From a virus, in IMG/VR virus record IMGVR_UViG_3300010389_000013, positions 9 through 64,008 of that record: DNA of 64,000 nucleotides; one strand, given 5' to 3'. Of this stretch, positions 1 through 64,000 are shown one piece after another. The position numbers were made by a program, and so were the translations under genes. A model generated the notes under the pieces. The model had not been told where the DNA came from. It made no database searches and was given only the letters and a program-made list of their open reading frames with translations. Position 1 is the stretch's first letter. Every line of letters starts with the position of its first letter.

Positions 1-10
1 AAAGTTTGTG

Positions 11-211
11 TTACTTAAGGACGTGATGGTAGTCTATACTTTTGATGCAGAATCCCGCTGCATTTGTTATCTCTTCTACGAGGTCATCACCATCATCTGC
101 TTCCCAAAATGTGCCAATGTAGTCATCATAAACGTCACCCATCTCTGCCTCAGTCAAAGGATAGAGATCGTTATCAAAATCAAACTCAATCGCTGTTACT
201 TGGTACTGCAT
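11..211 (-). CDS. hypothetical protein, small acidic early-region ORF
   Basis: 66-aa ORF on the coding strand, tightly packed with neighbours. Confidence 0.7.
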   Translation of the reverse strand: MQYQVTAIEFDFDNDLYPLTEAEMGDVYDDYIGTFWEADDGDDLVEEITNAAGFCIKSIDYHHVLK

Positions 212-224
212 CAGTTGTTGTTAC

Positions 225-428
225 TCACTCCTCCAACAGTTCGGGGTAGTATTCTTTGACTTCTTCAATCAACTCAGTGACAGTGTACTTGTCCAGATTC
301 TCGTCAAACTGATCATAAAGGATTCTCATCATGTCCTTGATGTCCATACCATCCAAGATGGTGTTGATATAGTTTGCTTGCAGTTCGTCGCGGTCAATGA
401 TGTTGTCTTGCACAGTCATTGTTGTCAT
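225..428 (-). CDS. hypothetical protein
   Basis: 67-aa acidic ORF co-oriented with neighbours. Confidence 0.7.
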   Translation of the reverse strand: MTTMTVQDNIIDRDELQANYINTILDGMDIKDMMRILYDQFDENLDKYTVTELIEEVKEYYPELLEE

Positions 429-1086
429 TTAGTGTGTGATCAGTTGTTGATGTCGGTCAGGTCAACTCCTACGTTCCCGTCCTCATCTTCAACGAGAACA
501 GTTTCAATATCTGGCACGTCAAAGATTTCGCCAGGCATGTCTTGAATCTCGTCCCACATAGGTCTCGTTTGTGTCAACAATGGTAGTATGGCAGACATCG
601 GGGTAACAATCAAGGGGGTGTGTGCCACTTGTCGGATTGTCACTGGGGCAATCATTGAAGTGGCACAGTACATCAACCACAACAGATTGTGATGCTGTAG
701 GATGACAATCTGTGCCATAAGTGACACAAACTAACTCTGAGTTGTGTAGTCTACCTCTAGTGGTAGACTGTGACAATCATCGTAGTAGTTAGTGTCACTA
801 ACTCCTAGAAGACTATCTTCTAGTAACTGTTCTTGCAGTTCTTGATACATTTCTTCTACAGTCATAGTAACACTTACTATAGGGTACTAATAGTTATACT
901 AGAGATAACCTATTTTGACAGTTTAGTGTAACACTTTTTACCGATTAACCACAAAAACCAGGGAAAGAGTTCATTATTACAACTGGTCGGTAAAATGTTA
1001 GACACAGTTAAAGGTTAATTTCCGAAAAGTACAAAAAACAGAAAACCCCAAGAATCTCAAAAGTTGAGAAACTTGGGTTTCGTCAA

Positions 1087-1413
1087 TTATGCAAATTCAG
1101 CGAAAGTGTAACCGTTGGTGAACTCGTGAACTACCTTGTTATCGCGAATGAACCACTCAAACTGTTGCTGAAACACACCGTCAGTGTATGCATTGCAGAA
1201 CTCGTTGATGATAGCGTTCAGACGAGATTTGGTGGTATTAGACTGCCAACCGCCATCGTAGACAGTAACGAAGTCATCACCAACCTCAGCAATCTTGTTG
1301 CCGTGAAGGTGAACAATAGAGACACCATCTGCAGTGGTGACAGTAGTGTTAGCGAGAGACCAGTTCTTGCCTGCCTTGATAGCAGCATTCATGAGAGACT
1401 CAATCTTACGCAT
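1087..1413 (-). CDS. hypothetical protein, cyanophage early-region type
   Basis: 108-aa ORF (GGWQSNTTKSRLNAI) followed by a hairpin at about 1043-1080. Confidence 0.75.
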   Translation of the reverse strand: MRKIESLMNAAIKAGKNWSLANTTVTTADGVSIVHLHGNKIAEVGDDFVTVYDGGWQSNTTKSRLNAIINEFCNAYTDGVFQQQFEWFIRDNKVVHEFTNGYTFAEFA

Positions 1414-1458
1414 GGTGTGGTTAGTGAAGTTTACGTGAGGGACTGGGGAGACTGCAGG

Positions 1459-1623
1459 TCAGGCGACCTTAGCAGCATCAGCAGCACCCTCAAGTTTGCC
1501 GAGCAACTGATTCAGCACGAGGTCGGTGCTGTTGTCGTCTTCCATGAAGGGGCAGTCAGCAGCACGCTCAAGTGCCTCGGTGAAGACTGCAATCTGCTCA
1601 GCGGTGAAAGTGACGGTGATCAT
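1459..1623 (-). CDS. hypothetical protein (MITVTFTAEQIAVF...)
   Basis: 54-aa ORF read by hand, just downstream of a -10-like element. Confidence 0.6.
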   Translation of the reverse strand: MITVTFTAEQIAVFTEALERAADCPFMEDDNSTDLVLNQLLGKLEGAADAAKVA

Positions 1624-1664
1624 GGTCGGTTGCGTTGATGAACTTAGTATAGGGCAGGGAGGGG

Positions 1665-1892
1665 TCAGCGGATGTCGCCGTGTACCACTACGTCAACTGG
1701 CACACGAGAGACAGTGTAGCGACTGATCTGATGCGAGAATTGACGCCAAGACTCTACAGTCTCATTCACGATGCGATTGTGCTGACGATCAGCACCCTTA
1801 GCAGTGCTGCACTTGCGACACTTGCGAAAATAGATGATCGGGTGCTCAGGTGACTCAAAGGTGTCAATCTCAACCTTGTAGAAGATGTTCAT
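1665..1892 (-). CDS. hypothetical protein
   Basis: 75-aa ORF with AGGAG RBS in the repeated leader. Confidence 0.7.
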   Translation of the reverse strand: MNIFYKVEIDTFESPEHPIIYFRKCRKCSTAKGADRQHNRIVNETVESWRQFSHQISRYTVSRVPVDVVVHGDIR

Positions 1893-1960
1893 GCGAACTC
1901 CTGACGACTTCTATACAATACACGAGATCGGGGGCATTACAACCCCCTGTGTGCCACTTC

Positions 1961-2227
1961 TCAGACCATCACAAGGGCAGGCGACTTCTTGACACTGAAG
2001 GACATAAAGTTGCCACACTCAATGGACATACCCTCTGTGCCGAACTCTTCAACAATCTCCCACGATTCATGGTCTTGTTTGATGATAACAGCACCAGTAC
2101 AGTTAGCATCTGCAACGTGTGCCTGATAGAAACCATAGGCAAAGTTGATGTTGCTGCTAACACTTTTCTCGTTGAAGAACCCATGCTCGCTGTCACCAAA
2201 CCCGATCACTTTGTAGAGGACAGACAT
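1961..2227 (-). CDS. hypothetical protein
   Basis: Start reassigned to MSVLYKV (2227), following the repeated promoter/leader cassette. Confidence 0.7.
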   Translation of the reverse strand: MSVLYKVIGFGDSEHGFFNEKSVSSNINFAYGFYQAHVADANCTGAVIIKQDHESWEIVEEFGTEGMSIECGNFMSFSVKKSPALVMV

Positions 2228-2293
2228 AACGAATTCCTGACGACTTCTATACAATACACGAGATGAGGTCGTCTGGGGGATTCAGTGGACAGT

Positions 2294-2455
2294 TCAAAAA
2301 CTGTCCTCATAGTAGTCGGTTTCGCGTTTGAACTTTGCTACCTTCTTCTTTGACTGTCTTCGGATGTTCTTCACTTCATACCCGAAGTCTTCAAATTCGT
2401 CTTCAAACTGATAGCGTGGGTTATCAGTATCACGGCGATAGTTCTTCTTACTCAT
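2294..2455 (-). CDS. hypothetical protein (MSKKNYRRD...)
   Basis: 53-aa charged ORF read by hand, GAGG RBS upstream. Confidence 0.6.
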   Translation of the reverse strand: MSKKNYRRDTDNPRYQFEDEFEDFGYEVKNIRRQSKKKVAKFKRETDYYEDSF

Positions 2456-2496
2456 TGTCTTGGATTACTTACCTCTAGTTTATCCTTAGGGTGAGA

Positions 2497-2739
2497 TTAT
2501 TTAGTTTCAACAAGGGCACCACTTTGGATCTGTTGGTGTAGAAACCGCCCAACAGATGCTTTAGAATCGTTTAGTTCAATACCAGTGAGTTCTTTACTCA
2601 AACTCTCAGTAAATTCAGTGGTATTTTGACATTCAAACGTATATTCTTTAGTAGTATTGCTATTATACACGATTTTGACAGTATTATCAAGGATTTCAAC
2701 AGATTTAACGGCAGAACTGTTGAAATTGTTGTAAATCAT
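2497..2739 (-). CDS. hypothetical protein, loosely KTSC-like
   Basis: SSAVKSVEILDNTVKIVYNSN..KEYTF resembles the KTSC pattern. Confidence 0.55.
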   Translation of the reverse strand: MIYNNFNSSAVKSVEILDNTVKIVYNSNTTKEYTFECQNTTEFTESLSKELTGIELNDSKASVGRFLHQQIQSGALVETK

Positions 2740-3286
2740 GGTGTGTTTGGCAGAAATGGTTAAAGTTTAACTCTGAAAGAATCTGAAAAACTCAAAATAC
2801 TTAAAAATTAAGATTCTCAATAAAATGAAAATATTGAAAATCTCAATAATCTAGTTTTTTGACTTTTTGAGATTTTGAGAAAAGCGGCAGGAAGACCCCT
2901 TTGCCTCATGACAGTAGTATAGGGTACTTCGGATGGTTTCTGAGGGTTTGTGGACGGTTTCAGAGGTGTCACAGTGCTTCTTGACTTTCGTTAGGTCGCG
3001 TGCTAAGCCAACATCTCCACCGCACCTTACCCCCATTTAATTAACCTTTTTTTATTATTGATTCTCATTAAGACTATCTTATTGAGAACCCTTGCTATGA
3101 CTAACGCGGAAGCACCTTGAAAACCTTATTGATTCTCATTAGCAACGTGTCTTGTCACTGCTAGTATATTTTGCCCTGGGTTGAGATCTTTTACAACTTG
3201 TGCTGCATCTTCATAGTCAATAGCATCTACTACAGTATGGTATCTTACCATGTGATATTCTTCATCCCATGTTTGTACTGAATACA

Positions 3287-3511
3287 TTATTTGAATCCTT
3301 TACTGTTAGTTTGCTTTGACTTGACATCAATGACTTCTACATGGGATAGCATGTTTAAATGATTAGATTGAAACCACACTACTCTGAGTTGTTCGTAGTC
3401 TTCAAATGTAATTGTTTGTTTATCCTTTGTGTGTAGTTGATAGTGATGTCTATCGTATGGTTTATGCGACGTTTGCGTGAACCAATTGTTTGTCTGTGAT
3501 GATGGTGTCAT
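3287..3511 (-). CDS. hypothetical protein
   Basis: 74-aa ORF within the operon. Confidence 0.6.
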   Translation of the reverse strand: MTPSSQTNNWFTQTSHKPYDRHHYQLHTKDKQTITFEDYEQLRVVWFQSNHLNMLSHVEVIDVKSKQTNSKGFK

Positions 3512-3737
3512 GATAGATTGACTCTCTATAACCTAGGTATTCTATTTGATTGTAGAACTGATTGTAAACCACGATGAGAACATGATGTTTCTTATGCATG
3601 GAAACTAGATCATCTGCTTTTGGTTTAGTTGCTACTTCTAGTGTGAAGTAATCATCAGTGATACAGTATACCCAACCTTCATGTTCTTGGTATCGCGATA
3701 CGTATCGTACTCTATCGTTAACCTTTGGTGAATACAT
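3462..3737 (-). CDS. hypothetical protein
   Basis: 91-aa ORF, start coupled to the upstream stop (TAATG). Confidence 0.7.
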   Translation of the reverse strand: MYSPKVNDRVRYVSRYQEHEGWVYCITDDYFTLEVATKPKADDLVSMHKKHHVLIVVYNQFYNQIEYLGYRESIYHDTIITDKQLVHANVA

Positions 3738-4192
3738 TATTTAAAATTAAAGTTAATGTTAGCACGGTATTGTTGATCAGAGCATGTAGTAGAATGATGT
3801 GGTATTTGTGGGTCAAATAAGAGAAGTCTATTTGCCACTGATTCTACTGGTGTGCCATTGACTACAGTGAACCCATTATTTGTGTTCAGGTATAGTATAG
3901 CACCTCTATGTGGGAAATCACCATCTACATGATCTTTGTGATGATAAACCTTGTGAGTACGTGGGTAAAGATTTGCTTTAATGCGATAGAAGATCTTTGA
4001 CTGTAGTATCTCACCTAGGGGGAAGAGTTCTTTGATTGTTACCTTGATGTTGTGTGTGAAGTAGCAATGATCTTCTATGCCCATACCAGATACATTCTCT
4101 TCTATGAACCATGGAAGAGAACGTTCTTTAAGGAATGCATTAACGATAGCGTCAAACTCATCCTGTGGTAGGACATTATCAATGATCTTCAT
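3737..4192 (-). CDS. 2OG-Fe(II) oxygenase-like protein
   Basis: HxD (HKDHVD), distal His (IPHHST) and R in RANINFNF. Confidence 0.75.
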   Translation of the reverse strand: MKIIDNVLPQDEFDAIVNAFLKERSLPWFIEENVSGMGIEDHCYFTHNIKVTIKELFPLGEILQSKIFYRIKANLYPRTHKVYHHKDHVDGDFPHRGAILYLNTNNGFTVVNGTPVESVANRLLLFDPQIPHHSTTCSDQQYRANINFNFK

Positions 4193-4367
4193 TATTGTGG
4201 TTCACATACAAGGTATTGATAATAGTTACCGTAAGTATCTTGTGCTTGACGGCAGAAATACATTGGGTTCTTTGGTTGTAATGATGCGATCTCATTAAGA
4301 GTGATCAATGCAATAGCAAATTGTATGAATGGGAGGACCTTTACGATTGTCTCACGGTAGTTGTTTT

Positions 4368-4592
4368 TCATTCAAATACAGGGATAATATTTGGATTCCA
4401 TTCTTCTCTGACTGCTTTCATGACATGAGTAGGGACGCCATAGTATCCCATATGCATCCACACACAGTCAACATATTCTAGATCTTCACGATCTACGAGT
4501 GGATTGAAAGCATCACAATAGTGGACAATCTCATATGGGACTTGAACTTGTTTCCATGTGATTGGTTCTTCAACATAGTATGGTACAGTCAT
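4368..4592 (-). CDS. hypothetical protein
   Basis: 74-aa ORF, ATGA-coupled to the upstream micro-ORF. Confidence 0.65.
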   Translation of the reverse strand: MTVPYYVEEPITWKQVQVPYEIVHYCDAFNPLVDREDLEYVDCVWMHMGYYGVPTHVMKAVREEWNPNIIPVFE

Positions 4593-4672
4593 TTAGGTTT
4601 TTTCACTCCCCAAGTCATTTCAAGTGCAATAGTAAGCAATATGATGAAAGCAAAGATGAATAGAGTCGTCAT
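4589..4672 (-). CDS. 27-aa single-TM micropeptide
   Basis: MTTLFIFAFIILLTIALEMTWGVKKPK, start and stop overlap both neighbours. Confidence 0.55.
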   Translation of the reverse strand: MTTLFIFAFIILLTIALEMTWGVKKPK

Positions 4673-4782
4673 GGGTTATGGTTCTTATTCTCTTTAATTT
4701 TATTATAGATGGTGAAACCTAGGGCACCGATACCAATGCCAACAATACAGCAAACAATCATGTGAATAAAGTGATGGGTCAT
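4669..4782 (-). CDS. 37-aa single-TM micropeptide
   Basis: MTHHFIHMIVCCIVGIGIGALGFTIYNKIKENKNHNP, coupled overlaps. Confidence 0.55.
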   Translation of the reverse strand: MTHHFIHMIVCCIVGIGIGALGFTIYNKIKENKNHNP

Positions 4783-4895
4783 TAGTTTGGAAAGTACATC
4801 ATAGTAAGAGTAAAGATCACAAAGATCATGACTGTGAAGATCATTAAACCTACACCTGCAGGTATGATCCAGTCAGGCATAGGTTCGTGCTTCAT
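4782..4895 (-). CDS. 37-aa single-TM micropeptide
   Basis: MKHEPMPDWIIPAGVGLMIFTVMIFVIFTLTMMYFPN, TAATG overlap. Confidence 0.55.
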   Translation of the reverse strand: MKHEPMPDWIIPAGVGLMIFTVMIFVIFTLTMMYFPN

Positions 4896-5064
4896 TCGTC
4901 TGTCAGATGATCAGCACACTCTAGTGGTGTGCAATGGGCAGGGTCATAAAGATGATCTAGAATCTCTCCTAGTTCATCATACCGCTTGGTATTCATATGT
5001 TGCAGTGCTTCTGTTTGTGCTTTACGCACAATTGCTTCTACTTCTTGCCATTGACGCTGATTCA

Positions 5065-5265
5065 TCAGACATCCCTCCGTAGTGTCTTAAGGTATTCTAG
5101 CACATAAGACCGAACATACATCAACTCATGATAGCATTTCTGATTATGAGCACATTGACGTAGTGCAGGATCTGGTTTGAGTACAGACTCAACAAACAGA
5201 TCTAATCCCCTATTGAATTTAATATCTTGTGCTTCATCATCAGTAATGCTATTCTGATCCTTCAT
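5065..5265 (-). CDS. hypothetical protein
   Basis: 66-aa ORF, ATGA-coupled. Confidence 0.7.
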   Translation of the reverse strand: MKDQNSITDDEAQDIKFNRGLDLFVESVLKPDPALRQCAHNQKCYHELMYVRSYVLEYLKTLRRDV

Positions 5266-5456
5266 CCGATCTTCCTCAGTATGATAGTATTATCTAGTTG
5301 CAAATCCCAATCTAACATATCACCTGTATTCCATTGTAATTGTTGCAACAATTCTTCAGGGATAGGGAGCAGGAGATCATCACCGTCCTGCTCCAGTGTA
5401 ACAGTATAACTTGTACTTGGGATTGTATCGCTCAATGTATTTTCGGGCATGGTCAT
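5262..5456 (-). CDS. AbrB/MazE-like DNA-binding domain protein
   Basis: VTLEQDGDDLLLPIPEELLQQLQWNTGDMLDW...IILRKI fits the SpoVT/AbrB swapped-hairpin pattern. Confidence 0.65.
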   Translation of the reverse strand: MTMPENTLSDTIPSTSYTVTLEQDGDDLLLPIPEELLQQLQWNTGDMLDWDLQLDNTIILRKIG

Positions 5457-5832
5457 GGCATGTAAACCAACACTTTTTCTTTTCAGTCTGATCCTCTAGG
5501 AAATAGGGGAACGTCTCAACATATGGGAACAGTTCAATCTTGCGACTGTTCGTTACCTTGATTTCCGTAGGTTTCTTCGTTGGTCGCTTGGATGTAGTCG
5601 TCTTGGACGAACTTTTCCGCGTTGGCGATGTCTTGCTGGAGTTCTTCTGCGGTTTGGTTGACTTGGATTCTTTGGTTGTTAACGTACTCAGATTCTGCGA
5701 GAGCTTTTTCTGCGTAGTCACTGATGAGTCGGATGAAGTCTTCCGCTGTCCACGTGTTGAAGATTGCTTCGTTGGGGTCGTTTTCGTCCCACGAGATTGT
5801 GAGCGTACCGTCTTCGTTTTCATTGACTTCAA
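5380..5832 (-). CDS. hypothetical protein, true start uncertain
   Basis: C-terminal FPYFLED...KCWF..H..KYIERY looks like a real domain; K/S/T-rich N-terminus overlaps ORF 5534-5839 in another frame. Confidence 0.5.
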   Translation of the reverse strand: MKSMKTKTVRSQSRGTKTTPTKQSSTRGQRKTSSDSSVTTQKKLSQNLSTLTTKESKSTKPQKNSSKTSPTRKSSSKTTTSKRPTKKPTEIKVTNSRKIELFPYVETFPYFLEDQTEKKKCWFTCHDHARKYIERYNPKYKLYCYTGAGR

Positions 5833-5839
5833 TTGCCAT
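5534..5839 (-). CDS. hypothetical protein
   Basis: 101-aa acidic ORF. Confidence 0.7.
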   Translation of the reverse strand: MAIEVNENEDGTLTISWDENDPNEAIFNTWTAEDFIRLISDYAEKALAESEYVNNQRIQVNQTAEELQQDIANAEKFVQDDYIQATNEETYGNQGNEQSQD

Positions 5840-6173
5840 CTTCTTTACTAATTAGTTCGTATGGTGTCAGTGCTTCATTCAATGCTTCAAATACATTCTC
5901 TTTGAATGAACGATATGGAATGAACAACTCATCATCATCAGTCTTGTATTCTGGGCGTGTTTCTTTGAACTGACGCTCACATTCATACACAAGATTGGAT
6001 ACAATGTCATTGATCACTTCAATGGACTTTGGTGTGATTGTTTCCCATTTGTATCCAGGGAACATATCATCTTTAACACGATCTAGCATTGCTTTCTTAC
6101 ATTGCCATTGATCATCAAAAATGTTGAGAAACTCTTGCCAATCGTCTTGGGATTTGAAATCTGGGATACTCAT
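5829..6173 (-). CDS. hypothetical protein
   Basis: 114-aa ORF. Confidence 0.7.
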   Translation of the reverse strand: MSIPDFKSQDDWQEFLNIFDDQWQCKKAMLDRVKDDMFPGYKWETITPKSIEVINDIVSNLVYECERQFKETRPEYKTDDDELFIPYRSFKENVFEALNEALTPYELISKEDGN

Positions 6174-6315
6174 AGTGCTTCTACCTTTGCTTTTACTGAT
6201 TCGGGGGTTGCTCTTACTTGATACGTTACTTCATCTCTACGGGACAGTTCTGAAAGAATCTCAGCAGCAATATCCCAGAGTTCAGTTGTGTGTCTATGAT
6301 TGTAGGGCCAGTTAG

Positions 6316-6549
6316 TCATTTGTTCTTCTCACAATAAAGGAAATACTTGTATTCAGCAACTTGGTGTGGTGCGTATCTTACTACATCACACTCTTTATAC
6401 TTATCAACCACTTCAAATGATGCTTCATTGATTGGTGTGTCATTCATTGATAAGGCTCCAACGATTAACATAGCAATACCAACAATACCAAGAGTAACTG
6501 CTACACCATTACGAAACTCTTTGAATGCTACTTTGTCATCTTCAGTCAT
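6316..6549 (-). CDS. hypothetical membrane-anchored protein
   Basis: N-terminal hydrophobic helix (GVAVTLGIVGIAMLIVGAL). Confidence 0.7.
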   Translation of the reverse strand: MTEDDKVAFKEFRNGVAVTLGIVGIAMLIVGALSMNDTPINEASFEVVDKYKECDVVRYAPHQVAEYKYFLYCEKNK

Positions 6550-6923
6550 TGCTTTACTCGTTCAAGATAATCTTTACCCTGTTGATACAGATTATCAATC
6601 AGATCATTAATGTCAGCAGTGGGAATACTATCAAACTCATGGTTAAAGTTCTCATACCTCAACGCATCAAGCATACACTCAAGCGTCATTGCCTGTTGAA
6701 ATTCTGGTGTGATAGGTGTGCCATGTGATAGACCAGAGCATTCTGTATTATAGAAACGATTGTAACGCTCAAGGATACGCTGACTTCTTTGTTCATGTTC
6801 CCACTGTTCCTTCTCAATCTCTGCAAGTTTCAGCATAGCATTACCATTCTCTTCATAGAGTTTATCAAGTGCTTCTAATGCTTTTGTTTCTTGTTCAGTC
6901 ATTTTTCTTTTCCCGTCGTTCAT
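6546..6923 (-). CDS. hypothetical protein
   Basis: 125-aa ORF. Confidence 0.7.
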   Translation of the reverse strand: MNDGKRKMTEQETKALEALDKLYEENGNAMLKLAEIEKEQWEHEQRSQRILERYNRFYNTECSGLSHGTPITPEFQQAMTLECMLDALRYENFNHEFDSIPTADINDLIDNLYQQGKDYLERVKQ

Positions 6924-7077
6924 CTGCCCTTTTCCTCATCATAGCATTTTCCTGAATAATCTCACCAAGTTTCATCAGTTCTTGTTTTAGTTCAGGTGTA
7001 GAAGTCTTTGCGACATCATCATAGAATACTGTGATAGCAGTTGTAAGAAGAATCAGTTGTCTGTATGTGAGATTCAT
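6895..7077 (-). CDS. hypothetical protein
   Basis: 60-aa ORF, TAATG-coupled. Confidence 0.65.
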   Translation of the reverse strand: MNLTYRQLILLTTAITVFYDDVAKTSTPELKQELMKLGEIIQENAMMRKRADERREKKND

Positions 7078-7367
7078 TAAAGTGCCCCTGGTCGGTAGTC
7101 TCCTGACTTATACCTACGATACTTTGCTAAATTGCATGGATTAAAGTCAAGCACATCAAAGCGAAGTTCAAACTTCCTCCACCTAAATGTGAAACCAATG
7201 TCACGAGGACCAATGCCAATGATCAAGAATGGCAACCATTCAGGAGCAGGAAATTCATCCCATTGAACTACCATATCAATGAGAGCAAAACGATTGGAGA
7301 TTGGGAGCAGTTGGAAATACCACTCATCACCAAAGTCTTCATAGTGGCAGTAATCAAAGAGTTTCAT
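7077..7367 (-). CDS. hypothetical protein
   Basis: 96-aa ORF, coupled overlaps. Confidence 0.7.
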   Translation of the reverse strand: MKLFDYCHYEDFGDEWYFQLLPISNRFALIDMVVQWDEFPAPEWLPFLIIGIGPRDIGFTFRWRKFELRFDVLDFNPCNLAKYRRYKSGDYRPGAL

Positions 7368-7798
7368 CAGGACACTCCATCAGCACTATCTACCCAATCA
7401 CCTTTGATCTTGGGTTCACTCACAACATTCTCTTTGTAGTGAGCGTTCATCTTCGCCCATTGTGCGTCACGCTCTTTCCACTCCTGGTATTTCTTCTCCA
7501 GGTCCTCATCCATCGTGATCTCATACTCTTTACAGACCTTACGCTGCTCTTCTTCATGCACACAGTCATTGAATACCAATGACATAGCACTGCTACGAAT
7601 AGTAGCAGGATCCATACCTACACAGAGGAGAAACTTTTCAAATAGTTTGAAATATTGCTTACAGTTAAGATCTGCTGCTGGTGCAGTGATGAGATAATGT
7701 TCTTCAGGGATAAAATCATCATCAGTCCAGGAGGATGTCCCATAGGTTGGTGTGAAGGTTGCATCAAACTTAAATTGAACTTCTGCTTCGTAGGTCAT
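7367..7798 (-). CDS. hypothetical protein
   Basis: 143-aa ORF, coupled overlaps. Confidence 0.75.
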   Translation of the reverse strand: MTYEAEVQFKFDATFTPTYGTSSWTDDDFIPEEHYLITAPAADLNCKQYFKLFEKFLLCVGMDPATIRSSAMSLVFNDCVHEEEQRKVCKEYEITMDEDLEKKYQEWKERDAQWAKMNAHYKENVVSEPKIKGDWVDSADGVS

Positions 7799-7998
7799 GA
7801 GTATGTTCGCATGAATTGATCAAGTGTGAAGATGTCGTCGGTCTGGGTCTCTTCTACCAGTTCATCATAGGATAGATCCTTGATAGCGTCAAGGTATTGT
7901 TCTGGTGTGCAGTCTTCCTCTGGGTCAAAATCATCGTGGCATAACCACTCATACTCTTTGACCAATGCATCAATCAGTTCTTGATTAGTGTAGGTCAT
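7795..7998 (-). CDS. hypothetical protein
   Basis: 67-aa acidic ORF. Confidence 0.7.
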   Translation of the reverse strand: MTYTNQELIDALVKEYEWLCHDDFDPEEDCTPEQYLDAIKDLSYDELVEETQTDDIFTLDQFMRTYS

Positions 7999-8200
7999 TG
8001 CTCGTAGTTGTAATAATAAAACAAGAAGGCACGAATGTTAGGAGACACACCAAGAGAGTAGCAACAGTCCAGATATGATGTAAACTCAGACTGTAGTTCC
8101 TTCGTCAGTGCTATCTCCACGATCCTTGGAGAGGTTTCTGATGTCATACAACAATTGCTCTGCTCGTGAGTATTCTTTGTTGGTGTATGCGGTCATGTAC

Positions 8201-8428
8201 TCAAGAATTAACTTCTTGGTCGTAGAGTTCGGCAAGTTCTTCTTCGTCATAGAACAGAGTGATTTCTGATTCGTGATTCTCTGGGTCCATCCACTCATAC
8301 CACTCATCAGCGAAGCAGATAGCATCATCGTGACGATCTTCAGCAATCAACTGACGGAAACGATCACAGACCCACTCACAAATACGGTCACGCTCTTGGG
8401 AGATACGAAGGGCATCAATGTTGTTCAT
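8201..8428 (-). CDS. hypothetical protein
   Basis: 75-aa acidic ORF. Confidence 0.7.
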   Translation of the reverse strand: MNNIDALRISQERDRICEWVCDRFRQLIAEDRHDDAICFADEWYEWMDPENHESEITLFYDEEELAELYDQEVNS

Positions 8429-8718
8429 AGTTTGATCAGGGTCAGTTTGTTGTTGAGGTGGTCGTAAGAGACGAATTCTACGTCCTTAGGCAGTGACTCA
8501 ATGATAGCACGAGTAAACTCAAGTGTAAAGCGACCATGGTAACGCCAGAAGCGGCGATACTCATCACTGTACTGCTCTGCTGTCGTGTTGATGGGAACAG
8601 TATACTCACCACGAGTGTAACGTGCTGGCAGTGGTGCTAACATCTTCTTGATGTCAGAGATGATCATTGGTGCAGCGTGTTGTGGTTTGGTCTTGGTGTA
8701 CTGTGAACGGTAAATCAT
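8425..8718 (-). CDS. hypothetical protein
   Basis: 97-aa ORF, ATGA-coupled. Confidence 0.7.
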   Translation of the reverse strand: MIYRSQYTKTKPQHAAPMIISDIKKMLAPLPARYTRGEYTVPINTTAEQYSDEYRRFWRYHGRFTLEFTRAIIESLPKDVEFVSYDHLNNKLTLIKL

Positions 8719-8942
8719 TTGACAAAGACCTCTTGAGTGTATTCAGTGTGCAGTTGTGCTGCTTGCTTCAGATAATAGCACATGTGTGCCACATAATCCA
8801 CGTCTTCTTCGTTTGGTTCAAAATCGTAAGCACAATCCCAGTCAACAGTGCCGTCAGCATTGACAGGAGCACCATAGAAATGATCACCATCAAGGGCAAA
8901 AGCGTGATCGTCAGCAACAAGATAGAACTGAGGAGCAGACAT
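8715..8942 (-). CDS. hypothetical protein
   Basis: 75-aa ORF downstream of the promoter at 8970-8998. Confidence 0.7.
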   Translation of the reverse strand: MSAPQFYLVADDHAFALDGDHFYGAPVNADGTVDWDCAYDFEPNEEDVDYVAHMCYYLKQAAQLHTEYTQEVFVK

Positions 8943-8969
8943 TGGAGGAGAAAGCGAGTGAACTAGAGT

Positions 8970-8998
8970 AATTTAGCAGAGAAAGGGCAGAATGTCAA
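8970..8998 (-). promoter_or_regulatory. sigma70-like early promoter
   Basis: TTGACA-17-TAAATT on the minus strand. Confidence 0.65.
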
Positions 8999-9432
8999 CG
9001 CTGGTACAGGTAACCACCTGCCCAATCGCAGTTCTTCAGCACGTCTTCACGCTGAGAGATGATGCGGAGATCAAAACGGACACCCTTGGCAGGTGCTTTG
9101 AAAGAGGCAGACTTGTACAGTTCACCAGTCTTCTTGTCAACAAATGCGTGGACAGAGCGAGAACCAGACTCAGTAACCATGATGATCTTGTGGTACTTGC
9201 GACCAGACTCTACAATGAACTTGTAGTGGTCACCATTCTTGATGTTCTCAATCTGCTGCTCATGAAACTCACGGTTGGAGGTAGCAGCGAAGAACTTCTG
9301 ACGCTTGATGCTGCTCTCAATGTAGTCCTGCTCCAGGGCATCACAGAGCATCAGGGACCACTTGCGGACATTCAGTTCAATGGTGTTGCGAGCATCAGCG
9401 GTGGCACAGAAGTCAGCGAAGGTGGCGGTCAT
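8995..9432 (-). CDS. conserved hypothetical phage protein
   Basis: Start reassigned to MTATFAD; contains SVHAFVDKKTGELYKSASFKAPAKGVRF, a motif I recall from T4-like phages. Confidence 0.75.
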   Translation of the reverse strand: MTATFADFCATADARNTIELNVRKWSLMLCDALEQDYIESSIKRQKFFAATSNREFHEQQIENIKNGDHYKFIVESGRKYHKIIMVTESGSRSVHAFVDKKTGELYKSASFKAPAKGVRFDLRIISQREDVLKNCDWAGGYLYQR

Positions 9433-9704
9433 GGGGTCCGTTGCGTTGATGTAACTAGTATAGGGTCTAGGAGAGCAGTTCAAGCACCTCGTGGGACAGT
9501 TCCTCAACTGGCATGTCCTTCTCAACCTCAATCACGTCGTATTCTTCGTCCAGTTGATCCAGGAGCCAGCGGTCAAGCATTACTTCATTCATGGTTCAAA
9601 AAAGGGTGAGTTGTTCAAAGTTAATGTGGTCACAGCAAGAGTCATCGTCTTGCAAATCTAGCATGTCGGTGTCAACATGCTTGAGGAGTTTGCCGAAGAG
9701 AAAG

Positions 9705-9977
9705 TCAACAAACTCCTGATTCTGTTGGTTGATCATCGGTCTTCCTGATGGTCTTGGAGAAATCTAGGTTAGCATGGTATACGATGTTGAACCTATCGCA
9801 TACCTCTTTGAGTGACGGATCTTGTTTTGGCACTGGTTTGTGACCAGCAGCACGTAGTTCACGCCAAGATAGCACGTCACCGTGAGGACGTTGTGCTTTG
9901 TAAAATGGTTCCAGGGCAGCATACTCACGTACAGTGAGTGTATGTCGTGGCGGCAAAGAACCTTGTTTCATCGGCAA
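9705..9977 (-). CDS. hypothetical protein
   Basis: 90-aa ORF. Confidence 0.6.
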   Translation of the reverse strand: MPMKQGSLPPRHTLTVREYAALEPFYKAQRPHGDVLSWRELRAAGHKPVPKQDPSLKEVCDRFNIVYHANLDFSKTIRKTDDQPTESGVC

Positions 9978-10112
9978 TCTGGGTGTGGTTGTGGTAGTGT
10001 AGCACAGATGCGGGAGATACGCTCCATCTGTTCAATGTTACTCTCTCCTTGATAGACCATCTTCATCATGGTCATGGAAGCAAGAACGAGAAATACTACA
10101 AAGAGAGGATTT

Positions 10113-10280
10113 TTAAAAGACATTAGTCCACTTGGTGTGGTTTGCTTTGGTGATACGTCCTTCTGCTAACATGTTATCACACACATTACAGAAGACTTGG
10201 AACTTCTCTTCACGGTTGAGCACATGCGGTTGAGCACATGTGGCAATCACCTTGAGCATTTGTGCTTTGGAAGTAATCAT
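10113..10280 (-). CDS. hypothetical protein (MITSKAQMLKVI...)
   Basis: 55-aa ORF read by hand, TGATG-coupled. Confidence 0.6.
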   Translation of the reverse strand: MITSKAQMLKVIATCAQPHVLNREEKFQVFCNVCDNMLAEGRITKANHTKWTNVF

Positions 10281-10438
10281 CAGAAGTTCAGGTAAGTGTT
10301 GTCAGGATAGATGCCCATTTCTTCACAACGGCACTCGTAAGCAATACGCTTAAGCATCTCAATGTCCATCTCTTCAATGCTCTGGAGAATGGTGCGACGG
10401 AGTTGAAGGTCAATGGTGTCGTCAGTGATCATGGGCAT
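10280..10438 (-). CDS. hypothetical protein (MPMITDDTIDLQL...)
   Basis: 52-aa ORF read by hand, downstream of a TATACT -10. Confidence 0.6.
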   Translation of the reverse strand: MPMITDDTIDLQLRRTILQSIEEMDIEMLKRIAYECRCEEMGIYPDNTYLNF

Positions 10439-10860
10439 GGGGTTGTTCCCTTGACTACCTTAGTAGTATAGAGTCAATCCATCTCACATGCGAGGTAGCC
10501 TAGACACTTCACCAAGTGTCCCTCAACCTCAGAATCTGACAGACCATGGCGGGATGCTGTCTCACGCACAGTGGCGATGGGAGCACCCCACATCAGGTCA
10601 ATCAGAAACTTCAGTTCAGGGGCAGTCAGGGGGACTTCAGCGGTCTTCATAGGGCAGAGGGGTCACAGGGGCATTACAGGCGATCCTAGAGGGGTCTCAG
10701 CGTCATTCTCCCATGATGGGGATCACGTCAACCGTGCTAACGTCGGGATCTTGTTGGATATTCTTTACGAAATGCAGTACATCTTCATCATTAAACATGA
10801 CAACAGACTGACGCTTACTGTGCATACGGTCTTGACGTTGCCACCACTCAATGCGATACT

Positions 10861-11232
10861 TCATAGATGAGAACCTTTTTGGAATTTGTGAATGTCACCA
10901 AGAGTGACGTGGGCAGCATACTCATAGGAGGTGGTGCCGTCATCATTATACACTGGATTCTGCTGTGCGGGAAGATTCTTTACAAAGTCATTGAGATCAA
11001 CTTCACGATGTCCCATCATAAGAGACCTGAGAGCAACTGCCTTGTCCATTTCTTTTTTGTGATAATCTATCACATCCTGCACACAAGATAGCATCTCTTC
11101 ATATGTCTGTCGTGCAGATACTTTGTCATCTTGGAGGTAATCATCAATCGCATCTTGCATACGATTTTTACGCTGCTTTGCATACTCAGCGTTCCAATCA
11201 ACGTTCAATTCAGGGCGTCCTTCAATAGTCAT
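10861..11232 (-). CDS. hypothetical protein
   Basis: 123-aa ORF. Confidence 0.7.
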   Translation of the reverse strand: MTIEGRPELNVDWNAEYAKQRKNRMQDAIDDYLQDDKVSARQTYEEMLSCVQDVIDYHKKEMDKAVALRSLMMGHREVDLNDFVKNLPAQQNPVYNDDGTTSYEYAAHVTLGDIHKFQKGSHL

Positions 11233-11498
11233 AATCAGAATTTAATGGATCTCCATTCTAGTTGGTATACTGCATCAATGTCAACTAAATTGCGGGAAAC
11301 GTAATCTTTCATTTCCTTACGATTGTACATCAGAATCGCTGGTCTCTCGTCCAGAAACTCTATCCTCCACACTTCGGGTTTCGCTTTCATTTTGTTTTAC
11401 CACAGTGTCGTTATTATGTAGACCTAGTTGGCGTCTTTTTTCATATAAGTCAGGGTGGGGTGCATAGAGCGGACCCTGATAATCTTTCTTCTCCATAG

Positions 11499-12098
11499 TT
11501 ACCTCCATACTGGACCAGTGAACCACCCAACTAGTGCATGTCTGACACCACGTGTGATTGGTGATACTTTATGAGACTGTCTTGAATCAAACAAAACTAG
11601 TGTACCTCGCTCTCTTGATTGTTTGGTGTTCTTTTCTGACTCACTGACGCGGAACATTAGATCTCCACCATCATAGTCATCACTATCTGATAGTTGTAGA
11701 GAGAACGATAACTTACGCACCGTCTCTTTCTTCTGTGTCACATAGTAAAGATTGCGTGACTCATCATTGTGCCAATCATAATGTCCTCCTTCAGTATACA
11801 CTGAGTATTGAAAGTGACCACCACTGATGCCAGAAATATCATAGCGAAAGTGTTGATCATTAAGGTGATTCACATAGTATGATACCATCCCAGCAACCCA
11901 CTCAGTCTCGGGAATCCAGTGAATGTCAGTCTTTCTCTGTATATCATCAGTTTCATATTTGAACTGCTGATCCTCTAGATTCCTGACGTGTGCCTCATGT
12001 GTCTCTCTGCTACCATACTGATTGACAATAGCATCACACACATCTTTAGGCAGACGTGTTTGTACTGATATGACTACGCTGTTGATGGTTACATCCAT
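11499..12098 (-). CDS. 2OG-Fe(II) oxygenase (prolyl-hydroxylase-like)
   Basis: YDWHND, RKLSFSLQLS, YDGGDL, HKVSPITRGVRHALVGW. Confidence 0.9.
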   Translation of the reverse strand: MDVTINSVVISVQTRLPKDVCDAIVNQYGSRETHEAHVRNLEDQQFKYETDDIQRKTDIHWIPETEWVAGMVSYYVNHLNDQHFRYDISGISGGHFQYSVYTEGGHYDWHNDESRNLYYVTQKKETVRKLSFSLQLSDSDDYDGGDLMFRVSESEKNTKQSRERGTLVLFDSRQSHKVSPITRGVRHALVGWFTGPVWR

Positions 12099-12379
12099 TA
12101 CATGAAATTTAGTACAGTTGGTGTCAGTGGTTTGAGAATCTGCATCGCACTATATGGTGTGGTTTTATCAATGTCAACCACAGATCCTACTTGTTTTGAG
12201 TTGATTGGAGCGTGATATTGTTTTGTCTTTGGTTTGTAAAATCCCCATACTGATCTAACTTGCTCGGAAGTGTAGCTAAATTGATAGTGGTTAACACACC
12301 AAATACGAACAACACCACGCTTGGGAGTGTCAAATTCATAGGAATATCCTTGTGGTGGGACATGGGGAAACTCTATCAT
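12098..12379 (-). CDS. conserved cyanophage hypothetical protein
   Basis: MIEFPHVPPQGYSYEF...TTPYSAM. Confidence 0.75.
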   Translation of the reverse strand: MIEFPHVPPQGYSYEFDTPKRGVVRIWCVNHYQFSYTSEQVRSVWGFYKPKTKQYHAPINSKQVGSVVDIDKTTPYSAMQILKPLTPTVLNFM

Positions 12380-12621
12380 CAGCAGTACACGGGGGAGTAA
12401 TCAGAACCTTGGTATGCTTCAGTGTTGAAGTCAGAGACCTCAGCACCGTTGGCGAGATAGTTACGGATGTCGTAGAGAGCGTCAGACTTGACACGGGTGG
12501 AGAAGGAAGTCATCTGCTGAGAGATCTCTTCAGTGGGGTGCCAGATCACACGCTTGACGAAACGCTTGCCACCAGCGACAGGGAAGAAGTCAACCTGGGT
12601 GGCAGAGGTTTGGAGTTGCAT
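12379..12621 (-). CDS. hypothetical protein
   Basis: 80-aa ORF after a TATAAT promoter, coupled to the next gene. Confidence 0.75.
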   Translation of the reverse strand: MQLQTSATQVDFFPVAGGKRFVKRVIWHPTEEISQQMTSFSTRVKSDALYDIRNYLANGAEVSDFNTEAYQGSDYSPVYC

Positions 12622-12698
12622 GGGTGTCTCGTGATTACCTTGTAATTATAGGGGATGCGGGGACGACGCGGAAGGTCGGGTGGACAGTTCCACAACTG

Positions 12699-13235
12699 TC
12701 ACCACTCATCCACGCTCTTAACCCAAGGTTCTGCTAGAAGTGCTGCGACCTTGGTGCAGATGTAATCATCGTTACCAATCTTTCCGCCACCCTGCTGATG
12801 AGCAAACAGACCAGAGTCCAGGTTAGCAATGAAATCTTCCTTGCTGAACCACACCAGGCGAGCATCTTCCTCATCAGGATTGATGCCAAAGAAGATCAGA
12901 CGCTCCCAATCCTTATCACGAGAGATATGATTGATGATGAAAGAATCTTTCTTGACACCACCTTTCTTGTTACGAGTGGCAAGAGAGAATTTAATCTCAG
13001 TCAAGATACCATCAATCACACGGTCATGCCCTGCGGTAGATGTAGCGGCACGTTCAACAAGACACTGCTCTTCTTCCATATAGTGAGAGACAAATCGCTC
13101 ACCAAACTCACCCTTTTGTTTGGGTGACATGAACACATAACCTCGGAACATGGTATCATGCCAAGGATCTTGTGCGTTAGCGTCAATGTAGTCACGGAGA
13201 CCACTGTTTTCAATGAGAGTGTCAAACATAATCAA
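12699..13235 (-). CDS. PD-(D/E)xK restriction-endonuclease-like protein
   Basis: KGEFGERFV (helix Glu), GHDRVID, TEIKFS (D...ExK). Confidence 0.6.
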   Translation of the reverse strand: MIMFDTLIENSGLRDYIDANAQDPWHDTMFRGYVFMSPKQKGEFGERFVSHYMEEEQCLVERAATSTAGHDRVIDGILTEIKFSLATRNKKGGVKKDSFIINHISRDKDWERLIFFGINPDEEDARLVWFSKEDFIANLDSGLFAHQQGGGKIGNDDYICTKVAALLAEPWVKSVDEW

Positions 13236-13378
13236 TACTGTTCGCCGTCACGTGCTTTAGCGGGTACATGGGCAAGGTCAACAAATGCCATTGCTAGTTC
13301 AGAGAATGAGTTGGGCACTACCACAACACACAGACCAGCAAAAGCGATGCCTAGGCAAGTTCTCCAGAGATACTCCAT
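13232..13378 (-). CDS. small membrane protein (MEYLWRTCLGIAFAGL...)
   Basis: 48-aa ORF read by hand with a hydrophobic segment. Confidence 0.5.
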   Translation of the reverse strand: MEYLWRTCLGIAFAGLCVVVVPNSFSELAMAFVDLAHVPAKARDGEQY

Positions 13379-13448
13379 GAACTGGGGAAGCGTTTACCTT
13401 GTAAGTATAGCACAAAAAAAGGGCACCGCAGTGCCCCGTGACAGTTTT

Positions 13449-14030
13449 CTAACTGTCCTTCTTGTCTAGACGAATGTTATCTGGTGGTGTAACTATAAAA
13501 TTAAATGCAAAGATTGTCCGTGGTTTGTCGGATAGATTTGGTCTTGCAAAATGATCTGCATATGCAGGAAAAATAAACAATGATCCTTCCTTACAATTTG
13601 GTATCTCTATCTGTCTTTTGTTACCATCCCAGAAACTAGGAAGACTCTCATAGAATACAGTTGAGGTGTGAACTTCTGGATCAAAGTCCACATAACATGT
13701 TGCAGAGAACCCCTTGTATCCATGATTGTGTATTGCCTGCTCCATGTTTGTTCCAGATGTCTGTGACCATGCCATTGTAATATTATATCCAGCGGCACCA
13801 ATTTCTCTTCCAAACTGTTGAATTGACTCGCCAAATACTTCATTGGTAAATTCAGCAGCAGCACTTGTCCTCTCAGGATCAAACCTGATGGGATCGTAGT
13901 TGCTCAATGGTTGATAACTACCCTTGACATATGGATTCTTCTCCATAAATTCATAGATTCGTTCTTTCTTTTCTGCCCAATTATCCAACTGAATAAGAGA
14001 ACATGGCCACGGCATTAACTGTCTTATCAT
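13449..14030 (-). CDS. 2OG-Fe(II) oxygenase-like protein
   Basis: IHNH...FSATCYV, LFIFPAYADHFARPN...RTIFAFN. Confidence 0.8.
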   Translation of the reverse strand: MIRQLMPWPCSLIQLDNWAEKKERIYEFMEKNPYVKGSYQPLSNYDPIRFDPERTSAAAEFTNEVFGESIQQFGREIGAAGYNITMAWSQTSGTNMEQAIHNHGYKGFSATCYVDFDPEVHTSTVFYESLPSFWDGNKRQIEIPNCKEGSLFIFPAYADHFARPNLSDKPRTIFAFNFIVTPPDNIRLDKKDS

Positions 14031-14302
14031 TACTCCTCATCTACACGATCTACTGAGGCAATATCACAAACTGGCACCTCATGTTCACCACCAACAATAT
14101 ACCATGGCATCATCTGCCCATGATACTCAGGGTGTGCCTGATACTCTTCAGTATATTCAAAGTCACCGAGATACTTTAGTTCGCTTTCGGGAATATCGTG
14201 ATCGCGTAACATTGCTTGTAGCTGCAAGTGCAGTAGCTCGGGTTGCGTAGGTACTTTCATTAGATCTCCATTGTTTACGAAGTTGTTGGTATTTGGTATC
14301 AT
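14030..14302 (-). CDS. conserved cyanophage hypothetical protein
   Basis: HLQLQAMLRDHDIP motif; start uncertain. Confidence 0.65.
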   Translation of the reverse strand: MIPNTNNFVNNGDLMKVPTQPELLHLQLQAMLRDHDIPESELKYLGDFEYTEEYQAHPEYHGQMMPWYIVGGEHEVPVCDIASVDRVDEE

Positions 14303-14714
14303 ATGCTGCGAGATCTCTCACTCGCTTGAAGATTTGTGCTGCCCTTGCTTTTACATTCGTGAGGCAATCTTCCTCACAGGTAGATACACTCCCATTTTCT
14401 GCATATTTGCGTCCCGAAGAGTGATTGGCATACCGTCTGGCACGAGTGAATCCCATCTCAAGGAATTTCCTTGCCATGTCCATCCCAACGAAATCATTCC
14501 GTCGTTTATACTCACAGAACATCTCGTATATTTTATTAGAAGATGTAGTAGCCGTTTCTTCATCTACAAAACGCCAATGAGCACAAATGTCGTTAGTGTA
14601 AGGGCGAACCAATAGGACTCCTTGCTCTCCCCTTCCAATACGATAAAGTTTGCGAGTTTCTGTATCTGTAAAGTCAAGGTCCTCATAAGGAAGTTCATAA
14701 CAAAACTCAAGCAT
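14163..14714 (-). CDS. DUF4385-like protein
   Basis: YRIGRGEQGVLLVRPY...WRF...DMARKFLEMGFTRARRYANH. Confidence 0.85.
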   Translation of the reverse strand: MLEFCYELPYEDLDFTDTETRKLYRIGRGEQGVLLVRPYTNDICAHWRFVDEETATTSSNKIYEMFCEYKRRNDFVGMDMARKFLEMGFTRARRYANHSSGRKYAENGSVSTCEEDCLTNVKARAAQIFKRVRDLAAYDTKYQQLRKQWRSNESTYATRATALAATSNVTRSRYSRKRTKVSR

Positions 14715-14762
14715 GGTGTCCTACTGACGCTCTGCTACCCTAGCACAGGCGTCAGGGGGTTG

Positions 14763-15104
14763 TCAATAGTTCTGCCAGATAATATCTCCATATGGGTCAA
14801 CCACATATGCTTTGAAGAAGTGATCTGAGTCTGGACACTGAGACTCACGTGGGAACCAAGACCCAGCATTAAGAGATGCTACGGTTTCATCTTCAAATCT
14901 AATTGTGTTGAAAATACCCTGTTTAATGATATCCAAAACATAATCATCAACAAATTCCTCATACCATGCAGCAACAGTATCTTTAGTTGCCTGTGATAAT
15001 CTATTATAATCAGTGAGATCAAAATAAATTAGACAGCATTGATATCTCTGTGCATAAGATGCAACTAAATCATATAATTGCAATTCGTTTCCTTGAACAA
15101 TCAT
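14763..15104 (-). CDS. hypothetical protein at the end of the tail-fiber operon
   Basis: 113-aa ORF coupled to the upstream gene. Confidence 0.75.
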   Translation of the reverse strand: MIVQGNELQLYDLVASYAQRYQCCLIYFDLTDYNRLSQATKDTVAAWYEEFVDDYVLDIIKQGIFNTIRFEDETVASLNAGSWFPRESQCPDSDHFFKAYVVDPYGDIIWQNY

Positions 15105-16012
15105 GCTGCACCTCCATTTTGCTCATCAATCTGAGATTGTAAATGTGCGAGGAGCTCATCCAACCATATTTTTCTTTGATCTCTTTCTTCTTGTGTGAGA
15201 TCTTCTTCATCCATTGCTGGGGGTGGATTGGTTGCTTTCTCATATTCCAGGAGAAGAACACTGAAGTAATTGTTTTCAGTCAATGACTTCATGACAAGAT
15301 AGTTTGCAATCTTATCTCTGAATAGTTTCAGATAATGTCTACCAATAGGCAAGAACTGCTCATCAGTTGACAAATACTCAATGTCTGGGTTGTCAACAGC
15401 AAATACTTTTGTATAAAAATCGGGAGAAATGGGGAACTTAGTTCCCTCTGGGTTAGTTGAGAACTCAGTTGTATCTGTCAGATCTCTCAATTTAGATCTG
15501 TATAGCATATACATTTGCTTGCCAGCATCATCCAATGGACTATCTGCACCGATTGCCCAGTCAGTTTCTGACAACAGAAAGTTTCTAGCAAGACGCAGAG
15601 AGAATGGAGAAACTGCTTTCTGCTTTTGATACATTCTTGCCAGTTCTTGTTGGAACTCAGCATTTTCAATTGAATCAATTAAATAGAAACCTTCAACTAG
15701 TTTATTCTTGAGTTCTTCTGCTTCGGATACAGCAACCTGCTCCATTTCATAGTCAACCCACTGATATTCTCCTGTGGAGAAATTTTTCTTATACTTTCTA
15801 CGCTTAGCATAGAATGTATTGTTGGTGTACCAGTTAAACATAATGAGTTTATCCTTATCACTATCCCACAGAGGATAGAGGAAAGGCACTAGTTCATCAT
15901 TCCAGTAAGTTTCTGGAATAACTTTGATCGTTCCGTTGTAACTGATCTCTTGCTGAACTACATCAAGTTGCACCTGTAACACAGGCATATCAGCTGAATT
16001 AAAGGTTGACAT
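15101..16012 (-). CDS. tail fiber assembly chaperone-like protein
   Basis: RNFLLSETDW...YRSKLRDL resembles the tail-assembly-chaperone signature; follows the fiber genes. Confidence 0.65.
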   Translation of the reverse strand: MSTFNSADMPVLQVQLDVVQQEISYNGTIKVIPETYWNDELVPFLYPLWDSDKDKLIMFNWYTNNTFYAKRRKYKKNFSTGEYQWVDYEMEQVAVSEAEELKNKLVEGFYLIDSIENAEFQQELARMYQKQKAVSPFSLRLARNFLLSETDWAIGADSPLDDAGKQMYMLYRSKLRDLTDTTEFSTNPEGTKFPISPDFYTKVFAVDNPDIEYLSTDEQFLPIGRHYLKLFRDKIANYLVMKSLTENNYFSVLLLEYEKATNPPPAMDEEDLTQEERDQRKIWLDELLAHLQSQIDEQNGGAA

Positions 16013-16040
16013 ACTATCTAATATTAGTCTCCGAGTATAT

Positions 16041-19000
16041 TTAGAACGCTTTGATTAGGTACTTACAAAGTCTGTATGGGTGAATCAGAGGAATATCAAA
16101 ATCAGGATCCAATGTGGCTTGTGGTTCTACCTTGGTGGTTGACTTTAATGTAAGTCTTGCATCGGTAGCACCTACTCCAGAACTATATGTAATTGATGGT
16201 CCAGTCTCACCCTGAACAGTGTATGCTAGGGAGTCAACTGCTGGTTTGGAGATTGCACCAGCACTAGGAACAAATACCAACTCCGTTACTTTCTCTTTCC
16301 AGTAAATGATCTCCGCAATACCATAATGATCTGTTTCAGCATCATTATCATTTGCACCACTCACATTAGCACGTGGTTGCTCAATTTTAATTTTAGTATT
16401 ATTTTGCTTTGCTACTGCTGGTAATGCAACAGTATAAGTATACCACTTAGTATCACCAGAAGCACCATCCCATGATTCAGATACAGCAGGAACATCACCA
16501 ATGAGAGGATCTGTTCTAGTTGCATTTGGATTGATAATAGTATCAATTAGGTTCCAGGTTGTTGATCCTTCTAATTGATAATACATGCGAACAACTTCTT
16601 CTGGAGTATCACCACCATTGACTCCATTTCCTCTACATGCTTTGATAGAAATATAGTTTACATTTGATGTGTCAACTGGAACAATCTCAGCATATCTAGT
16701 TTTTGATGTTTGGTTGTTTAGACCACCAAATTTAAGATACTTTGTATATCTCTGAGAAGAATTACTTGCCAAAACAATCGCATCTACAGTTCCTGCTCCA
16801 ACATCAATTGTCGCCGTTGCAACAGTTTCCCCGCCAGCACCATTCAGAACATAAACATATGGTATCTCAGTATATCCACTACCACCAGAAGTTAAATTGA
16901 TTGCACCGACTGTACCATTACCTGTCAATACTGCTGTTGCTGTTGCACCAGATCCACCGCCACCAACGATTTTAACATCAGGAACTTGTGTTAGTGGTAG
17001 TTTGAAGTTGCCAGCAGTTCCAGTTCCTGCACCAGAACTATAGATATCAATATCCCAATCATCGGCGGTAGCAGAACCACGCTCTACAATATCACCGATT
17101 GATACTGTTGTATTACCACCCTCGTAACCAACAATCTTACCAAGACCAACTTTGACATATCCATTTCCACCATTAGCAGTAGATCCACTAGAACTACCAG
17201 ATGCAGATACACCAGCACCACCCTGTCCAACATAAATTTCTGCTGTTGATGGACTATCAAGATCGTTCCAGTTTACATTACCACTCCAAGCAGCAGCACC
17301 ACCGCCTCCACCACCACCAGGAGTCCAATAGTCGTTGTTATATGTAACAACCATTCTGACTTTTCCTGTTGTTCTCCCAGAAGTGGATAGATTTCCATTG
17401 GTAAAGTAGTCGGAACGATAAGAACTTACTCCAGTATTACCACATCCACCACCACCGTGACCACCATCACCAGCAGGACCACCACCAGGACCAGCAGAAC
17501 CACCACCGTTACCAGAACCACCGAAAGTTAGACCGTTGACGGCACAACCGCCTCCACCGCCGCCACCGCCGCCACCGACGCAACCATAGGCACCACCAGT
17601 ACCACCAGCACCAGCACCTAGAGGACTTGTAGTTGCCTGCAGTCCAACTGGTGCTCCACAACCGTTTGTACCAGCACCATTATCATATCCAGTAGCACCA
17701 GCACCGCCGCCGCCACCAGCACCAACGACAATTTGAGATCCTCTCAACAGAAGTGTTGATGCACCTCCAGCACCTCCATCAGCATCATTATGACCAGAAC
17801 CACCCGTTCCACCCCTTCCAGAGTGACTTGCAGTACCACCAGAAGGTTGACTATTGCTAGACTGTCCATCTCCACCATTATATCCAATTTGGACAGACCA
17901 CGTATTTTGTGCAAACGTGCTTAGTTGATCTGATCTCAGTTCAACATATACTCTTGAACCATAAGATCCAGACCATCCACCACGGGCATTACCGCCCTTT
18001 CCACCATGAACATAGAATGCAGCAGAAGTTGCATTAGTTACACCAGCAAGACTAAAACTACCATCACTGGTCCTTTCTGTATCTATAGTACCGCTCTGAC
18101 CACCAACGAATACGTTAACACCAGCACTACCAGCACCATAAAGAACTCCGTCTACACCACCACCAAGGAAACCCTGCAATCCACCAGTGTTTGGATTGTT
18201 GGGATAATCTGCATATGGATATCCATTTCCAGATACACCATTACCACCATCACTTCCATCTAAACCATCAGCACCGCCAGTTCCTTCTGAACCAGTTGAT
18301 GACTTAGTTCCACCATCCCCACCAAGTCCACCCTGTAATCCACTTGATCCATTACCTCTTTGTCCACCACCAGCAACGATATTAATAGCACTGCCATCAC
18401 CAATTTTTAAACTACTATTAGTTCCATTGTTTCCACTAATGGTTCCTGCAGCACCAGAACCACCGCCACCAACAACTTCATAGTTAAGAACCGATGGAGA
18501 TCCTGTAATATTACCTAGGTTGATATAATATGGACCACCAGGAGTTCCGAATGTCCACACATCAGAGTAGTCATAAATTGGCGTTCCACCAGTAACAACG
18601 TTTCTTCCACCAATGGTAGAATTAGACTGAAATCTCAAAAATTCTGGGTCTGGAATGAATGTCTGGAATTCATATGATCCAGCACCTTGAGCACCAGATG
18701 CCAGATAATACTGTTCAGATTCTGGTACTGTTGGGTCCTGAAGAGTTCCATTACCACCATCACCACCTTTATAATCAAAAACATCATATGTTGCAACCGT
18801 ATTGTCATCGTTTGGTAGTCTTAACAATCCATGTTTATGGGTGAAAACAGTACCAGTAGTTGGATACCATCTCGTAACTCTTCCACTGCCCAATCTATAA
18901 TCTTGAAGATATCTATCACCACTACTCTCTTTAATCCAACTCTCACCGCCAGGTATAGAGTGATACACACTATGACTATGCTGGAATACACCAGATAGTT

Positions 19001-19877
19001 TAGTTTCTCTCATAGTAACAGTGACAGTCTGACTTCCAATAATGTCGCAACCAGTCGTTTCAACTACCTGATCATATCCAGATGTAACAATTCTGCCGAG
19101 AGAGAAGAATTCATCTTGAGATTCTCTAGCAAAATACCACTGTCCTCCAGTGGTTCCAACGCCAAGAGATGAGTTACCTGCGTTTGGTGAGTTATTTCCA
19201 AATACTGGACTGTTTCCTACAATTTTTTTTGCTTTTGTATCTGGTACAGCAAATGTTCCAAGATATGGATCTCCCCACCATTCAAAAACATTTGCTTTAT
19301 TGATACCCCTAACACCACCAGTATCAGGATCAATTCTAACTACTGCCTGAGCACCAGAACCACCGCCACCAGAAAATGTAACGCTTGGTGGGTTTTGCCA
19401 ATCATATCCAGAACCAGATTGGATGATATTAACTGAAACAACCTCTCCAGATTGTATATCAATAACAGCAGATGCAGTTGCTTGAATTTCAATACCACTT
19501 ACAGGTGGTGGATCAACAGTAACAGTGGGATTTGATGTATATCCAGATCCCCCGTTTGTTACATCAATTCCACTACTAGATCTACCACCATAATCATTTC
19601 CAATGATAGAATATAGAGCAGGATAATCTGAAATATTATACTCAGATCCATCACAATACAGATATCCTTCATGTGTATATGCTGGATTATCACCAGTTAA
19701 ATAAGCATTTCCTGAAGTCTCATTTAATGCTGGGTAAGAACCACCTGCTTTGACAAAATTATGGTCAAGACTATTAGCAGTGGTTTTAAGATTAGGTACA
19801 ATGGATCCGATTGGTGTTGTGTCCACCAACATATCTGTTAAAAATCCTTGTCTGGCGTTTCTATAACTCTGAGTCAT
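16041..19877 (-). CDS. tail collar domain fiber protein, Gly-rich
   Basis: PIGSIV...GYLYCDGSEY..SDYPALYSIIG..YGG collar motif, NGGSGYT repeats, poly-Gly tracts; start MTQSYRN. Confidence 0.85.
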   Translation of the reverse strand: MTQSYRNARQGFLTDMLVDTTPIGSIVPNLKTTANSLDHNFVKAGGSYPALNETSGNAYLTGDNPAYTHEGYLYCDGSEYNISDYPALYSIIGNDYGGRSSSGIDVTNGGSGYTSNPTVTVDPPPVSGIEIQATASAVIDIQSGEVVSVNIIQSGSGYDWQNPPSVTFSGGGGSGAQAVVRIDPDTGGVRGINKANVFEWWGDPYLGTFAVPDTKAKKIVGNSPVFGNNSPNAGNSSLGVGTTGGQWYFARESQDEFFSLGRIVTSGYDQVVETTGCDIIGSQTVTVTMRETKLSGVFQHSHSVYHSIPGGESWIKESSGDRYLQDYRLGSGRVTRWYPTTGTVFTHKHGLLRLPNDDNTVATYDVFDYKGGDGGNGTLQDPTVPESEQYYLASGAQGAGSYEFQTFIPDPEFLRFQSNSTIGGRNVVTGGTPIYDYSDVWTFGTPGGPYYINLGNITGSPSVLNYEVVGGGGSGAAGTISGNNGTNSSLKIGDGSAINIVAGGGQRGNGSSGLQGGLGGDGGTKSSTGSEGTGGADGLDGSDGGNGVSGNGYPYADYPNNPNTGGLQGFLGGGVDGVLYGAGSAGVNVFVGGQSGTIDTERTSDGSFSLAGVTNATSAAFYVHGGKGGNARGGWSGSYGSRVYVELRSDQLSTFAQNTWSVQIGYNGGDGQSSNSQPSGGTASHSGRGGTGGSGHNDADGGAGGASTLLLRGSQIVVGAGGGGGAGATGYDNGAGTNGCGAPVGLQATTSPLGAGAGGTGGAYGCVGGGGGGGGGGCAVNGLTFGGSGNGGGSAGPGGGPAGDGGHGGGGCGNTGVSSYRSDYFTNGNLSTSGRTTGKVRMVVTYNNDYWTPGGGGGGGAAAWSGNVNWNDLDSPSTAEIYVGQGGAGVSASGSSSGSTANGGNGYVKVGLGKIVGYEGGNTTVSIGDIVERGSATADDWDIDIYSSGAGTGTAGNFKLPLTQVPDVKIVGGGGSGATATAVLTGNGTVGAINLTSGGSGYTEIPYVYVLNGAGGETVATATIDVGAGTVDAIVLASNSSQRYTKYLKFGGLNNQTSKTRYAEIVPVDTSNVNYISIKACRGNGVNGGDTPEEVVRMYYQLEGSTTWNLIDTIINPNATRTDPLIGDVPAVSESWDGASGDTKWYTYTVALPAVAKQNNTKIKIEQPRANVSGANDNDAETDHYGIAEIIYWKEKVTELVFVPSAGAISKPAVDSLAYTVQGETGPSITYSSGVGATDARLTLKSTTKVEPQATLDPDFDIPLIHPYRLCKYLIKAF

Positions 19878-19879
19878 AA

Positions 19880-21253
19880 TTAGATTTTGATTAGATATTC
19901 CATTACGATGAAGGGAGCACAAGCGGAATCAACAGAAACAGAAGAATCTGTTCCGATTGACATTGTTGTACTTAAATTTTCTGGCGGCACAACAATTGCT
20001 CTTGTTTTAATTGTATAATTATGTTCTCCTCTATCCAGATCAATACGGTGATTATGTAGAGTTGGGTCTGTTCCAGCGGCAATTGTTAAATCAACTGTAT
20101 CTGTAACAATATTCTCAACGTCTGTTGTAGCAGTGGCATCATTTACAGAATCGTTTGATTGTAAAGGAACAACATCATGTAAACTGTTGTTATCAAAATC
20201 TAGTGGAACTCCAGGATATCCCTGGGCATATGTGACTGGAACTTGATTTGTAAATGATGCGTCATCACCAGCACCAACACGAACACATATACCAAAAGCT
20301 GATTCTGCGTTTTTAAATCTGACAGTATTACTACCATCAGGAGAACCCTCCAACTCAGCACCATCCAAGTCGTATTGATCATTTGATATACAATTGTATG
20401 TATATTGTCCAGCACCAAAAATACAACCACCCCAGTAAACTGTTTCCTGTTCACCAACAACAAATTGCTGTCTGGAAGTTGGTCCACCACCTTCTCCAGG
20501 ACTCCACTTGCTCATTGCTCTGCATGGTTCCTGAGCACTTCCTGGCTCTCCACTACTATTTGTAGTAGCATCTAACCAGTCCTGAATTGCAATAGTAGAA
20601 GCGTTTCTATAACTAGTTCTACCTTCCGCAACTGGATTATTGCTAGAACTTTCTAGAACTGAGAGATTTCTTGCTCTTACAGCACTATGAAAGTGCGTAT
20701 GGGGATGAACTGCGTTTTCTTCAACTCCCTCAGAATCTGTGTAATGAGTATCACCAGCATAATTCCACCCAGGTCTACCACGAATTGGAATCTCCTGACT
20801 TGGGACAGTAATAGATCCAGAATATGTAATGTTTACATCTGTACCAATTGCTGATGCAACCTCAATGCCAATACCAGATCTACTAACTTCATTTCCTAGA
20901 GCATTATCCAATCGTATGTTATTATACAAACCAGCATTAGCACCAGAAGTTGGTTCTGGATATTTAGAACCAAGATCTGGAACCATAAACTGAGTATCAG
21001 CTAATTCATCAAAGAATGTTCCGTCTGCATTTCGTCTAGCAAACTTACATGCAGTTCCTACCCCTAAGACTGCTGCTAGTGCAGGATAATCGTCAGCAAG
21101 GTATTTCGTGCCATCACATTTTAAGTAACCTGCTGGCAAATTTTGTGCGTTTAATGCGTTTGTAGGGTCGCCTTCATATTGAACTGGCCAGATAATAACC
21201 TGACCAGTTAAGTTTCCATATTTTGCTCGTTCTTTTGCGTAAAATGCTGGCAT
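19880..21253 (-). CDS. tail collar domain protein
   Basis: GQVIIWP...PAGYLKCDG...YPALAAVLG...FMVPDL; ends MEYLIKI. Confidence 0.85.
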   Translation of the reverse strand: MPAFYAKERAKYGNLTGQVIIWPVQYEGDPTNALNAQNLPAGYLKCDGTKYLADDYPALAAVLGVGTACKFARRNADGTFFDELADTQFMVPDLGSKYPEPTSGANAGLYNNIRLDNALGNEVSRSGIGIEVASAIGTDVNITYSGSITVPSQEIPIRGRPGWNYAGDTHYTDSEGVEENAVHPHTHFHSAVRARNLSVLESSSNNPVAEGRTSYRNASTIAIQDWLDATTNSSGEPGSAQEPCRAMSKWSPGEGGGPTSRQQFVVGEQETVYWGGCIFGAGQYTYNCISNDQYDLDGAELEGSPDGSNTVRFKNAESAFGICVRVGAGDDASFTNQVPVTYAQGYPGVPLDFDNNSLHDVVPLQSNDSVNDATATTDVENIVTDTVDLTIAAGTDPTLHNHRIDLDRGEHNYTIKTRAIVVPPENLSTTMSIGTDSSVSVDSACAPFIVMEYLIKI

Positions 21254-22947
21254 CAGTATGCTTTGATAATGAACGTCATGGTAACATTTGGTTGTGAGGT
21301 ATCACATGTAATATTTAGAGCATTTTCTAGACTATCAGCGGTAAGTGAAGACCCATCTGCATCATTTGCTGTATGCGATGGAGGACTTGCCATAGATCCA
21401 ATTGTCTGATTAATTTCAAAACTTCCGTGGTTATGTGCTCTAAAAGACTGCTCTGTTGGATCTTTATTTTCCTTGGCAAGGTTAAGCGACATTGGCCAAG
21501 AACCATGCCTAAAAGTAAGATCAACTGTACCACTATTTCTTGCAGGAAGATTTATTCTAACTTCATACACTGGATTTGCTTCAGTTCCCGTATTTTCAAT
21601 ACTTTGAACCATACTTCCCTCACGCAAATAGTGGTACTTATTGTCCCTGTCTTGAGTATTCACGTACATTAGTGGTGTGATCTTATCATATTGATACCAA
21701 TTAATGGCACCAACACTATAACTTCTTCTGAGATCCGTTCCAGCAGGTAAAGTAAATGTATTAGACTCTGCCGTAAGAGTAACGCCAGACACAGTAAATA
21801 CTGGTGCTGTTTCTGGATCATCAATCAATCCATCTGCTCTAATTGGAGATCCAGTATTGTAACCAAAGAAATTGGGTCTAGACCTTTCTTCCATTGGTCT
21901 TGGGAAGTATCCAGTATGACAGGGAGTTTTGTGTGTATCTACTGGCACAGTGTCAATGATTTGATCTGTCTGCTGTCTAGCAAAAACAGTTTGTGTATAA
22001 GTCGTAGATGCCTGTCCAGATCCACCGCCTGCCTGAAGAATATCGGTTGTAGTCCAGTTGTCTTCACCAGCAGGAACAAATCCCCAATAATTTTTTCCCG
22101 TGCTGTCGTTAACAAACTCCATAAAAGTATCACACCTAGGAAGAGTGTTTTCCTTAGTTGGGTCACCATAAAATGTCAATCCTACAGCACCTTCTTGCCA
22201 TGTAGTTGGTTCAGATTCTGCAAGTTGACATGTGTTTGGACCTTCAGTTGGGTCACAAGGACCACCAGTGCTTGCTTCACCCGTCATATCAATACCCTGG
22301 TCAGTTCTGAATACCATCGGACCAGAAGCGTTCGGGTTAACTGAGCTCAAACTATCACTATGACCGTGAGATGGTGTATGATTGATTCCCAGTTTTCTGT
22401 TTAAAGTATAAACTGTTTCCAAAAAGTCTGGTGCTGTCAGGGTAATATTATCAAATTTAAAATATAGATTTCCTGCCAAGTTTAGTGAGAAATCAATATC
22501 ACAACTTGCTTCATATGTTGTGTTAATAATTTCTGTTTCGCCAAAATCAACGATTAAATCGCCAAGTGTGCTTCCCTGCGAATCGTAAACAGCGTCAGCT
22601 GGATTAGTCTGACCCATCTGATATGCAGGATCATCTAAGTAAGATCTTTCAAGATCCATCATTACGGTATTAGATAACTGAGGAAGTCTAAATGTTCCTT
22701 CTGTTCCGTAATATGGAAACTGATAATGATTTCCACCACTATCAGTCATATCACCACCGTAGGTGTCTCCTAACGCCGCTGCTAATAGTGGGTAATCAGC
22801 AGCGTTAAGTGTTTGTCCTGTACAGGTAATCCAACCTTTAGGGATATTAGACTCTAGGAATCCAGTACCCCCATCCCCTCCCCAGGGCATGATGGTGCCA
22901 ATCTTGGCAGCCCTCATGGTCTTTAGTGAATCGTATCTTACTGTCAT
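21253..22947 (-). CDS. tail collar domain protein
   Basis: IGTIMPWGG...IPKGWITCTGQ...YPLLAAALGDTYGG...FRLPQL; ends FIIKAY. Confidence 0.85.
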   Translation of the reverse strand: MTVRYDSLKTMRAAKIGTIMPWGGDGGTGFLESNIPKGWITCTGQTLNAADYPLLAAALGDTYGGDMTDSGGNHYQFPYYGTEGTFRLPQLSNTVMMDLERSYLDDPAYQMGQTNPADAVYDSQGSTLGDLIVDFGETEIINTTYEASCDIDFSLNLAGNLYFKFDNITLTAPDFLETVYTLNRKLGINHTPSHGHSDSLSSVNPNASGPMVFRTDQGIDMTGEASTGGPCDPTEGPNTCQLAESEPTTWQEGAVGLTFYGDPTKENTLPRCDTFMEFVNDSTGKNYWGFVPAGEDNWTTTDILQAGGGSGQASTTYTQTVFARQQTDQIIDTVPVDTHKTPCHTGYFPRPMEERSRPNFFGYNTGSPIRADGLIDDPETAPVFTVSGVTLTAESNTFTLPAGTDLRRSYSVGAINWYQYDKITPLMYVNTQDRDNKYHYLREGSMVQSIENTGTEANPVYEVRINLPARNSGTVDLTFRHGSWPMSLNLAKENKDPTEQSFRAHNHGSFEINQTIGSMASPPSHTANDADGSSLTADSLENALNITCDTSQPNVTMTFIIKAY

Positions 22948-22958
22948 CTTTTCTTAGA

Positions 22959-25900
22959 TCAGAGTTCCATCAACCACCAACCGCGTAGTGATGGTGGAAT
23001 TGTTCTTGCATCTGCAGATCCTTCAATGTCAACCGAACCAGCGTAAACTAGACCGAATGATGCATTTCTAGACTGAATGACAAGTTCGCCTGAATCCCAT
23101 GCTGTTGTTAGTGTTTGGTTAGCACCAGCGTCAATTCTTGATCCAGTTGTATCACCTTGAATTGCAGTAGCGATATTGTTAATCTTCTTCGCTCTGATGA
23201 TTAGACTTGTGTTGTATGTCAGGTTTCCACTGAGTTCAACAAATCTGATCATATCACCAGTTTGAGCATTATCTGGTAGATAAAGAACCATATTGCTACC
23301 GCTAGAAGCATTGACCATGTAGTTGTTATTAACTTGTAGTGGGTTGTCCTGTTGCTGACCAATGCCAGTTGTTGGATCAAACGCGACATAAGTGTGTCTT
23401 CTACCACCATTGCCAGTCCAATACTTCTCAATTCCGAAGGAGTCAATAGCGTTGTTCTGATAGATTCTAAAGTCTTTAGCACCCTCAGTTCCACCAACTC
23501 CCGTTCCACCAAGGTTGTCAATGTGGAACATGACTTCAGTTCCCTGCTCATCCTCATAGAGCTTACCTTTCTGGTAATAACGCTCACCAAGATAAACATC
23601 ACCTTCGCGGTTTGTAACTCTAAATGAAGTCTCAGTAGAGCAGATGCCATTCTGCTGACAATCATCATAGTAGACTTTCAGATCACCATAGAATGTAGCA
23701 GCACCCTTGAGGGTCATGCCATTAGTATTTTCAATGGGGTCTTCAATAGATCCGTCACCAGCGTGACCATCATCATTGGAGATAGAAAGAACTAGAGTCT
23801 GTCCATCAGAACCATACATCCTGAATGCACCACTGTATAGTGTGACATCATCATAGATCTTAGTATTACCACCACCAAATAGATCAACAATTGGTGTTGT
23901 AACTGCATTAGGATATCTGATGCTCTTAGGAAGTTTAATCGCAAAGAATGCATCAAGAGATCCATCAACACTATCTGGCAAGAAGAACTCATTACCAATT
24001 CTAACGAGAGTGATATAATCAAGTTTTGGTGAGATTAGATCAGCATCACGGAGTGTGATTTCTAGTCTTAGATCACTGGTGTTTGGTGTTCTTGCCTTGA
24101 GTGCAGTAGCACGTGCTCCTTGTGTTGCGGGAATATCATGTAGGAGTGTTGTTGTTCTGTCATACTTATCAAGTTTGACAACATTGACACCAGCAGCGAA
24201 GTTTTGTGCTGTTGTTCCTTCTTTTCCACGACCGCCAGTAGGATATCCAGCATTGCTGGAAGTTGGTAGGAAGAAATTACCACTCTGTTCGTATGGAGTG
24301 TCTGTAATTTGAATGATCTCAATCTGAGATCCATCAACATACATTGCACATAGATCACCGACGCTAAATGCATCAAGATTTGACTGAATTTGAATGTTGC
24401 TAGTAGCAGCAACGATAGAAGTTGCGAGAGTTGTGAATGGTCCACCACTAATTACAGACTGTGGATTGTGTCTATAAACATGTACTGCATCGGTGTCAGC
24501 GGTATAAGCTGCAGGTGAAGTTCCAAATGCCTCAGCAACCATGAATACAGTACCATGGACATTTCCAATGGTTGTATCACCCGTGCAGGTATCAACCTCA
24601 AAGGTTGTGATTGGAATTGTATTACCATTTGTGATGGTAAGTTTGTTGTTGGTTGGTGCGTTAGTAAATGGAGTTGTGCAGCTACCATTTATAGACAGTT
24701 GACCGTTAATGGTTGTGGTTTCTGAATTGAAAATTGTATCGCCAGTTGTTGTGTCAACCTCAAATACAGTCTCTTCATTTGCAGTATCACAACCATTCTT
24801 GATCTTGAACTTCTTGGCAATTTGATCAAGAAGTTCCTTGACCTTGAAGACTTCACCAATATCAAATACACTGTTGTTTGCACTTGATTCTCTACCGATG
24901 ATTACATAATCACCGATGGCAATAGAACCACCAAACTGTGCGAGATAAACGTTCTCATCATTACCAACATCATCAATTGCTTGCTCGGTCCAAGTAGCAT
25001 CAAACTGTACGATACACTTGTAGATAGCAGTTCTATCTGGATGTGCAGTGCTGACACCAGTGAAAGTACCGAATGGTTCTCTTTCAACAACAATGTAGTA
25101 AGGGGCAATGCTAATTCTTGGTAGAGAAACAACTCTTACAAATTCAACATTGCTTCCAACTGAGTTGGTATTGTATCTGAAATTGGTGATGCCATAGTTG
25201 TCATATTGATATCCACTGATGACCTGCTGATAAATCTGGAATGTAACACCAGCACCTTGTGACTGAATTGGAATGTCAAGTTGCAGAGTGGCATAATTCT
25301 TAGATTGATCAACCCATCTTACAAATGTTGGCCAAGTAGATGGATCATTATCAGTCAGATCTGTTGGTGCGATGAATCCCGCAGAAGTCCATGTTACACC
25401 ATTATCGGTGGAATAACGGATCTGTAGTCCTTCATTTTCAGCATCTGGTATTTCGCCACCATTGCTACCATTACCAACAAAAACATCAATCTCAACACTA
25501 GTGACAGATCCATTGTTGTTCAAGAATGAAGCATCAATTTCACTGAAAGTGACGTAACGTGGACCAGTTGTAGTTTCTTGGAAGATTGAACGGAATCCAA
25601 GATATCTCTGACCAGCGTCAAAACCACCATCGTTTCCTACACCAGTACCAGAATTAAAGACTCTAACACCGCCTCCAACGTCTGCAATAATGCCCTGTGG
25701 AGCATTGCCATCAAGGTAGGTGCCGAACTGTGCTTCTACAACAGATGCTGTTGCAGAGTCAGGAGAATCAATCAACAGGATGTCATTCTCTTGGAAGTAT
25801 GGATTGCCATTAGCATCCAGTGACTCTCTGAGAAGTGGTAGATAGTATTGGTTACCAGTTAGTGCTGGTAATGTCTGAGGTTCAATCTCTGGGTTGCCAC

Positions 25901-28900
25901 CGATGTTGGTGATTTCCTGCTGATAGTTAACACCACCCCAGTTGCCGCTACCAACCGTGTCAACCTCGTTATACTGAGAATCTCCACTGACATATCTCTG
26001 AACGTCAATTAGATCAACATTGCTATTGAACAAGTTGTTGCCAAGAATACCAGTTACATGAGCAATTCTGTTACTTCCTGCTTGTGCTCTAGTTGCAACA
26101 AATGAGTATGATGCAAATCCACCACATAGAGTCATATCAGAGTTGAATCTAGCAGTAGAATCAACGATCAGATTGTTTCTGATTGTGGTGCTACCACCCT
26201 GACCACCGATGGTGATCTGTGATGCGTTGGTAGCAAAGTCAAGGACAGAAGTTGCACTGTTTCCTGCGAAGAACTCAACAGTTCCTGCAGTAGATGACAA
26301 TCTAACAGTGTCAGTTAGACCTCTTCTGGTTCCTAACTGGAAGTCACCAGCAGTCTTGAATGACTTAGTACCAATCTGAGTGAATGATAGTGATTCGTTG
26401 TTGTTATATGCACCACCAATGGTGATCTTAGAGATGTTAGATTCGGTGTCTGGTGTATTGCCGATCCAGATGTTGCTATGCAGAGATGCATTGCCAACGT
26501 AGATGAACTGATCCTCAGTTGTGGTATTGAGTAAGTTTAGAGTTCCTACCTTGTTACCAACATTAAGTGTACCAACGAAAGGTGTATCAGTAAATAGGTT
26601 GACAGTTCCAGTTGTCTGTGAAGTTCTAACTTCAGCAACTGTACCGTCATCGCCATTGACTTCAATGTCATGCTCAAAGCGAGCATCATCAGTGAATCTT
26701 GATAGACCATCAACAACTAGTGCTCTGTCTAGTTCAGCGTTGGTTACGTTAATACCAACACGACCACCGTTTGTAGTAGCAACTCTTAGTGTTGCCTCAT
26801 TGTTTGGAGTTGCACTATCACCACCAACTAGAAGTGCATTGTCCTGTGCAACCTCAGTTCTGTTAGCATATACACTGTGATCAAGGAAGTCAGAGATAGT
26901 CTTACCACTGATGAATGCAGTACCAACAACGTCTAGGTTTGCACGTGGATCAGTGTTAACATCAGTCCATGCAGTTTGATAAGCATCATGCTCTGCTCTT
27001 GCTACAGTATTGATACCAAGCTTGAAGTCACCGATTGTTCCAGTTGTGGTTCTGATTGACTCAGCACCAAGAACACCAAACTCTTTCCAAGAAGAGTTGG
27101 AGAACTCCATTCTTACATTTGGATTCAGAGCATATTCAGCAGACCAAAGTCTTGGGTTATCGTTGGAAACATTACCTCTGTTCTCAACGATTGCAATCTG
27201 ACAAGATTGTGCGGTAGGATCAAATCCATTTGCAATGATCTGCCAGGTTCCATTGAATCCAGAATCACTGAAGTTACTGATTCTAATCTGTGATCCACTC
27301 GTAACACCAATCTGTTCGTTGGATAGGTTGTTACCCCAGTTGATTGTAATGACAGTGCTGCCATTCATCTGGAGGTTAGCAATGTTCGCAGTTGGAACAA
27401 TAGCGAAGAAGTTAGCGTAGATCCATCCAAGTGAACCAGTTCTGCCTACCTCATTGCCCTTGAGCAGCATATCGCCTGCCTTAGGACCACCAGCATTGCC
27501 GTACTGTACTGCCTGAAGTGAATCAAGTGATGTACCAAGACCAGTGCTATAGAGTGGCGTCTGGTTTGGTGCCATGTTGGATCCTTCAGAACCAACTACA
27601 TGGTTCTGGATCTTGTATCCTTGTGCTGCACCATTTGATCCGCGTGGGTTAAACTGGAAGACTGAAGCAGCAACTCTGTTTCTTGCGATAACAATATCGC
27701 CATTTGTATCCTGGTTAAGGAACTGATTTGTCTTGTCAAGTGATCCATCATCACCATCGCTAGGTGATACGTTAGAGATGACCTGCAGTGCATAGTCTCT
27801 AACTCTACCAAGAACGTTGATGACAACTGGTGAGTTGAATGTGCTTGGACGATCCTGTGCATCACCACCATTGACAGTGATGTACTCGTTGAAGGTTACA
27901 GGAGTATCAAACGTGGTAACGAGGTTACCGATATCTTCTGTATCATCATCCGAATCAACTAACTGTGCAGATTCTAGGAACTCTTCCTCACCAGTGATAG
28001 CGTCAATCTTACGGTTACCGATGTAGAGGTCACCGTTGGAGTTTAGACCAGTGTAGAAGACGAGACCACCATCTTGCTTCTTAGACTGTGCATAGAAGTC
28101 TTGAGTTGGGGTGAGAACAATCTCCTGTCTAGCAGGTAGACCAGTGGAGTAGTTACCAGGACCGAAACCAAGATATTCAAACGTGTGGTTACCAGCACGA
28201 GCAATAGATGGTCTACGAAGTTCAACGTAGAGTCTCTGATCAGAAACAACTGTGCTGTCACCAGCAATAGGAATACGACGATCTTCTGAACCAGAAGATG
28301 CATTACCCTTCTGTGCTCTAAGTCTGTTATCTACAGTAGAAGAGACCTGAGTGTAGGTGTTCTGTGACAGTGCAGGTTGCGAAGTGAAGTCAAGTGCCAT
28401 CTCACGGGTCATTGAACCCTTGAAGTCGTTGACTGTAACTAGACCGTGAGTGTAGTTATCTGCAGCAGAATATGTTGCAGGAGGATCAACCTCAGTTGCA
28501 TCCAACTGCTTGAACCAAAGAGGATCGTTCTTGTAGTTCAGTGGATATAGTTTGCTGATTGGCTGGGAGAACTTGAAGTTTCTGAAGTTACCCTGGTTAC
28601 CAGCACCAGTTGGGAATGGTGAGATGTTACCACGAACAGCGGTTAGATAGTAAATACCATCTTGCTGACCGAAGATACGACGCTGAATCTCTTCCGTGTC
28701 AAAGATGTAGAAGGTATCTTCTAGTTCACCAGCATCGGTTACAGACTCAACATAGTATTGGATGTTAGCATCGTCAGTGATGATATCACCAGGAGTTACA
28801 CTGTAGACTGCAGCACCATTCTGTCTGTAGTAGTATTCTGGATATCCCTTAGCGATAAGATCCTTGATGTACAGAGACTTACCAAAGTCTGCATCTGCAA

Positions 28901-31900
28901 GTAGATCAGCAAATACAGCACCCTGTGAGAATCTGATGTTATCAAACTGAGAGTAATCAATCTTACCAACAACACCCTTGAGGATGAGGTGCCACTCATT
29001 AGTTCCAGGAACGTTGAGTACAGCATGTAGATAACCGTAACCAGAAGAGTTACCGAACCACTCAATTCTGTTAGTAGCATCTAGTGACTGAGTTCTATCA
29101 GCAACGAATGTTCCTCCCTGAGGAGCAGTAATCTTGACCGTTGTGAATGTCTCATTTAGTAGACCGAGGTTTGTAATGCCCTGGTCAAAGACGGTCATTT
29201 CTAGATATTCATTGCCATCATTAGCGTCAATGAAATATCTACCAGACTGAATTGTCATGGAGACATAGTTTTGTGTCTCAATGATCTTGGCGTACTGAGT
29301 GCCACCTACGATGTCCTTCTTAAATGGATCGTATGCGTTCTCTTCATTGAGGCTGTTAGTGATAAAGTCTTGTGCGGTATAACCGATGACTTCATTTAAC
29401 TGCACTGGGTTGAAGAAACGTGCCTTGGTTACAGAACCAGCAACAGGTCTCAGTACAAGTTTTTGCGGGAGAAGTTTTCTGGTCTCGTCCTTACGCATCT
29501 TAATGGAGAAACCATTGATGGGATCACGGACTGCCTGCAGATACTTAGGAATGACATAACGTAGACGATAGATACGCTCATCTGCATCTCTTTCGTCCTT
29601 AATTCTTTCAAACCAGGAGTCATTGGTCTTATCTTGACCCGAGAGATCACTGTATGCAGTCTCATGGAATCTGGTGAGGATGCTGTAATCATACTCAGGA
29701 TCACTAGAATTCTCAGAGTGATTCTCTACCTGTAGATACCACTTACCATATACAGTTGGGGTTGTACCTGGGGTTGGATATGTTGGGTCAAATCGCATTG
29801 GCGATTCACGCTTATCAGCAAATGCCGAGAAGTCGTATGTACCAGGCTGGAATGTAATTGGGTTTACATCACCAATTGCATCTGCCTTGGTAGCGTGAAT
29901 AGTAAATACTTTCTCGTTCTGATAACGTGCCCAGAAGAATCTATCTTCCTTGATTCTACCATTACCATCAGCAACCGATGGATCAGCAGCATATGCAGCA
30001 CCAACTAAAGGTAGTGCTCCACCCTCGTTTGCACGGAAGAATACCTGATGACCAGTGATGTTATTGAATGGAACATCAAAGATGTGAGGAACATCAGTTC
30101 TGATACCAGAGTTGACAGCAGTATCAAGCACACAGGAATACTGGTGTAGATCATAGTTGTCATCTAGAACAAACTGATAAACATCAATCTCAATATCTGG
30201 ATCAATAGCTTCTACTTCAGCAGAGTGGATGTAGATACCAGCAGCAGCGTTCTCTTTGCTGCTTGCAAGCATCAACTTGGTTTGATCAGATCCATCAAAC
30301 GAACCAGCGGAAGAGTAATCTTCTGGTTTGGTAGTTCTACCAGGAGCGATGACATAATACTTCTCGTTGGTAGTGAAACCGTTTGGAAGTCTGATCTTTC
30401 TCTTGTCAACGTCAACGTACTGATTAGTTACTGTATCGTAGCGAGGACGTGGTACAAGGCGTATAGGAGTTCCAGTCTCTAGATCGTGTGGATTAGATCC
30501 CGAACCGTCTCTCAGGGTCCATACAGTCGCTCTAGAAGCGAGTTCTGTGGTGAGTTGGGTTGGTTCGTTTCTTGGAACAGTGTTGAGACCAGTCTGAATA
30601 ATCGTCGTGATGTTTGCAAAATACTGACGAATCGTGTTTGCCTGGTCAACACACTCAGGATATGTGGTGTGCTGAGTGATCGTCTCATCAACAGTAGGTG
30701 TATACTCGCTGGTGTAAGTTCCAGCGGTTAGAGTGAAGTATAGATAGGAGTTAGTGCTGTTAGCATTAGCATTAACAGAAGGACCGAATGCAAGTCCAAG
30801 TGGAGATGGTTGTCTCTCAATAGACTCTAGGTAACCAGGATTTGCAATGGTGTCGGTAATGATCTGGAACAGCGTTGTGATCGCAGATGCAACATTCTGA
30901 CAAGAACCATTAGAAACAGTTCTCTGGATGCTATTGAGTGAAGAAGGAGTAAGAACTGCGTTCTGTACAATACCGAATAGAGTATTGATTGTAGTTCTAG
31001 CATCCTCACAGGATCCGACAGAAACGCTTCTAGCAACACCAGCAAGAGATGCAGGGGTGGTTACTGCGTTAGTTACGATAAGAGTAAGATCGGTGATAGT
31101 TGAAGCAACGTCTGCACACTGAGTTGCAGCGTCAATAGTGATAGTATTATCAAACGTTTGAGTGAAACCATGAGATCCAGCGATCGTGATAGGATCGTTT
31201 CTCATTGCCTGAATCATCAGGTCACGTGCAAAGTTTAGAGACTCAACTGTCTGTGACTCTTCACCAGCAACATGAGCACCCTGTACATATAGGTTTGCCA
31301 TGTCCCAGGTACGATCATTACCACCATATGCAGTGTTGTAGGTTACTTCCTCAACAAAGTCCATGATGTCATCAATACAATCCTGTGCATTACCTGTTGG
31401 GGTTGTGAATCCAGGATTGTTTGCAAGCATCAAATCATATGCTTCATATGCAATCAGATTCTTATTAGCAATGATGAGATTACGTGCATCACCATTACGA
31501 TCAACTACAGGATCTGGTTCTTCGTAAGTGATGGTGTTGTCATAAGTTTGTGATAGACCATGTGAACCAACGACGAGAACCTTCTGGTTTCTCATTACCT
31601 GAGCAGCCATCTCTTTTGCCTGCTCAAAGACATAATTGGTCTCTGCCTCTTCTCCTGCTACATGAGCACCATGTACATAAGAATAGGATGCATCCCAAGT
31701 CTTATCGTTGCCACCATATGCTAGGTTATCAGCAACTGCTTCTAGGAGATCTACAACGTCATCAATACAGTTCTGATTGCCACCAGGGACAGAGAATGCA
31801 GGATAGACAGTGAGCATTCTCTCAACTGCCTCATTAGCGATGAGGTTCTTATTAGCGAGAATGAGATCTCTTGCATCACCATAGCGATCCTTAACTAGTT

Positions 31901-34775
31901 CAGGTGCCTCATAAGTGATGCTGGTGTCCTTAGTCTGAGTCAGACCATGTGTACCAAAGATAAAGACATCTTCATTGCGTTGTACCTGAATTGCCATGTC
32001 CTTGGCATACTCAAATACACGAATTGACTCTTGCTCTTCACCAGTGATATGACTACCAGTTTCATAGAGATATGCAGCATCCCATGTCTCTGCGTTACCG
32101 CCATATGCAGTGTTCTCAGCAACTGCTTCTAGAACGTCTACAACGTCATCAATACAGTTCTGGTCACCACCAGGAACAGAGAAACCAGGGAAGTCAAGAT
32201 GCATTCTAGCAACTGCTTCTGCTGCGATGAAGTTCTTGTTAGCAAGGATAAGATCCTTTGCATCACCATAACGATCAGTTACGAGTTTCTTCTCAGAGTA
32301 AATTGCCTTCTGACCAATCTCAATGGTTGTGCTGTCAATAACACGCTTAACATAGGTGTTATCTGGGATGACAGGAGATGCAGGGCGAGTAGCACCATTG
32401 TTTAGTTTGCCATCAGTAAACTGAGAAGGATCGTAGTCAGCAACCAGCATACCAGTGACAATACCAGAAGTATCGCCAACATTGACAATTGAGCTAGCAG
32501 CAGTTGTTGAACAACCCTGACGCTGATATGAGAAGTTTCTCATCGCAGCAATTGCTAGATCTCTAGCGTAGTTGTAACCCTCTAGAGTCTCTGTTAGTTC
32601 ACCAGTGATGTATGATAGGTTATTACCAACGTAGTATGCTTCTGCTGCTTGTATGGTGTTGATGTTGCCACCGAGTCTCAAGTCTTGTACAGTAGCATCA
32701 ATTAGATAACCAATGTCACGACGGCACTTGTCAATCGTGATGTTCTCTTTGATTGTGATTGCTGGATACTTACCAGTGATGTATCCATATGCTTCATATG
32801 CAATGAATTCTTTGTTTTCTTCAATTCTGTTTGCAGCGTCAAGGTTCTTGTGGTTGATTGTGACGCCACTGGGATTCAAGATGTCAGCAGTTGCAGTAAA
32901 CTTCTTGAAACCATTTGGGGTTAGAGTTGCATTGAAGATGTTGTCAGCACCAGCACTTCTAGGTGTCAGTTTGACATAGAGTTTTTCATCAGTTCTTGTA
33001 CCGATTCTAAAACCATCAATAGACGCTGCTGGACGTGATGTTGGATCAAATCCATCATCATTGCCTAGGTATAGTTTGGTATGGTTGTTGGGATCGTTGG
33101 ATGCCTTAACGTCAAGCGTATAGTAAGCATTCTTCTTCGTGTTGCCAGTAGTTTCTGGAACAATCTGAGGAGGAATAATATCAGTGATGTATCCACCCTT
33201 ATCCTGGTTGAACGCAAATCCTTTGAAACCAATTGCGTGGAGTGAGGTGTTACCGAAGTTGGAGTTAGAGTTGGTGATGGACATGTCACCACCACTTTCC
33301 ATTAGGAAGTGATCAGCGAAACCAACAGCGAAGATAGAAACGTTCTGGATGAATGCGTCTTCAGTTGCTCTAACGTGGAAGTTTCTCCAGTCATCCTTCC
33401 AGTATGCATCACCCTTGGTGTGATAAGGAACCGTAGCAAATGCATCAGTTAGAGATGCTTGGTTAAAGGTATTAGTAAACTCGTCGTAACGGATGAATGC
33501 TCTATCGTCTTTCTGTAGCGAAACACCCGTATACTGAGCGATAACCATTGACTTAAAGCCTGTTGCCTTAAGACCGTTTGCCCAGATACCGCAAATACCC
33601 CAGGTAGAACGAATGGAGCAGTTAAAGACATATGGTGATGCAGACTCAACGGAGTCAACCTCTGCCTTAACAACAGCGTTAGCACTCAGACCATTCTGTG
33701 CCGTATAAGTTGTGCCGCTAACGAGACTTACAGTCGTTCCAAGGGCAGCAACTGTACCAGCAATCTGATAACTAAACTTCCTTGCATCTACAAGGTCAAT
33801 AGATGAAATTGGGAACGTACCATTGAGTTGATCGTCAAGACCATTGTTCTCAATAGCGATAAACTGGTTTTTGAAGTAACCGTGGTTAACTTTTGTGGTG
33901 ACTTCAACAGTGATGGTTCCTGCTGGTGAGGAATCTGTACACTTGATGCTCTCAATAGAGCGAAGGTCAGATAGAGGACCAACAATTCTAGTCTCCTGAA
34001 TTCTATCAGAGAATTCGCCAGGATCATCAATAGTTGGTTGATACTCAGAGAATGCCTTTGCAATCTTTTGATAGTACAGACCTAATTCTTCTTTGTCTGC
34101 ATATTCAAAGACAGTCAGTTTGTGGTGCGAATAGTTAGGAATCGCGAGTTGATCCCACTGACCATTTTGATAGTAAACTTTACCTACACCTTCGTTTCTA
34201 TCATAAAGTGGCGAAGATGGTTCTAGGTCACCGTCTTTAATGGTGAACTGCCAGAAGTAACATGCACCAGTTACGTTAAAGATTGCTGAACGTCTTTCTA
34301 GTTTATCAGCAGGATCAGGAACGTATAGTGGGCGAACAACGGTTCTACGAAGGTCATAACCAACGAGGGATGAACCTCTAGGTAAGATAGCACCACCTTC
34401 GGTGTTGTTGAAGAGATATAGTTTGTTGTTTGGATCAGAAATGTCTAGGTTTGAACTATCAGTCCACTCGTTTAGTGCTTGATCAAACGAAAAAGCATCA
34501 ATACCATTAGTATCTACAAGACCTGGGCGGTTATCAATATAGTGATTACCAGGCATCAACATGATCGTGAACTGGTCAAAACGATCATTGTCAGGACCAG
34601 GAAGATACGAATACCTAGCGATTTCTAGGAATGCTCTCTGGATAGACTTGAATGGTCTAATTGGTGAATTACCTCTGTTATTCAGCTCATCCGACGCATT
34701 AAAATCGTCAGGGGAGACATACAAATACTTACCAGTTTTAGAGCTGATAAGGTTGTCAAGTCTAGTCAAAGCCAT
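22959..34775 (-). CDS. giant (about 3940 aa) tail fiber / virion structural protein
   Basis: Uninterrupted ORF; MALTRLDNL...YV N-terminus, beta-helix-like first 600 aa, internal tandem repeats; late promoter upstream. Confidence 0.9.
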   Translation of the reverse strand: MALTRLDNLISSKTGKYLYVSPDDFNASDELNNRGNSPIRPFKSIQRAFLEIARYSYLPGPDNDRFDQFTIMLMPGNHYIDNRPGLVDTNGIDAFSFDQALNEWTDSSNLDISDPNNKLYLFNNTEGGAILPRGSSLVGYDLRRTVVRPLYVPDPADKLERRSAIFNVTGACYFWQFTIKDGDLEPSSPLYDRNEGVGKVYYQNGQWDQLAIPNYSHHKLTVFEYADKEELGLYYQKIAKAFSEYQPTIDDPGEFSDRIQETRIVGPLSDLRSIESIKCTDSSPAGTITVEVTTKVNHGYFKNQFIAIENNGLDDQLNGTFPISSIDLVDARKFSYQIAGTVAALGTTVSLVSGTTYTAQNGLSANAVVKAEVDSVESASPYVFNCSIRSTWGICGIWANGLKATGFKSMVIAQYTGVSLQKDDRAFIRYDEFTNTFNQASLTDAFATVPYHTKGDAYWKDDWRNFHVRATEDAFIQNVSIFAVGFADHFLMESGGDMSITNSNSNFGNTSLHAIGFKGFAFNQDKGGYITDIIPPQIVPETTGNTKKNAYYTLDVKASNDPNNHTKLYLGNDDGFDPTSRPAASIDGFRIGTRTDEKLYVKLTPRSAGADNIFNATLTPNGFKKFTATADILNPSGVTINHKNLDAANRIEENKEFIAYEAYGYITGKYPAITIKENITIDKCRRDIGYLIDATVQDLRLGGNINTIQAAEAYYVGNNLSYITGELTETLEGYNYARDLAIAAMRNFSYQRQGCSTTAASSIVNVGDTSGIVTGMLVADYDPSQFTDGKLNNGATRPASPVIPDNTYVKRVIDSTTIEIGQKAIYSEKKLVTDRYGDAKDLILANKNFIAAEAVARMHLDFPGFSVPGGDQNCIDDVVDVLEAVAENTAYGGNAETWDAAYLYETGSHITGEEQESIRVFEYAKDMAIQVQRNEDVFIFGTHGLTQTKDTSITYEAPELVKDRYGDARDLILANKNLIANEAVERMLTVYPAFSVPGGNQNCIDDVVDLLEAVADNLAYGGNDKTWDASYSYVHGAHVAGEEAETNYVFEQAKEMAAQVMRNQKVLVVGSHGLSQTYDNTITYEEPDPVVDRNGDARNLIIANKNLIAYEAYDLMLANNPGFTTPTGNAQDCIDDIMDFVEEVTYNTAYGGNDRTWDMANLYVQGAHVAGEESQTVESLNFARDLMIQAMRNDPITIAGSHGFTQTFDNTITIDAATQCADVASTITDLTLIVTNAVTTPASLAGVARSVSVGSCEDARTTINTLFGIVQNAVLTPSSLNSIQRTVSNGSCQNVASAITTLFQIITDTIANPGYLESIERQPSPLGLAFGPSVNANANSTNSYLYFTLTAGTYTSEYTPTVDETITQHTTYPECVDQANTIRQYFANITTIIQTGLNTVPRNEPTQLTTELASRATVWTLRDGSGSNPHDLETGTPIRLVPRPRYDTVTNQYVDVDKRKIRLPNGFTTNEKYYVIAPGRTTKPEDYSSAGSFDGSDQTKLMLASSKENAAAGIYIHSAEVEAIDPDIEIDVYQFVLDDNYDLHQYSCVLDTAVNSGIRTDVPHIFDVPFNNITGHQVFFRANEGGALPLVGAAYAADPSVADGNGRIKEDRFFWARYQNEKVFTIHATKADAIGDVNPITFQPGTYDFSAFADKRESPMRFDPTYPTPGTTPTVYGKWYLQVENHSENSSDPEYDYSILTRFHETAYSDLSGQDKTNDSWFERIKDERDADERIYRLRYVIPKYLQAVRDPINGFSIKMRKDETRKLLPQKLVLRPVAGSVTKARFFNPVQLNEVIGYTAQDFITNSLNEENAYDPFKKDIVGGTQYAKIIETQNYVSMTIQSGRYFIDANDGNEYLEMTVFDQGITNLGLLNETFTTVKITAPQGGTFVADRTQSLDATNRIEWFGNSSGYGYLHAVLNVPGTNEWHLILKGVVGKIDYSQFDNIRFSQGAVFADLLADADFGKSLYIKDLIAKGYPEYYYRQNGAAVYSVTPGDIITDDANIQYYVESVTDAGELEDTFYIFDTEEIQRRIFGQQDGIYYLTAVRGNISPFPTGAGNQGNFRNFKFSQPISKLYPLNYKNDPLWFKQLDATEVDPPATYSAADNYTHGLVTVNDFKGSMTREMALDFTSQPALSQNTYTQVSSTVDNRLRAQKGNASSGSEDRRIPIAGDSTVVSDQRLYVELRRPSIARAGNHTFEYLGFGPGNYSTGLPARQEIVLTPTQDFYAQSKKQDGGLVFYTGLNSNGDLYIGNRKIDAITGEEEFLESAQLVDSDDDTEDIGNLVTTFDTPVTFNEYITVNGGDAQDRPSTFNSPVVINVLGRVRDYALQVISNVSPSDGDDGSLDKTNQFLNQDTNGDIVIARNRVAASVFQFNPRGSNGAAQGYKIQNHVVGSEGSNMAPNQTPLYSTGLGTSLDSLQAVQYGNAGGPKAGDMLLKGNEVGRTGSLGWIYANFFAIVPTANIANLQMNGSTVITINWGNNLSNEQIGVTSGSQIRISNFSDSGFNGTWQIIANGFDPTAQSCQIAIVENRGNVSNDNPRLWSAEYALNPNVRMEFSNSSWKEFGVLGAESIRTTTGTIGDFKLGINTVARAEHDAYQTAWTDVNTDPRANLDVVGTAFISGKTISDFLDHSVYANRTEVAQDNALLVGGDSATPNNEATLRVATTNGGRVGINVTNAELDRALVVDGLSRFTDDARFEHDIEVNGDDGTVAEVRTSQTTGTVNLFTDTPFVGTLNVGNKVGTLNLLNTTTEDQFIYVGNASLHSNIWIGNTPDTESNISKITIGGAYNNNESLSFTQIGTKSFKTAGDFQLGTRRGLTDTVRLSSTAGTVEFFAGNSATSVLDFATNASQITIGGQGGSTTIRNNLIVDSTARFNSDMTLCGGFASYSFVATRAQAGSNRIAHVTGILGNNLFNSNVDLIDVQRYVSGDSQYNEVDTVGSGNWGGVNYQQEITNIGGNPEIEPQTLPALTGNQYYLPLLRESLDANGNPYFQENDILLIDSPDSATASVVEAQFGTYLDGNAPQGIIADVGGGVRVFNSGTGVGNDGGFDAGQRYLGFRSIFQETTTGPRYVTFSEIDASFLNNNGSVTSVEIDVFVGNGSNGGEIPDAENEGLQIRYSTDNGVTWTSAGFIAPTDLTDNDPSTWPTFVRWVDQSKNYATLQLDIPIQSQGAGVTFQIYQQVISGYQYDNYGITNFRYNTNSVGSNVEFVRVVSLPRISIAPYYIVVEREPFGTFTGVSTAHPDRTAIYKCIVQFDATWTEQAIDDVGNDENVYLAQFGGSIAIGDYVIIGRESSANNSVFDIGEVFKVKELLDQIAKKFKIKNGCDTANEETVFEVDTTTGDTIFNSETTTINGQLSINGSCTTPFTNAPTNNKLTITNGNTIPITTFEVDTCTGDTTIGNVHGTVFMVAEAFGTSPAAYTADTDAVHVYRHNPQSVISGGPFTTLATSIVAATSNIQIQSNLDAFSVGDLCAMYVDGSQIEIIQITDTPYEQSGNFFLPTSSNAGYPTGGRGKEGTTAQNFAAGVNVVKLDKYDRTTTLLHDIPATQGARATALKARTPNTSDLRLEITLRDADLISPKLDYITLVRIGNEFFLPDSVDGSLDAFFAIKLPKSIRYPNAVTTPIVDLFGGGNTKIYDDVTLYSGAFRMYGSDGQTLVLSISNDDGHAGDGSIEDPIENTNGMTLKGAATFYGDLKVYYDDCQQNGICSTETSFRVTNREGDVYLGERYYQKGKLYEDEQGTEVMFHIDNLGGTGVGGTEGAKDFRIYQNNAIDSFGIEKYWTGNGGRRHTYVAFDPTTGIGQQQDNPLQVNNNYMVNASSGSNMVLYLPDNAQTGDMIRFVELSGNLTYNTSLIIRAKKINNIATAIQGDTTGSRIDAGANQTLTTAWDSGELVIQSRNASFGLVYAGSVDIEGSADARTIPPSLRGWWLMEL
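31116..32276 (-). repeat. three tandem about 129-aa (387-nt) coding repeats in the giant fiber gene
   Basis: DRYGDAKDL / DRYGDARDL / DRNGDARNL begin at 32276, 31889 and 31502; each unit has CIDD and YGGN..TWD. Confidence 0.9.
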
Positions 34776-34815
34776 ATTACTCAACCGCTGCGGTTACTAA
34801 GATCTGATCTCAGAT

Positions 34816-34823
34816 TATTTATA
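34816..34823 (-). promoter_or_regulatory. T4-type late promoter TATAAATA
   Basis: Perfect consensus about 40 nt upstream of the giant fiber gene. Confidence 0.85.
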
Positions 34824-34843
34824 CAACTCTAATGGGCGGTTTA

Positions 34844-34917
34844 CGGGACTGATGGGACTTGAACCCACGGCACCCTGCGTGACAGGCAGGTACTCTAACC
34901 AACTGAGCTACAGCCCC
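34844..34917 (-). tRNA. trnD: tRNA-Asp(GUC)
   Basis: GGGGCTGTAGCTCAGTTGG...CCTGC-CT-GTC-AC-GCAGG...GGTTCAAGTCCC; no encoded CCA. Confidence 0.95.
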
Positions 34918-34920
34918 AAA

Positions 34921-34992
34921 CTCCCAAGGCAGGATTTGAACCTGCGACCGAGCGATTAACAGTCGCCTGCTCTGCCGCTGAGCTACTTGGGA
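34921..34992 (-). tRNA. trnN: tRNA-Asn(GUU)
   Basis: TCCCAAG acceptor stem, anticodon arm GGCGA-CT-GTT-AA-TCGCT, T-loop GTTCAAAT. Confidence 0.95.
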
Positions 34993-35017
34993 ATGTTCGC
35001 TATTTGCGAATAGCGAA

Positions 35018-35089
35018 TGGAGAATAGGGGATTTGAACCCCTAACCCCCTGCTTGCAAAGCAGGTGCTCTACCGTTGAGCTAATTCCCC
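35018..35089 (-). tRNA. trnA: tRNA-Ala(UGC)
   Basis: GGGGAAT/ATTCTCC-A stem with G3:U70; anticodon TGC. Confidence 0.95.
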
Positions 35090-35093
35090 GAAA

Positions 35094-35368
35094 GGGGCAT
35101 TTCACCCCAAAGAGTCTGTTGGATTAGAAGGTAGACTTAACCCCCATCTCCCCTTATGGGTCAGGCAACAGCAGCTGCTTGACGGGAGAATGCAACGATG
35201 TTATTCGCTGCGGTGTCAGATGTGTTTGCATCTATTTGGTGCTTATCCAAGCAGGTTTCAGTCACGCTCCTTATACCCCGTCAAAACCATGGCACCCCCT
35301 CGCATGGAGGTGAGGGGAATTGAACCCCTGTCCGAAATGTAGGTGGCGTCACCTATTCTCTCAAAAGA
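35094..35368 (-). ncRNA. ssrA: circularly permuted (two-piece) tmRNA, cyanobacterial type
   Basis: T-arm GGGGTTCAATTCCCC and acceptor 3' strand CACCTCC-A (35312-35305); 5-nt spacer TGCGA; 5' strand GGGGGTG (35299-35293, G3:U70) then CCATGGTTTTGACGGGG; tag frame ending NNIVAFSRQAAAVA-stop (35161); terminal hairpin 35094-35108. Confidence 0.93.
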
Positions 35369-35373
35369 GAGAA

Positions 35374-35447
35374 AGCCACAAGTCGGACTTGAACCGACGA
35401 CCTACGGTTTACAAAACCGTTGCTCTATCCAGCTGAGCTATAGTGGC
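35374..35447 (-). tRNA. trnT: tRNA-Thr(UGU)
   Basis: GCCACTA acceptor stem, arm ACGGT-TT-TGT-AA-ACCGT, GGTTCAAGTCC. Confidence 0.95.
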
Positions 35448-35904
35448 GTATAAACTCTAGGTGTCCCCATTGAGAACCCCAGATTTTTTGGTTTGTCTTC
35501 GGGTCAATCCCCGAGTCCATAACCTTGTAACTATTGTAACCTAAGATGATGTCGTTTGTCAAGTACGTTGTGACGCCTTTCCAATTGACCCAGCAGTTAC
35601 AATCTGTATTGTGACCGTGGTACTCGTTTCCCACCGACTCAAATATTGTATCACATCCCTCTTTGTATGTCAAACCATCTAGAGTGAAATTTTTGACGCG
35701 AAATTTTTTCCCTTCTGGGCAAATACGCATCCGAAATTCCCTGTATGGATTGTTCTGGGAATGATAGTATGCTTGCTTACCATAGAACCAATCTTCATCA
35801 ATTCTCTGGTGGGTGATGATTATCCTAGCATATCGCGTAGGATGCTTCATTGCTTGTAAACGATTATCAAATGTGCCTTCTAGATAATCATGAAACTGAG
35901 TCAT
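35425..35904 (-). CDS. cpeT: CpcT/CpeT-like bilin lyase, copy A
   Basis: LEGTFDNRLQA..HP..YA.I...H...NPYR...DSG.D....IWGS. Confidence 0.85.
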   Translation of the reverse strand: MTQFHDYLEGTFDNRLQAMKHPTRYARIIITHQRIDEDWFYGKQAYYHSQNNPYREFRMRICPEGKKFRVKNFTLDGLTYKEGCDTIFESVGNEYHGHNTDCNCWVNWKGVTTYLTNDIILGYNSYKVMDSGIDPKTNQKIWGSQWGHLEFIRHYSSAG

Positions 35905-36169
35905 CAGGCATTAGGTCAGGATTACAAACTTCAACTTGAAACAAGAGTGGGTGACATTCTTCAGAGATTAGATAGTCAGATGCCCTATACATGTACTCCA
36001 TTGTGAATTCTGGATTCAAAGCACATTCGGACAAGATCCACTTATCTTGCTTTTGATCATCTTCAAGAGTATCAAAAGTAAATGGCATTCCTGCAATGAA
36101 GTACATTTTCACTGGAACGTTATCCACAAAGCAATGCATTGTTGAGATTTCGTATCCAGCAAACGCCAT
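35888..36169 (-). CDS. conserved cyanophage hypothetical protein
   Basis: 93-aa ORF in the pebS-cpeT operon; start uncertain. Confidence 0.7.
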   Translation of the reverse strand: MAFAGYEISTMHCFVDNVPVKMYFIAGMPFTFDTLEDDQKQDKWILSECALNPEFTMEYMYRASDYLISEECHPLLFQVEVCNPDLMPDDSVS

Positions 36170-36192
36170 CGGTTTATTGCAGGTTGTTGCAG

Positions 36193-36831
36193 TTATTTAT
36201 CAGCATATGAAAACAAAAAGTTGTTAACGTAATCTTCTGAAAAGTCTTTGCCAAACTTACTTGCCATATATCCAGCAACAGGGTCTAACTCCAGCATATA
36301 CTTGTCAAAATCAGCATAATAAGAGGTATCATGCTCGGTGGGTCTAGCAAATGCCAGCAACTCTTCATATGCTCTCACATATCGCTTGAAATTATTCAAG
36401 TGATTTGGGATCTCATCACGTGTACATTTGCGAACATAAATGTACCGAGAGAAGTGATTTCCTGCCTCAAAGAATCTGATATCTTTGTCAGTATTGTCAA
36501 TCATGTCACTCAGCAAGTATAGAATCACTGGATGATTGAAATCTTTATGTGGGGTAGGATGCTGGAAGTCAAAAACAAGAATAACTTTCTTCTCAAAGAA
36601 ACACATCAAGTCCATGCCGAAGCAAGGAAGATCTTCACCTGTCTTTGGATAGACAATATTGTTATAGATGTCTGTCTCTCCACATCTAATAATTGTCTCT
36701 CGTGACTTTAATACATGACTTCCAGTGTAGAGTTTTGACTCCAGCACTGCATCTTTAGACACTGAATGAGACGACTCATGCTCTTCCAGTTTCAGGTGAT
36801 CTACAAGAAAATCTCTATACTCTTTCCACAT
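36193..36831 (-). CDS. pebS: phycoerythrobilin synthase (ferredoxin-dependent bilin reductase)
   Basis: DIYN..YPKTG.DLPCFGMDL, VFDFQHP, RFFE.GNHFS, ELDPV.GYM..KFG; both catalytic-type Asp residues present; start MWKEY. Confidence 0.92.
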   Translation of the reverse strand: MWKEYRDFLVDHLKLEEHESSHSVSKDAVLESKLYTGSHVLKSRETIIRCGETDIYNNIVYPKTGEDLPCFGMDLMCFFEKKVILVFDFQHPTPHKDFNHPVILYLLSDMIDNTDKDIRFFEAGNHFSRYIYVRKCTRDEIPNHLNNFKRYVRAYEELLAFARPTEHDTSYYADFDKYMLELDPVAGYMASKFGKDFSEDYVNNFLFSYADK

Positions 36832-36846
36832 GTTTGTACTCAATAA

Positions 36847-36930
36847 TAGGAGTGGGGGGACTTGAACCCCCACGAGTTAATTCTCAGCGGATTTTAAGTC
36901 CGATACGTCTACCGATTCCGTCACACTCCC
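36847..36930 (-). tRNA. trnL: tRNA-Leu(UAA)
   Basis: GGGAGTGTGACGGAATCGGTAGAC...TCGGA-CT-TAA-AA-TCCGC, long variable arm, GGTTCAAGTCC. Confidence 0.95.
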
Positions 36931-37397
36931 AAGGGTTTGTCTGTTTTCTGGAATTCATATATGACATTGCTGCCCCATACTACTTTTCCATCTCGCCATC
37001 CTTGGTCTCTACTCTTATAGTAGGAACCGTTGAACTTCACGGTAGATTTTAGCATACCGCCGTTGATAATGCAAGCATCAGTTTTCACTCTGCCATCATA
37101 ATGATCTCCAGCATCAAAGAACATCATATCACAGCAGTGATTGTGTTCTTTCCAGTCTGGTTCCCAGTTCTGAACTATGATAACTCCTTGCTGCTCAAAG
37201 ACTTTATGCCATTTTTGCCTGTAAGGATTATCTTCACCTATGTAATGATACCACTGCTTTGATTTAAACAAATTGTCACCGATACGCTCCCACTTGAGTT
37301 TGATGTGGGCATATCTGGCAGGATCTCTTGCTGCTTGAAACCAATTGTCGTAGAACCCTTCAAGTTTATCACAAAATTCTTTTACCACAACCAACAA
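36921..37397 (-). CDS. cpeT: CpcT/CpeT-like bilin lyase, copy B
   Basis: LEGFYDNWFQAARDPARYAHI...NPYRQ...CDM.F...D.G...WGS. Confidence 0.8.
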   Translation of the reverse strand: MLVVVKEFCDKLEGFYDNWFQAARDPARYAHIKLKWERIGDNLFKSKQWYHYIGEDNPYRQKWHKVFEQQGVIIVQNWEPDWKEHNHCCDMMFFDAGDHYDGRVKTDACIINGGMLKSTVKFNGSYYKSRDQGWRDGKVVWGSNVIYEFQKTDKPLGV

Positions 37398-37963
37398 ACT
37401 CCAGAATAACGAATACCTGTTTGAACCTCGGTTACTCTATGTGGATACAGGTATATGGAAGGAAACATAATAATATCACCCTTACCTAGGGTTACAAAAT
37501 AATCATCCCAAAAAACGAGATCACCACCAGTATAATCATCATTAAAATTTATAATAACACTGGTAACGGGTATGCCTTTTGATTTACCATCAAATAATGA
37601 GTAAATATGATCAAAATGTGGTCGCATCATCTGACCAACTTCATACTTATTAAGTCTAAGATTAGAATATTGGTAGAAAGAAACTGAAGCATTAGCATTG
37701 TTTTCAAAAGATTCCGTTTCTTGATAATAATTAATGCTATCAAAAAGAAAAGGATGAATTATTTTTTGAATGTCTGGTTGAGGCATTAATACTGATAATT
37801 CTTTAGTATCTTCAGAATAAGATGAATCCGATCCTTTATCATACCAAGAGTGTTTTTCCCAAGAACGATCTTCTATATCAGAAACTATACCATCACATAT
37901 TTTAGGTGGTATTACACTTTTTCTATGTAGAATATGATCACTTAGTTTAGATGAAGATTGCAT
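37382..37963 (-). CDS. 2OG-Fe(II) oxygenase
   Basis: PHFDH, YTGGDL, IMFPS..LYPHRVTEV..G.RYS. Confidence 0.9.
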   Translation of the reverse strand: MQSSSKLSDHILHRKSVIPPKICDGIVSDIEDRSWEKHSWYDKGSDSSYSEDTKELSVLMPQPDIQKIIHPFLFDSINYYQETESFENNANASVSFYQYSNLRLNKYEVGQMMRPHFDHIYSLFDGKSKGIPVTSVIINFNDDYTGGDLVFWDDYFVTLGKGDIIMFPSIYLYPHRVTEVQTGIRYSGVCWLW

Positions 37964-38202
37964 TATGAAAACATTCCTTTATCACTCATGTATTTAAGAG
38001 TCTCCTTCAAATTGCCACGATGATCTAAACCAATAGCAATTTGTGGATACTCTGCTTCTGATCCAAATTCTGCTCTAAACTGTTTGTCACTGAAATCAGC
38101 ACCCAGTAAGAATTCTTTTACATCCTGACCACATGCCTCAAGAACCATAACTGCACGTTCAGATTCTTGACTACCGTTACCATAAACTAGTGCTTGAATC
38201 AT
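37963..38202 (-). CDS. glutaredoxin-like protein lacking CxxC
   Basis: Thioredoxin-fold pattern (F..EFG...YPQI...GNLKE). Confidence 0.65.
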   Translation of the reverse strand: MIQALVYGNGSQESERAVMVLEACGQDVKEFLLGADFSDKQFRAEFGSEAEYPQIAIGLDHRGNLKETLKYMSDKGMFS

Positions 38203-38343
38203 TTTTGTTCGTGGTTGTACTCAATTACAATTTTTTCGTGTTTGGTAGTTCTATCACAGCAAGTGTAATACTTTGCTTCACCACCTAATATCTTACAAAT
38301 ATTGTCTAGTTGCGTTTTAACAGCAAATTTTCTAAAATCTTCG

Positions 38344-38655
38344 TCAATCACGTTGTCGCCAATCATCAGGTTTGTCTTGTTTGAACCAGTCAACGATCTC
38401 ATCCGCACCTGAGAACCCTGTACGATGATTAGATGGGTCGGGATCTCCTAGTCCCATCTTATTCATAAAATCATCCATACTGCCCTCCTCAATCCCCTTG
38501 GACTGACGACGTGCTTTGTTTAACCATTCTCTAGCAGTTGTATGTGCCTTTGCTAGTTTTTCTGCCCAGATCATATCTGAGAGATCTACTGCTTCGTTGT
38601 TCGCGATCTTTTTACAAATGCCTTCTAAGCGAAGACGGTAGGCGGTAGAAAGCAT
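38344..38655 (-). CDS. conserved cyanophage hypothetical protein
   Basis: MLSTAYRLRLEGICKKI...WAEKLAK...LGDPDP. Confidence 0.8.
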   Translation of the reverse strand: MLSTAYRLRLEGICKKIANNEAVDLSDMIWAEKLAKAHTTAREWLNKARRQSKGIEEGSMDDFMNKMGLGDPDPSNHRTGFSGADEIVDWFKQDKPDDWRQRD

Positions 38656-38657
38656 AC

Positions 38658-38855
38658 TTATTCATCCGAAAGATAGTGCTCTAGTTGGTTGATCCTTTGA
38701 AACTCTTGGTACGCTGCCTCAGAGCGAATGTGAAGAACATCACGAATATCATCCATGATAAAAGTCGGATCTATACCATCATCTAGATATTTATCTATGG
38801 CTTCCTTAAGATATCGGTATCTATGCCACTCTTGGGAATAGGGTTTGTAGTGCAT
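38658..38855 (-). CDS. hypothetical protein
   Basis: Start reassigned to MHYKPYS, below the promoter at 38877-38905. Confidence 0.7.
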   Translation of the reverse strand: MHYKPYSQEWHRYRYLKEAIDKYLDDGIDPTFIMDDIRDVLHIRSEAAYQEFQRINQLEHYLSDE

Positions 38856-38876
38856 AATATAGTAGACATATGCAGA

Positions 38877-38915
38877 TAGTATAGTACAAAAAAAGAGGGG
38901 TGTCAAGCACCCCTC
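38877..38915 (-). terminator. intrinsic terminator overlapping a sigma70 promoter
   Basis: Stem GAGGGGTG/CACCCCTC plus U7; TTGACA starts in the loop with TATACT 17 nt downstream. Confidence 0.85.
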
Positions 38916-38938
38916 AATTTTATGTTATGGTGTCAGAA

Positions 38939-39310
38939 TCAGAAGGAATACTTCAGACCGACCTTAGTGCCGTATCCACGGTCAACGCTGGAAGAACCAG
39001 AACCGACAAACGAAACTTCACCGTAGAGACCGAGATTTTCGGTAGCAGTAACACCGATGCCTGCCTTACCAGAAGGAACGGTGTCAACGTCGCCGCCATC
39101 GGGACTCTTGACAGTAGCACCTGCTTGGACGTAGTAAGAAGCAGCATCACCGATAGGACCTTCGTAGCCAACGTGCAGGTCAGTAGCAGTGCCAGTGTAG
39201 TTAGAACCAGTGAAACCAGAGTTTGCCTCTACGTTAACGTAGGGTCCTGCAAGGGCAGCACCAGCGAAAAGGGGAGCAGCAGCTGCAGCTGCGATTACAG
39301 ATTTGATCAT
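38939..39310 (-). CDS. secreted / outer-membrane beta-barrel-like protein (DUF680-like), copy A
   Basis: Signal peptide ending ALA-GPYV, alternating beta strands, C-terminal KYSF. Confidence 0.75.
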   Translation of the reverse strand: MIKSVIAAAAAAPLFAGAALAGPYVNVEANSGFTGSNYTGTATDLHVGYEGPIGDAASYYVQAGATVKSPDGGDVDTVPSGKAGIGVTATENLGLYGEVSFVGSGSSSVDRGYGTKVGLKYSF

Positions 39311-39388
39311 TGAAATTACCTCGTTAAATTTACTTGCGGAATGGTTACCCGCAGATGATGGACTGAGTTGTCTCAGTCGCATGGATTG

Positions 39389-39418
39389 ATTATAGCACAT
39401 GATGCGGGTCGCGGTCAA
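39389..39418 (-). promoter_or_regulatory. sigma70-like promoter
   Basis: TTGACC-18-TATAAT with TG extension. Confidence 0.8.
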
Positions 39419-39552
39419 GGAGTTGGTGCGAGTAATTGAGGCACTTCTCTCATTTGCTACAGGAGTAATTTATCACGGCAAGTTGCCAAAAACAAGCCCC
39501 CTTGTGCCAGTTTTTGATACGGATAACCGATGGGTCTGATAAGGTCGGGTTA

Positions 39553-40659
39553 TCAGTTCAGGTATATCAAGGCACCTTGGATCTTCATGTCCGTTTTTGC
39601 TTTGAGGGAAACCGCACCTGCAAGTGACTCAACACTAACGTCCCCTAGAGCAGATGTGACATCAACTCCCTCACCAGCAGCAATATTGACCTTTGCCCCT
39701 GCTGCTGAAGTAAGTGCTAGTCCTGCAAACTGCGTAAGTGCTCCTGCTGTAGCAGTCTGTGTAATATTTCCAACAACTGAGGTGAAGTTCATGTTGCCCA
39801 GCAACGCATCCACAGTAAACGAATATACTCTATCAACAATTAAAGGGGTAGAGAGTACAGCACCAGCAACTTCTGTCTTAGATACACCACCAATAGTCTG
39901 CTGATAGTCACCAAGAATCTGCCAGTTGACGTGTCCTGGCGAGATGATATTTACAGATGCTCTTGGATCAAACTGAAGATCTGTCTTCTCTGCAACCGTT
40001 GTTGACTTCTGTCCAAGAACTTCCTCAACACTAGTATCACAAGTCTGTTTGATCTTACCAGCATTCAGTTGAATCTCACCGCCACCATTTGGACCTGCTT
40101 GAATAAGAACCTTAGATTTACCAATCAAAGAAAGAACATCAGCTGCTTCAATAACAACTTTAGTTGCTCTCAATCGCAACTCTCCATGACACTCAGTAAT
40201 AGCATCACCATAATAGAGATTTGAACATGCTAGTTTATCAGTTGCAGATGTCTCAGATGTATCAGATCCCTCACCCTCAGTGGGTGATTTTGTGCTAGCA
40301 GACGCCTGAGTAATAACTGGTCCCTCATACTTTGCCAGTTGCCCACCTTTTGCATTGATAATAAATCTACCACCACATGCCTTACCGTTGCCACCAGAAC
40401 CAGACAGCATCATGATATCTCCATTCTGCTGAATAGAGATACCCATGCCATTTAGTTTATTCCTGATTTCAAGATCTCCATCATCTAAGATGGCATACCT
40501 CTTGCCATTGATAAGAACTGTAATCTCACGTGTGACTTCAGTATCCTGAGTCTCATCTGGTGTTTTGGGTGGTTTTGAATCTTTATTAGCAAATTCGTTG
40601 GAACGATTGCGATTTACGCCCCTATCTGACAGAATTTTATCTTCAAATCTTTGTGCCAT
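39553..40659 (-). CDS. gp5-like C-terminal beta-helix spike protein
   Basis: Repetitive beta-helix-type sequence ending KIQGALIYLN; follows the gp5 N-terminal gene. Confidence 0.7.
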   Translation of the reverse strand: MAQRFEDKILSDRGVNRNRSNEFANKDSKPPKTPDETQDTEVTREITVLINGKRYAILDDGDLEIRNKLNGMGISIQQNGDIMMLSGSGGNGKACGGRFIINAKGGQLAKYEGPVITQASASTKSPTEGEGSDTSETSATDKLACSNLYYGDAITECHGELRLRATKVVIEAADVLSLIGKSKVLIQAGPNGGGEIQLNAGKIKQTCDTSVEEVLGQKSTTVAEKTDLQFDPRASVNIISPGHVNWQILGDYQQTIGGVSKTEVAGAVLSTPLIVDRVYSFTVDALLGNMNFTSVVGNITQTATAGALTQFAGLALTSAAGAKVNIAAGEGVDVTSALGDVSVESLAGAVSLKAKTDMKIQGALIYLN

Positions 40660-40670
40660 GATTACAACTC

Positions 40671-43538
40671 CTAGGGACAATCAATATATTTACCAGTTCC
40701 GATCTTCGCAGATCCAACTGTGACTCTTGCTTCTGGATCCAAGCAAGCAAACGATGGGATATATCTTGCACCATATCCACCACCACCTAAGATCTTCACC
40801 TCAGGATAGCGATCAAATACAATAGATCTATTCTTGACACGAACACTAATCACTTTACCATCTTGAATAACTGCCTCAGCAACATCAGGATCTCCATTGA
40901 TATAAACCGTAGGTTCTGAAGTATATTGTCTACCAGGACTTAGCATGGTAAATGAGTCAATGATACATTCTTTGCCAGCATTTTTAGGTGAGTTGAGTTT
41001 GTATCCAAATCCTGGATCAGTAACTCTAACTTCCTTAAGAAGTCCATTTTCATCCAGCAAAGGAATTGCAGATGCTCTATTACCTTCACCCGTGATGATA
41101 ATAACTGGTGGTTCAACATAAGGTGTGCCTGGATTATCAATTGGAATTTCAATAAATCCACCACCAGGATCTGTGATTGGTCTACCAAATGTTGGAGTTC
41201 TTCTTCCACCATCGGAACCAGGAATAGTTGATGAACTATCATCAGAAGCTGCCTGATCCTCATCACTAAATCCTTCAGTATCAGAAAGAATCAATACACT
41301 GGTTTGAGCACCAGTTCCGATGATTCCAAATATAATGGTTTCTGTATCCTCAATGGTGTCATCCTCTGCAATTCCAACAATAACTCTTGCCGAATTGTTT
41401 TCAATAACACAAGTTCCAGAAAGACTATTACTCACAATATCACTTGGAGTAATACCATTACCGAACAATCTATAATAGAGGGTGGTTCCTGTTGCAACAT
41501 TTGTAGTTCTGATTGTGTAGGTGATAAATTCACCTTCCTTTACAGTATTTCTATCTGCAGTAACACTATATGTTGGTGGAGCAGTGAGATCTTGATCATC
41601 ATCACCACCGTCACCACCATCGCCTGGGTCTGTGACTGCAGGAGGATCTGCTACGGGGACTGGATTGGTGGATGGTGGTGGTGGAGGACTTCCTGGGGTT
41701 ACAGGGGTTGTGGGGTCTCCTGTGGTAGGCGTAGGAGTTGTTGTGCGAGAGTCTCCAATCACACATCTAGCAACAGTCTGAGACGCTACTGCAGTGATAG
41801 TGCCAGGAGTATCTCTGGAAATTCTCATAAAGAAATCTTCATCAATCTCACTTTCACTATCAGCAAAAGTTCTTACAGAAATAGTCTTGCTGGTTTCACC
41901 AGGAGAGAATCCTAGGATTCCACTCTTCTGTTCATAATCCAAATCTTTTGTTGCAGATCCATCTCTCGTAGAGTATCTAACACTAGAAGAAACATCAAGA
42001 TATCCACTACGTGTAACCGTAAATACTGCTACATCTCCTTCTTCTACATTCAAATCAGAAATAGAATACTGGATAACCAGCGGTTCTACTGGATCTTGGA
42101 TTCCACCGATAGTGATGACTTCAGTATCTTCAAGTGTATTTCCTTCGTATGCTTCATCACAAGTATACTTAGACCAATCCTCACCTGTGGCAGGGAAGAG
42201 ATCATCAGTAATATTCTTCAATAGATCATCTAAGAAATCACCATCTCTCTCCTCTGTCTTACAATCGGTACAGATAGTAGTAGTCTTAGAACATTTTTTG
42301 CCAGGACCATCACAAGAAATGCCAAGCAAATCTAAGACATAGTTGATAGTGTCACCAATAATATTGATGGCAGATGCTACTGCACCAAGAATATCTTCAA
42401 TAGGACCAAGAACGTTTGCAAGAAGTTCTTCCATCAACGACTGAATTTTATTGATGAGACCCTCAACCAATTGATCAACAATACATGCTGCTGCTTTATA
42501 GATCTCAAACAGATATCCAAAGATAAGATCTTCCAAAAAGTTAGCAAGACGATCTCCAAGGTCTGCCATCTGACACCCAACATCATCAAGGATCTCATCA
42601 AAGAATGCAGTGACAGCACTCAATGAGTTTCCTGTTTTGTTTGGATAGATCAACAAATTAATAAGGTCTTTAACTGCGGCTTTTAACTTCTCAAGAATAA
42701 ACCCTTTTACTGCAGCAACAAAGGTTTCCATAACAAGAATACCTTTATTGACATACTTTCTGCCAATTTCAATAGCATCATATAATTCTCCAGATAGTTC
42801 ACCAACAAGATACGTTCCCAATTTACCGTCGTTTCTCTGAGTCTCATACAGCATCTCAGAGAGCAGTCTCTTAAATGTATTTGTAAGGTCAGTCTCTTTG
42901 CCACATTTGTCAGCGATCTCTACACAGAAGTTGATTCCTGCTGGATTTGTAGTTGTATTCTGTGCGTATTTTGCCTTTAGAAAATTAGTGCTACCACTAG
43001 ATATCGTTGTTCCTTCTTCTTCAACTGTTGCACCAGTATGTGCATGTCCAGCTTCAGTTACCGTAGGTTTTGCCGTGGCTTCATCGTCCTGATCAAAAGC
43101 AACCTTATTTACATCATCAACATATGTTGTAAATGATTTACATCCAGTTTGACCAGGAGTGGGATCTGTATCATCAGCATCTGTTTTTGAATTTGCAACT
43201 CTACCAATAGATCCCATGATCATTGGTTGCTGTTTATCATTATCTAAGAAGAATCCAACTACCCAGACGCCAGGTCCGAGTTGATCAGATACAGATGTTG
43301 CACCACCAGGGGTGTGTGGATTGGTCACAGGCATCATTACCATTGCCCATGGCAAATCCTGCGTGTCTACGACATCACAAGATTGAGGGTGATATCCAAC
43401 AATTCTGACTCTATACCTGCCAGACTGTTTGAAGTCACCCTTCTTATCAGATTCAATTTGACCAATCCACCAAGAGAATCCATCGGATCCAATTTGGTTT
43501 GTTGGGTAAAGACTACTCAACGCATCCATATCAATCAA
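40671..43538 (-). CDS. gp5: gp5-like baseplate hub protein (OB-fold N-terminus, Calx-beta/Ig-like modules)
   Basis: FSWWIGQIE...GRYRVRIVGYH...LPWA.V.MP...VWVVGFFLD...QQP.IMG; Calx-beta-like SVRYSTRDGSAT..LDY...GILGF.PGET. Confidence 0.85.
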   Translation of the reverse strand: MIDMDALSSLYPTNQIGSDGFSWWIGQIESDKKGDFKQSGRYRVRIVGYHPQSCDVVDTQDLPWAMVMMPVTNPHTPGGATSVSDQLGPGVWVVGFFLDNDKQQPMIMGSIGRVANSKTDADDTDPTPGQTGCKSFTTYVDDVNKVAFDQDDEATAKPTVTEAGHAHTGATVEEEGTTISSGSTNFLKAKYAQNTTTNPAGINFCVEIADKCGKETDLTNTFKRLLSEMLYETQRNDGKLGTYLVGELSGELYDAIEIGRKYVNKGILVMETFVAAVKGFILEKLKAAVKDLINLLIYPNKTGNSLSAVTAFFDEILDDVGCQMADLGDRLANFLEDLIFGYLFEIYKAAACIVDQLVEGLINKIQSLMEELLANVLGPIEDILGAVASAINIIGDTINYVLDLLGISCDGPGKKCSKTTTICTDCKTEERDGDFLDDLLKNITDDLFPATGEDWSKYTCDEAYEGNTLEDTEVITIGGIQDPVEPLVIQYSISDLNVEEGDVAVFTVTRSGYLDVSSSVRYSTRDGSATKDLDYEQKSGILGFSPGETSKTISVRTFADSESEIDEDFFMRISRDTPGTITAVASQTVARCVIGDSRTTTPTPTTGDPTTPVTPGSPPPPPSTNPVPVADPPAVTDPGDGGDGGDDDQDLTAPPTYSVTADRNTVKEGEFITYTIRTTNVATGTTLYYRLFGNGITPSDIVSNSLSGTCVIENNSARVIVGIAEDDTIEDTETIIFGIIGTGAQTSVLILSDTEGFSDEDQAASDDSSSTIPGSDGGRRTPTFGRPITDPGGGFIEIPIDNPGTPYVEPPVIIITGEGNRASAIPLLDENGLLKEVRVTDPGFGYKLNSPKNAGKECIIDSFTMLSPGRQYTSEPTVYINGDPDVAEAVIQDGKVISVRVKNRSIVFDRYPEVKILGGGGYGARYIPSFACLDPEARVTVGSAKIGTGKYIDCP

Positions 43539-43747
43539 TCATCGTAGACTTTACACTCAAGTGCAGATGGATTAGCATCACAATACAACTCAAGTGGAGT
43601 AGGATCATGATGCTCTTCTGGATGACGCTCTGCGTATGCTTTTAATTCTTCTAGTTCGCCTTCAATATGACGACGGCGTTGAGGTGAGAGTTGAGGATTA
43701 GCAAGTTCCTCTTTGTCTGCTTCAATATGCTTTTCAATACTATCCAT
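43535..43747 (-). CDS. cp12: CP12 Calvin-cycle inhibitor, phage type
   Basis: C-terminal LELYCDANPSALECKVYDD. Confidence 0.9.
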   Translation of the reverse strand: MDSIEKHIEADKEELANPQLSPQRRRHIEGELEELKAYAERHPEEHHDPTPLELYCDANPSALECKVYDD

Positions 43748-43756
43748 AAAACCTCC

Positions 43757-45157
43757 TTAGTTTACTTTACTTTCTTTGTCTTTGATACCGTAAGAATCAC
43801 GAATTAATTCTAGCACAGTATATACATTTTCACCTGGGATGTCAAACTGATGATTCAAATGTTTAATGAGATAGGTTCCACTATGTTCTGGATCCCACAC
43901 TTCTCCCTGTTCGCGTTGCTGCTCTGATTTTTGATCAGGAATTCTAACTTCAATTTTGTCACCAGCACAAAGTTCTAGGTGTCCCGTTATAGAAATTGTC
44001 AACACTTGATTGAACATTAAACCAAGTCTAGAGATACCCTGTGAAAGATAATCTTTTTGGCGGTCTAAATATTCAGACTTTTCTGTGGCAACTTCAGTTC
44101 CACTATACCAACACTCATTATTTACAAGTGTTGACATTACCCTAGATGGATATTCAGACAAAGTTGTCTGCCCAACTGGCAATTTTGTTTGACTGCCCAT
44201 ATGGACCATATCGTCCCATGCATCCTTTAAAGAATAAACAAACTCCTCATATTTTCCAGTATTTATGTCAAGGTAATGAATGATTGATGAATATGTTCCT
44301 TCTCTCAATTTCTTCATCATGTCAATTTCTTGACCATAGATAATTTCTTGAATCTTGTAAGTTGATTCATTTCCAGATGTCTTTCCAGGAGACCATGTGT
44401 AGTTACTTCCAACTGCTGGAGTTGAATCAATAGAACTCAATTCATCAATTGATTTATATACAAACCCCTTTCTGGTTTGAAAGAATAAGAATCCAGCTGT
44501 TCCTTTTGCTTTTTGAGCACCAGCACCCACATCGCTAGTTGTGGGTGATGATGATGTTGAAGCTCCTGGTTTGCTGGTCTTTTTAGATGGTGCTTTCTTT
44601 GCTACTGTTTTTGATTGCAACGATCTAATTACTGCAAATGGAGTCTTCTTTGCTGGTAGCATTTTAATTCTACCCTCAGACTCTTGTGCAAAAATTTGTC
44701 CAGGAGAAACTCCAAGTTTTTCTCTTAATAGTTTTGATGTAATTTCTGTTGGAGTTCCAGTCTGTATTGTATTGACTCTCATTCCCTCATTAATAAGACC
44801 CTCAACAGATATCAAACAAAGTGTATAAACTTGTTGTCTATCTGCACTAGAACGATTTGATACTTTCCAAACTCGGAATTCATATGAGTATTCATCTCCA
44901 TTAACATCTTCAACTTCAAAAACTACCTTTTCAAATCCTTGAATTGGCATTGAAGAAATTAGGTTTTCTTGATTATCAACAACTACAGCGGTTGCACCAA
45001 ATGCTGGGTAAAATAAATCTTCGTGGTATTGCACATGAGAACACATTGCCAGTAAGTTGGCATATGGTTTTTCATTTTCTTCTCCCGCTTTCCAAATAGA
45101 AATTTGTTTTGTTGTAAATGAAGAAGCGTAAGGTTTTGCTTTAGGATCCTGTGCCAT
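43757..45157 (-). CDS. baseplate hub protein, gp27/late-control-D-like
   Basis: FLFFQTRKGFVYKSI...ISITGHLELCAGDKI...SGTYLI..LNH; lies between the TMP-like genes and gp5. Confidence 0.65.
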   Translation of the reverse strand: MAQDPKAKPYASSFTTKQISIWKAGEENEKPYANLLAMCSHVQYHEDLFYPAFGATAVVVDNQENLISSMPIQGFEKVVFEVEDVNGDEYSYEFRVWKVSNRSSADRQQVYTLCLISVEGLINEGMRVNTIQTGTPTEITSKLLREKLGVSPGQIFAQESEGRIKMLPAKKTPFAVIRSLQSKTVAKKAPSKKTSKPGASTSSSPTTSDVGAGAQKAKGTAGFLFFQTRKGFVYKSIDELSSIDSTPAVGSNYTWSPGKTSGNESTYKIQEIIYGQEIDMMKKLREGTYSSIIHYLDINTGKYEEFVYSLKDAWDDMVHMGSQTKLPVGQTTLSEYPSRVMSTLVNNECWYSGTEVATEKSEYLDRQKDYLSQGISRLGLMFNQVLTISITGHLELCAGDKIEVRIPDQKSEQQREQGEVWDPEHSGTYLIKHLNHQFDIPGENVYTVLELIRDSYGIKDKESKVN

Positions 45158-45160
45158 ACA

Positions 45161-47527
45161 TCAATAAGGAGAGGGAAATAATGCACCGAATCCTGGGTCT
45201 CCCATATTTGAAATGTGAGACATTGGAGGGGCTTCACTACCGCTGCCTGCTGCGGTTTGATTATTTATGAAGATGGGATCAAGTTGCTGTACTTTGGCAC
45301 TCATCTTATTGAAAAAGGCATTCTTTGATCCAGACTCAACAATAGATGCATTTTGTTGCGGTCCTCTCTGAGTTGGTCCATGAACTGATTCATAGATCCG
45401 CAACCTCTGCATTTCAGACAATTTTGGATCATTATACATTGCATTTGGTCCCGTTACCTGATCATATGCAGCAGTTCCTTCAGGGAACAACATATCTGAA
45501 AGGAAAGGAACTCTAGACAATTTACCCAACAATCTACCAACAGGAGCTAATGCTCTCATAACAGCAGCACCTCTACCAAGTCCAGAAATATTAGACATAA
45601 CCTGAGTTCCTTGTCCGCTAGTTAACTGCTGTGCCAACCTCTGTCTAAGGGCACTAGTTCCTGCAGCTCCACCTGCATTAGAAATTGGTTTATTACTAAG
45701 AATTTTCTCTGCAAGAACTCTACCCTTATCAAAAGTTTTTGGTTGAACAACTCTCTGTGGTTCAATCATATCAATAAACATATTTCCCGTGGCACCACCA
45801 GGAGTGATAGATCTAATAATTCCACCTCCTGGTTTTACATACCTGTTAGCACCCCTCATAGTAGGAGCAACATATGCACCTCTCCCCAATAAAGGACGAG
45901 ATCCTCTTCCAAATAAAGTGGGTTTAGGAACTTGGAATGGTGCTCCACCAGAAATAGCATTAAATCCCTGAGCTCCCATACCAGTAAAACCAGCACGGAC
46001 ACCACCATATGACAACCCAGGACCACCTGCACCATATCTTCTTCCGCCACCTTCACCACGTCCAGTAAAGACGCCAAGAGGATCCCACCATGCTCTTTTC
46101 TTACTTGTTGTAAATCTCCTAGTTTTTTTCTGTCTTTCCTCCGTTTCTTTTTCTGCAGATTTTCCACGAATTAAAGAATTTGTAATCGTATTTGAAACTC
46201 CAAAAGCTGCAGCAAGAGGAGATGAAATCTCTTTTAATTGCTGTGCTACTCCACCAGCAAGACCGCCCATATTTGAAACTGCCTCTTGCATCACATTCAT
46301 GGTAATAATACCCGCTGCCTTAACAGGAAACTCCATTGCTTTCTGAAGATCTTCACCCATTTTGGTAAGATCAGGAATATTATTATCAACTGCCACAGAC
46401 TTTTCAAAAATCTTTGGACCCATAGATGGTAGTGGAGTATCACTAACTGCAGGAGATTTTGTTCCTGTTTCATATGCTTTTGCCATCATGGGTGGTTTTC
46501 TAATCTTCCCATCAACGGCACTTGGTTCCCCCTGAGTGTAATTATTATCCAGGGGAACAATCATTTCATCACCATGAAGTTTAGCAAGATATCCACTATC
46601 TGGACCAGATGCTATACCTCCCCTCTCAAATCCTTCAGATCCACCAGCAAAAGGAAGAGACAACTGCTCCTCTCTTTCCCTGGCAGAATCTTTGATATCT
46701 TCCAGAAGGTTTAACTGAACAATATTAGACTTTGTATCTTCTGGCTTTATGAGAGCTCTCGTATCAGATAAATCTCTTTCTATTTCTTGCTCAGATTCTC
46801 TCTCATTTATTTCAGATTTGTCTTCTTGTAATTTAGCAAGATTGTTCTGATTTCTCAATGCATCAATAATCGCATCAAGTTTAGTTTCAAGCAGATCGGA
46901 ATTTTGCTCAAGTTGTTTGACGGTTCCAAAGACACCCTCTTTTGCTTGGATTACGTCATTCTCAGCATCATCAAGTCTTTCGTTAATAGATGAAAGTGTA
47001 GCATTCAGTGATTTGATTACTTCAGCAAGATACTTACCGAGTTTCGCATCTTTTACCTTTACTGGTTTTTCACTAGTCGTTGGTTTTAATGGTGCTGTAG
47101 ATGATGATGGAACTGCAGGAGTTTGTGGTCTCACTTGAGCAGACAATGGAGCACCAACAGCGACATTCGGGAAAGGTTGTCCCGCTTTTGCAGCTTTCTG
47201 TACTGCCATTGGTAGTGGACTGCTCTGTCCACGATTAAAATAATCAGATGCTAAAGGTGATGCAAATGGTGTTGATTGTCCTCTTGAAATCAGATCCCTA
47301 GTGTTTGTTCTTGGTACAAAGCTATTTCCCAGTGTATTTCTGATGATATCATCACGTACAGACCTCCCCAAAAATTCACCACGTTTCAATTGAGGATCAA
47401 CACCATATTTTTCTGCCAATGCTTCTGCTTTAGCACGATTAGTCTTAGCGTCACTAATGATGTCAAAAATCTTCCCGACCATAAAAGACGAGAAGTCTCC
47501 ACTAAATGTAGGTGAAAAATTTGCCAT
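45161..47527 (-). CDS. virion hub / tape-measure-like protein, paralog B
   Basis: N-terminus FSGDFSSF..GK shared with the upstream gene; coiled coil; GG...GP..GY...LHGDE.IVP motif. Confidence 0.7.
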   Translation of the reverse strand: MANFSPTFSGDFSSFMVGKIFDIISDAKTNRAKAEALAEKYGVDPQLKRGEFLGRSVRDDIIRNTLGNSFVPRTNTRDLISRGQSTPFASPLASDYFNRGQSSPLPMAVQKAAKAGQPFPNVAVGAPLSAQVRPQTPAVPSSSTAPLKPTTSEKPVKVKDAKLGKYLAEVIKSLNATLSSINERLDDAENDVIQAKEGVFGTVKQLEQNSDLLETKLDAIIDALRNQNNLAKLQEDKSEINERESEQEIERDLSDTRALIKPEDTKSNIVQLNLLEDIKDSAREREEQLSLPFAGGSEGFERGGIASGPDSGYLAKLHGDEMIVPLDNNYTQGEPSAVDGKIRKPPMMAKAYETGTKSPAVSDTPLPSMGPKIFEKSVAVDNNIPDLTKMGEDLQKAMEFPVKAAGIITMNVMQEAVSNMGGLAGGVAQQLKEISSPLAAAFGVSNTITNSLIRGKSAEKETEERQKKTRRFTTSKKRAWWDPLGVFTGRGEGGGRRYGAGGPGLSYGGVRAGFTGMGAQGFNAISGGAPFQVPKPTLFGRGSRPLLGRGAYVAPTMRGANRYVKPGGGIIRSITPGGATGNMFIDMIEPQRVVQPKTFDKGRVLAEKILSNKPISNAGGAAGTSALRQRLAQQLTSGQGTQVMSNISGLGRGAAVMRALAPVGRLLGKLSRVPFLSDMLFPEGTAAYDQVTGPNAMYNDPKLSEMQRLRIYESVHGPTQRGPQQNASIVESGSKNAFFNKMSAKVQQLDPIFINNQTAAGSGSEAPPMSHISNMGDPGFGALFPSPY

Positions 47528-47530
47528 CTA

Positions 47531-50500
47531 CTATGCCCCTAGCACTGCCATGCGATATTGATCAACATAATTAATAGAAGATCCACCCCTACTACTTATA
47601 ACAGGAGAATCTGAATTTGATGCGACAACATTGTTTATAATGTAAATTTGCTGGACCATTGAATCCTCTTCCATGTCCTCCAGTAAACTACTATTAGATT
47701 GAAGTTGATTGACTCTATTATTTTTAGTGGGAATTAGTCCTTCATTAAAAGTTTCATTTGATCTGTTTAGTCCATCATCAACTCCCTTTTTAATTGCACC
47801 CCCAAGGGCATCAAAAAAGTTTTTAATCGTCAAATCTGGTAGTAACGGAATACCTGCACCAACTCTTCCTTCTCCAACGATTCCACGACCAACTTTCTTT
47901 GGTCCAACAATTTGCTGAGGACCACTCAATAATAATCTCTGTTCCGTTTCAATTCTAGTAGGAGCAGGACCACCACGCAACAATTCATCCGCTGCCTGTC
48001 TCATGTTCCCCTGTTCTAATGCCGCAGATAATTGGCGATATCCACCATATGCATTACCCATGCCAGCATTATATTCAAACATAATCAAAGCAGCTTTCTG
48101 TTGATCTGACATACTCTTCCAATGTTTGATATTTTTAGACAATCCCAGTTCAATTCTATCAATATCTTTTCGCAAAATTTGTTTTGCCTGACGAACAGTA
48201 ATAGGTTTGGTTCTCATGGTAACTCCACGCATACCAGCAGAACCATAACCAATTGTTGGTTGACCCACACTATCAAGATAAGGGTAAATCAATGTATCAT
48301 CGGTTATATCTCCCCATCTCTGATTGCTAACGACACTTCTTCCTCCAGGTTTGATGTAATCATTTACGCCTGGTGTTAATGAAGACAATGCCTCATCCTT
48401 AGATAATTCATGTAAAGCGATGCTCCTATGTCCACCACCGCCACCACCGCCAGATGAAGTGGGTGCTGTTCCACTTGCTAATCCATCAGCAAACCATCGC
48501 AAAACGCCATTATCTGCATTAAATCCAATTCCATTAACGTGCAAAGAAATGTGGGGGTAAATTCCATTATCTGCAGATACAGATCTACCAGAGGCACCCT
48601 GATAACCAATTAAAGTTCCTTTTGGAATTACTTGTCCCTCACTGCTACCTCTATATGGTAAATCTCTGAAGTGTCCCATAAGAACTTCATATTCTTTTCC
48701 ATCTTTTTCAAAATAATAAGAACCATAATATCCAAAACCAGATCCACTAGGACCCAATGCATCAGCAGTTCCTTGCAATCCAACAGATGGGTTTCCGTCA
48801 GTTCCCTTTGACCTGTAAATTAAATCAACTGGTGCATAAATTGGCGTTCCAATTCCACCAGGAAGATTCATGTTTAAACCCGTTTGCTCGCCATCTCTAT
48901 CTCCAGCAGGACCAATCCAAGTTCCAGATGCATAACTACCATTTCTTCCAGGATCACTTGCGGTAGTGGCAGGTCTTGAATTTCTAGCTATAATTCTCTT
49001 TGCTTCTTCTTCGGTGATTTCAGAATCCAATCCACCAAGATCATTTGTTTTATAATATGTTACGGTGTTACCGCTAGTCATTTTAACAGCAGAATTTGGT
49101 GCATTATATTCCAGATCATACTCAGGAACTACCGTGTTTAGAGGTGCTGGAGGACCGCTTGTAGGACTCTCATCATCATCTTCAGATTTCTTCTCCTCGT
49201 CTTCCGATTTGGGAAATATTTCTCTCTTAAAATCATTTTCCAATGAAGAAAGAATTGATAATTGACCCGTTTTGCCAATTTTGCTTGATATTGGCATTCT
49301 TACAATATCAAATGACAATCCAGATTTTTTCAATTCCGACTTCACTGCTTGACCCTGACCAGCACTATCAGCAAGAGATACAGCAGCAGATACTAAAGTA
49401 GAACCTACCGAATCAATTGATTGTTGATATGATTTCATCATATCTTCTCTATCTTTAGATCCTAAGATTGCTTCAGTTCCATGGAGAATTGCGGTTCCTG
49501 GTTTGGTAAGTTCAGTTCCCTGCTCATATTTTTGTTGTGGTAATGTATTAAGAGGATCAAATCCAAGATCTCTAGCAATATCAAACGCAGTAAATCCCCA
49601 CCCTAAAATAGGAATAGCAGATCCCAAACTCATAAGACCACCAACAGTATCCTTTTGAGAAAATCTATACGCTGCCTCAGCAACTGCAATTCCTGTTCCA
49701 ATGCCAGGAATAAATTTTCCTGCTTTTCCTAAACCTTTTGTTGCTGCAGTCTTTCCAGATTTTGATAGTGCTGACGCACCAGCTCTAGAAGAAAGTTCTT
49801 CAGTGACCTCCCTTCCCATCGTAGAAGTTACTTTTTTTGCCTTACCAGATGCCCTAAGATTTTCAGCAGATGATCTCAATCTTGCAACTTCTTTAGGATC
49901 CATCCCATCCGCAATCAAATCATCAAAAACTTCATCTGGAATTCCATTTTTCTTCAAAAATCTGGGAAGATCATCAACTCCCAAGATTTCATCTTCAAAT
50001 TTACCACCTTGTCTAGTAAGTTCATTAAACAAAGACTGAGCATCACTTGCTTTTCTTGTAGCTGTAACACCCTCATCAATTGAACTCATTGGTGGTCTTC
50101 CAATAAGATCATCCAAAATTTTAGCACCAGGACTTCTTCTAGCAGTTTGACCAAGAGCTTCTGCTAAAGTGTCCTTTCTCTTAGTGCTGTATCTTAATTC
50201 TTTATATCTCTTGAAAGCTCTAGCATCTAGACTCGCTCCAAATCCCCTCTGTGCAAGACCAGAAACAGCACGAAGAACACTACCAACCGTTCCTTTTTTT
50301 CCCCTAAGAGAATCAAGAAATTTTCTGAGAGCAGCACCACCCCTACCACGCAACATATCTGCTGCCACACCGAGAATGTCTCCAAGGACATCAGATTTTT
50401 TACTCTTACTATCAGTAATTGATTGTAATTTTCTGGTAGTAGATAGGTCTTTTTCCGCTTCTAGTTCATTTTCTCGCCTTTTTACTTCTGATTCATCGGC

Positions 50501-51085
50501 AATTTTTTTCTGATAATCTTGCTGTGCCGAAAAAATTTCTAAGATCTGATCAAATCTTGCACCAAGCATCTCATTTTGATCAAAAATGAGTTTTTGAGTA
50601 TCAATTAGAGTATTCTTTACTGAAGCAACATCGCTTGATAATTCTCTAACTCTAGAATCAGCAAGAGAGATCTTTTCATCAAGACCCCTCCCTAATAATT
50701 TTGATACTCCCCTTCTCGTATCAGTGTCTTTTACAGGAATAGAGTCGTCCTCCTTTAAGAGTTCTCTTTCTGCACCATCAAGATCAGATTTTGGAGTTTT
50801 TTTTAAATCATCAAATTGAGCCCTATATCTTGCTTCTTTATTTGATTTTCTATTTGTTTCTGCAGCCGATTTTCTTGGATCTAAGTTTCCAAGAGTTCTA
50901 TTGTAAAGATCACCGCCAAACTCGCTTTGAAGTGCTTTCGCGAATAAAGATCCTGGTCTTGCTTTTTCTAAATTTTCAGTCTCTCTTCTATCACTCTCAC
51001 CTTTTGCCATTCCAGCAGCATTCAACAGTTTTCCAGCAATGAAACTGGAAAAATCGCCACTGTATGTTTTAGTGATATTTGACAC
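47531..51085 (-). CDS. virion hub / tape-measure-like protein with M23-like and GH24 lysozyme-like domains, paralog A
   Basis: GTG start; coiled coils; M23-like GTPIYAP...MGHF...IGYQGASG...PH; lysozyme-like YLDSVGQPTIGYG...QQKAALIMFEYNAG. Confidence 0.8.
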   Translation of the reverse strand: MSNITKTYSGDFSSFIAGKLLNAAGMAKGESDRRETENLEKARPGSLFAKALQSEFGGDLYNRTLGNLDPRKSAAETNRKSNKEARYRAQFDDLKKTPKSDLDGAERELLKEDDSIPVKDTDTRRGVSKLLGRGLDEKISLADSRVRELSSDVASVKNTLIDTQKLIFDQNEMLGARFDQILEIFSAQQDYQKKIADESEVKRRENELEAEKDLSTTRKLQSITDSKSKKSDVLGDILGVAADMLRGRGGAALRKFLDSLRGKKGTVGSVLRAVSGLAQRGFGASLDARAFKRYKELRYSTKRKDTLAEALGQTARRSPGAKILDDLIGRPPMSSIDEGVTATRKASDAQSLFNELTRQGGKFEDEILGVDDLPRFLKKNGIPDEVFDDLIADGMDPKEVARLRSSAENLRASGKAKKVTSTMGREVTEELSSRAGASALSKSGKTAATKGLGKAGKFIPGIGTGIAVAEAAYRFSQKDTVGGLMSLGSAIPILGWGFTAFDIARDLGFDPLNTLPQQKYEQGTELTKPGTAILHGTEAILGSKDREDMMKSYQQSIDSVGSTLVSAAVSLADSAGQGQAVKSELKKSGLSFDIVRMPISSKIGKTGQLSILSSLENDFKREIFPKSEDEEKKSEDDDESPTSGPPAPLNTVVPEYDLEYNAPNSAVKMTSGNTVTYYKTNDLGGLDSEITEEEAKRIIARNSRPATTASDPGRNGSYASGTWIGPAGDRDGEQTGLNMNLPGGIGTPIYAPVDLIYRSKGTDGNPSVGLQGTADALGPSGSGFGYYGSYYFEKDGKEYEVLMGHFRDLPYRGSSEGQVIPKGTLIGYQGASGRSVSADNGIYPHISLHVNGIGFNADNGVLRWFADGLASGTAPTSSGGGGGGGHRSIALHELSKDEALSSLTPGVNDYIKPGGRSVVSNQRWGDITDDTLIYPYLDSVGQPTIGYGSAGMRGVTMRTKPITVRQAKQILRKDIDRIELGLSKNIKHWKSMSDQQKAALIMFEYNAGMGNAYGGYRQLSAALEQGNMRQAADELLRGGPAPTRIETEQRLLLSGPQQIVGPKKVGRGIVGEGRVGAGIPLLPDLTIKNFFDALGGAIKKGVDDGLNRSNETFNEGLIPTKNNRVNQLQSNSSLLEDMEEDSMVQQIYIINNVVASNSDSPVISSRGGSSINYVDQYRMAVLGA

Positions 51086-51231
51086 TATCTATTCTTTGCT
51101 GCTTCTTGTTTTTGTTTGACCTCTTCAAGGTATTGCATGAGGAAGGTCGTGTAAACTTCCCTCTCCCACGGAATCCAATTTTCAATCTCAGTCAAAGAAT
51201 ATTTATGGTACTGCATCAAAGCAAAGTTCAT
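51085..51231 (-). CDS. gp51: gp51-like hub assembly catalyst (short ORF, possibly a frameshift extension of gp26)
   Basis: NFALMQYHKYSLTEIENWIPWEREVY; not in the ORF track, read by hand. Confidence 0.8.
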   Translation of the reverse strand: MNFALMQYHKYSLTEIENWIPWEREVYTTFLMQYLEEVKQKQEAAKNR

Positions 51232-51266
51232 TTTATAGTACCCTTCCAGGTTATTCTGAAAGAGTG

Positions 51267-51980
51267 CTATGCGAAAAAACTCTGAAGACCCTCAATAGTG
51301 TAATCAGACGAAACTCCAGTATTTGGATTTACGACAGAAAACTTATGACTGAGTTTTGGTGAAGTTGCGTAGAATTGTTGAATCTTCTCAAATTGTTTTG
51401 TAGTCAGACTATCAACGAATTCACGAAATTCTTTCTTCGTTGTGGTAGAAGAATCGTAAACATCTTCACCTTGGAAAATCTGATCAATGCTATCAGCAAT
51501 AAAAGTATAAACTTGCTCAGTTTCCATATCTTTCTGCAAAAACTCGCGATCTACGAATTGCTGCATACTAGGGTAATTCATGATAATGCCAAACTCATCA
51601 TCAAACATGATTTTTTTATCATGTCCTTCTGGTTTGAAAACCTCAACTTCGTTAATATTGATATTTGCCTCAACTTGCGTTTCGTTGTCGTCAAGACAAG
51701 TAACAGTCAATGTGATCATTTCACCAATAGACGCTGCTCTGATCTTAAGAAACAAATACTCAAGATCAAAGCTAGGGAGAGATTCTACTTTAATTCTTGA
51801 AATAACGCAATTTTTGATTAGATCCTTAACCGCACTAGTAATCTGCTTTTCGTCTTGTGACTCCAATGCGAGTAAAAGAACTTTTTCCTCTTTTACCAAA
51901 AATGGACGATATCTAACAGTTTTTCCATTGGAAGGTAATTCCAACTCATAAGTTGGATACCCAGGGGTTGGCAAAGCCAT
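51267..51980 (-). CDS. gp26: baseplate hub subunit gp26
   Basis: P.YELELPSNGK.V.YRPFLVKEEK.LL...FDLEYLFLKIRA.S.GE...IEGLQSFF. Confidence 0.9.
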   Translation of the reverse strand: MALPTPGYPTYELELPSNGKTVRYRPFLVKEEKVLLLALESQDEKQITSAVKDLIKNCVISRIKVESLPSFDLEYLFLKIRAASIGEMITLTVTCLDDNETQVEANININEVEVFKPEGHDKKIMFDDEFGIIMNYPSMQQFVDREFLQKDMETEQVYTFIADSIDQIFQGEDVYDSSTTTKKEFREFVDSLTTKQFEKIQQFYATSPKLSHKFSVVNPNTGVSSDYTIEGLQSFFA

Positions 51981-52000
51981 AATATGTACCTCAGGTCGTA

Positions 52001-52008
52001 TATTTATT
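52001..52008 (-). promoter_or_regulatory. late promoter AATAAATA
   Basis: NATAAATA about 20 nt upstream of gp26, GAGG RBS between. Confidence 0.7.
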
Positions 52009-52012
52009 TATC

Positions 52013-52054
52013 GCGACTTTTTGACCAAAAAATTGGCGGAAAAAATTTTCCCAG
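52013..52054. repeat. A/T-tract direct repeat, copy 1
   Basis: 36 of 42 nt identical to 55798-55839; intergenic. Confidence 0.8.
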
Positions 52055-52083
52055 TTTCATGGAATCAAAAAATTGATTTTGCC

Positions 52084-52821
52084 TCAGGGATTTTCGGGTG
52101 TTACTGGTGCAAATGGATCATCCCTACCAATCGGAATTCCGTTCACTGTTTTTGGTTGTGTTGTGATATTTTCTGTCTGATTTGCATACGAGACTGTATG
52201 CCTTGTATAGTAGAAATTAGCGGTGCATCTGGTAACCTGAGATGATCCATAGGAGAGAGGAACCGCATCAATAGAATATGGATAACAATTCTCCAGAATG
52301 TATGCCATTGGTGCTCTACCATTAGAAGCAGTACCATTTGGTTCTGTTTTAACGATTCTAAGTTTACAAGTATAATCATCCATATACCTAAGACGATTCA
52401 CTCTCTGGGTGTTTTGTTCTTTTGCTCCAAGAGCTCCCTCTAAATTACCATTGCTGTATCCAGTGATTGGTTCGCTAAAGATATAGTCATACCAAGCAGA
52501 AAGGAATTTTAATGCAGTAAGATCTGCATCTAGCAGAAACCCCAGACTCAAATCAGTAAAAATTCTAGTATGTGGATATGAGATCGGTCCTTCTCCCAAA
52601 TATCTCCCCGTGATTTGTGCAGTGCCAGATTGAACGTTTGGTAGTTGTGCTTCATCACAAAGCATTGTCACAACATCTTTACTATCACCCGAATAAAATT
52701 TACTAACAAAATCTAAATTTTTGCCACCAAAATCAAAGATAACATCAAATCCAGTAGTCATGGACATTCCGCCCTTGACTCCCATTTTTTTCATGAACTC
52801 GTTGATCTTTGTTACTGCCAC
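52084..52821 (-). CDS. tail tube / gp54-like tube initiator (gp19 fold)
   Basis: LCDEAQLP...YP..R.F.DL.L.F..D...KF...W...I...E..P..I..V.L. Confidence 0.75.
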   Translation of the reverse strand: MAVTKINEFMKKMGVKGGMSMTTGFDVIFDFGGKNLDFVSKFYSGDSKDVVTMLCDEAQLPNVQSGTAQITGRYLGEGPISYPHTRIFTDLSLGFLLDADLTALKFLSAWYDYIFSEPITGYSNGNLEGALGAKEQNTQRVNRLRYMDDYTCKLRIVKTEPNGTASNGRAPMAYILENCYPYSIDAVPLSYGSSQVTRCTANFYYTRHTVSYANQTENITTQPKTVNGIPIGRDDPFAPVTPENP

Positions 52822-52853
52822 CGCTAAATAAAATCGTGGGACTTTATATATTT

Positions 52854-53288
52854 ATGGCGTACTCTGGACTGTATAAACCAATCAATCCAAAGAAGTACCG
52901 TGGCAACCCATCTCGCATCATCTATAGATCACTATGGGAACGTAAGTTCATGGTGTTCTGTGATAATAATCCCTCAATTTTAGAGTGGGGTAGCGAAGAA
53001 GTTATTATACCATATCGCTGCCCAACCGATGGTAGATTACATCGTTACTACCCAGACTTCTACATCAAAGTTCGCGAAAAGTCTGGACAGATTACGAAAT
53101 ATATCATTGAAGTAAAACCCAAGAAACAAACAACACCACCGAATGACAAAAACAAAAGGACTGCTGCCTATAAGCGGGCTGCCCTGACGTTCATGAAGAA
53201 CCGTGCCAAATGGGACGCTGCTCAGGACTTCTGTGAGGATAGGCAGATGAATTTTTTAATCCTAACAGAAGACCACCTAGGAGTATAG
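52854..53288 (+). CDS. gp4: head completion nuclease gp4
   Basis: YSG.YKP.NP.KY.G....I.YRSLWER.FM..CD...W.SEE..IPY...RYYPDF...EVKP. Confidence 0.93.
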   Translation: MAYSGLYKPINPKKYRGNPSRIIYRSLWERKFMVFCDNNPSILEWGSEEVIIPYRCPTDGRLHRYYPDFYIKVREKSGQITKYIIEVKPKKQTTPPNDKNKRTAAYKRAALTFMKNRAKWDAAQDFCEDRQMNFLILTEDHLGV

Positions 53289-53292
53289 ACCA

Positions 53293-53985
53293 ATGGCACA
53301 AGGATTTGCAACCATCCAGCGTAACTCTACAAAAGAGAACACTGGATACACAACTCTGTTTGAAAAGATAACAGAAATGACAGGAGGATCAAAGCAATCT
53401 TTCTCGTGGTACAAAAACGCTGTTAAGAAAGCAGCATCGGATTACAAAAAAGATCCGAAGAAACTAATCAGAGAAGAACGAGTTGACAGTAGAGGAAACG
53501 AAGAAGAACCAGATGAAAACTTACTAAGGCGTTATGCTGTTTCTGGTCACCTTTATATGTTTGAATATGAAGCAAAGATGAGACATCTTCCATACTATGA
53601 TACATTTCCACTCGTTTATGTAATAAAAGCGACTCCAACAGAATTCTGGGGTGCGAACCTACACTATATGTCACCAAAGAAAAGAGTTATAGTGGTGCAA
53701 AGATTATTAGAGGGAAGGATTGACATTCCTCGCCTATGCTTCCATAAATACTTAATTGAAAAAGTTGATGGGTTCATGTTGGACCTAGCATCTGCTGAAT
53801 GGGACACTGCTATTCTATTGCCAATAGAAAACTTTGTTAGAACTGTGAAGGGTTCCAATAAAACTTTACCATACACGAAAGAACTTGTATGGGAAGATGT
53901 GGATGAGAGTTACTATGACCGAATCAAAACAAGAAGGGTCATTCGTGGTTATGGAAAACCAAGAGACACAAAGATGGTAAAATAA
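53293..53985 (+). CDS. gp2: DNA end protector gp2
   Basis: GHLYMFEY.AK...LPYYD.FPLVY...F.G.NLHY..P..R. Confidence 0.9.
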   Translation: MAQGFATIQRNSTKENTGYTTLFEKITEMTGGSKQSFSWYKNAVKKAASDYKKDPKKLIREERVDSRGNEEEPDENLLRRYAVSGHLYMFEYEAKMRHLPYYDTFPLVYVIKATPTEFWGANLHYMSPKKRVIVVQRLLEGRIDIPRLCFHKYLIEKVDGFMLDLASAEWDTAILLPIENFVRTVKGSNKTLPYTKELVWEDVDESYYDRIKTRRVIRGYGKPRDTKMVK

Positions 53986-55143
53986 ATGGCAGCATACCAA
54001 CCAAAACAGGGTGACTATTATAAGGAAACAAACGACGTTTATTGGTATTGGAACGTTGGTGCGTTTGGTGCTGGATCGTGGACAAATACTAATGTTAGAG
54101 GAAAAGCAAAGCCATCGTACTTAACTGGACAAGAAGTTGACAGGGTTACAAAGGAACCAGTTTTACCAATTAGTCTAAACTTAGCAACATCCACACTCAG
54201 TGGTGCTATAGAAACCCCAGCAGTTTCCTCAACCGTAAGATATCCAGCAAATATTCAGTTTGATTCGGATACTGACTATGTGGTATTTCAATTTGGTAAA
54301 TATAAACCTCCATTTAGCCAAGAAAGTGACGCTGGAATAAATGTAAACTCATACGAAGCATACAACAATTCTATCAGAGACTTAGAAATCCAAACAATAT
54401 CGGTAAAAAAAATAGATGGGTCTGGAGATCTGAGAGAAATTAAGAGTATCATGTTACCTATGCCTCAAGATCTAAGTAATGAACTGAAAAATGACTGGCA
54501 AGGAAAATCATTTACAAGAATGGGCAAGGCATCTATTTCCGCTGCCGCTGGTGGTGCGTTTTCAACACCTATTAAAGCAGCTCAAGATCTATCTGGAAAT
54601 ATGAATGCTTTAAGGGAAGCGTTGACAACAACAGTCCTCAATAAAATTCCAGGTGTTGGTGGAAACCTTACAGCAAATGATATCTCTGGATCTACCAGAG
54701 GAGTCGTTCTAAATCCAAACGCAGAAGTCTTGTATGACTCTCCAAACCTAAGAGAAATTGGAATGACTTTTAAAATGGTTCCAAGAAACAGTGATGAAGC
54801 GGCAGATATTAAATCAATCTGCGATGCTTTTAGAATGGCATCATCTCCAATCTATGGTGGTGCTGGACAACTACTTACAGCTGGAGGAGAAGCTGAACAA
54901 ATCAGTCAAGATAACTTCATCAGAGTTCCATTTCTATGTAAATTTACTTTTAGAAAAGGTTCATTGGATCACCCCTGGATACCACAATTTAAACCCTGTG
55001 CCATCACAAGAGTTCAAGTAAACTACACTCCCGATGGAACTTATGCTACATACAGTGACGGTAGTTCCGTGGCAACAGAGTTAAGCATCAACTTCCTAGA
55101 GAGCAAACTCATTTACCAATCAGAAATTAACAACGGTTTCTAA
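53986..55143 (+). CDS. gp48: baseplate tail tube cap gp48
   Basis: RYP...I.LPMP...G...NPN.E.LY..P.LR...F...P....E...I..I...F...KPC....V.VNYTPDG.Y. Confidence 0.85.
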   Translation: MAAYQPKQGDYYKETNDVYWYWNVGAFGAGSWTNTNVRGKAKPSYLTGQEVDRVTKEPVLPISLNLATSTLSGAIETPAVSSTVRYPANIQFDSDTDYVVFQFGKYKPPFSQESDAGINVNSYEAYNNSIRDLEIQTISVKKIDGSGDLREIKSIMLPMPQDLSNELKNDWQGKSFTRMGKASISAAAGGAFSTPIKAAQDLSGNMNALREALTTTVLNKIPGVGGNLTANDISGSTRGVVLNPNAEVLYDSPNLREIGMTFKMVPRNSDEAADIKSICDAFRMASSPIYGGAGQLLTAGGEAEQISQDNFIRVPFLCKFTFRKGSLDHPWIPQFKPCAITRVQVNYTPDGTYATYSDGSSVATELSINFLESKLIYQSEINNGF

Positions 55144-55796
55144 TGTATTTTTCACTCATCCCAGACATCAAATATGATTTGAAACCAATCAGTTATCCGT
55201 TCTCGGAATCTGATTATATTACTGCAAAAAATTTCTTCAGAAGATATCAAGTCAATCCAGACATCTTTGACTATGCTATCTTTTATAAAAAATATTCAAT
55301 AAAAAATGGTGAGAGAATTGAAAATATCTCTGAAAAATACTATGGCAATTCTTTTTATGATTGGGTTATTATTCTAACAAACAACTTTATAAATCCACAG
55401 TTTGCTTTACCACTTGATTCAGAGACCCTAAGAAAAAGTGTGGAGTATAAGTATGGTGAACTAGAAGCATATTCTAACATCCACCACTATGTCACCAGTG
55501 AAGTAAAGAATGGTGATTTGATTGCACTGCAAGCAGGATTAATTGTTGATCAGAATTTCTATAGTTCTCCATTCACTTACTGGAATGGATCTCAAACCGT
55601 AACGGTTCCTGGAAATACTGTGAGTTCCCCTGTGACTAATTACGAGTATGAAGTAGAGGAAAACGAAAAGAAAAGAGAAATCTTCATCCTCAAAGAAACT
55701 TACTTCAGAAGATTTGTAGAGGAATTCAAAACTAAAAACCTCTACCAAGAATCATCTGACTTCATCTCCAAGAGATTAAAAAAGGTCGCAGTTTAG
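55143..55796 (+). CDS. gp53: baseplate wedge subunit gp53
   Basis: YF..IP...Y...GER.E.IS.KYYG...YDWVI...N...IHHY. Confidence 0.9.
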   Translation: MYFSLIPDIKYDLKPISYPFSESDYITAKNFFRRYQVNPDIFDYAIFYKKYSIKNGERIENISEKYYGNSFYDWVIILTNNFINPQFALPLDSETLRKSVEYKYGELEAYSNIHHYVTSEVKNGDLIALQAGLIVDQNFYSSPFTYWNGSQTVTVPGNTVSSPVTNYEYEVEENEKKREIFILKETYFRRFVEEFKTKNLYQESSDFISKRLKKVAV

Positions 55797-55797
55797 T

Positions 55798-55839
55798 GCG
55801 ACCTTTTGAGCGAAAAATTTACGGAAAAAATTTTTCCAG
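55798..55839. repeat. A/T-tract direct repeat, copy 2
   Basis: 36 of 42 nt identical to 52013-52054; lies between convergent genes. Confidence 0.8.
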
Positions 55840-55852
55840 ATTTATGTAATCG

Positions 55853-56056
55853 TTAATCAAAATTTGAAATGATACGCTTACACTCTTTCAAGTTTTTCTT
55901 ACAGAAGGCATGAACATAACTGTTCGCATCTGTACTCATAGTATAGTGAGCGTGAGTGTGTGCTAGTTCAATCACCGCCAAGAACCCAACACACAGGGCT
56001 ACGAAGTGGCATATAGGACTTGTGGCACAGCATGTTAGGTTCTTTTTGAAGTCCAT
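55853..56056 (-). CDS. small membrane protein
   Basis: 67-aa ORF with a TM segment, TGATG-coupled. Confidence 0.7.
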   Translation of the reverse strand: MDFKKNLTCCATSPICHFVALCVGFLAVIELAHTHAHYTMSTDANSYVHAFCKKNLKECKRIISNFD

Positions 56057-56412
56057 CAGAAGCGATACTTAGTGCCGACTTCAACTTTCCAGTCAGTCTT
56101 AGTGTCAAAACTGAGTGCCTCAAACTTTGCCTTAGCAGAGAGTTTGTCGGTCAGTTTGATGCCAGCACCAACTTCAGCGGCAACGAAACCATCAACACTA
56201 GCACCATCGGGTGCTTTAGCACCGCCACCCAATTCTACATAGGGGGCGACTTTACCAAGTTTCCAGTCGTAACCAAGACGTGCTTGATTTACAGTTTCCT
56301 TATATGTGCTGTCAGATCCTTTGAATTCCGATTTGGTGGAAACGTAGGGTCCTGCAAGGGCAGGTGCTGCGATCATGGGCAGTGCCAGAGCAGCAAGAGC
56401 GATTGCTTTCAT
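56056..56412 (-). CDS. secreted / outer-membrane beta-barrel-like protein, copy B
   Basis: Signal peptide ending ALA-GPYV, C-terminal GTKYRF. Confidence 0.75.
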   Translation of the reverse strand: MKAIALAALALPMIAAPALAGPYVSTKSEFKGSDSTYKETVNQARLGYDWKLGKVAPYVELGGGAKAPDGASVDGFVAAEVGAGIKLTDKLSAKAKFEALSFDTKTDWKVEVGTKYRF

Positions 56413-56445
56413 TTGTTTTTCCTTTAGAGTAGGGTTTGTGTCATT

Positions 56446-56475
56446 AAAAAAGACCTCTGTATTCTAGCAGAGGTC
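56446..56475 (-). terminator. intrinsic terminator downstream of gp32
   Basis: GACCTCTG/CAGAGGTC stem followed by a U tract. Confidence 0.75.
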
Positions 56476-56520
56476 CGTATATTTAGAGTTAAGGATCAGT
56501 TAATGTTTGATCCCTGACAA

Positions 56521-57423
56521 TCACTCTTCAGCAAGACGAGCAAAGTAGGACAGAGCATCGTCATCATCAACGACTGCCTCTTCCTTTACAGGAGAGGGAG
56601 CAGCAGTCACACGACTACGGAACGACGAGGGTTCAGGAGCAGCGACAGGTTCATACTCTTCGTCATCCACAGAGGGGACGGAAGCAGGACGTGAACCAAT
56701 GCCAAGCACCATGTTCAGACGACGCTCAAGATCCTCGTAGGACTTGAACTGGTCTTTGTTAGTGAACGCTTCCAGAGAGTGCTCGGACTTCCAGATGCCT
56801 TCCAGTTCATCATCGTCTGCACTGAGAGCAGAGACACTATCAAACTCAGAAGAATCATAGTTCCAGTAACCAGCAACTTTCTTGATCTTCAGTTTGAAGT
56901 TAGCACCTTCCCAAAGGTCAAAGACATTGACGGGGGTCTCGTCTTGGAACTCGGGTTGCATAGCAGCAAGGATCTTGTCATGGATCTTCTTGCCATACTT
57001 GTAGAGGAACACCTTGCCCTCGTTCTCAGGGTGCTTAGGATCCTTCACGACAAGGATGTTACTGTAATACTGGAGCTTACGCTTCTGCTTACGAGCAGTC
57101 TCTTTGTCTTCATCACTACCGCTGTTCCAGAGACGGCGGTTGACTTCACCAACGGGATCCTTCTCGTTGAGAGTGGTCAGGGAGTTCTCAATGTACCAAC
57201 CACCAGGACCTTGGAAGGCATGGGAGTACAGTTTTGCCCAGGGGATAGTCTCACCTTCAGGGGCGGGGAGGAAACGGATAACAGCGTACCCGTTGCCAGA
57301 AGCGTCAACCTCTGGTTTCCAGAAACGGTCATCAACGTTCTTACCGCTGGATGACTTTTCAAGTTCCTTCTGGAGGAAGTCAAAGTTGTTCTGGGATTTA
57401 CGCTTCAGATCTGCGAATGACAT
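56521..57423 (-). CDS. gp32: single-stranded DNA binding protein gp32
   Basis: DDRFWK...GNGYAVIRFLP...HAFQGPGGWYIENS...YKYGKKI.DKI...FDLWEGANFKLK; acidic tail. Confidence 0.97.
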   Translation of the reverse strand: MSFADLKRKSQNNFDFLQKELEKSSSGKNVDDRFWKPEVDASGNGYAVIRFLPAPEGETIPWAKLYSHAFQGPGGWYIENSLTTLNEKDPVGEVNRRLWNSGSDEDKETARKQKRKLQYYSNILVVKDPKHPENEGKVFLYKYGKKIHDKILAAMQPEFQDETPVNVFDLWEGANFKLKIKKVAGYWNYDSSEFDSVSALSADDDELEGIWKSEHSLEAFTNKDQFKSYEDLERRLNMVLGIGSRPASVPSVDDEEYEPVAAPEPSSFRSRVTAAPSPVKEEAVVDDDDALSYFARLAEE

Positions 57424-57477
57424 TCGGATTACCTCGGATTAGTTTGGATTTGGTTTGTGATGCCCTATCACTCAATC

Positions 57478-57518
57478 ATTATACATGGGCACAGGGTAGG
57501 GCGTCAATCCCCTGTGCC
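57478..57518 (-). promoter_or_regulatory. sigma70-like gp32 promoter inside a stem-loop
   Basis: TTGACG-18-TATAAT; 9-bp GGCACAGGG/CCCTGTGCC stem encloses the -35. Confidence 0.8.
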
Positions 57519-57848
57519 ACTTTTCAAGATGTCCTGAAACTCACGGACCTTGCCCAGGAGTTCGTCAAACATATCATTAGGGCTGAGATTATTATTCCCA
57601 CCCAACAAAACAACTGCTTGCTTGATGCTTTCAGCAACAGACTTTGCTTCTGGGTCATCACTCAAACAGATGCGAGCATGAAAGATCTTTTGTTTTTCAA
57701 TTAACTTTTCCAGTGCCTCAAAGTATTCCAACTTTCTCTCTTTATCTAAGAGAGTAAGGTTCATGGCACAACGAAAACAAAACTCTTGTAACACGGTCAT
57801 CTCTTGGATCTCACCGCGTACTAATTCAGACTGGAAAAAACTACTCAT
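57504..57848 (-). CDS. conserved cyanophage protein (DUF1825-like)
   Basis: FFQSE.VR.E...LIEKQK.F..R..LSDDPEA. Confidence 0.8.
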   Translation of the reverse strand: MSSFFQSELVRGEIQEMTVLQEFCFRCAMNLTLLDKERKLEYFEALEKLIEKQKIFHARICLSDDPEAKSVAESIKQAVVLLGGNNNLSPNDMFDELLGKVREFQDILKSGTGD

Positions 57849-58102
57849 TACACCAACATCAACTTTGCTCTGGACGTTTTCTTGATGAAGTTTAACTTCT
57901 GTGCTTCATATTTAAGCTTCTCTTTCAATGGTTTTGAGATCAACTTGGGTACGGATTCCACTTCAATCTCATTTAGTTCACAAAGATGCAGCACCGCATC
58001 AATGTAGTTCATGTCTTGATTACTGAGAGCTATTTTTTCAACTTCTTGAGAGAACTTCGCACTTGTCATAAATTTATCTTCCAATAAGTTCTTTTTTTCC
58101 AT
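57848..58102 (-). CDS. gp33: late transcription co-activator gp33
   Basis: FS.EVE...NYIDAV...C..NEIEVESV.KLISKPLKEKLK.EA..LNF. Confidence 0.9.
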   Translation of the reverse strand: MEKKNLLEDKFMTSAKFSQEVEKIALSNQDMNYIDAVLHLCELNEIEVESVPKLISKPLKEKLKYEAQKLNFIKKTSRAKLMLV

Positions 58103-58772
58103 ATCGTGTCTTGTATTCGTCTATGTACTGGATTAATTGCAAAAGATATTCCTTCTTAGGCGGAACAACCTTGACCTGTGTCTCTCCGTTTTCACAGGCA
58201 ACGATAGTAACGAGTTGCTTAACACTCAATCCATAGATCTCTTGAAGACAACAAGCGTATGCTGTTTCCTGAACAAAGTAATCGTATAAGTAACTATCTT
58301 TCTTTGGTTCAGCAGCAGTCTTGAAGTCAATGATAGATAATACTCCATCAAATTCAGCGATGCAATCAACGCGACCAGCAACTTCTAGATGGTCGGAATA
58401 AAGTGCTGCCTCTTGTAGGTAAATATTATTTATGCGGTCTAGGACATCCCTAGAATGATGAAACATAAGTACAGGAAGAGGATGCTGCTTGTACTCCTTC
58501 AGTTGTAGGCGATTGTTTAGATAATCTTCCGTGATGCTGTGGTATTTTGTACCACGACCTGCGGAACGTGCAGAGATATTCGCTGCTTTTTCTTTACCGA
58601 CACGTGCTCTCCACTTAGCAAGACCTGCTTGCTTCTTAGAATTATTGCTAATCACAGTGGTGATTGACGGATATTGATTGCCAGATGGTGTTAGATAGAC
58701 ACGTTTTCCATCTACCATTTCTGCGGTCATCTCAACAGGAGTCAGATCACCAACATGATTAAACAATTGCAT
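58074..58772 (-). CDS. PD-(D/E)xK exonuclease (Cas4/RecB-like)
   Basis: YPSITTV...RGT.YH...E..LYS...AGRVDCIAEFDG.LSIIDFKT...Q..AYA. Confidence 0.9.
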   Translation of the reverse strand: MQLFNHVGDLTPVEMTAEMVDGKRVYLTPSGNQYPSITTVISNNSKKQAGLAKWRARVGKEKAANISARSAGRGTKYHSITEDYLNNRLQLKEYKQHPLPVLMFHHSRDVLDRINNIYLQEAALYSDHLEVAGRVDCIAEFDGVLSIIDFKTAAEPKKDSYLYDYFVQETAYACCLQEIYGLSVKQLVTIVACENGETQVKVVPPKKEYLLQLIQYIDEYKTRYGKKELIGR

Positions 58773-59521
58773 TACAAACCAAGCGTCAATTTACTAATTA
58801 GATAAGACTTCACAAGTCCAGAGCGAACAATATCATTCACTCCAAATTCTACCATAGAAAACTCTTCCATGTTCTCTAGGATGCGTTGGAAGTCAAGGAT
58901 ACCAGTGCGTTCATTTGTTTTCTGTAGGTCAGACTGATTGACATCACCACAGAAACAAATCTTACTGTCCTGTCCAATACGAGTCATGATTGAATCAAGT
59001 TCGTGGAAGTTCAGGTTCTGACACTCGTCAACAATAACGATAGCATTGTCTAGTGTAGTGCCACGAAGGAAAGATGTAGACCAGAAAGAGATAGTCTCCT
59101 GATGCTTAAGATTCTCATAGAGCATCTCAAAACTATTGTCATCAGGCATCTCAAACATGTGCTTCACCATATTCTTGTAAGGAATCTGATAGAGCGATGC
59201 TTTATCTTCGTGTGTGCCAGGGAGGAATCCAATCTCTCTGGTTGCTACAAGTGAACGGACAATGTAGAGTTTCTCATAAGGAGATTCTTCATTCAGGATA
59301 TCCTGCAGTGCTAAGTACAAAGCAATGAATGTTTTACCTGTACCTGCCGCACCATAGGCAAAGATGTTTTTGCCTTCACCCCATTGATCAAAGAACAACT
59401 CTTGGTTGTCTGTCAGTGGTGTGATATCTAGAAGGTAAGACTCATTGATTGGTTTCTTACGCTTCAATTGCTTCCGTGACATTCCTTGTCCAGGTGCTTT
59501 GTTGCCTCTACCTCTTGCCAT
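58772..59521 (-). CDS. phoH: PhoH family ATPase
   Basis: GAAGTGKT, IGFLPG, FLRGTTL, DECQN, GD..QSDL, DIVRSG. Confidence 0.95.
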   Translation of the reverse strand: MARGRGNKAPGQGMSRKQLKRKKPINESYLLDITPLTDNQELFFDQWGEGKNIFAYGAAGTGKTFIALYLALQDILNEESPYEKLYIVRSLVATREIGFLPGTHEDKASLYQIPYKNMVKHMFEMPDDNSFEMLYENLKHQETISFWSTSFLRGTTLDNAIVIVDECQNLNFHELDSIMTRIGQDSKICFCGDVNQSDLQKTNERTGILDFQRILENMEEFSMVEFGVNDIVRSGLVKSYLISKLTLGL

Positions 59522-59524
59522 AAT

Positions 59525-59788
59525 TTACCACTGATAACTATCTTTGTGTCGTGTTGAGTTCCCGTAACCAGGAACTTGTTTTACCTTGGCCATCACATCC
59601 TTCCAACCAGGATGTGTCTTGGACATTTTATCACGCCAGTCACCGACTTCGCCAGCACTAGCACAACCTTGAGACCAATCTTTGTCCCAGTCAGGATTTT
59701 CTTCTTTCCACTGGACGTACTCTGCCATGGGCATGTAGAGTTCTTTTGTTTCTCCAGTCTTTAAATTTTTAACAGGATAAGTAGGCAT
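59525..59788 (-). CDS. conserved cyanophage hypothetical protein
   Basis: MPTYPVKNLKTGE...W...NPDW. Confidence 0.8.
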   Translation of the reverse strand: MPTYPVKNLKTGETKELYMPMAEYVQWKEENPDWDKDWSQGCASAGEVGDWRDKMSKTHPGWKDVMAKVKQVPGYGNSTRHKDSYQW

Positions 59789-60438
59789 CAATTCCACTCC
59801 AAAGCTTCAGCACAAACAGGAAATTGTTCCACAAAGATTTGCTTACAGGCGTTAGCAATATCCATGTGTTCTTTCTGAGTACCATGGGCACTCCGTAGAT
59901 CTATATAGTGGATCCAAGAACGAACAGATCCTGTCATGTAGATACGGGTGGGTGTTGCCAATGGCAATACAAAACGAGCACACTCCTTTGCGATTCCCAT
60001 CTCTAGCATGTGCTTGTAGATGTCCATACCACTCTGGAAGTGTCGCTTGATAGTGATCTCAAGTTCTTGTTGAACGAAAGGATCAACATCATCAATAGAG
60101 TTCTGACGGTTCTTAGTATCCTGACGGCGAAGATCAAACATAGGGATCTCATCTGCCAAGAGAGAACTGTCAGCATACCGCTGAGAAAACTCTTGATATG
60201 TGAAGGATCTATGACGCAAAATTTGAGCTGCGATACCCCTGGTGGTATTGATCTCAAGGGTCATGTGTGCCTGCTCAAAGACGCTCCAGTGCCCATGCTT
60301 GATGCAGTAGGACAGGAGACCAGCAACCTTAGGATTGTCCTGGTTGTTCGGGTTGCTGACTCTCGCCACGTACCCCATCATCTTCTCCGCTTCGGGAGTC
60401 ACTGACACTAGATTGACCAACCCATGTTGTTGCTTCAT
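59788..60438 (-). CDS. thyX: FAD-dependent thymidylate synthase
   Basis: RHRSFTYQEFSQRY (RHRx7S), H.S.FE, KECAR.VLP, LRS..GTQ.EH. Confidence 0.96.
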   Translation of the reverse strand: MKQQHGLVNLVSVTPEAEKMMGYVARVSNPNNQDNPKVAGLLSYCIKHGHWSVFEQAHMTLEINTTRGIAAQILRHRSFTYQEFSQRYADSSLLADEIPMFDLRRQDTKNRQNSIDDVDPFVQQELEITIKRHFQSGMDIYKHMLEMGIAKECARFVLPLATPTRIYMTGSVRSWIHYIDLRSAHGTQKEHMDIANACKQIFVEQFPVCAEALEWN

Positions 60439-60607
60439 TCTTAAATCCTTTACTCAGTCGTTCACGTTTTGCAGCGAGATCTCTCTTGGCAGTGAAGAGT
60501 GCTTTCTTCATGTACAAGATCTCTTCATTACTATACAGCATCGGGTTCTTTTCCGCAAGCTTGATCGCTTTCTTTGCTGCTTTGATTGTATCCTTGTATC
60601 TCATTAA
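60329..60607 (-). CDS. hypothetical protein (MRYKDTIKAAKKAIK...)
   Basis: Basic helical ORF; its tail overlaps the thyX start by about 110 nt. Confidence 0.65.
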   Translation of the reverse strand, partial: LMRYKDTIKAAKKAIKLAEKNPMLYSNEEILYMKKALFTAKRDLAAKRERLSKGFKNEATTWVGQSSVSDSRSGEDDGVRGESQQPEQPGQS

Positions 60608-60623
60608 GGGATTTCCTCCATGT

Positions 60624-60788
60624 TTAATCCGCATACCCGTCGTCGTCATCACGACCCTGATAGAACCCAAGCTTGGGGTTTCCTATCTCGCTTTTGTAAG
60701 CGTTAACATCGGAATAAACCTCGCTCTCAAGTGCATTAGTCAGAGACTTGAGGTTCTTTACGATGAGTTTTAGTCTCTCTTTATCCAT
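60624..60788 (-). CDS. conserved cyanophage hypothetical protein
   Basis: MDKERLKLIVKNLKSLTNALESEVYSD, read by hand. Confidence 0.75.
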   Translation of the reverse strand: MDKERLKLIVKNLKSLTNALESEVYSDVNAYKSEIGNPKLGFYQGRDDDDGYAD

Positions 60789-60812
60789 GTATTTATTCTA
60801 ACATGTGTCAGG

Positions 60813-60850
60813 ATTATAGCATAAAAAAAGGAGGGGCGTCAACCCCTCCT
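60813..60850 (-). terminator. intrinsic terminator overlapping a sigma70 promoter
   Basis: AGGAGGGG/CCCCTCCT stem plus U tract; TTGACG in the loop and TATAAT 18 nt downstream. Confidence 0.85.
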
Positions 60851-61006
60851 GTTACTTGCTTCAACTTCAAGCAGACGCTCAAAGTATTCATGCAAGTGCA
60901 TATTATAGCAGGACCAGTATGTTACTCCTCTATATTTGAGTTGATAACAACTGGGTGGTCTGCTATCTTTATCCATGTCATCATGATGATAGACATAGTT
61001 TTCCAT
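60839..61006 (-). CDS. DUF4278-like small protein
   Basis: Start MENYVY; LKYRGVTY motif. Confidence 0.7.
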   Translation of the reverse strand: MENYVYHHDDMDKDSRPPSCYQLKYRGVTYWSCYNMHLHEYFERLLEVEASNRRG

Positions 61007-61007
61007 A

Positions 61008-61172
61008 TCACTTGTTATAAGTGTGACCGCGATAGCAGAATGTTCCATGAACTTCTTCAGCACCTTGCTGGCACTCATAGCGAACACCACGATAAGTGGT
61101 CATCGCAATCTGAGCATCGTGAAGTGCTGCTTGCTTCTGGATCTGCTTCTTGATAAGGGTTAGTGTGTTCAT
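61008..61172 (-). CDS. DUF4278-like small protein with two YRG motifs
   Basis: AGGAG RBS; MNTLT...TTYRGVRY...FCYRGHTY. Confidence 0.8.
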   Translation of the reverse strand: MNTLTLIKKQIQKQAALHDAQIAMTTYRGVRYECQQGAEEVHGTFCYRGHTYNK

Positions 61173-61206
61173 TGTAGGTACTCCTAAAGAAATGAGATAA
61201 TTAAAT

Positions 61207-61467
61207 CCCGTTCCTTCAGTCGTGTGCGTCCTTGCTATCAAAACAATGAGGATCTGTATGATTCATCCAGTGGATGAGAAGATCAGATTTCTCAAAGGGA
61301 GTGAAAAGAGTTGTCTCTTCCAATCCTTGCTTCAACCATTCATAGTCTTCACAGCGAAGATAATTCTCCACTGGGACATGACTAAAGAAAATCAAAGCGA
61401 GTGATAACATAGGATGAACGCTCCGTTCCGCGACTTACTTGCGTCCCACCCGAGAGCGGGATGAACG
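61207..61467 (-). ncRNA. glutamine-riboswitch-like (glnA / Downstream-peptide family) double aptamer region
   Basis: Two copies each of CGUUCA-UCC, GGA-CGCA and GGAACGG; AGUA/GAA E-loop strands; complementary AGUCG/CGACU. Confidence 0.75.
61216..61410 (-). CDS. 64-aa ORF nested within the riboswitch-like RNA
   Basis: GGAG 9 nt upstream of the ATG; hydrophobic N-terminus; C...C pair. Confidence 0.65.
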   Translation of the reverse strand: MLSLALIFFSHVPVENYLRCEDYEWLKQGLEETTLFTPFEKSDLLIHWMNHTDPHCFDSKDAHD

Positions 61468-61474
61468 TATGGTT

Positions 61475-61503
61475 ATTATACCATACTATGTATGCTTTGA
61501 CAA
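61475..61503 (-). promoter_or_regulatory. sigma70-like promoter of the riboswitch locus
   Basis: TTGTCA-17-TATAAT with TG extension; predicted start near 61468-61469, at the aptamer 5' end. Confidence 0.85.
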
Positions 61504-61522
61504 TTGTATTGGTTAATACAGT

Positions 61523-61942
61523 TTATGGTTCGTAATGCCTAACCATATACCGCTCCAGTGCTCTGACACCAGCAAGAGTGTCACCTGCCCTAGAAATACT
61601 GACATTACAATCATCACAAATGTATCCACGGAACTCCCCTGTGATATGGCAATGATCTAATTGTAGTGACTTGCGGTAAGGTCCACTAGGAACTTTACCA
61701 CAACAATCACAAGGAGTACCGTCTGGTGGTTTGGGATAGAGTTTTTTAAGATCTCGGATTACTTTCGCTTCTTTACGGATGCAATCTTTACAATCAATAT
61801 TGATGCGTTTCTTTATTTTACCTTCACCACGACGACTAAAGCAGTCAATTGGTTTTACAATACCACATTTCCTACAGGGTTTAGTCTTTGGTAGAAAGGA
61901 ATCGGAAAGATTTACTTCTTCTTTTTTCTTGGATCTTGCCAT
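61523..61942 (-). CDS. endonuclease VII-family (His-Me) free-standing endonuclease
   Basis: CxxC pairs plus LDHCH.TG.FRG.IC..CN. Confidence 0.85.
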   Translation of the reverse strand: MARSKKKEEVNLSDSFLPKTKPCRKCGIVKPIDCFSRRGEGKIKKRINIDCKDCIRKEAKVIRDLKKLYPKPPDGTPCDCCGKVPSGPYRKSLQLDHCHITGEFRGYICDDCNVSISRAGDTLAGVRALERYMVRHYEP

Positions 61943-62166
61943 AATTTAGGATTGGTTCTTCCCTCAGTTTGTCTCATGCTAATTACATTGCGATACTTGT
62001 CCCAATAGTAATCAAAGATTTCTACCCTCTTTCCAGCAGTAACGATGTCATAAACAACACCGTTACCATCATCAAACTCTATCAAATATGCCGTATGTGG
62101 TAGAGATCTATCTTGTGCTAATTCAGGATCACAGTTAGCATGAATGATATTTACTCCACTCGCCAT
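61912..62166 (-). CDS. conserved cyanophage hypothetical protein
   Basis: Start MASGV; CDPELAQDRSLP.TAYL...YD...IFD.Y.D. Confidence 0.75.
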   Translation of the reverse strand: MASGVNIIHANCDPELAQDRSLPHTAYLIEFDDGNGVVYDIVTAGKRVEIFDYYWDKYRNVISMRQTEGRTNPKLWQDPRKKKK

Positions 62167-62167
62167 A

Positions 62168-62599
62168 TCAAGACCTACCACCCCATTTAATTTGTGGGAA
62201 TGCCTCTTCCACACATGCCTTTGTAATCTTCCAACGTTTACCGATCTGCTTGTCCTTTGCAAGACAGAGAACTTCTGCCTCGCCAGAATGAAGACCTTCA
62301 AGCATCTGGATAAACATCATCTCACGCTTCGCTTGCTTGACGCTAGAACCACCCTTAAAGAAGTGGTGGAGCAGTCTGACCTGCTGCTCCAGTCGCGTGT
62401 GTTCTGTGCCCTCTGGTGCCTCGTTAGCGTTGTAAGGAGGGGTTCCTGGTGGGAGCAAACTAACTAGAGACTCATCAAAATTTACAATTAGAACAGACCT
62501 CAATGCCTGGGAGTTGTACTCCTGCAGCAGTGTGATCTTTTCTTTTTTAGTCTTAGCGTTGGATACTTTCTGGAGCACCTCATGCATCAAAAGTTTCAT
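62168..62599 (-). CDS. conserved cyanophage hypothetical protein
   Basis: MKLLMHEVLQKVSNAKTK...LPPG..P...REMMFIQMLEGLH..EAE. Confidence 0.85.
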   Translation of the reverse strand: MKLLMHEVLQKVSNAKTKKEKITLLQEYNSQALRSVLIVNFDESLVSLLPPGTPPYNANEAPEGTEHTRLEQQVRLLHHFFKGGSSVKQAKREMMFIQMLEGLHSGEAEVLCLAKDKQIGKRWKITKACVEEAFPQIKWGGRS

Positions 62600-62813
62600 C
62601 GTCATCGTCCTCAATAAATCTCACTGATAATAGTTCTTCGTTAATAACAAGTCCTTCGTCATCATACATCTCGGGATGCATGTTCTGGAACTCTTCTCTG
62701 GTATAGAAATAGTCATGCATAAAGTCTTTAACTGTCCACCCTGCTACAACCCCGACACATAAAAATATGAAAGATGATGTTGCCGAGAAAAATAGGATTG
62801 TTGCCGTTTCCAT
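62580..62813 (-). CDS. conserved membrane-anchored hypothetical protein
   Basis: N-terminal TM helix, HPEMYD..G motif, acidic tail. Confidence 0.75.
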   Translation of the reverse strand: METATILFFSATSSFIFLCVGVVAGWTVKDFMHDYFYTREEFQNMHPEMYDDEGLVINEELLSVRFIEDDDDETFDA

Positions 62814-62832
62814 ATTCCAACTCCTGTTGTGG

Positions 62833-63006
62833 TTACTGCCTGCCCCACCTCAGTTCCAAGTTAAATTCAACTTTACGTTTGAGGAGGGAGAATGTTTGCT
62901 TGAACCCAAAACCTCTCATGGGTTTTGGTGCCTTGTCTTCTTTAGCCCTCCTTAGCATGAGCTCTATGCCCTTATTTATGTTGATATCCTTATCATTTTT
63001 TGGCAC
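62833..63006 (-). CDS. hypothetical protein (..INKGIELMLRR..)
   Basis: 57-aa GTG-start ORF read by hand, fills the gap between neighbours. Confidence 0.6.
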   Translation of the reverse strand: MPKNDKDININKGIELMLRRAKEDKAPKPMRGFGFKQTFSLLKRKVEFNLELRWGRQ

Positions 63007-63238
63007 TTACAAAACCCTCTTTCACTAAGAGTTGTGCTACTTCAACCAGACTAGTGTAATGTTTTTCGTCAATTACAGTAAAAGGAAATCCAACTGCATC
63101 GGGAAAATTTTTTCTGAAATTTGATTTGTTGCTTGAGTCAATTAGTTCTTCCTGATACTCCAAATTTGCTCGTTTAAACAGTTCTTTTATTTGTGTACAA
63201 TAAAAGCACCCAGGGGTTGTATAAACTTTAATCTCCAT
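62993..63238 (-). CDS. nrdC: glutaredoxin
   Basis: YTTPGCFYC...FP...ID. Confidence 0.85.
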   Translation of the reverse strand: MEIKVYTTPGCFYCTQIKELFKRANLEYQEELIDSSNKSNFRKNFPDAVGFPFTVIDEKHYTSLVEVAQLLVKEGFVSAKK

Positions 63239-63265
63239 AAAAAAAGAGGGTCTGTAACGACCCCC
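63239..63265 (-). terminator. intrinsic terminator after psbD
   Basis: GGGGGTC/GACCCTC stem plus U tract. Confidence 0.75.
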
Positions 63266-63271
63266 AGTATA

Positions 63272-64000
63272 TCACAGAGCGTTGCCTCTTGGCAACACTT
63301 CTTCAGGAAATACAAAGTTTTCGTGTGGTTGGTCTACTGGAGCCATCCAGGCACGGAGTCCTTCATTGAGGAGGATGTTTTTCGTATAGAACGTTTCAAA
63401 CTCTGGATCCTCTGCTGCTCTAACTTCCTGAGACACAAAGTCATAAGCACGAAGATTGAGTGCGAGACCAATGATACCAATAGAACTTGTCCAAAGTCCC
63501 ATGACAGGAACGAAAAGCATAAAGAAGTGCAACCAACGCTTATTGCTGAAAGCAATACCAAAAATCTGAGACCAGAATCGGTTAGCAGTGACCATGGAAT
63601 AAGTTTCCTCTTCCTGAGTCGTATCAAATGCCTTGAAAGTGTTTGCTTGTTCACCATCTTCATACAAAGTATTCTCTACTGTAACACCGTGGATTGCAGA
63701 AAGCAATGCACCACCCAGGATACCTGCCACACCCATCATATGAAATGGATTCAGTGTCCAGTTGTGAAATCCTTGGAGGAAAAGAAGGAATCTAAAGATT
63801 GCTGCCACCCCGAAGGATGGAGCAAAGAACCACGAGGACTGACCCAGTGGGTAGATAAGGAATACGCTGACAAAGACAGCAATAGGACCAGAGAACGCAA
63901 TAGCATTGTAAGGACGAATACCGACGAGACGTGAGATTTCAAACTGCCGAAGCATAAAACCTATGAGAGCAAAGGCTCCGTGGAGCGCCACAAAAGTCCA
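63272..64000 (-). CDS. psbD: photosystem II D2 protein, 5' end outside the window
   Basis: [49 protein letters not shown]. Confidence 0.98.

Follow-up and report, generated by a model that had tools for sequence, protein, structure and literature searches.

The minus strand of the window, a stretch of 64,000 nucleotides (positions 9 to 64,008) of the virus record IMGVR_UViG_3300010389_000013, contains a leader element at 61467-61208 which, as judged from comparison with its relatives, is a pair of glutamine-aptamer cores, nested and pseudo-symmetric, with a common helix P3 of 5 bp. The terminal loop of one of its stems, P2′, is expanded and holds a genuine protein gene (61410-61216). Taken as a whole, the explanation in which the two nested aptamers share P3, carry a gene in the P2′ loop and, by inference, bind glutamine and regulate gene expression is regarded as likely.

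A small cyanomyovirus operon has this element as its 5′ leader, which lies behind a sigma-70-type promoter (61503-61475, on the minus strand like all features described below), with TTGTCA at 61503-61498, a 17-nt spacer and TG-TATAAT at 61480-61475. This promoter matches the consensus at 11 of 12 positions and carries the TG extension, which bears out the strong sigma70 promoter claimed by the first-pass annotation. Transcription is predicted to start at ∼61468-61470, 1-3 nt 5′ of the aptamer, and the distance between the promoter and CGTTCA is identical in relatives. In four metatranscriptomes the depth increases abruptly at the predicted start and is very high over 61460-61174. Contig depth in the metatranscriptomes rises 100- to 5000-fold from bins 61461-61501 to 61420-61460, is 5-20 times higher over the leader and ORF segment than over the downstream gene, and is back at baseline below ∼60886, these depths being confounded by the number of related phages that share each segment. 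An intrinsic-terminator-like hairpin with a U-tract (60850-60829), recognized from the sequence and from the drop in metatranscriptome depth, marks the operon end. Joints that jump 173-190 nt are also present in the metatranscriptomes; splicing was rejected as their origin, and they correspond to relatives with a compact P2′.

Downstream of the element lies a gene (61172-61008) for a 54-aa DUF4278-like peptide with the YRG motif, which has the SD sequence AGGAG at 61185-61181. The peptide matches phrog_545 (E = 5e-33), and its match to Pfam DUF4278 (E = 4.7e-4) falls short of the curated cut-off. A second short YRG-motif ORF of 55 aa (61006-60839), the translation of which includes KYRGVTYW, has no PHROG or Pfam match. 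In 200 of 200 distinct elements, a Y[RK]G (DUF4278-like) ORF of 35-67 aa is found 26-65 nt after strand b′ of the aptamer, in agreement with the DUF4278 context that had been invoked for this leader. In the hosts, DUF4278/IF17 genes are controlled by glutamine riboswitches that act as ON switches (PMC6212724). Matches to the element are found in 419 cyanophage records and in hundreds of viral contigs, and it is abundant in ocean metatranscriptomes. In 401 cyanobacterial genomes from across the phylum a tighter pattern gives 3 hits, compared to 5 in a reversed control, none of which is real; with the loose pattern AAGTA-N6-GNAACGG-N1-4-CGTT all 120 of the 120 loci returned from the genome collection are chance matches, with no surrounding element.

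Each of the two complete sets of core nucleotides within 61467-61208 consists of CGUUCA, a stem, ACGCA and GGAACGG. The motif GACGCA-N10-GGAACGG occurs twice in the 64-kb window, at 61445-61423 and 61230-61208, and is absent from all of 100 dinucleotide shuffles. The unconstrained minimum free energy (MFE) structure of 61470-61195, calculated with RNAfold, is the complete nested fold, with an energy of −86.1 kcal/mol; for the 271-nt fold the z-score relative to shuffled sequences is −3.1. In the outer core, strand a (CGUUC, 61467-61463) forms the 5′ strand of outer P1 and pairs with 61213-61209. It is followed by the P2 hairpin (UCCCGC, loop, GUGGGA; 61461-61444) and by the junction strand CGCA-AGUA (61443-61436), which is invariant in 104 of 104 ORF-bearing elements and aligns to CGGAAGUA of Rfam RF01739. 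The CGC of this strand is assigned to the pocket triple and the linchpin C61441, and AGUA to the 5′ half of an E-loop. The 5′ strand of P3, AGUCG (61435-61431), finds its partner CGACU (61222-61218) 208 nt downstream. The segment 61217-61208, which matches GAAGGAACG of RF01739, comprises GAA (61217-61215; the 3′ half of the E-loop), b′ (GGAACG, 61214-61209) and the linchpin G61208, a residue with which a small hairpin (61208-61195) can also begin. The outer core is a canonical type-1 (glnA) three-way junction.

P3 does not end in a loop, but leads into a second junction, which represents the same core in circularly permuted form. This inner core contains the inner P1 hairpin (61429-61416; GGAACG at 61429-61424, loop GAG at 61423-61421 and CGUUC at 61420-61416), the long-range stem P2′, and the junction strand CGCA-CA (61228-61223), of which ACGCA is invariant in 104/104 elements and is followed by AA, CA or UA. 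In P2′ the 5′ strand UCCU-A-UGUUAUCA (61414-61402), which holds the ORF start codon (61410-61408), pairs with the 3′ strand UGAUAGCAAGGA (61240-61229) over 12 bp with the A of AUG bulged, and the stem is present in both the MFE and the centroid folds. The inner core has no E-loop, and its P1 cap counts just 3-5 nt. For its linchpin a pair is proposed between G61423, the first G of the loop, and C61226 of the second CGCA; as both residues are invariant, covariation provides no test of this pair, which may suffer from steric strain. All motifs listed by the first-pass annotation are found at their coordinates on the minus strand, and its proposal of a double glutamine-aptamer-like RNA, with a second stem closing over an ORF, agrees with the structure described here. 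The term interlocked is not appropriate, however: the fold is nested, and neither interlocked nor knotted.

Over 190 distinct relatives, taken from 15 genera of the Kyanoviridae and from IMG/VR contigs, entered the covariation analysis, the IMG/VR sample having been pulled by patterns that fix some positions and leave the partner positions free. In 91 aligned ORF-bearing elements, 98.8% of the cells of the nested structure are paired, with 139 double-sided changes; since the compensatory changes derive from a modest number of clades, they represent fewer independent events than the cell counts. This covariation is reached by none of 500 shuffles, and slid controls are paired for only 30-51%. 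Outer P1 varies only at its fifth pair, which is C:G in 84 and U:A in 7 of the 91 elements and is paired in all of them, b′ covarying with strand a. Inner P1 likewise varies only at pair 5 (C:G in 69/91, G:C in 22/91), which is never broken. The table of (a, b′, a′, b) haplotypes contains three combinations and no true exceptions. Apparent a/b′ exceptions, in which CGTTGA, CGTTAA or CGTTTA accompanies a b′ of GGAACG, were rejected as P2-loop or upstream sequence. Compensatory changes are found at three of the five outermost pairs of outer P2 (C:G, A:U, U:A, G:C). P3 occurs as AGUCG/CGACU, AGUCG/CGAUU (with G.U), AAUCG/CGAUU, AUUCG/CGAAU, AGUCA/UGACU and GGUCG/CGACU, such that pair 1 is A:U or G.U, pair 2 is G:C, A:U, U:A or G.U, and pair 5 is G:C or A:U. 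Variant scans for P3 positions 3 and 4 found none, and those pairs are therefore uninformative either way.

In P2′, pair 4 covaries (C:G in 65, U:A in 25 and U.G in 1 of 91 elements), four base pairs are 100% paired, and cognate strands pair at −7.8 kcal/mol, compared to −5.9 kcal/mol for non-cognate strands (p = 2e-13). In the family with a 53-codon ORF, P2′ measures merely 4-6 bp, closing ∼160 nt, and is weak without tertiary or ligand support. The E-loop is confined to the outer core; opposite the AGUA (invariant in 104/104) its 3′ half is GAA in 71, AAA in 16 and CAA in 1 of 88 parsed elements. Inner P1 loops include GAG, GUUC, GAAC, GAU and GGUA among others, of which the first base alone is invariant, being G in 104/104 and 88/88 elements; a ribosome-binding GGAG displayed in this hairpin loop, as once suggested, is not conserved. 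Within this alignment the nested topology and all five helices are established by covariation. The covariation anticipated for the long stem is present, as it is in the other helices, and the second fold of the first-pass annotation (outer CGUUC with distal GAACG, AGUCG/CGACU, an AGUA/GAA E-loop and a permuted inner junction) is evolutionarily maintained.

At gathering thresholds Rfam gives no hit at the locus. A permissive scan hits the first unit only, with 26.3 bits for Glutamine-II (cut-off 33) and 23.0 bits for Glutamine (cut-off 35), and a search of the phage record itself returns the identical sub-threshold hits only. The compact homologues L305 and L290 reach 45.9 and 40.2 bits with RF01739 (cut-off 35), in alignments that cover the outer aptamer and treat the inner unit as an insertion of 38-43 nt within P3. 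The 208-nt insertion of the window is presumably too long for this model. With type 1 (glnA, RF01739; Ames & Breaker 2011; Ren et al. 2015; Klaehn et al. 2018) the element shares the outer P1 CGUUC/GAACG, an A, the P2 hairpin, ACG(C)AAGUA, P3 and GAAGGAACG, as well as the G after P1 for the long-range pair, a three-way junction closed by P1 (61467-61463 with 61213-61209), the E-loop of AGUA opposite GAA flanking P3, in its outer core only, and a position as 5′ leader of a DUF4278/IF17-like peptide gene. It differs in that the type-1 P3 is a short hairpin, whereas that of the element is uncapped and opens into the second, circularly permuted core, its strands being separated by 38-43 nt in compact relatives and by 208 nt in the window. 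Furthermore, the type-1 junction is CGGA, while the element has CGCA as in type 2, a protein-coding gene is contained in a stem loop, and the element is found in phages but not in the 401 sampled cyanobacterial genomes.

With Glutamine-II (Downstream-peptide, RF01704) the element has in common the core nucleotides CGUUCA, stem, CGCA and GGAACGG, including the CGCA spelling, and the link to short YRG peptides in marine picocyanobacteria. In contrast to that class, it contains no P2(II) hairpin showing GGAACGG in its loop, and so no H-type pseudoknot; the 91-sequence alignment reveals no covarying hairpin flanking either GGAACGG, both of which are accounted for by the nested helices. The nucleotides C1, G2, U3, U4, G18, C19, G35 and A37-G41, named in the glutamine-II structure as pocket or pseudoknot-helix nucleotides (Huang et al. 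2019, PMC6698751), are invariant in both cores. From this conservation we infer that each core probably binds L-glutamine.

The 64-codon ORF in the P2′ loop encodes a protein of PHROG 13397 (E 2.9e-48), T4-GC_430 in S-MbCM7 and S-BM3, with a hydrophobic N-terminus and two conserved Cys residues; the aptamer core itself codes for its C-terminal DA(H/N)D. All 143 relatives examined keep the ORF intact, with indels in multiples of three. Its pN/pS is 0.33-0.34 in frame and 1.1-2.2 in the other frames, 53% of the differences are at codon position 3, and families with strongly divergent nucleotide sequences retain common amino-acid motifs. Searches of the protein gave no Pfam family, PHROG 13397 is without known function, and the protein atlas returned unnamed viral clusters only (≤0.81). 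The enclosed reading frame seen at first pass is accordingly a real gene. Its start codon, 6 nt past CGUUC, is part of the P2′ stem, and its stop codon UGA (61218-61216) overlaps P3 and the E-loop. Since the gene terminates inside the aptamer core, ribosomes must unwind the fold, in keeping with the earlier suggestion that translation of the inner ORF would melt it.

Regulation by this leader may be envisaged as follows. With L-glutamine bound, the stabilised fold would conceal the initiation region of the embedded ORF, acting as an OFF switch at high glutamine, and the same fold would let the downstream IF17-like peptide be translated, as an ON switch by analogy with the host switches. A conserved anti-SD sequence that would fix the ON/OFF direction was looked for in the window and not found; in many relatives CCUAAA pairs with UUUAGG of the SD region, a pairing which is not universal. 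A ribosome on the embedded ORF would melt P2′, the second CGCA and P3, and on terminating would cover the 3′ strand of outer P1. Because the ribosome would thus unwind or cover the aptamer, translation and glutamine sensing should be mutually exclusive on any one molecule. A more far-reaching proposal, which we put forward tentatively and consider rather unlikely, is that two genes are controlled in opposite directions by a pair of glutamine pockets that have exchanged strands and sit on a common helix, with the ribosome as a second input. High glutamine would then lock the fold, such that the embedded gene is silent and the downstream IF17-like glutamine synthetase inhibitor is on, while at low glutamine ribosomes would enter the embedded gene and, by passing through and terminating in the core, prevent the outer aptamer from closing, so that the downstream gene stays off.

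The nested double aptamer could also be real with the embedded ORF as a passenger gene or mobile insertion, which landed in a tolerant terminal loop and is translated during transcription, when the 3′ strands have yet to be made, with no regulatory coupling to glutamine. Compact forms with a tetraloop in P2′ and no ORF are very common, and the relatives that account for the 173-190-nt jumps of the metatranscriptome contigs are among them. P2 alone, P2′ alone or both stems may contain ORFs: in S-CAM3-type relatives the P2 loop holds an ORF of 65-68 codons, and in 6 contigs a 192-aa ORF, which in L042 has no Pfam match, occupies the inner P1 loop. Given the abundance of ORF-less compact forms and the presence of the 192-aa ORF in another loop, the genes could be passengers rather than cargo. 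In every distinct element scanned, however, the start codon lies within the stem, 5-8 nt (the search window) past CGUUCA. In 106 of 113 distinct inner-ORF elements the stop codon, U(G/A)A, falls on P3 and the E-loop, the G/A variation of the E-loop always preserving a stop (UGA or UAA), and outer ORFs stop in or beside the P2 3′ strand or the E-loop in 25 of 30 cases. With the start in a stem and the stop on a core, a ribosome has to invade a core both to initiate and to terminate, and a passenger gene uncoupled from glutamine is considered a possible but doubtful explanation. Group I introns carry homing-endonuclease genes in peripheral loops, and resemble the element in accommodating genes in terminal loops of a conserved RNA structure; unlike the ORFs described here, intron ORFs neither start nor stop inside the catalytic or ligand core.

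The nested, strand-exchanged arrangement has also to be weighed against two independent tandem glutamine riboswitches, each with its own GGAACG and acting pseudo-cooperatively. In the window both folds are feasible, because a = b and a′ = b′, permissive Rfam hits align unit 1 as tandem, and RF01704 is above its cut-off on unit 1 of L290. Weinberg 2010 and Sherlock & Breaker 2022 class such elements as tandem, with units that act as separate neighbours, 'pseudo-cooperative' and placed under multiple expression platforms (PMC2864571, PMC9481103). The 2010 glnA seed alignment already includes such double elements from ocean metagenomes, laid out as tandem, one of which bears an embedded ORF (PMC2864571). 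Like these doublets, the element places two aptamer cores side by side before one gene, but its units swap P1 strands, share P3 and have a single expression platform. Independent tandem aptamers would each be built from their own contiguous sequence. Yet the tandem P1 helices of both units are mismatched at their only variable pair in 69 of the 91 elements, the mismatches (C.C, U.C, G.G or G.A) occurring precisely where the nested helices compensate. In addition, the covarying AGUCG/CGACU helix and the AGUA/GAA E-loop are left unexplained, and the tandem fold imposed on 61470-61195 has an energy of −82.7 kcal/mol (RNAfold), 3.4 kcal/mol worse than the nested fold. Independent tandem switches are thus judged highly improbable. 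As the tandem fold is broken in most relatives, a switch between the two folds is not conserved, and the tandem state of the first-pass annotation does not stand as a conserved alternative, although such a switch is possible in the phage of the window. In the tandem glycine riboswitch, serial aptamers dock by tertiary contacts, giving two homologous ligand-binding domains in one fold; the cores of the present element are instead nested by strand exchange.

That the insert 61410-61216 is untranslated and the whole 260-nt leader is a stable structured regulatory sRNA like Yfr6, itself initially taken as a ∼250-nt non-coding RNA (PMC2864571, PMC6212724), fits the depth of the leader and ORF segment, 5-20 times that of the downstream gene, and the predicted highly structured interior (z = −3.1), but is hardly credible in view of the in-frame pN/pS of 0.33, the third-position bias, the reading frame intact in 143/143 relatives with indels in threes, and the amino-acid motifs kept across nucleotide-divergent families.

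From its sequence, then, the element is a variant of a known glutamine riboswitch class with a new nested architecture. Riboswitches of phages are thought to be rare. McCown et al. 2017 report just two glutamine aptamers in cyanophage genomes (PMC5473149). Because covariation shows nesting, the phage glutamine riboswitches described as tandem in the literature look like one interlaced structure with gene-bearing loops. This architecture differs from the catalogued tandem one in that the two ligand cores, one of which is a natural circular permutation, swap strands and have a helix in common. The modelling of tandem hits should change accordingly and a new covariance model is needed, as Rfam currently misses long-insert members such as that of the window. 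The architecture predicts two ligands per folded unit, with possible true cooperativity, and would represent a natural case of a protein-coding gene that is initiated and terminated within an aptamer. If the opposite control of two genes is true, the ribosome would be a second riboswitch input, and aptamer loops would be gene-carrying sites in phage genomes. It also becomes testable whether cyanophages read the nitrogen status of the host via glutamine during infection, a reading that would set the output of IF17-like peptides and of a small Cys-containing protein.

The window, part of a 64,151-nt IMG/VR record, is a T4-like cyanomyovirus fragment with psbA, thyX, tRNAs and a cyanobacterial-type tmRNA. 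The motif layout, promoter, ORF and coordinates listed in the first-pass annotation are accurate in every detail that could be checked. On the minus strand, a sigma-70 promoter (61503-61475, 11/12 matches) is followed 7 nt further on by the RNA element, which consists of the first P1 strand CGUUC-A (61467-62), the outer hairpin P2 (61461-44), CGCA-AGUA (61443-36), the P3 5′ strand AGUCG (61435-31) and a C, the proximal GGAACG (61429-24), a GAG loop (61423-21), a second CGUUC-A (61420-15) leading into UCCU-AUG, the 64-codon ORF (61410-61216), AGGA, CGCA-CA (61228-23), the P3 3′ strand CGACU (61222-18), GAA (61217-15) and the distal GGAACG-G (61214-08). The 64 kb window contains two copies of the combination GACGCA-N10-GGAACGG, and 100 shuffles contain none. 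A 54-aa DUF4278-like gene (61172-61008, minus) begins 36 nt past the element and is followed by a second ORF with a YRG motif (..KYRGVTYW.., 60839-61006, minus), which has no match to PHROG or Pfam families, and by a terminator (60850-29, minus). Some relatives (WH25-B, S-M1) carry two annotated 55-aa genes at the position of this second ORF. Upstream, the promoter is adjoined by a gene for a 139-aa Endonuclease VII/HNH-like protein (61523-61942, minus; PF02945, E = 5e-11). Since the upstream neighbour differs in other phages (speD, nrdB-adjacent ORFs, thioredoxin), this gene probably encodes a mobile endonuclease and was inserted next to the riboswitch operon. The tmRNA, which is permuted (RF01851, 165.8 bits), and three adjoining tRNAs lie at 34844-35390 (minus), with a fourth tRNA at 36847-36930 (minus); the tmRNA is 26 kb from the riboswitch element. 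For marine Melnitz-like phages, PMC9004378 discusses phage tmRNAs associated with glutamine riboswitches.

Homologues were collected from 19 sequenced cyanophages (15 Kyanoviridae genera) and from several hundred IMG/VR contigs identified by pattern scans. The order of the elements is identical in all of them and most core nucleotides are invariant, so that the topology is decided by the few variable core positions. Only three combinations of P1 strands occur among 88 distinct ORF-bearing elements: CGUUC with GGAACG and GCAACG with CGUUG (63/88), CGUUC with GGAACG and GGAACG with CGUUC (18/88), and CGUUU with GAAACG and GCAACG with CGUUG (7/88). Hence the distal GNAACG is the constant partner of the first CGUUN, and the proximal GNAACG that of the second. 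In a 91-sequence alignment, 98.8% of the cells of the nested structure are paired and 139 changes are double-sided; no shuffle out of 500 scored as high, and slid controls reached 30-51%. The long-range helix P3 occurs as AGUCG/CGACU, AGUCG/CGAUU, AAUCG/CGAUU, AUUCG/CGAAU, AGUCA/UGACU and GGUCG/CGACU, and outer P2 covaries at three pairs. The long stem that closes the ORF covaries at its fourth pair (C:G 65, U:A 25). The unconstrained minimum free energy structure of the window RNA is the nested fold as well (-86.1 kcal/mol; imposing the tandem fold yields -82.7). Taken together, these observations identify the nested fold as the conserved structure. The first-pass annotation had described this fold largely correctly, but as one of two alternating states, the other consisting of two tandem units. 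Such an alternation is not a conserved feature, as the variable pair of the tandem structure is broken in 69 of the 91 sequences in both units; the RNA of this phage can adopt the tandem fold only through the chance identity of its duplicated strands.

In the nested fold, the outer junction matches the type-1 (glnA) consensus: P1, A, P2, ACG-N-AAGUA, P3, GAAGGAACG. Unlike type-1 glnA RNAs, the phage element carries an inner unit inserted in P3. In compact relatives, in which the second stem is a short tetraloop hairpin, the Rfam Glutamine model aligns exactly the outer aptamer (45.9 and 40.2 bits, gathering cut-off 35) and places the inner unit in P3 as an insertion of 38-43 nt. This insertion measures 208 nt in the window, which is presumably why Rfam reports nothing at this locus. 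The inner junction is a circular permutation of the same core. Its P1 is capped by a 3-5-nt loop of which the first base is always G, a position that in the solved glutamine-II structure pairs long-range with the C of CGCA (PMC6698751). Inner P1 is followed by P2′, the stem enclosing the ORF, then by CGCA and the 3′ strand of the shared P3; the inner core has no E-loop. Because both cores keep without variation the ligand-binding-helix nucleotides named in PMC6698751, two glutamine sites per folded RNA are the natural prediction.

All 143 relatives examined, representing 111 distinct nucleotide sequences of 53-64 codons, keep the enclosed ORF open. Its pN/pS is 0.33-0.34 in frame and 1.1-2.2 in the other two frames, and 53% of the differences fall at third codon positions. 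The protein, PHROG 13397 (annotated as T4-GC_430 in S-MbCM7 and S-BM3), combines a hydrophobic N-terminus with two conserved cysteines. In every element scanned the AUG lies inside the 5′ strand of the stem, 5-8 nt past the CGUUCA hexamer, this range being the search window allowed. Of 113 distinct elements, 106 use as stop a U(G/A)A that combines the last P3 base with the first two E-loop strand bases, so that the C-terminal DA(H/N)D is specified by the aptamer core.

Other loops of the element also harbour genes. A different ORF of 65-68 codons occupies the outer P2 loop in S-CAM3 (460-906 of locus L004) and in IMG/VR loci L140, L145, L149, L152, L155 and L157, with the same start and stop logic: its start lies ∼13 nt from the predicted transcription start, and its stop is either a UAG/UGA within the P2 3′ strand or the UAA in AGUAA. 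Both P2 loops are occupied by ORFs in S-CAM3. In six contigs (L042, L060, L062, L109, L119, L122) the inner P1 hairpin loop holds a 192-aa ORF, flanked by GCAACG-GAGCGU and UAAU-CGUUGA and followed by the remaining nested element with its 53-codon ORF. In L042 (ORF 2256-2834, plus strand, within 2150-3090) it contains ..GRGYIGS.. and a Pfam search gave no match; a possible identity is a free-standing homing gene of the GIY-YIG-like kind, with the riboswitch loop as landing site. Gene-free compact forms are at least as common as ORF-bearing ones.

Downstream of all 200 distinct elements, at a distance of 26-65 nt, lies an ORF of 35-67 aa that carries a Y[RK]G motif and belongs to the DUF4278/IF17-like family that is switched on by host glutamine riboswitches (PMC6212724). 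In four ocean metatranscriptomes, contig depth climbs two to three orders of magnitude where transcription is predicted to start, stays high until about 61174, drops roughly 5- to 20-fold over the downstream gene and returns to baseline at the terminator. Assembled-contig depth is a poor measure that varies with the number of related phages sharing each segment, and the sole conclusion drawn from it is that the leader is transcribed and abundant. Metatranscriptome joints skipping 173-190 nt are compact-stem relatives and do not reflect splicing.

About one fifth of the elements (L012, L013, L296, L297, L307, L313, L322 and others) contain an extra conserved module, ..AACGGAUCC, a covarying stem with a GAAA-type loop and AGAGAAGGUUAAUUU.., between the distal GGAACGG and the SD, which could be an added expression-platform domain or pseudoknot.

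Together, the inner P1 hairpin and the P2′ strand make up the stretch between about -20 and +15 relative to the AUG. Folding of the inner core would bury the initiation region of the embedded ORF, and glutamine is therefore predicted to repress it. A ribosome translating this ORF would have to open P2′, the second CGCA and P3, and on terminating would cover the 3′ strand of outer P1, so that both pockets would be dismantled. The analogy with host switches suggests that the downstream peptide is translated preferentially when the outer aptamer is folded. G61208, which would form the long-range linchpin pair with CGCA, can pair alternatively in a small hairpin (61208-61195), and in many relatives a helix that sequesters the SD lies a few nucleotides beyond. 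No conserved expression platform could be derived, so that the predicted direction of regulation is tentative.

The class, its ligand, the gene association and the occurrence of glutamine riboswitches in T4-like cyanophages are already known (PMC2864571, PMC6212724, PMC9602691). The 2010 seed alignment includes such double elements, one of them ORF-bearing, drawn as adjacent units, the partner being placed in the flanking sequence. Published glutamine doublets are described as tandem and pseudo-cooperative (PMC9481103), whereas the phage element is strand-exchanged and shares P3. Within an incomplete coverage of the literature, no description was found of this topology, of a permuted inner core or of aptamer-loop genes, and the architecture was not found in 401 sampled cyanobacterial genomes. 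As read from its sequence, the nested element is a glutamine riboswitch variant with a new architecture, widespread in cyanomyoviruses.
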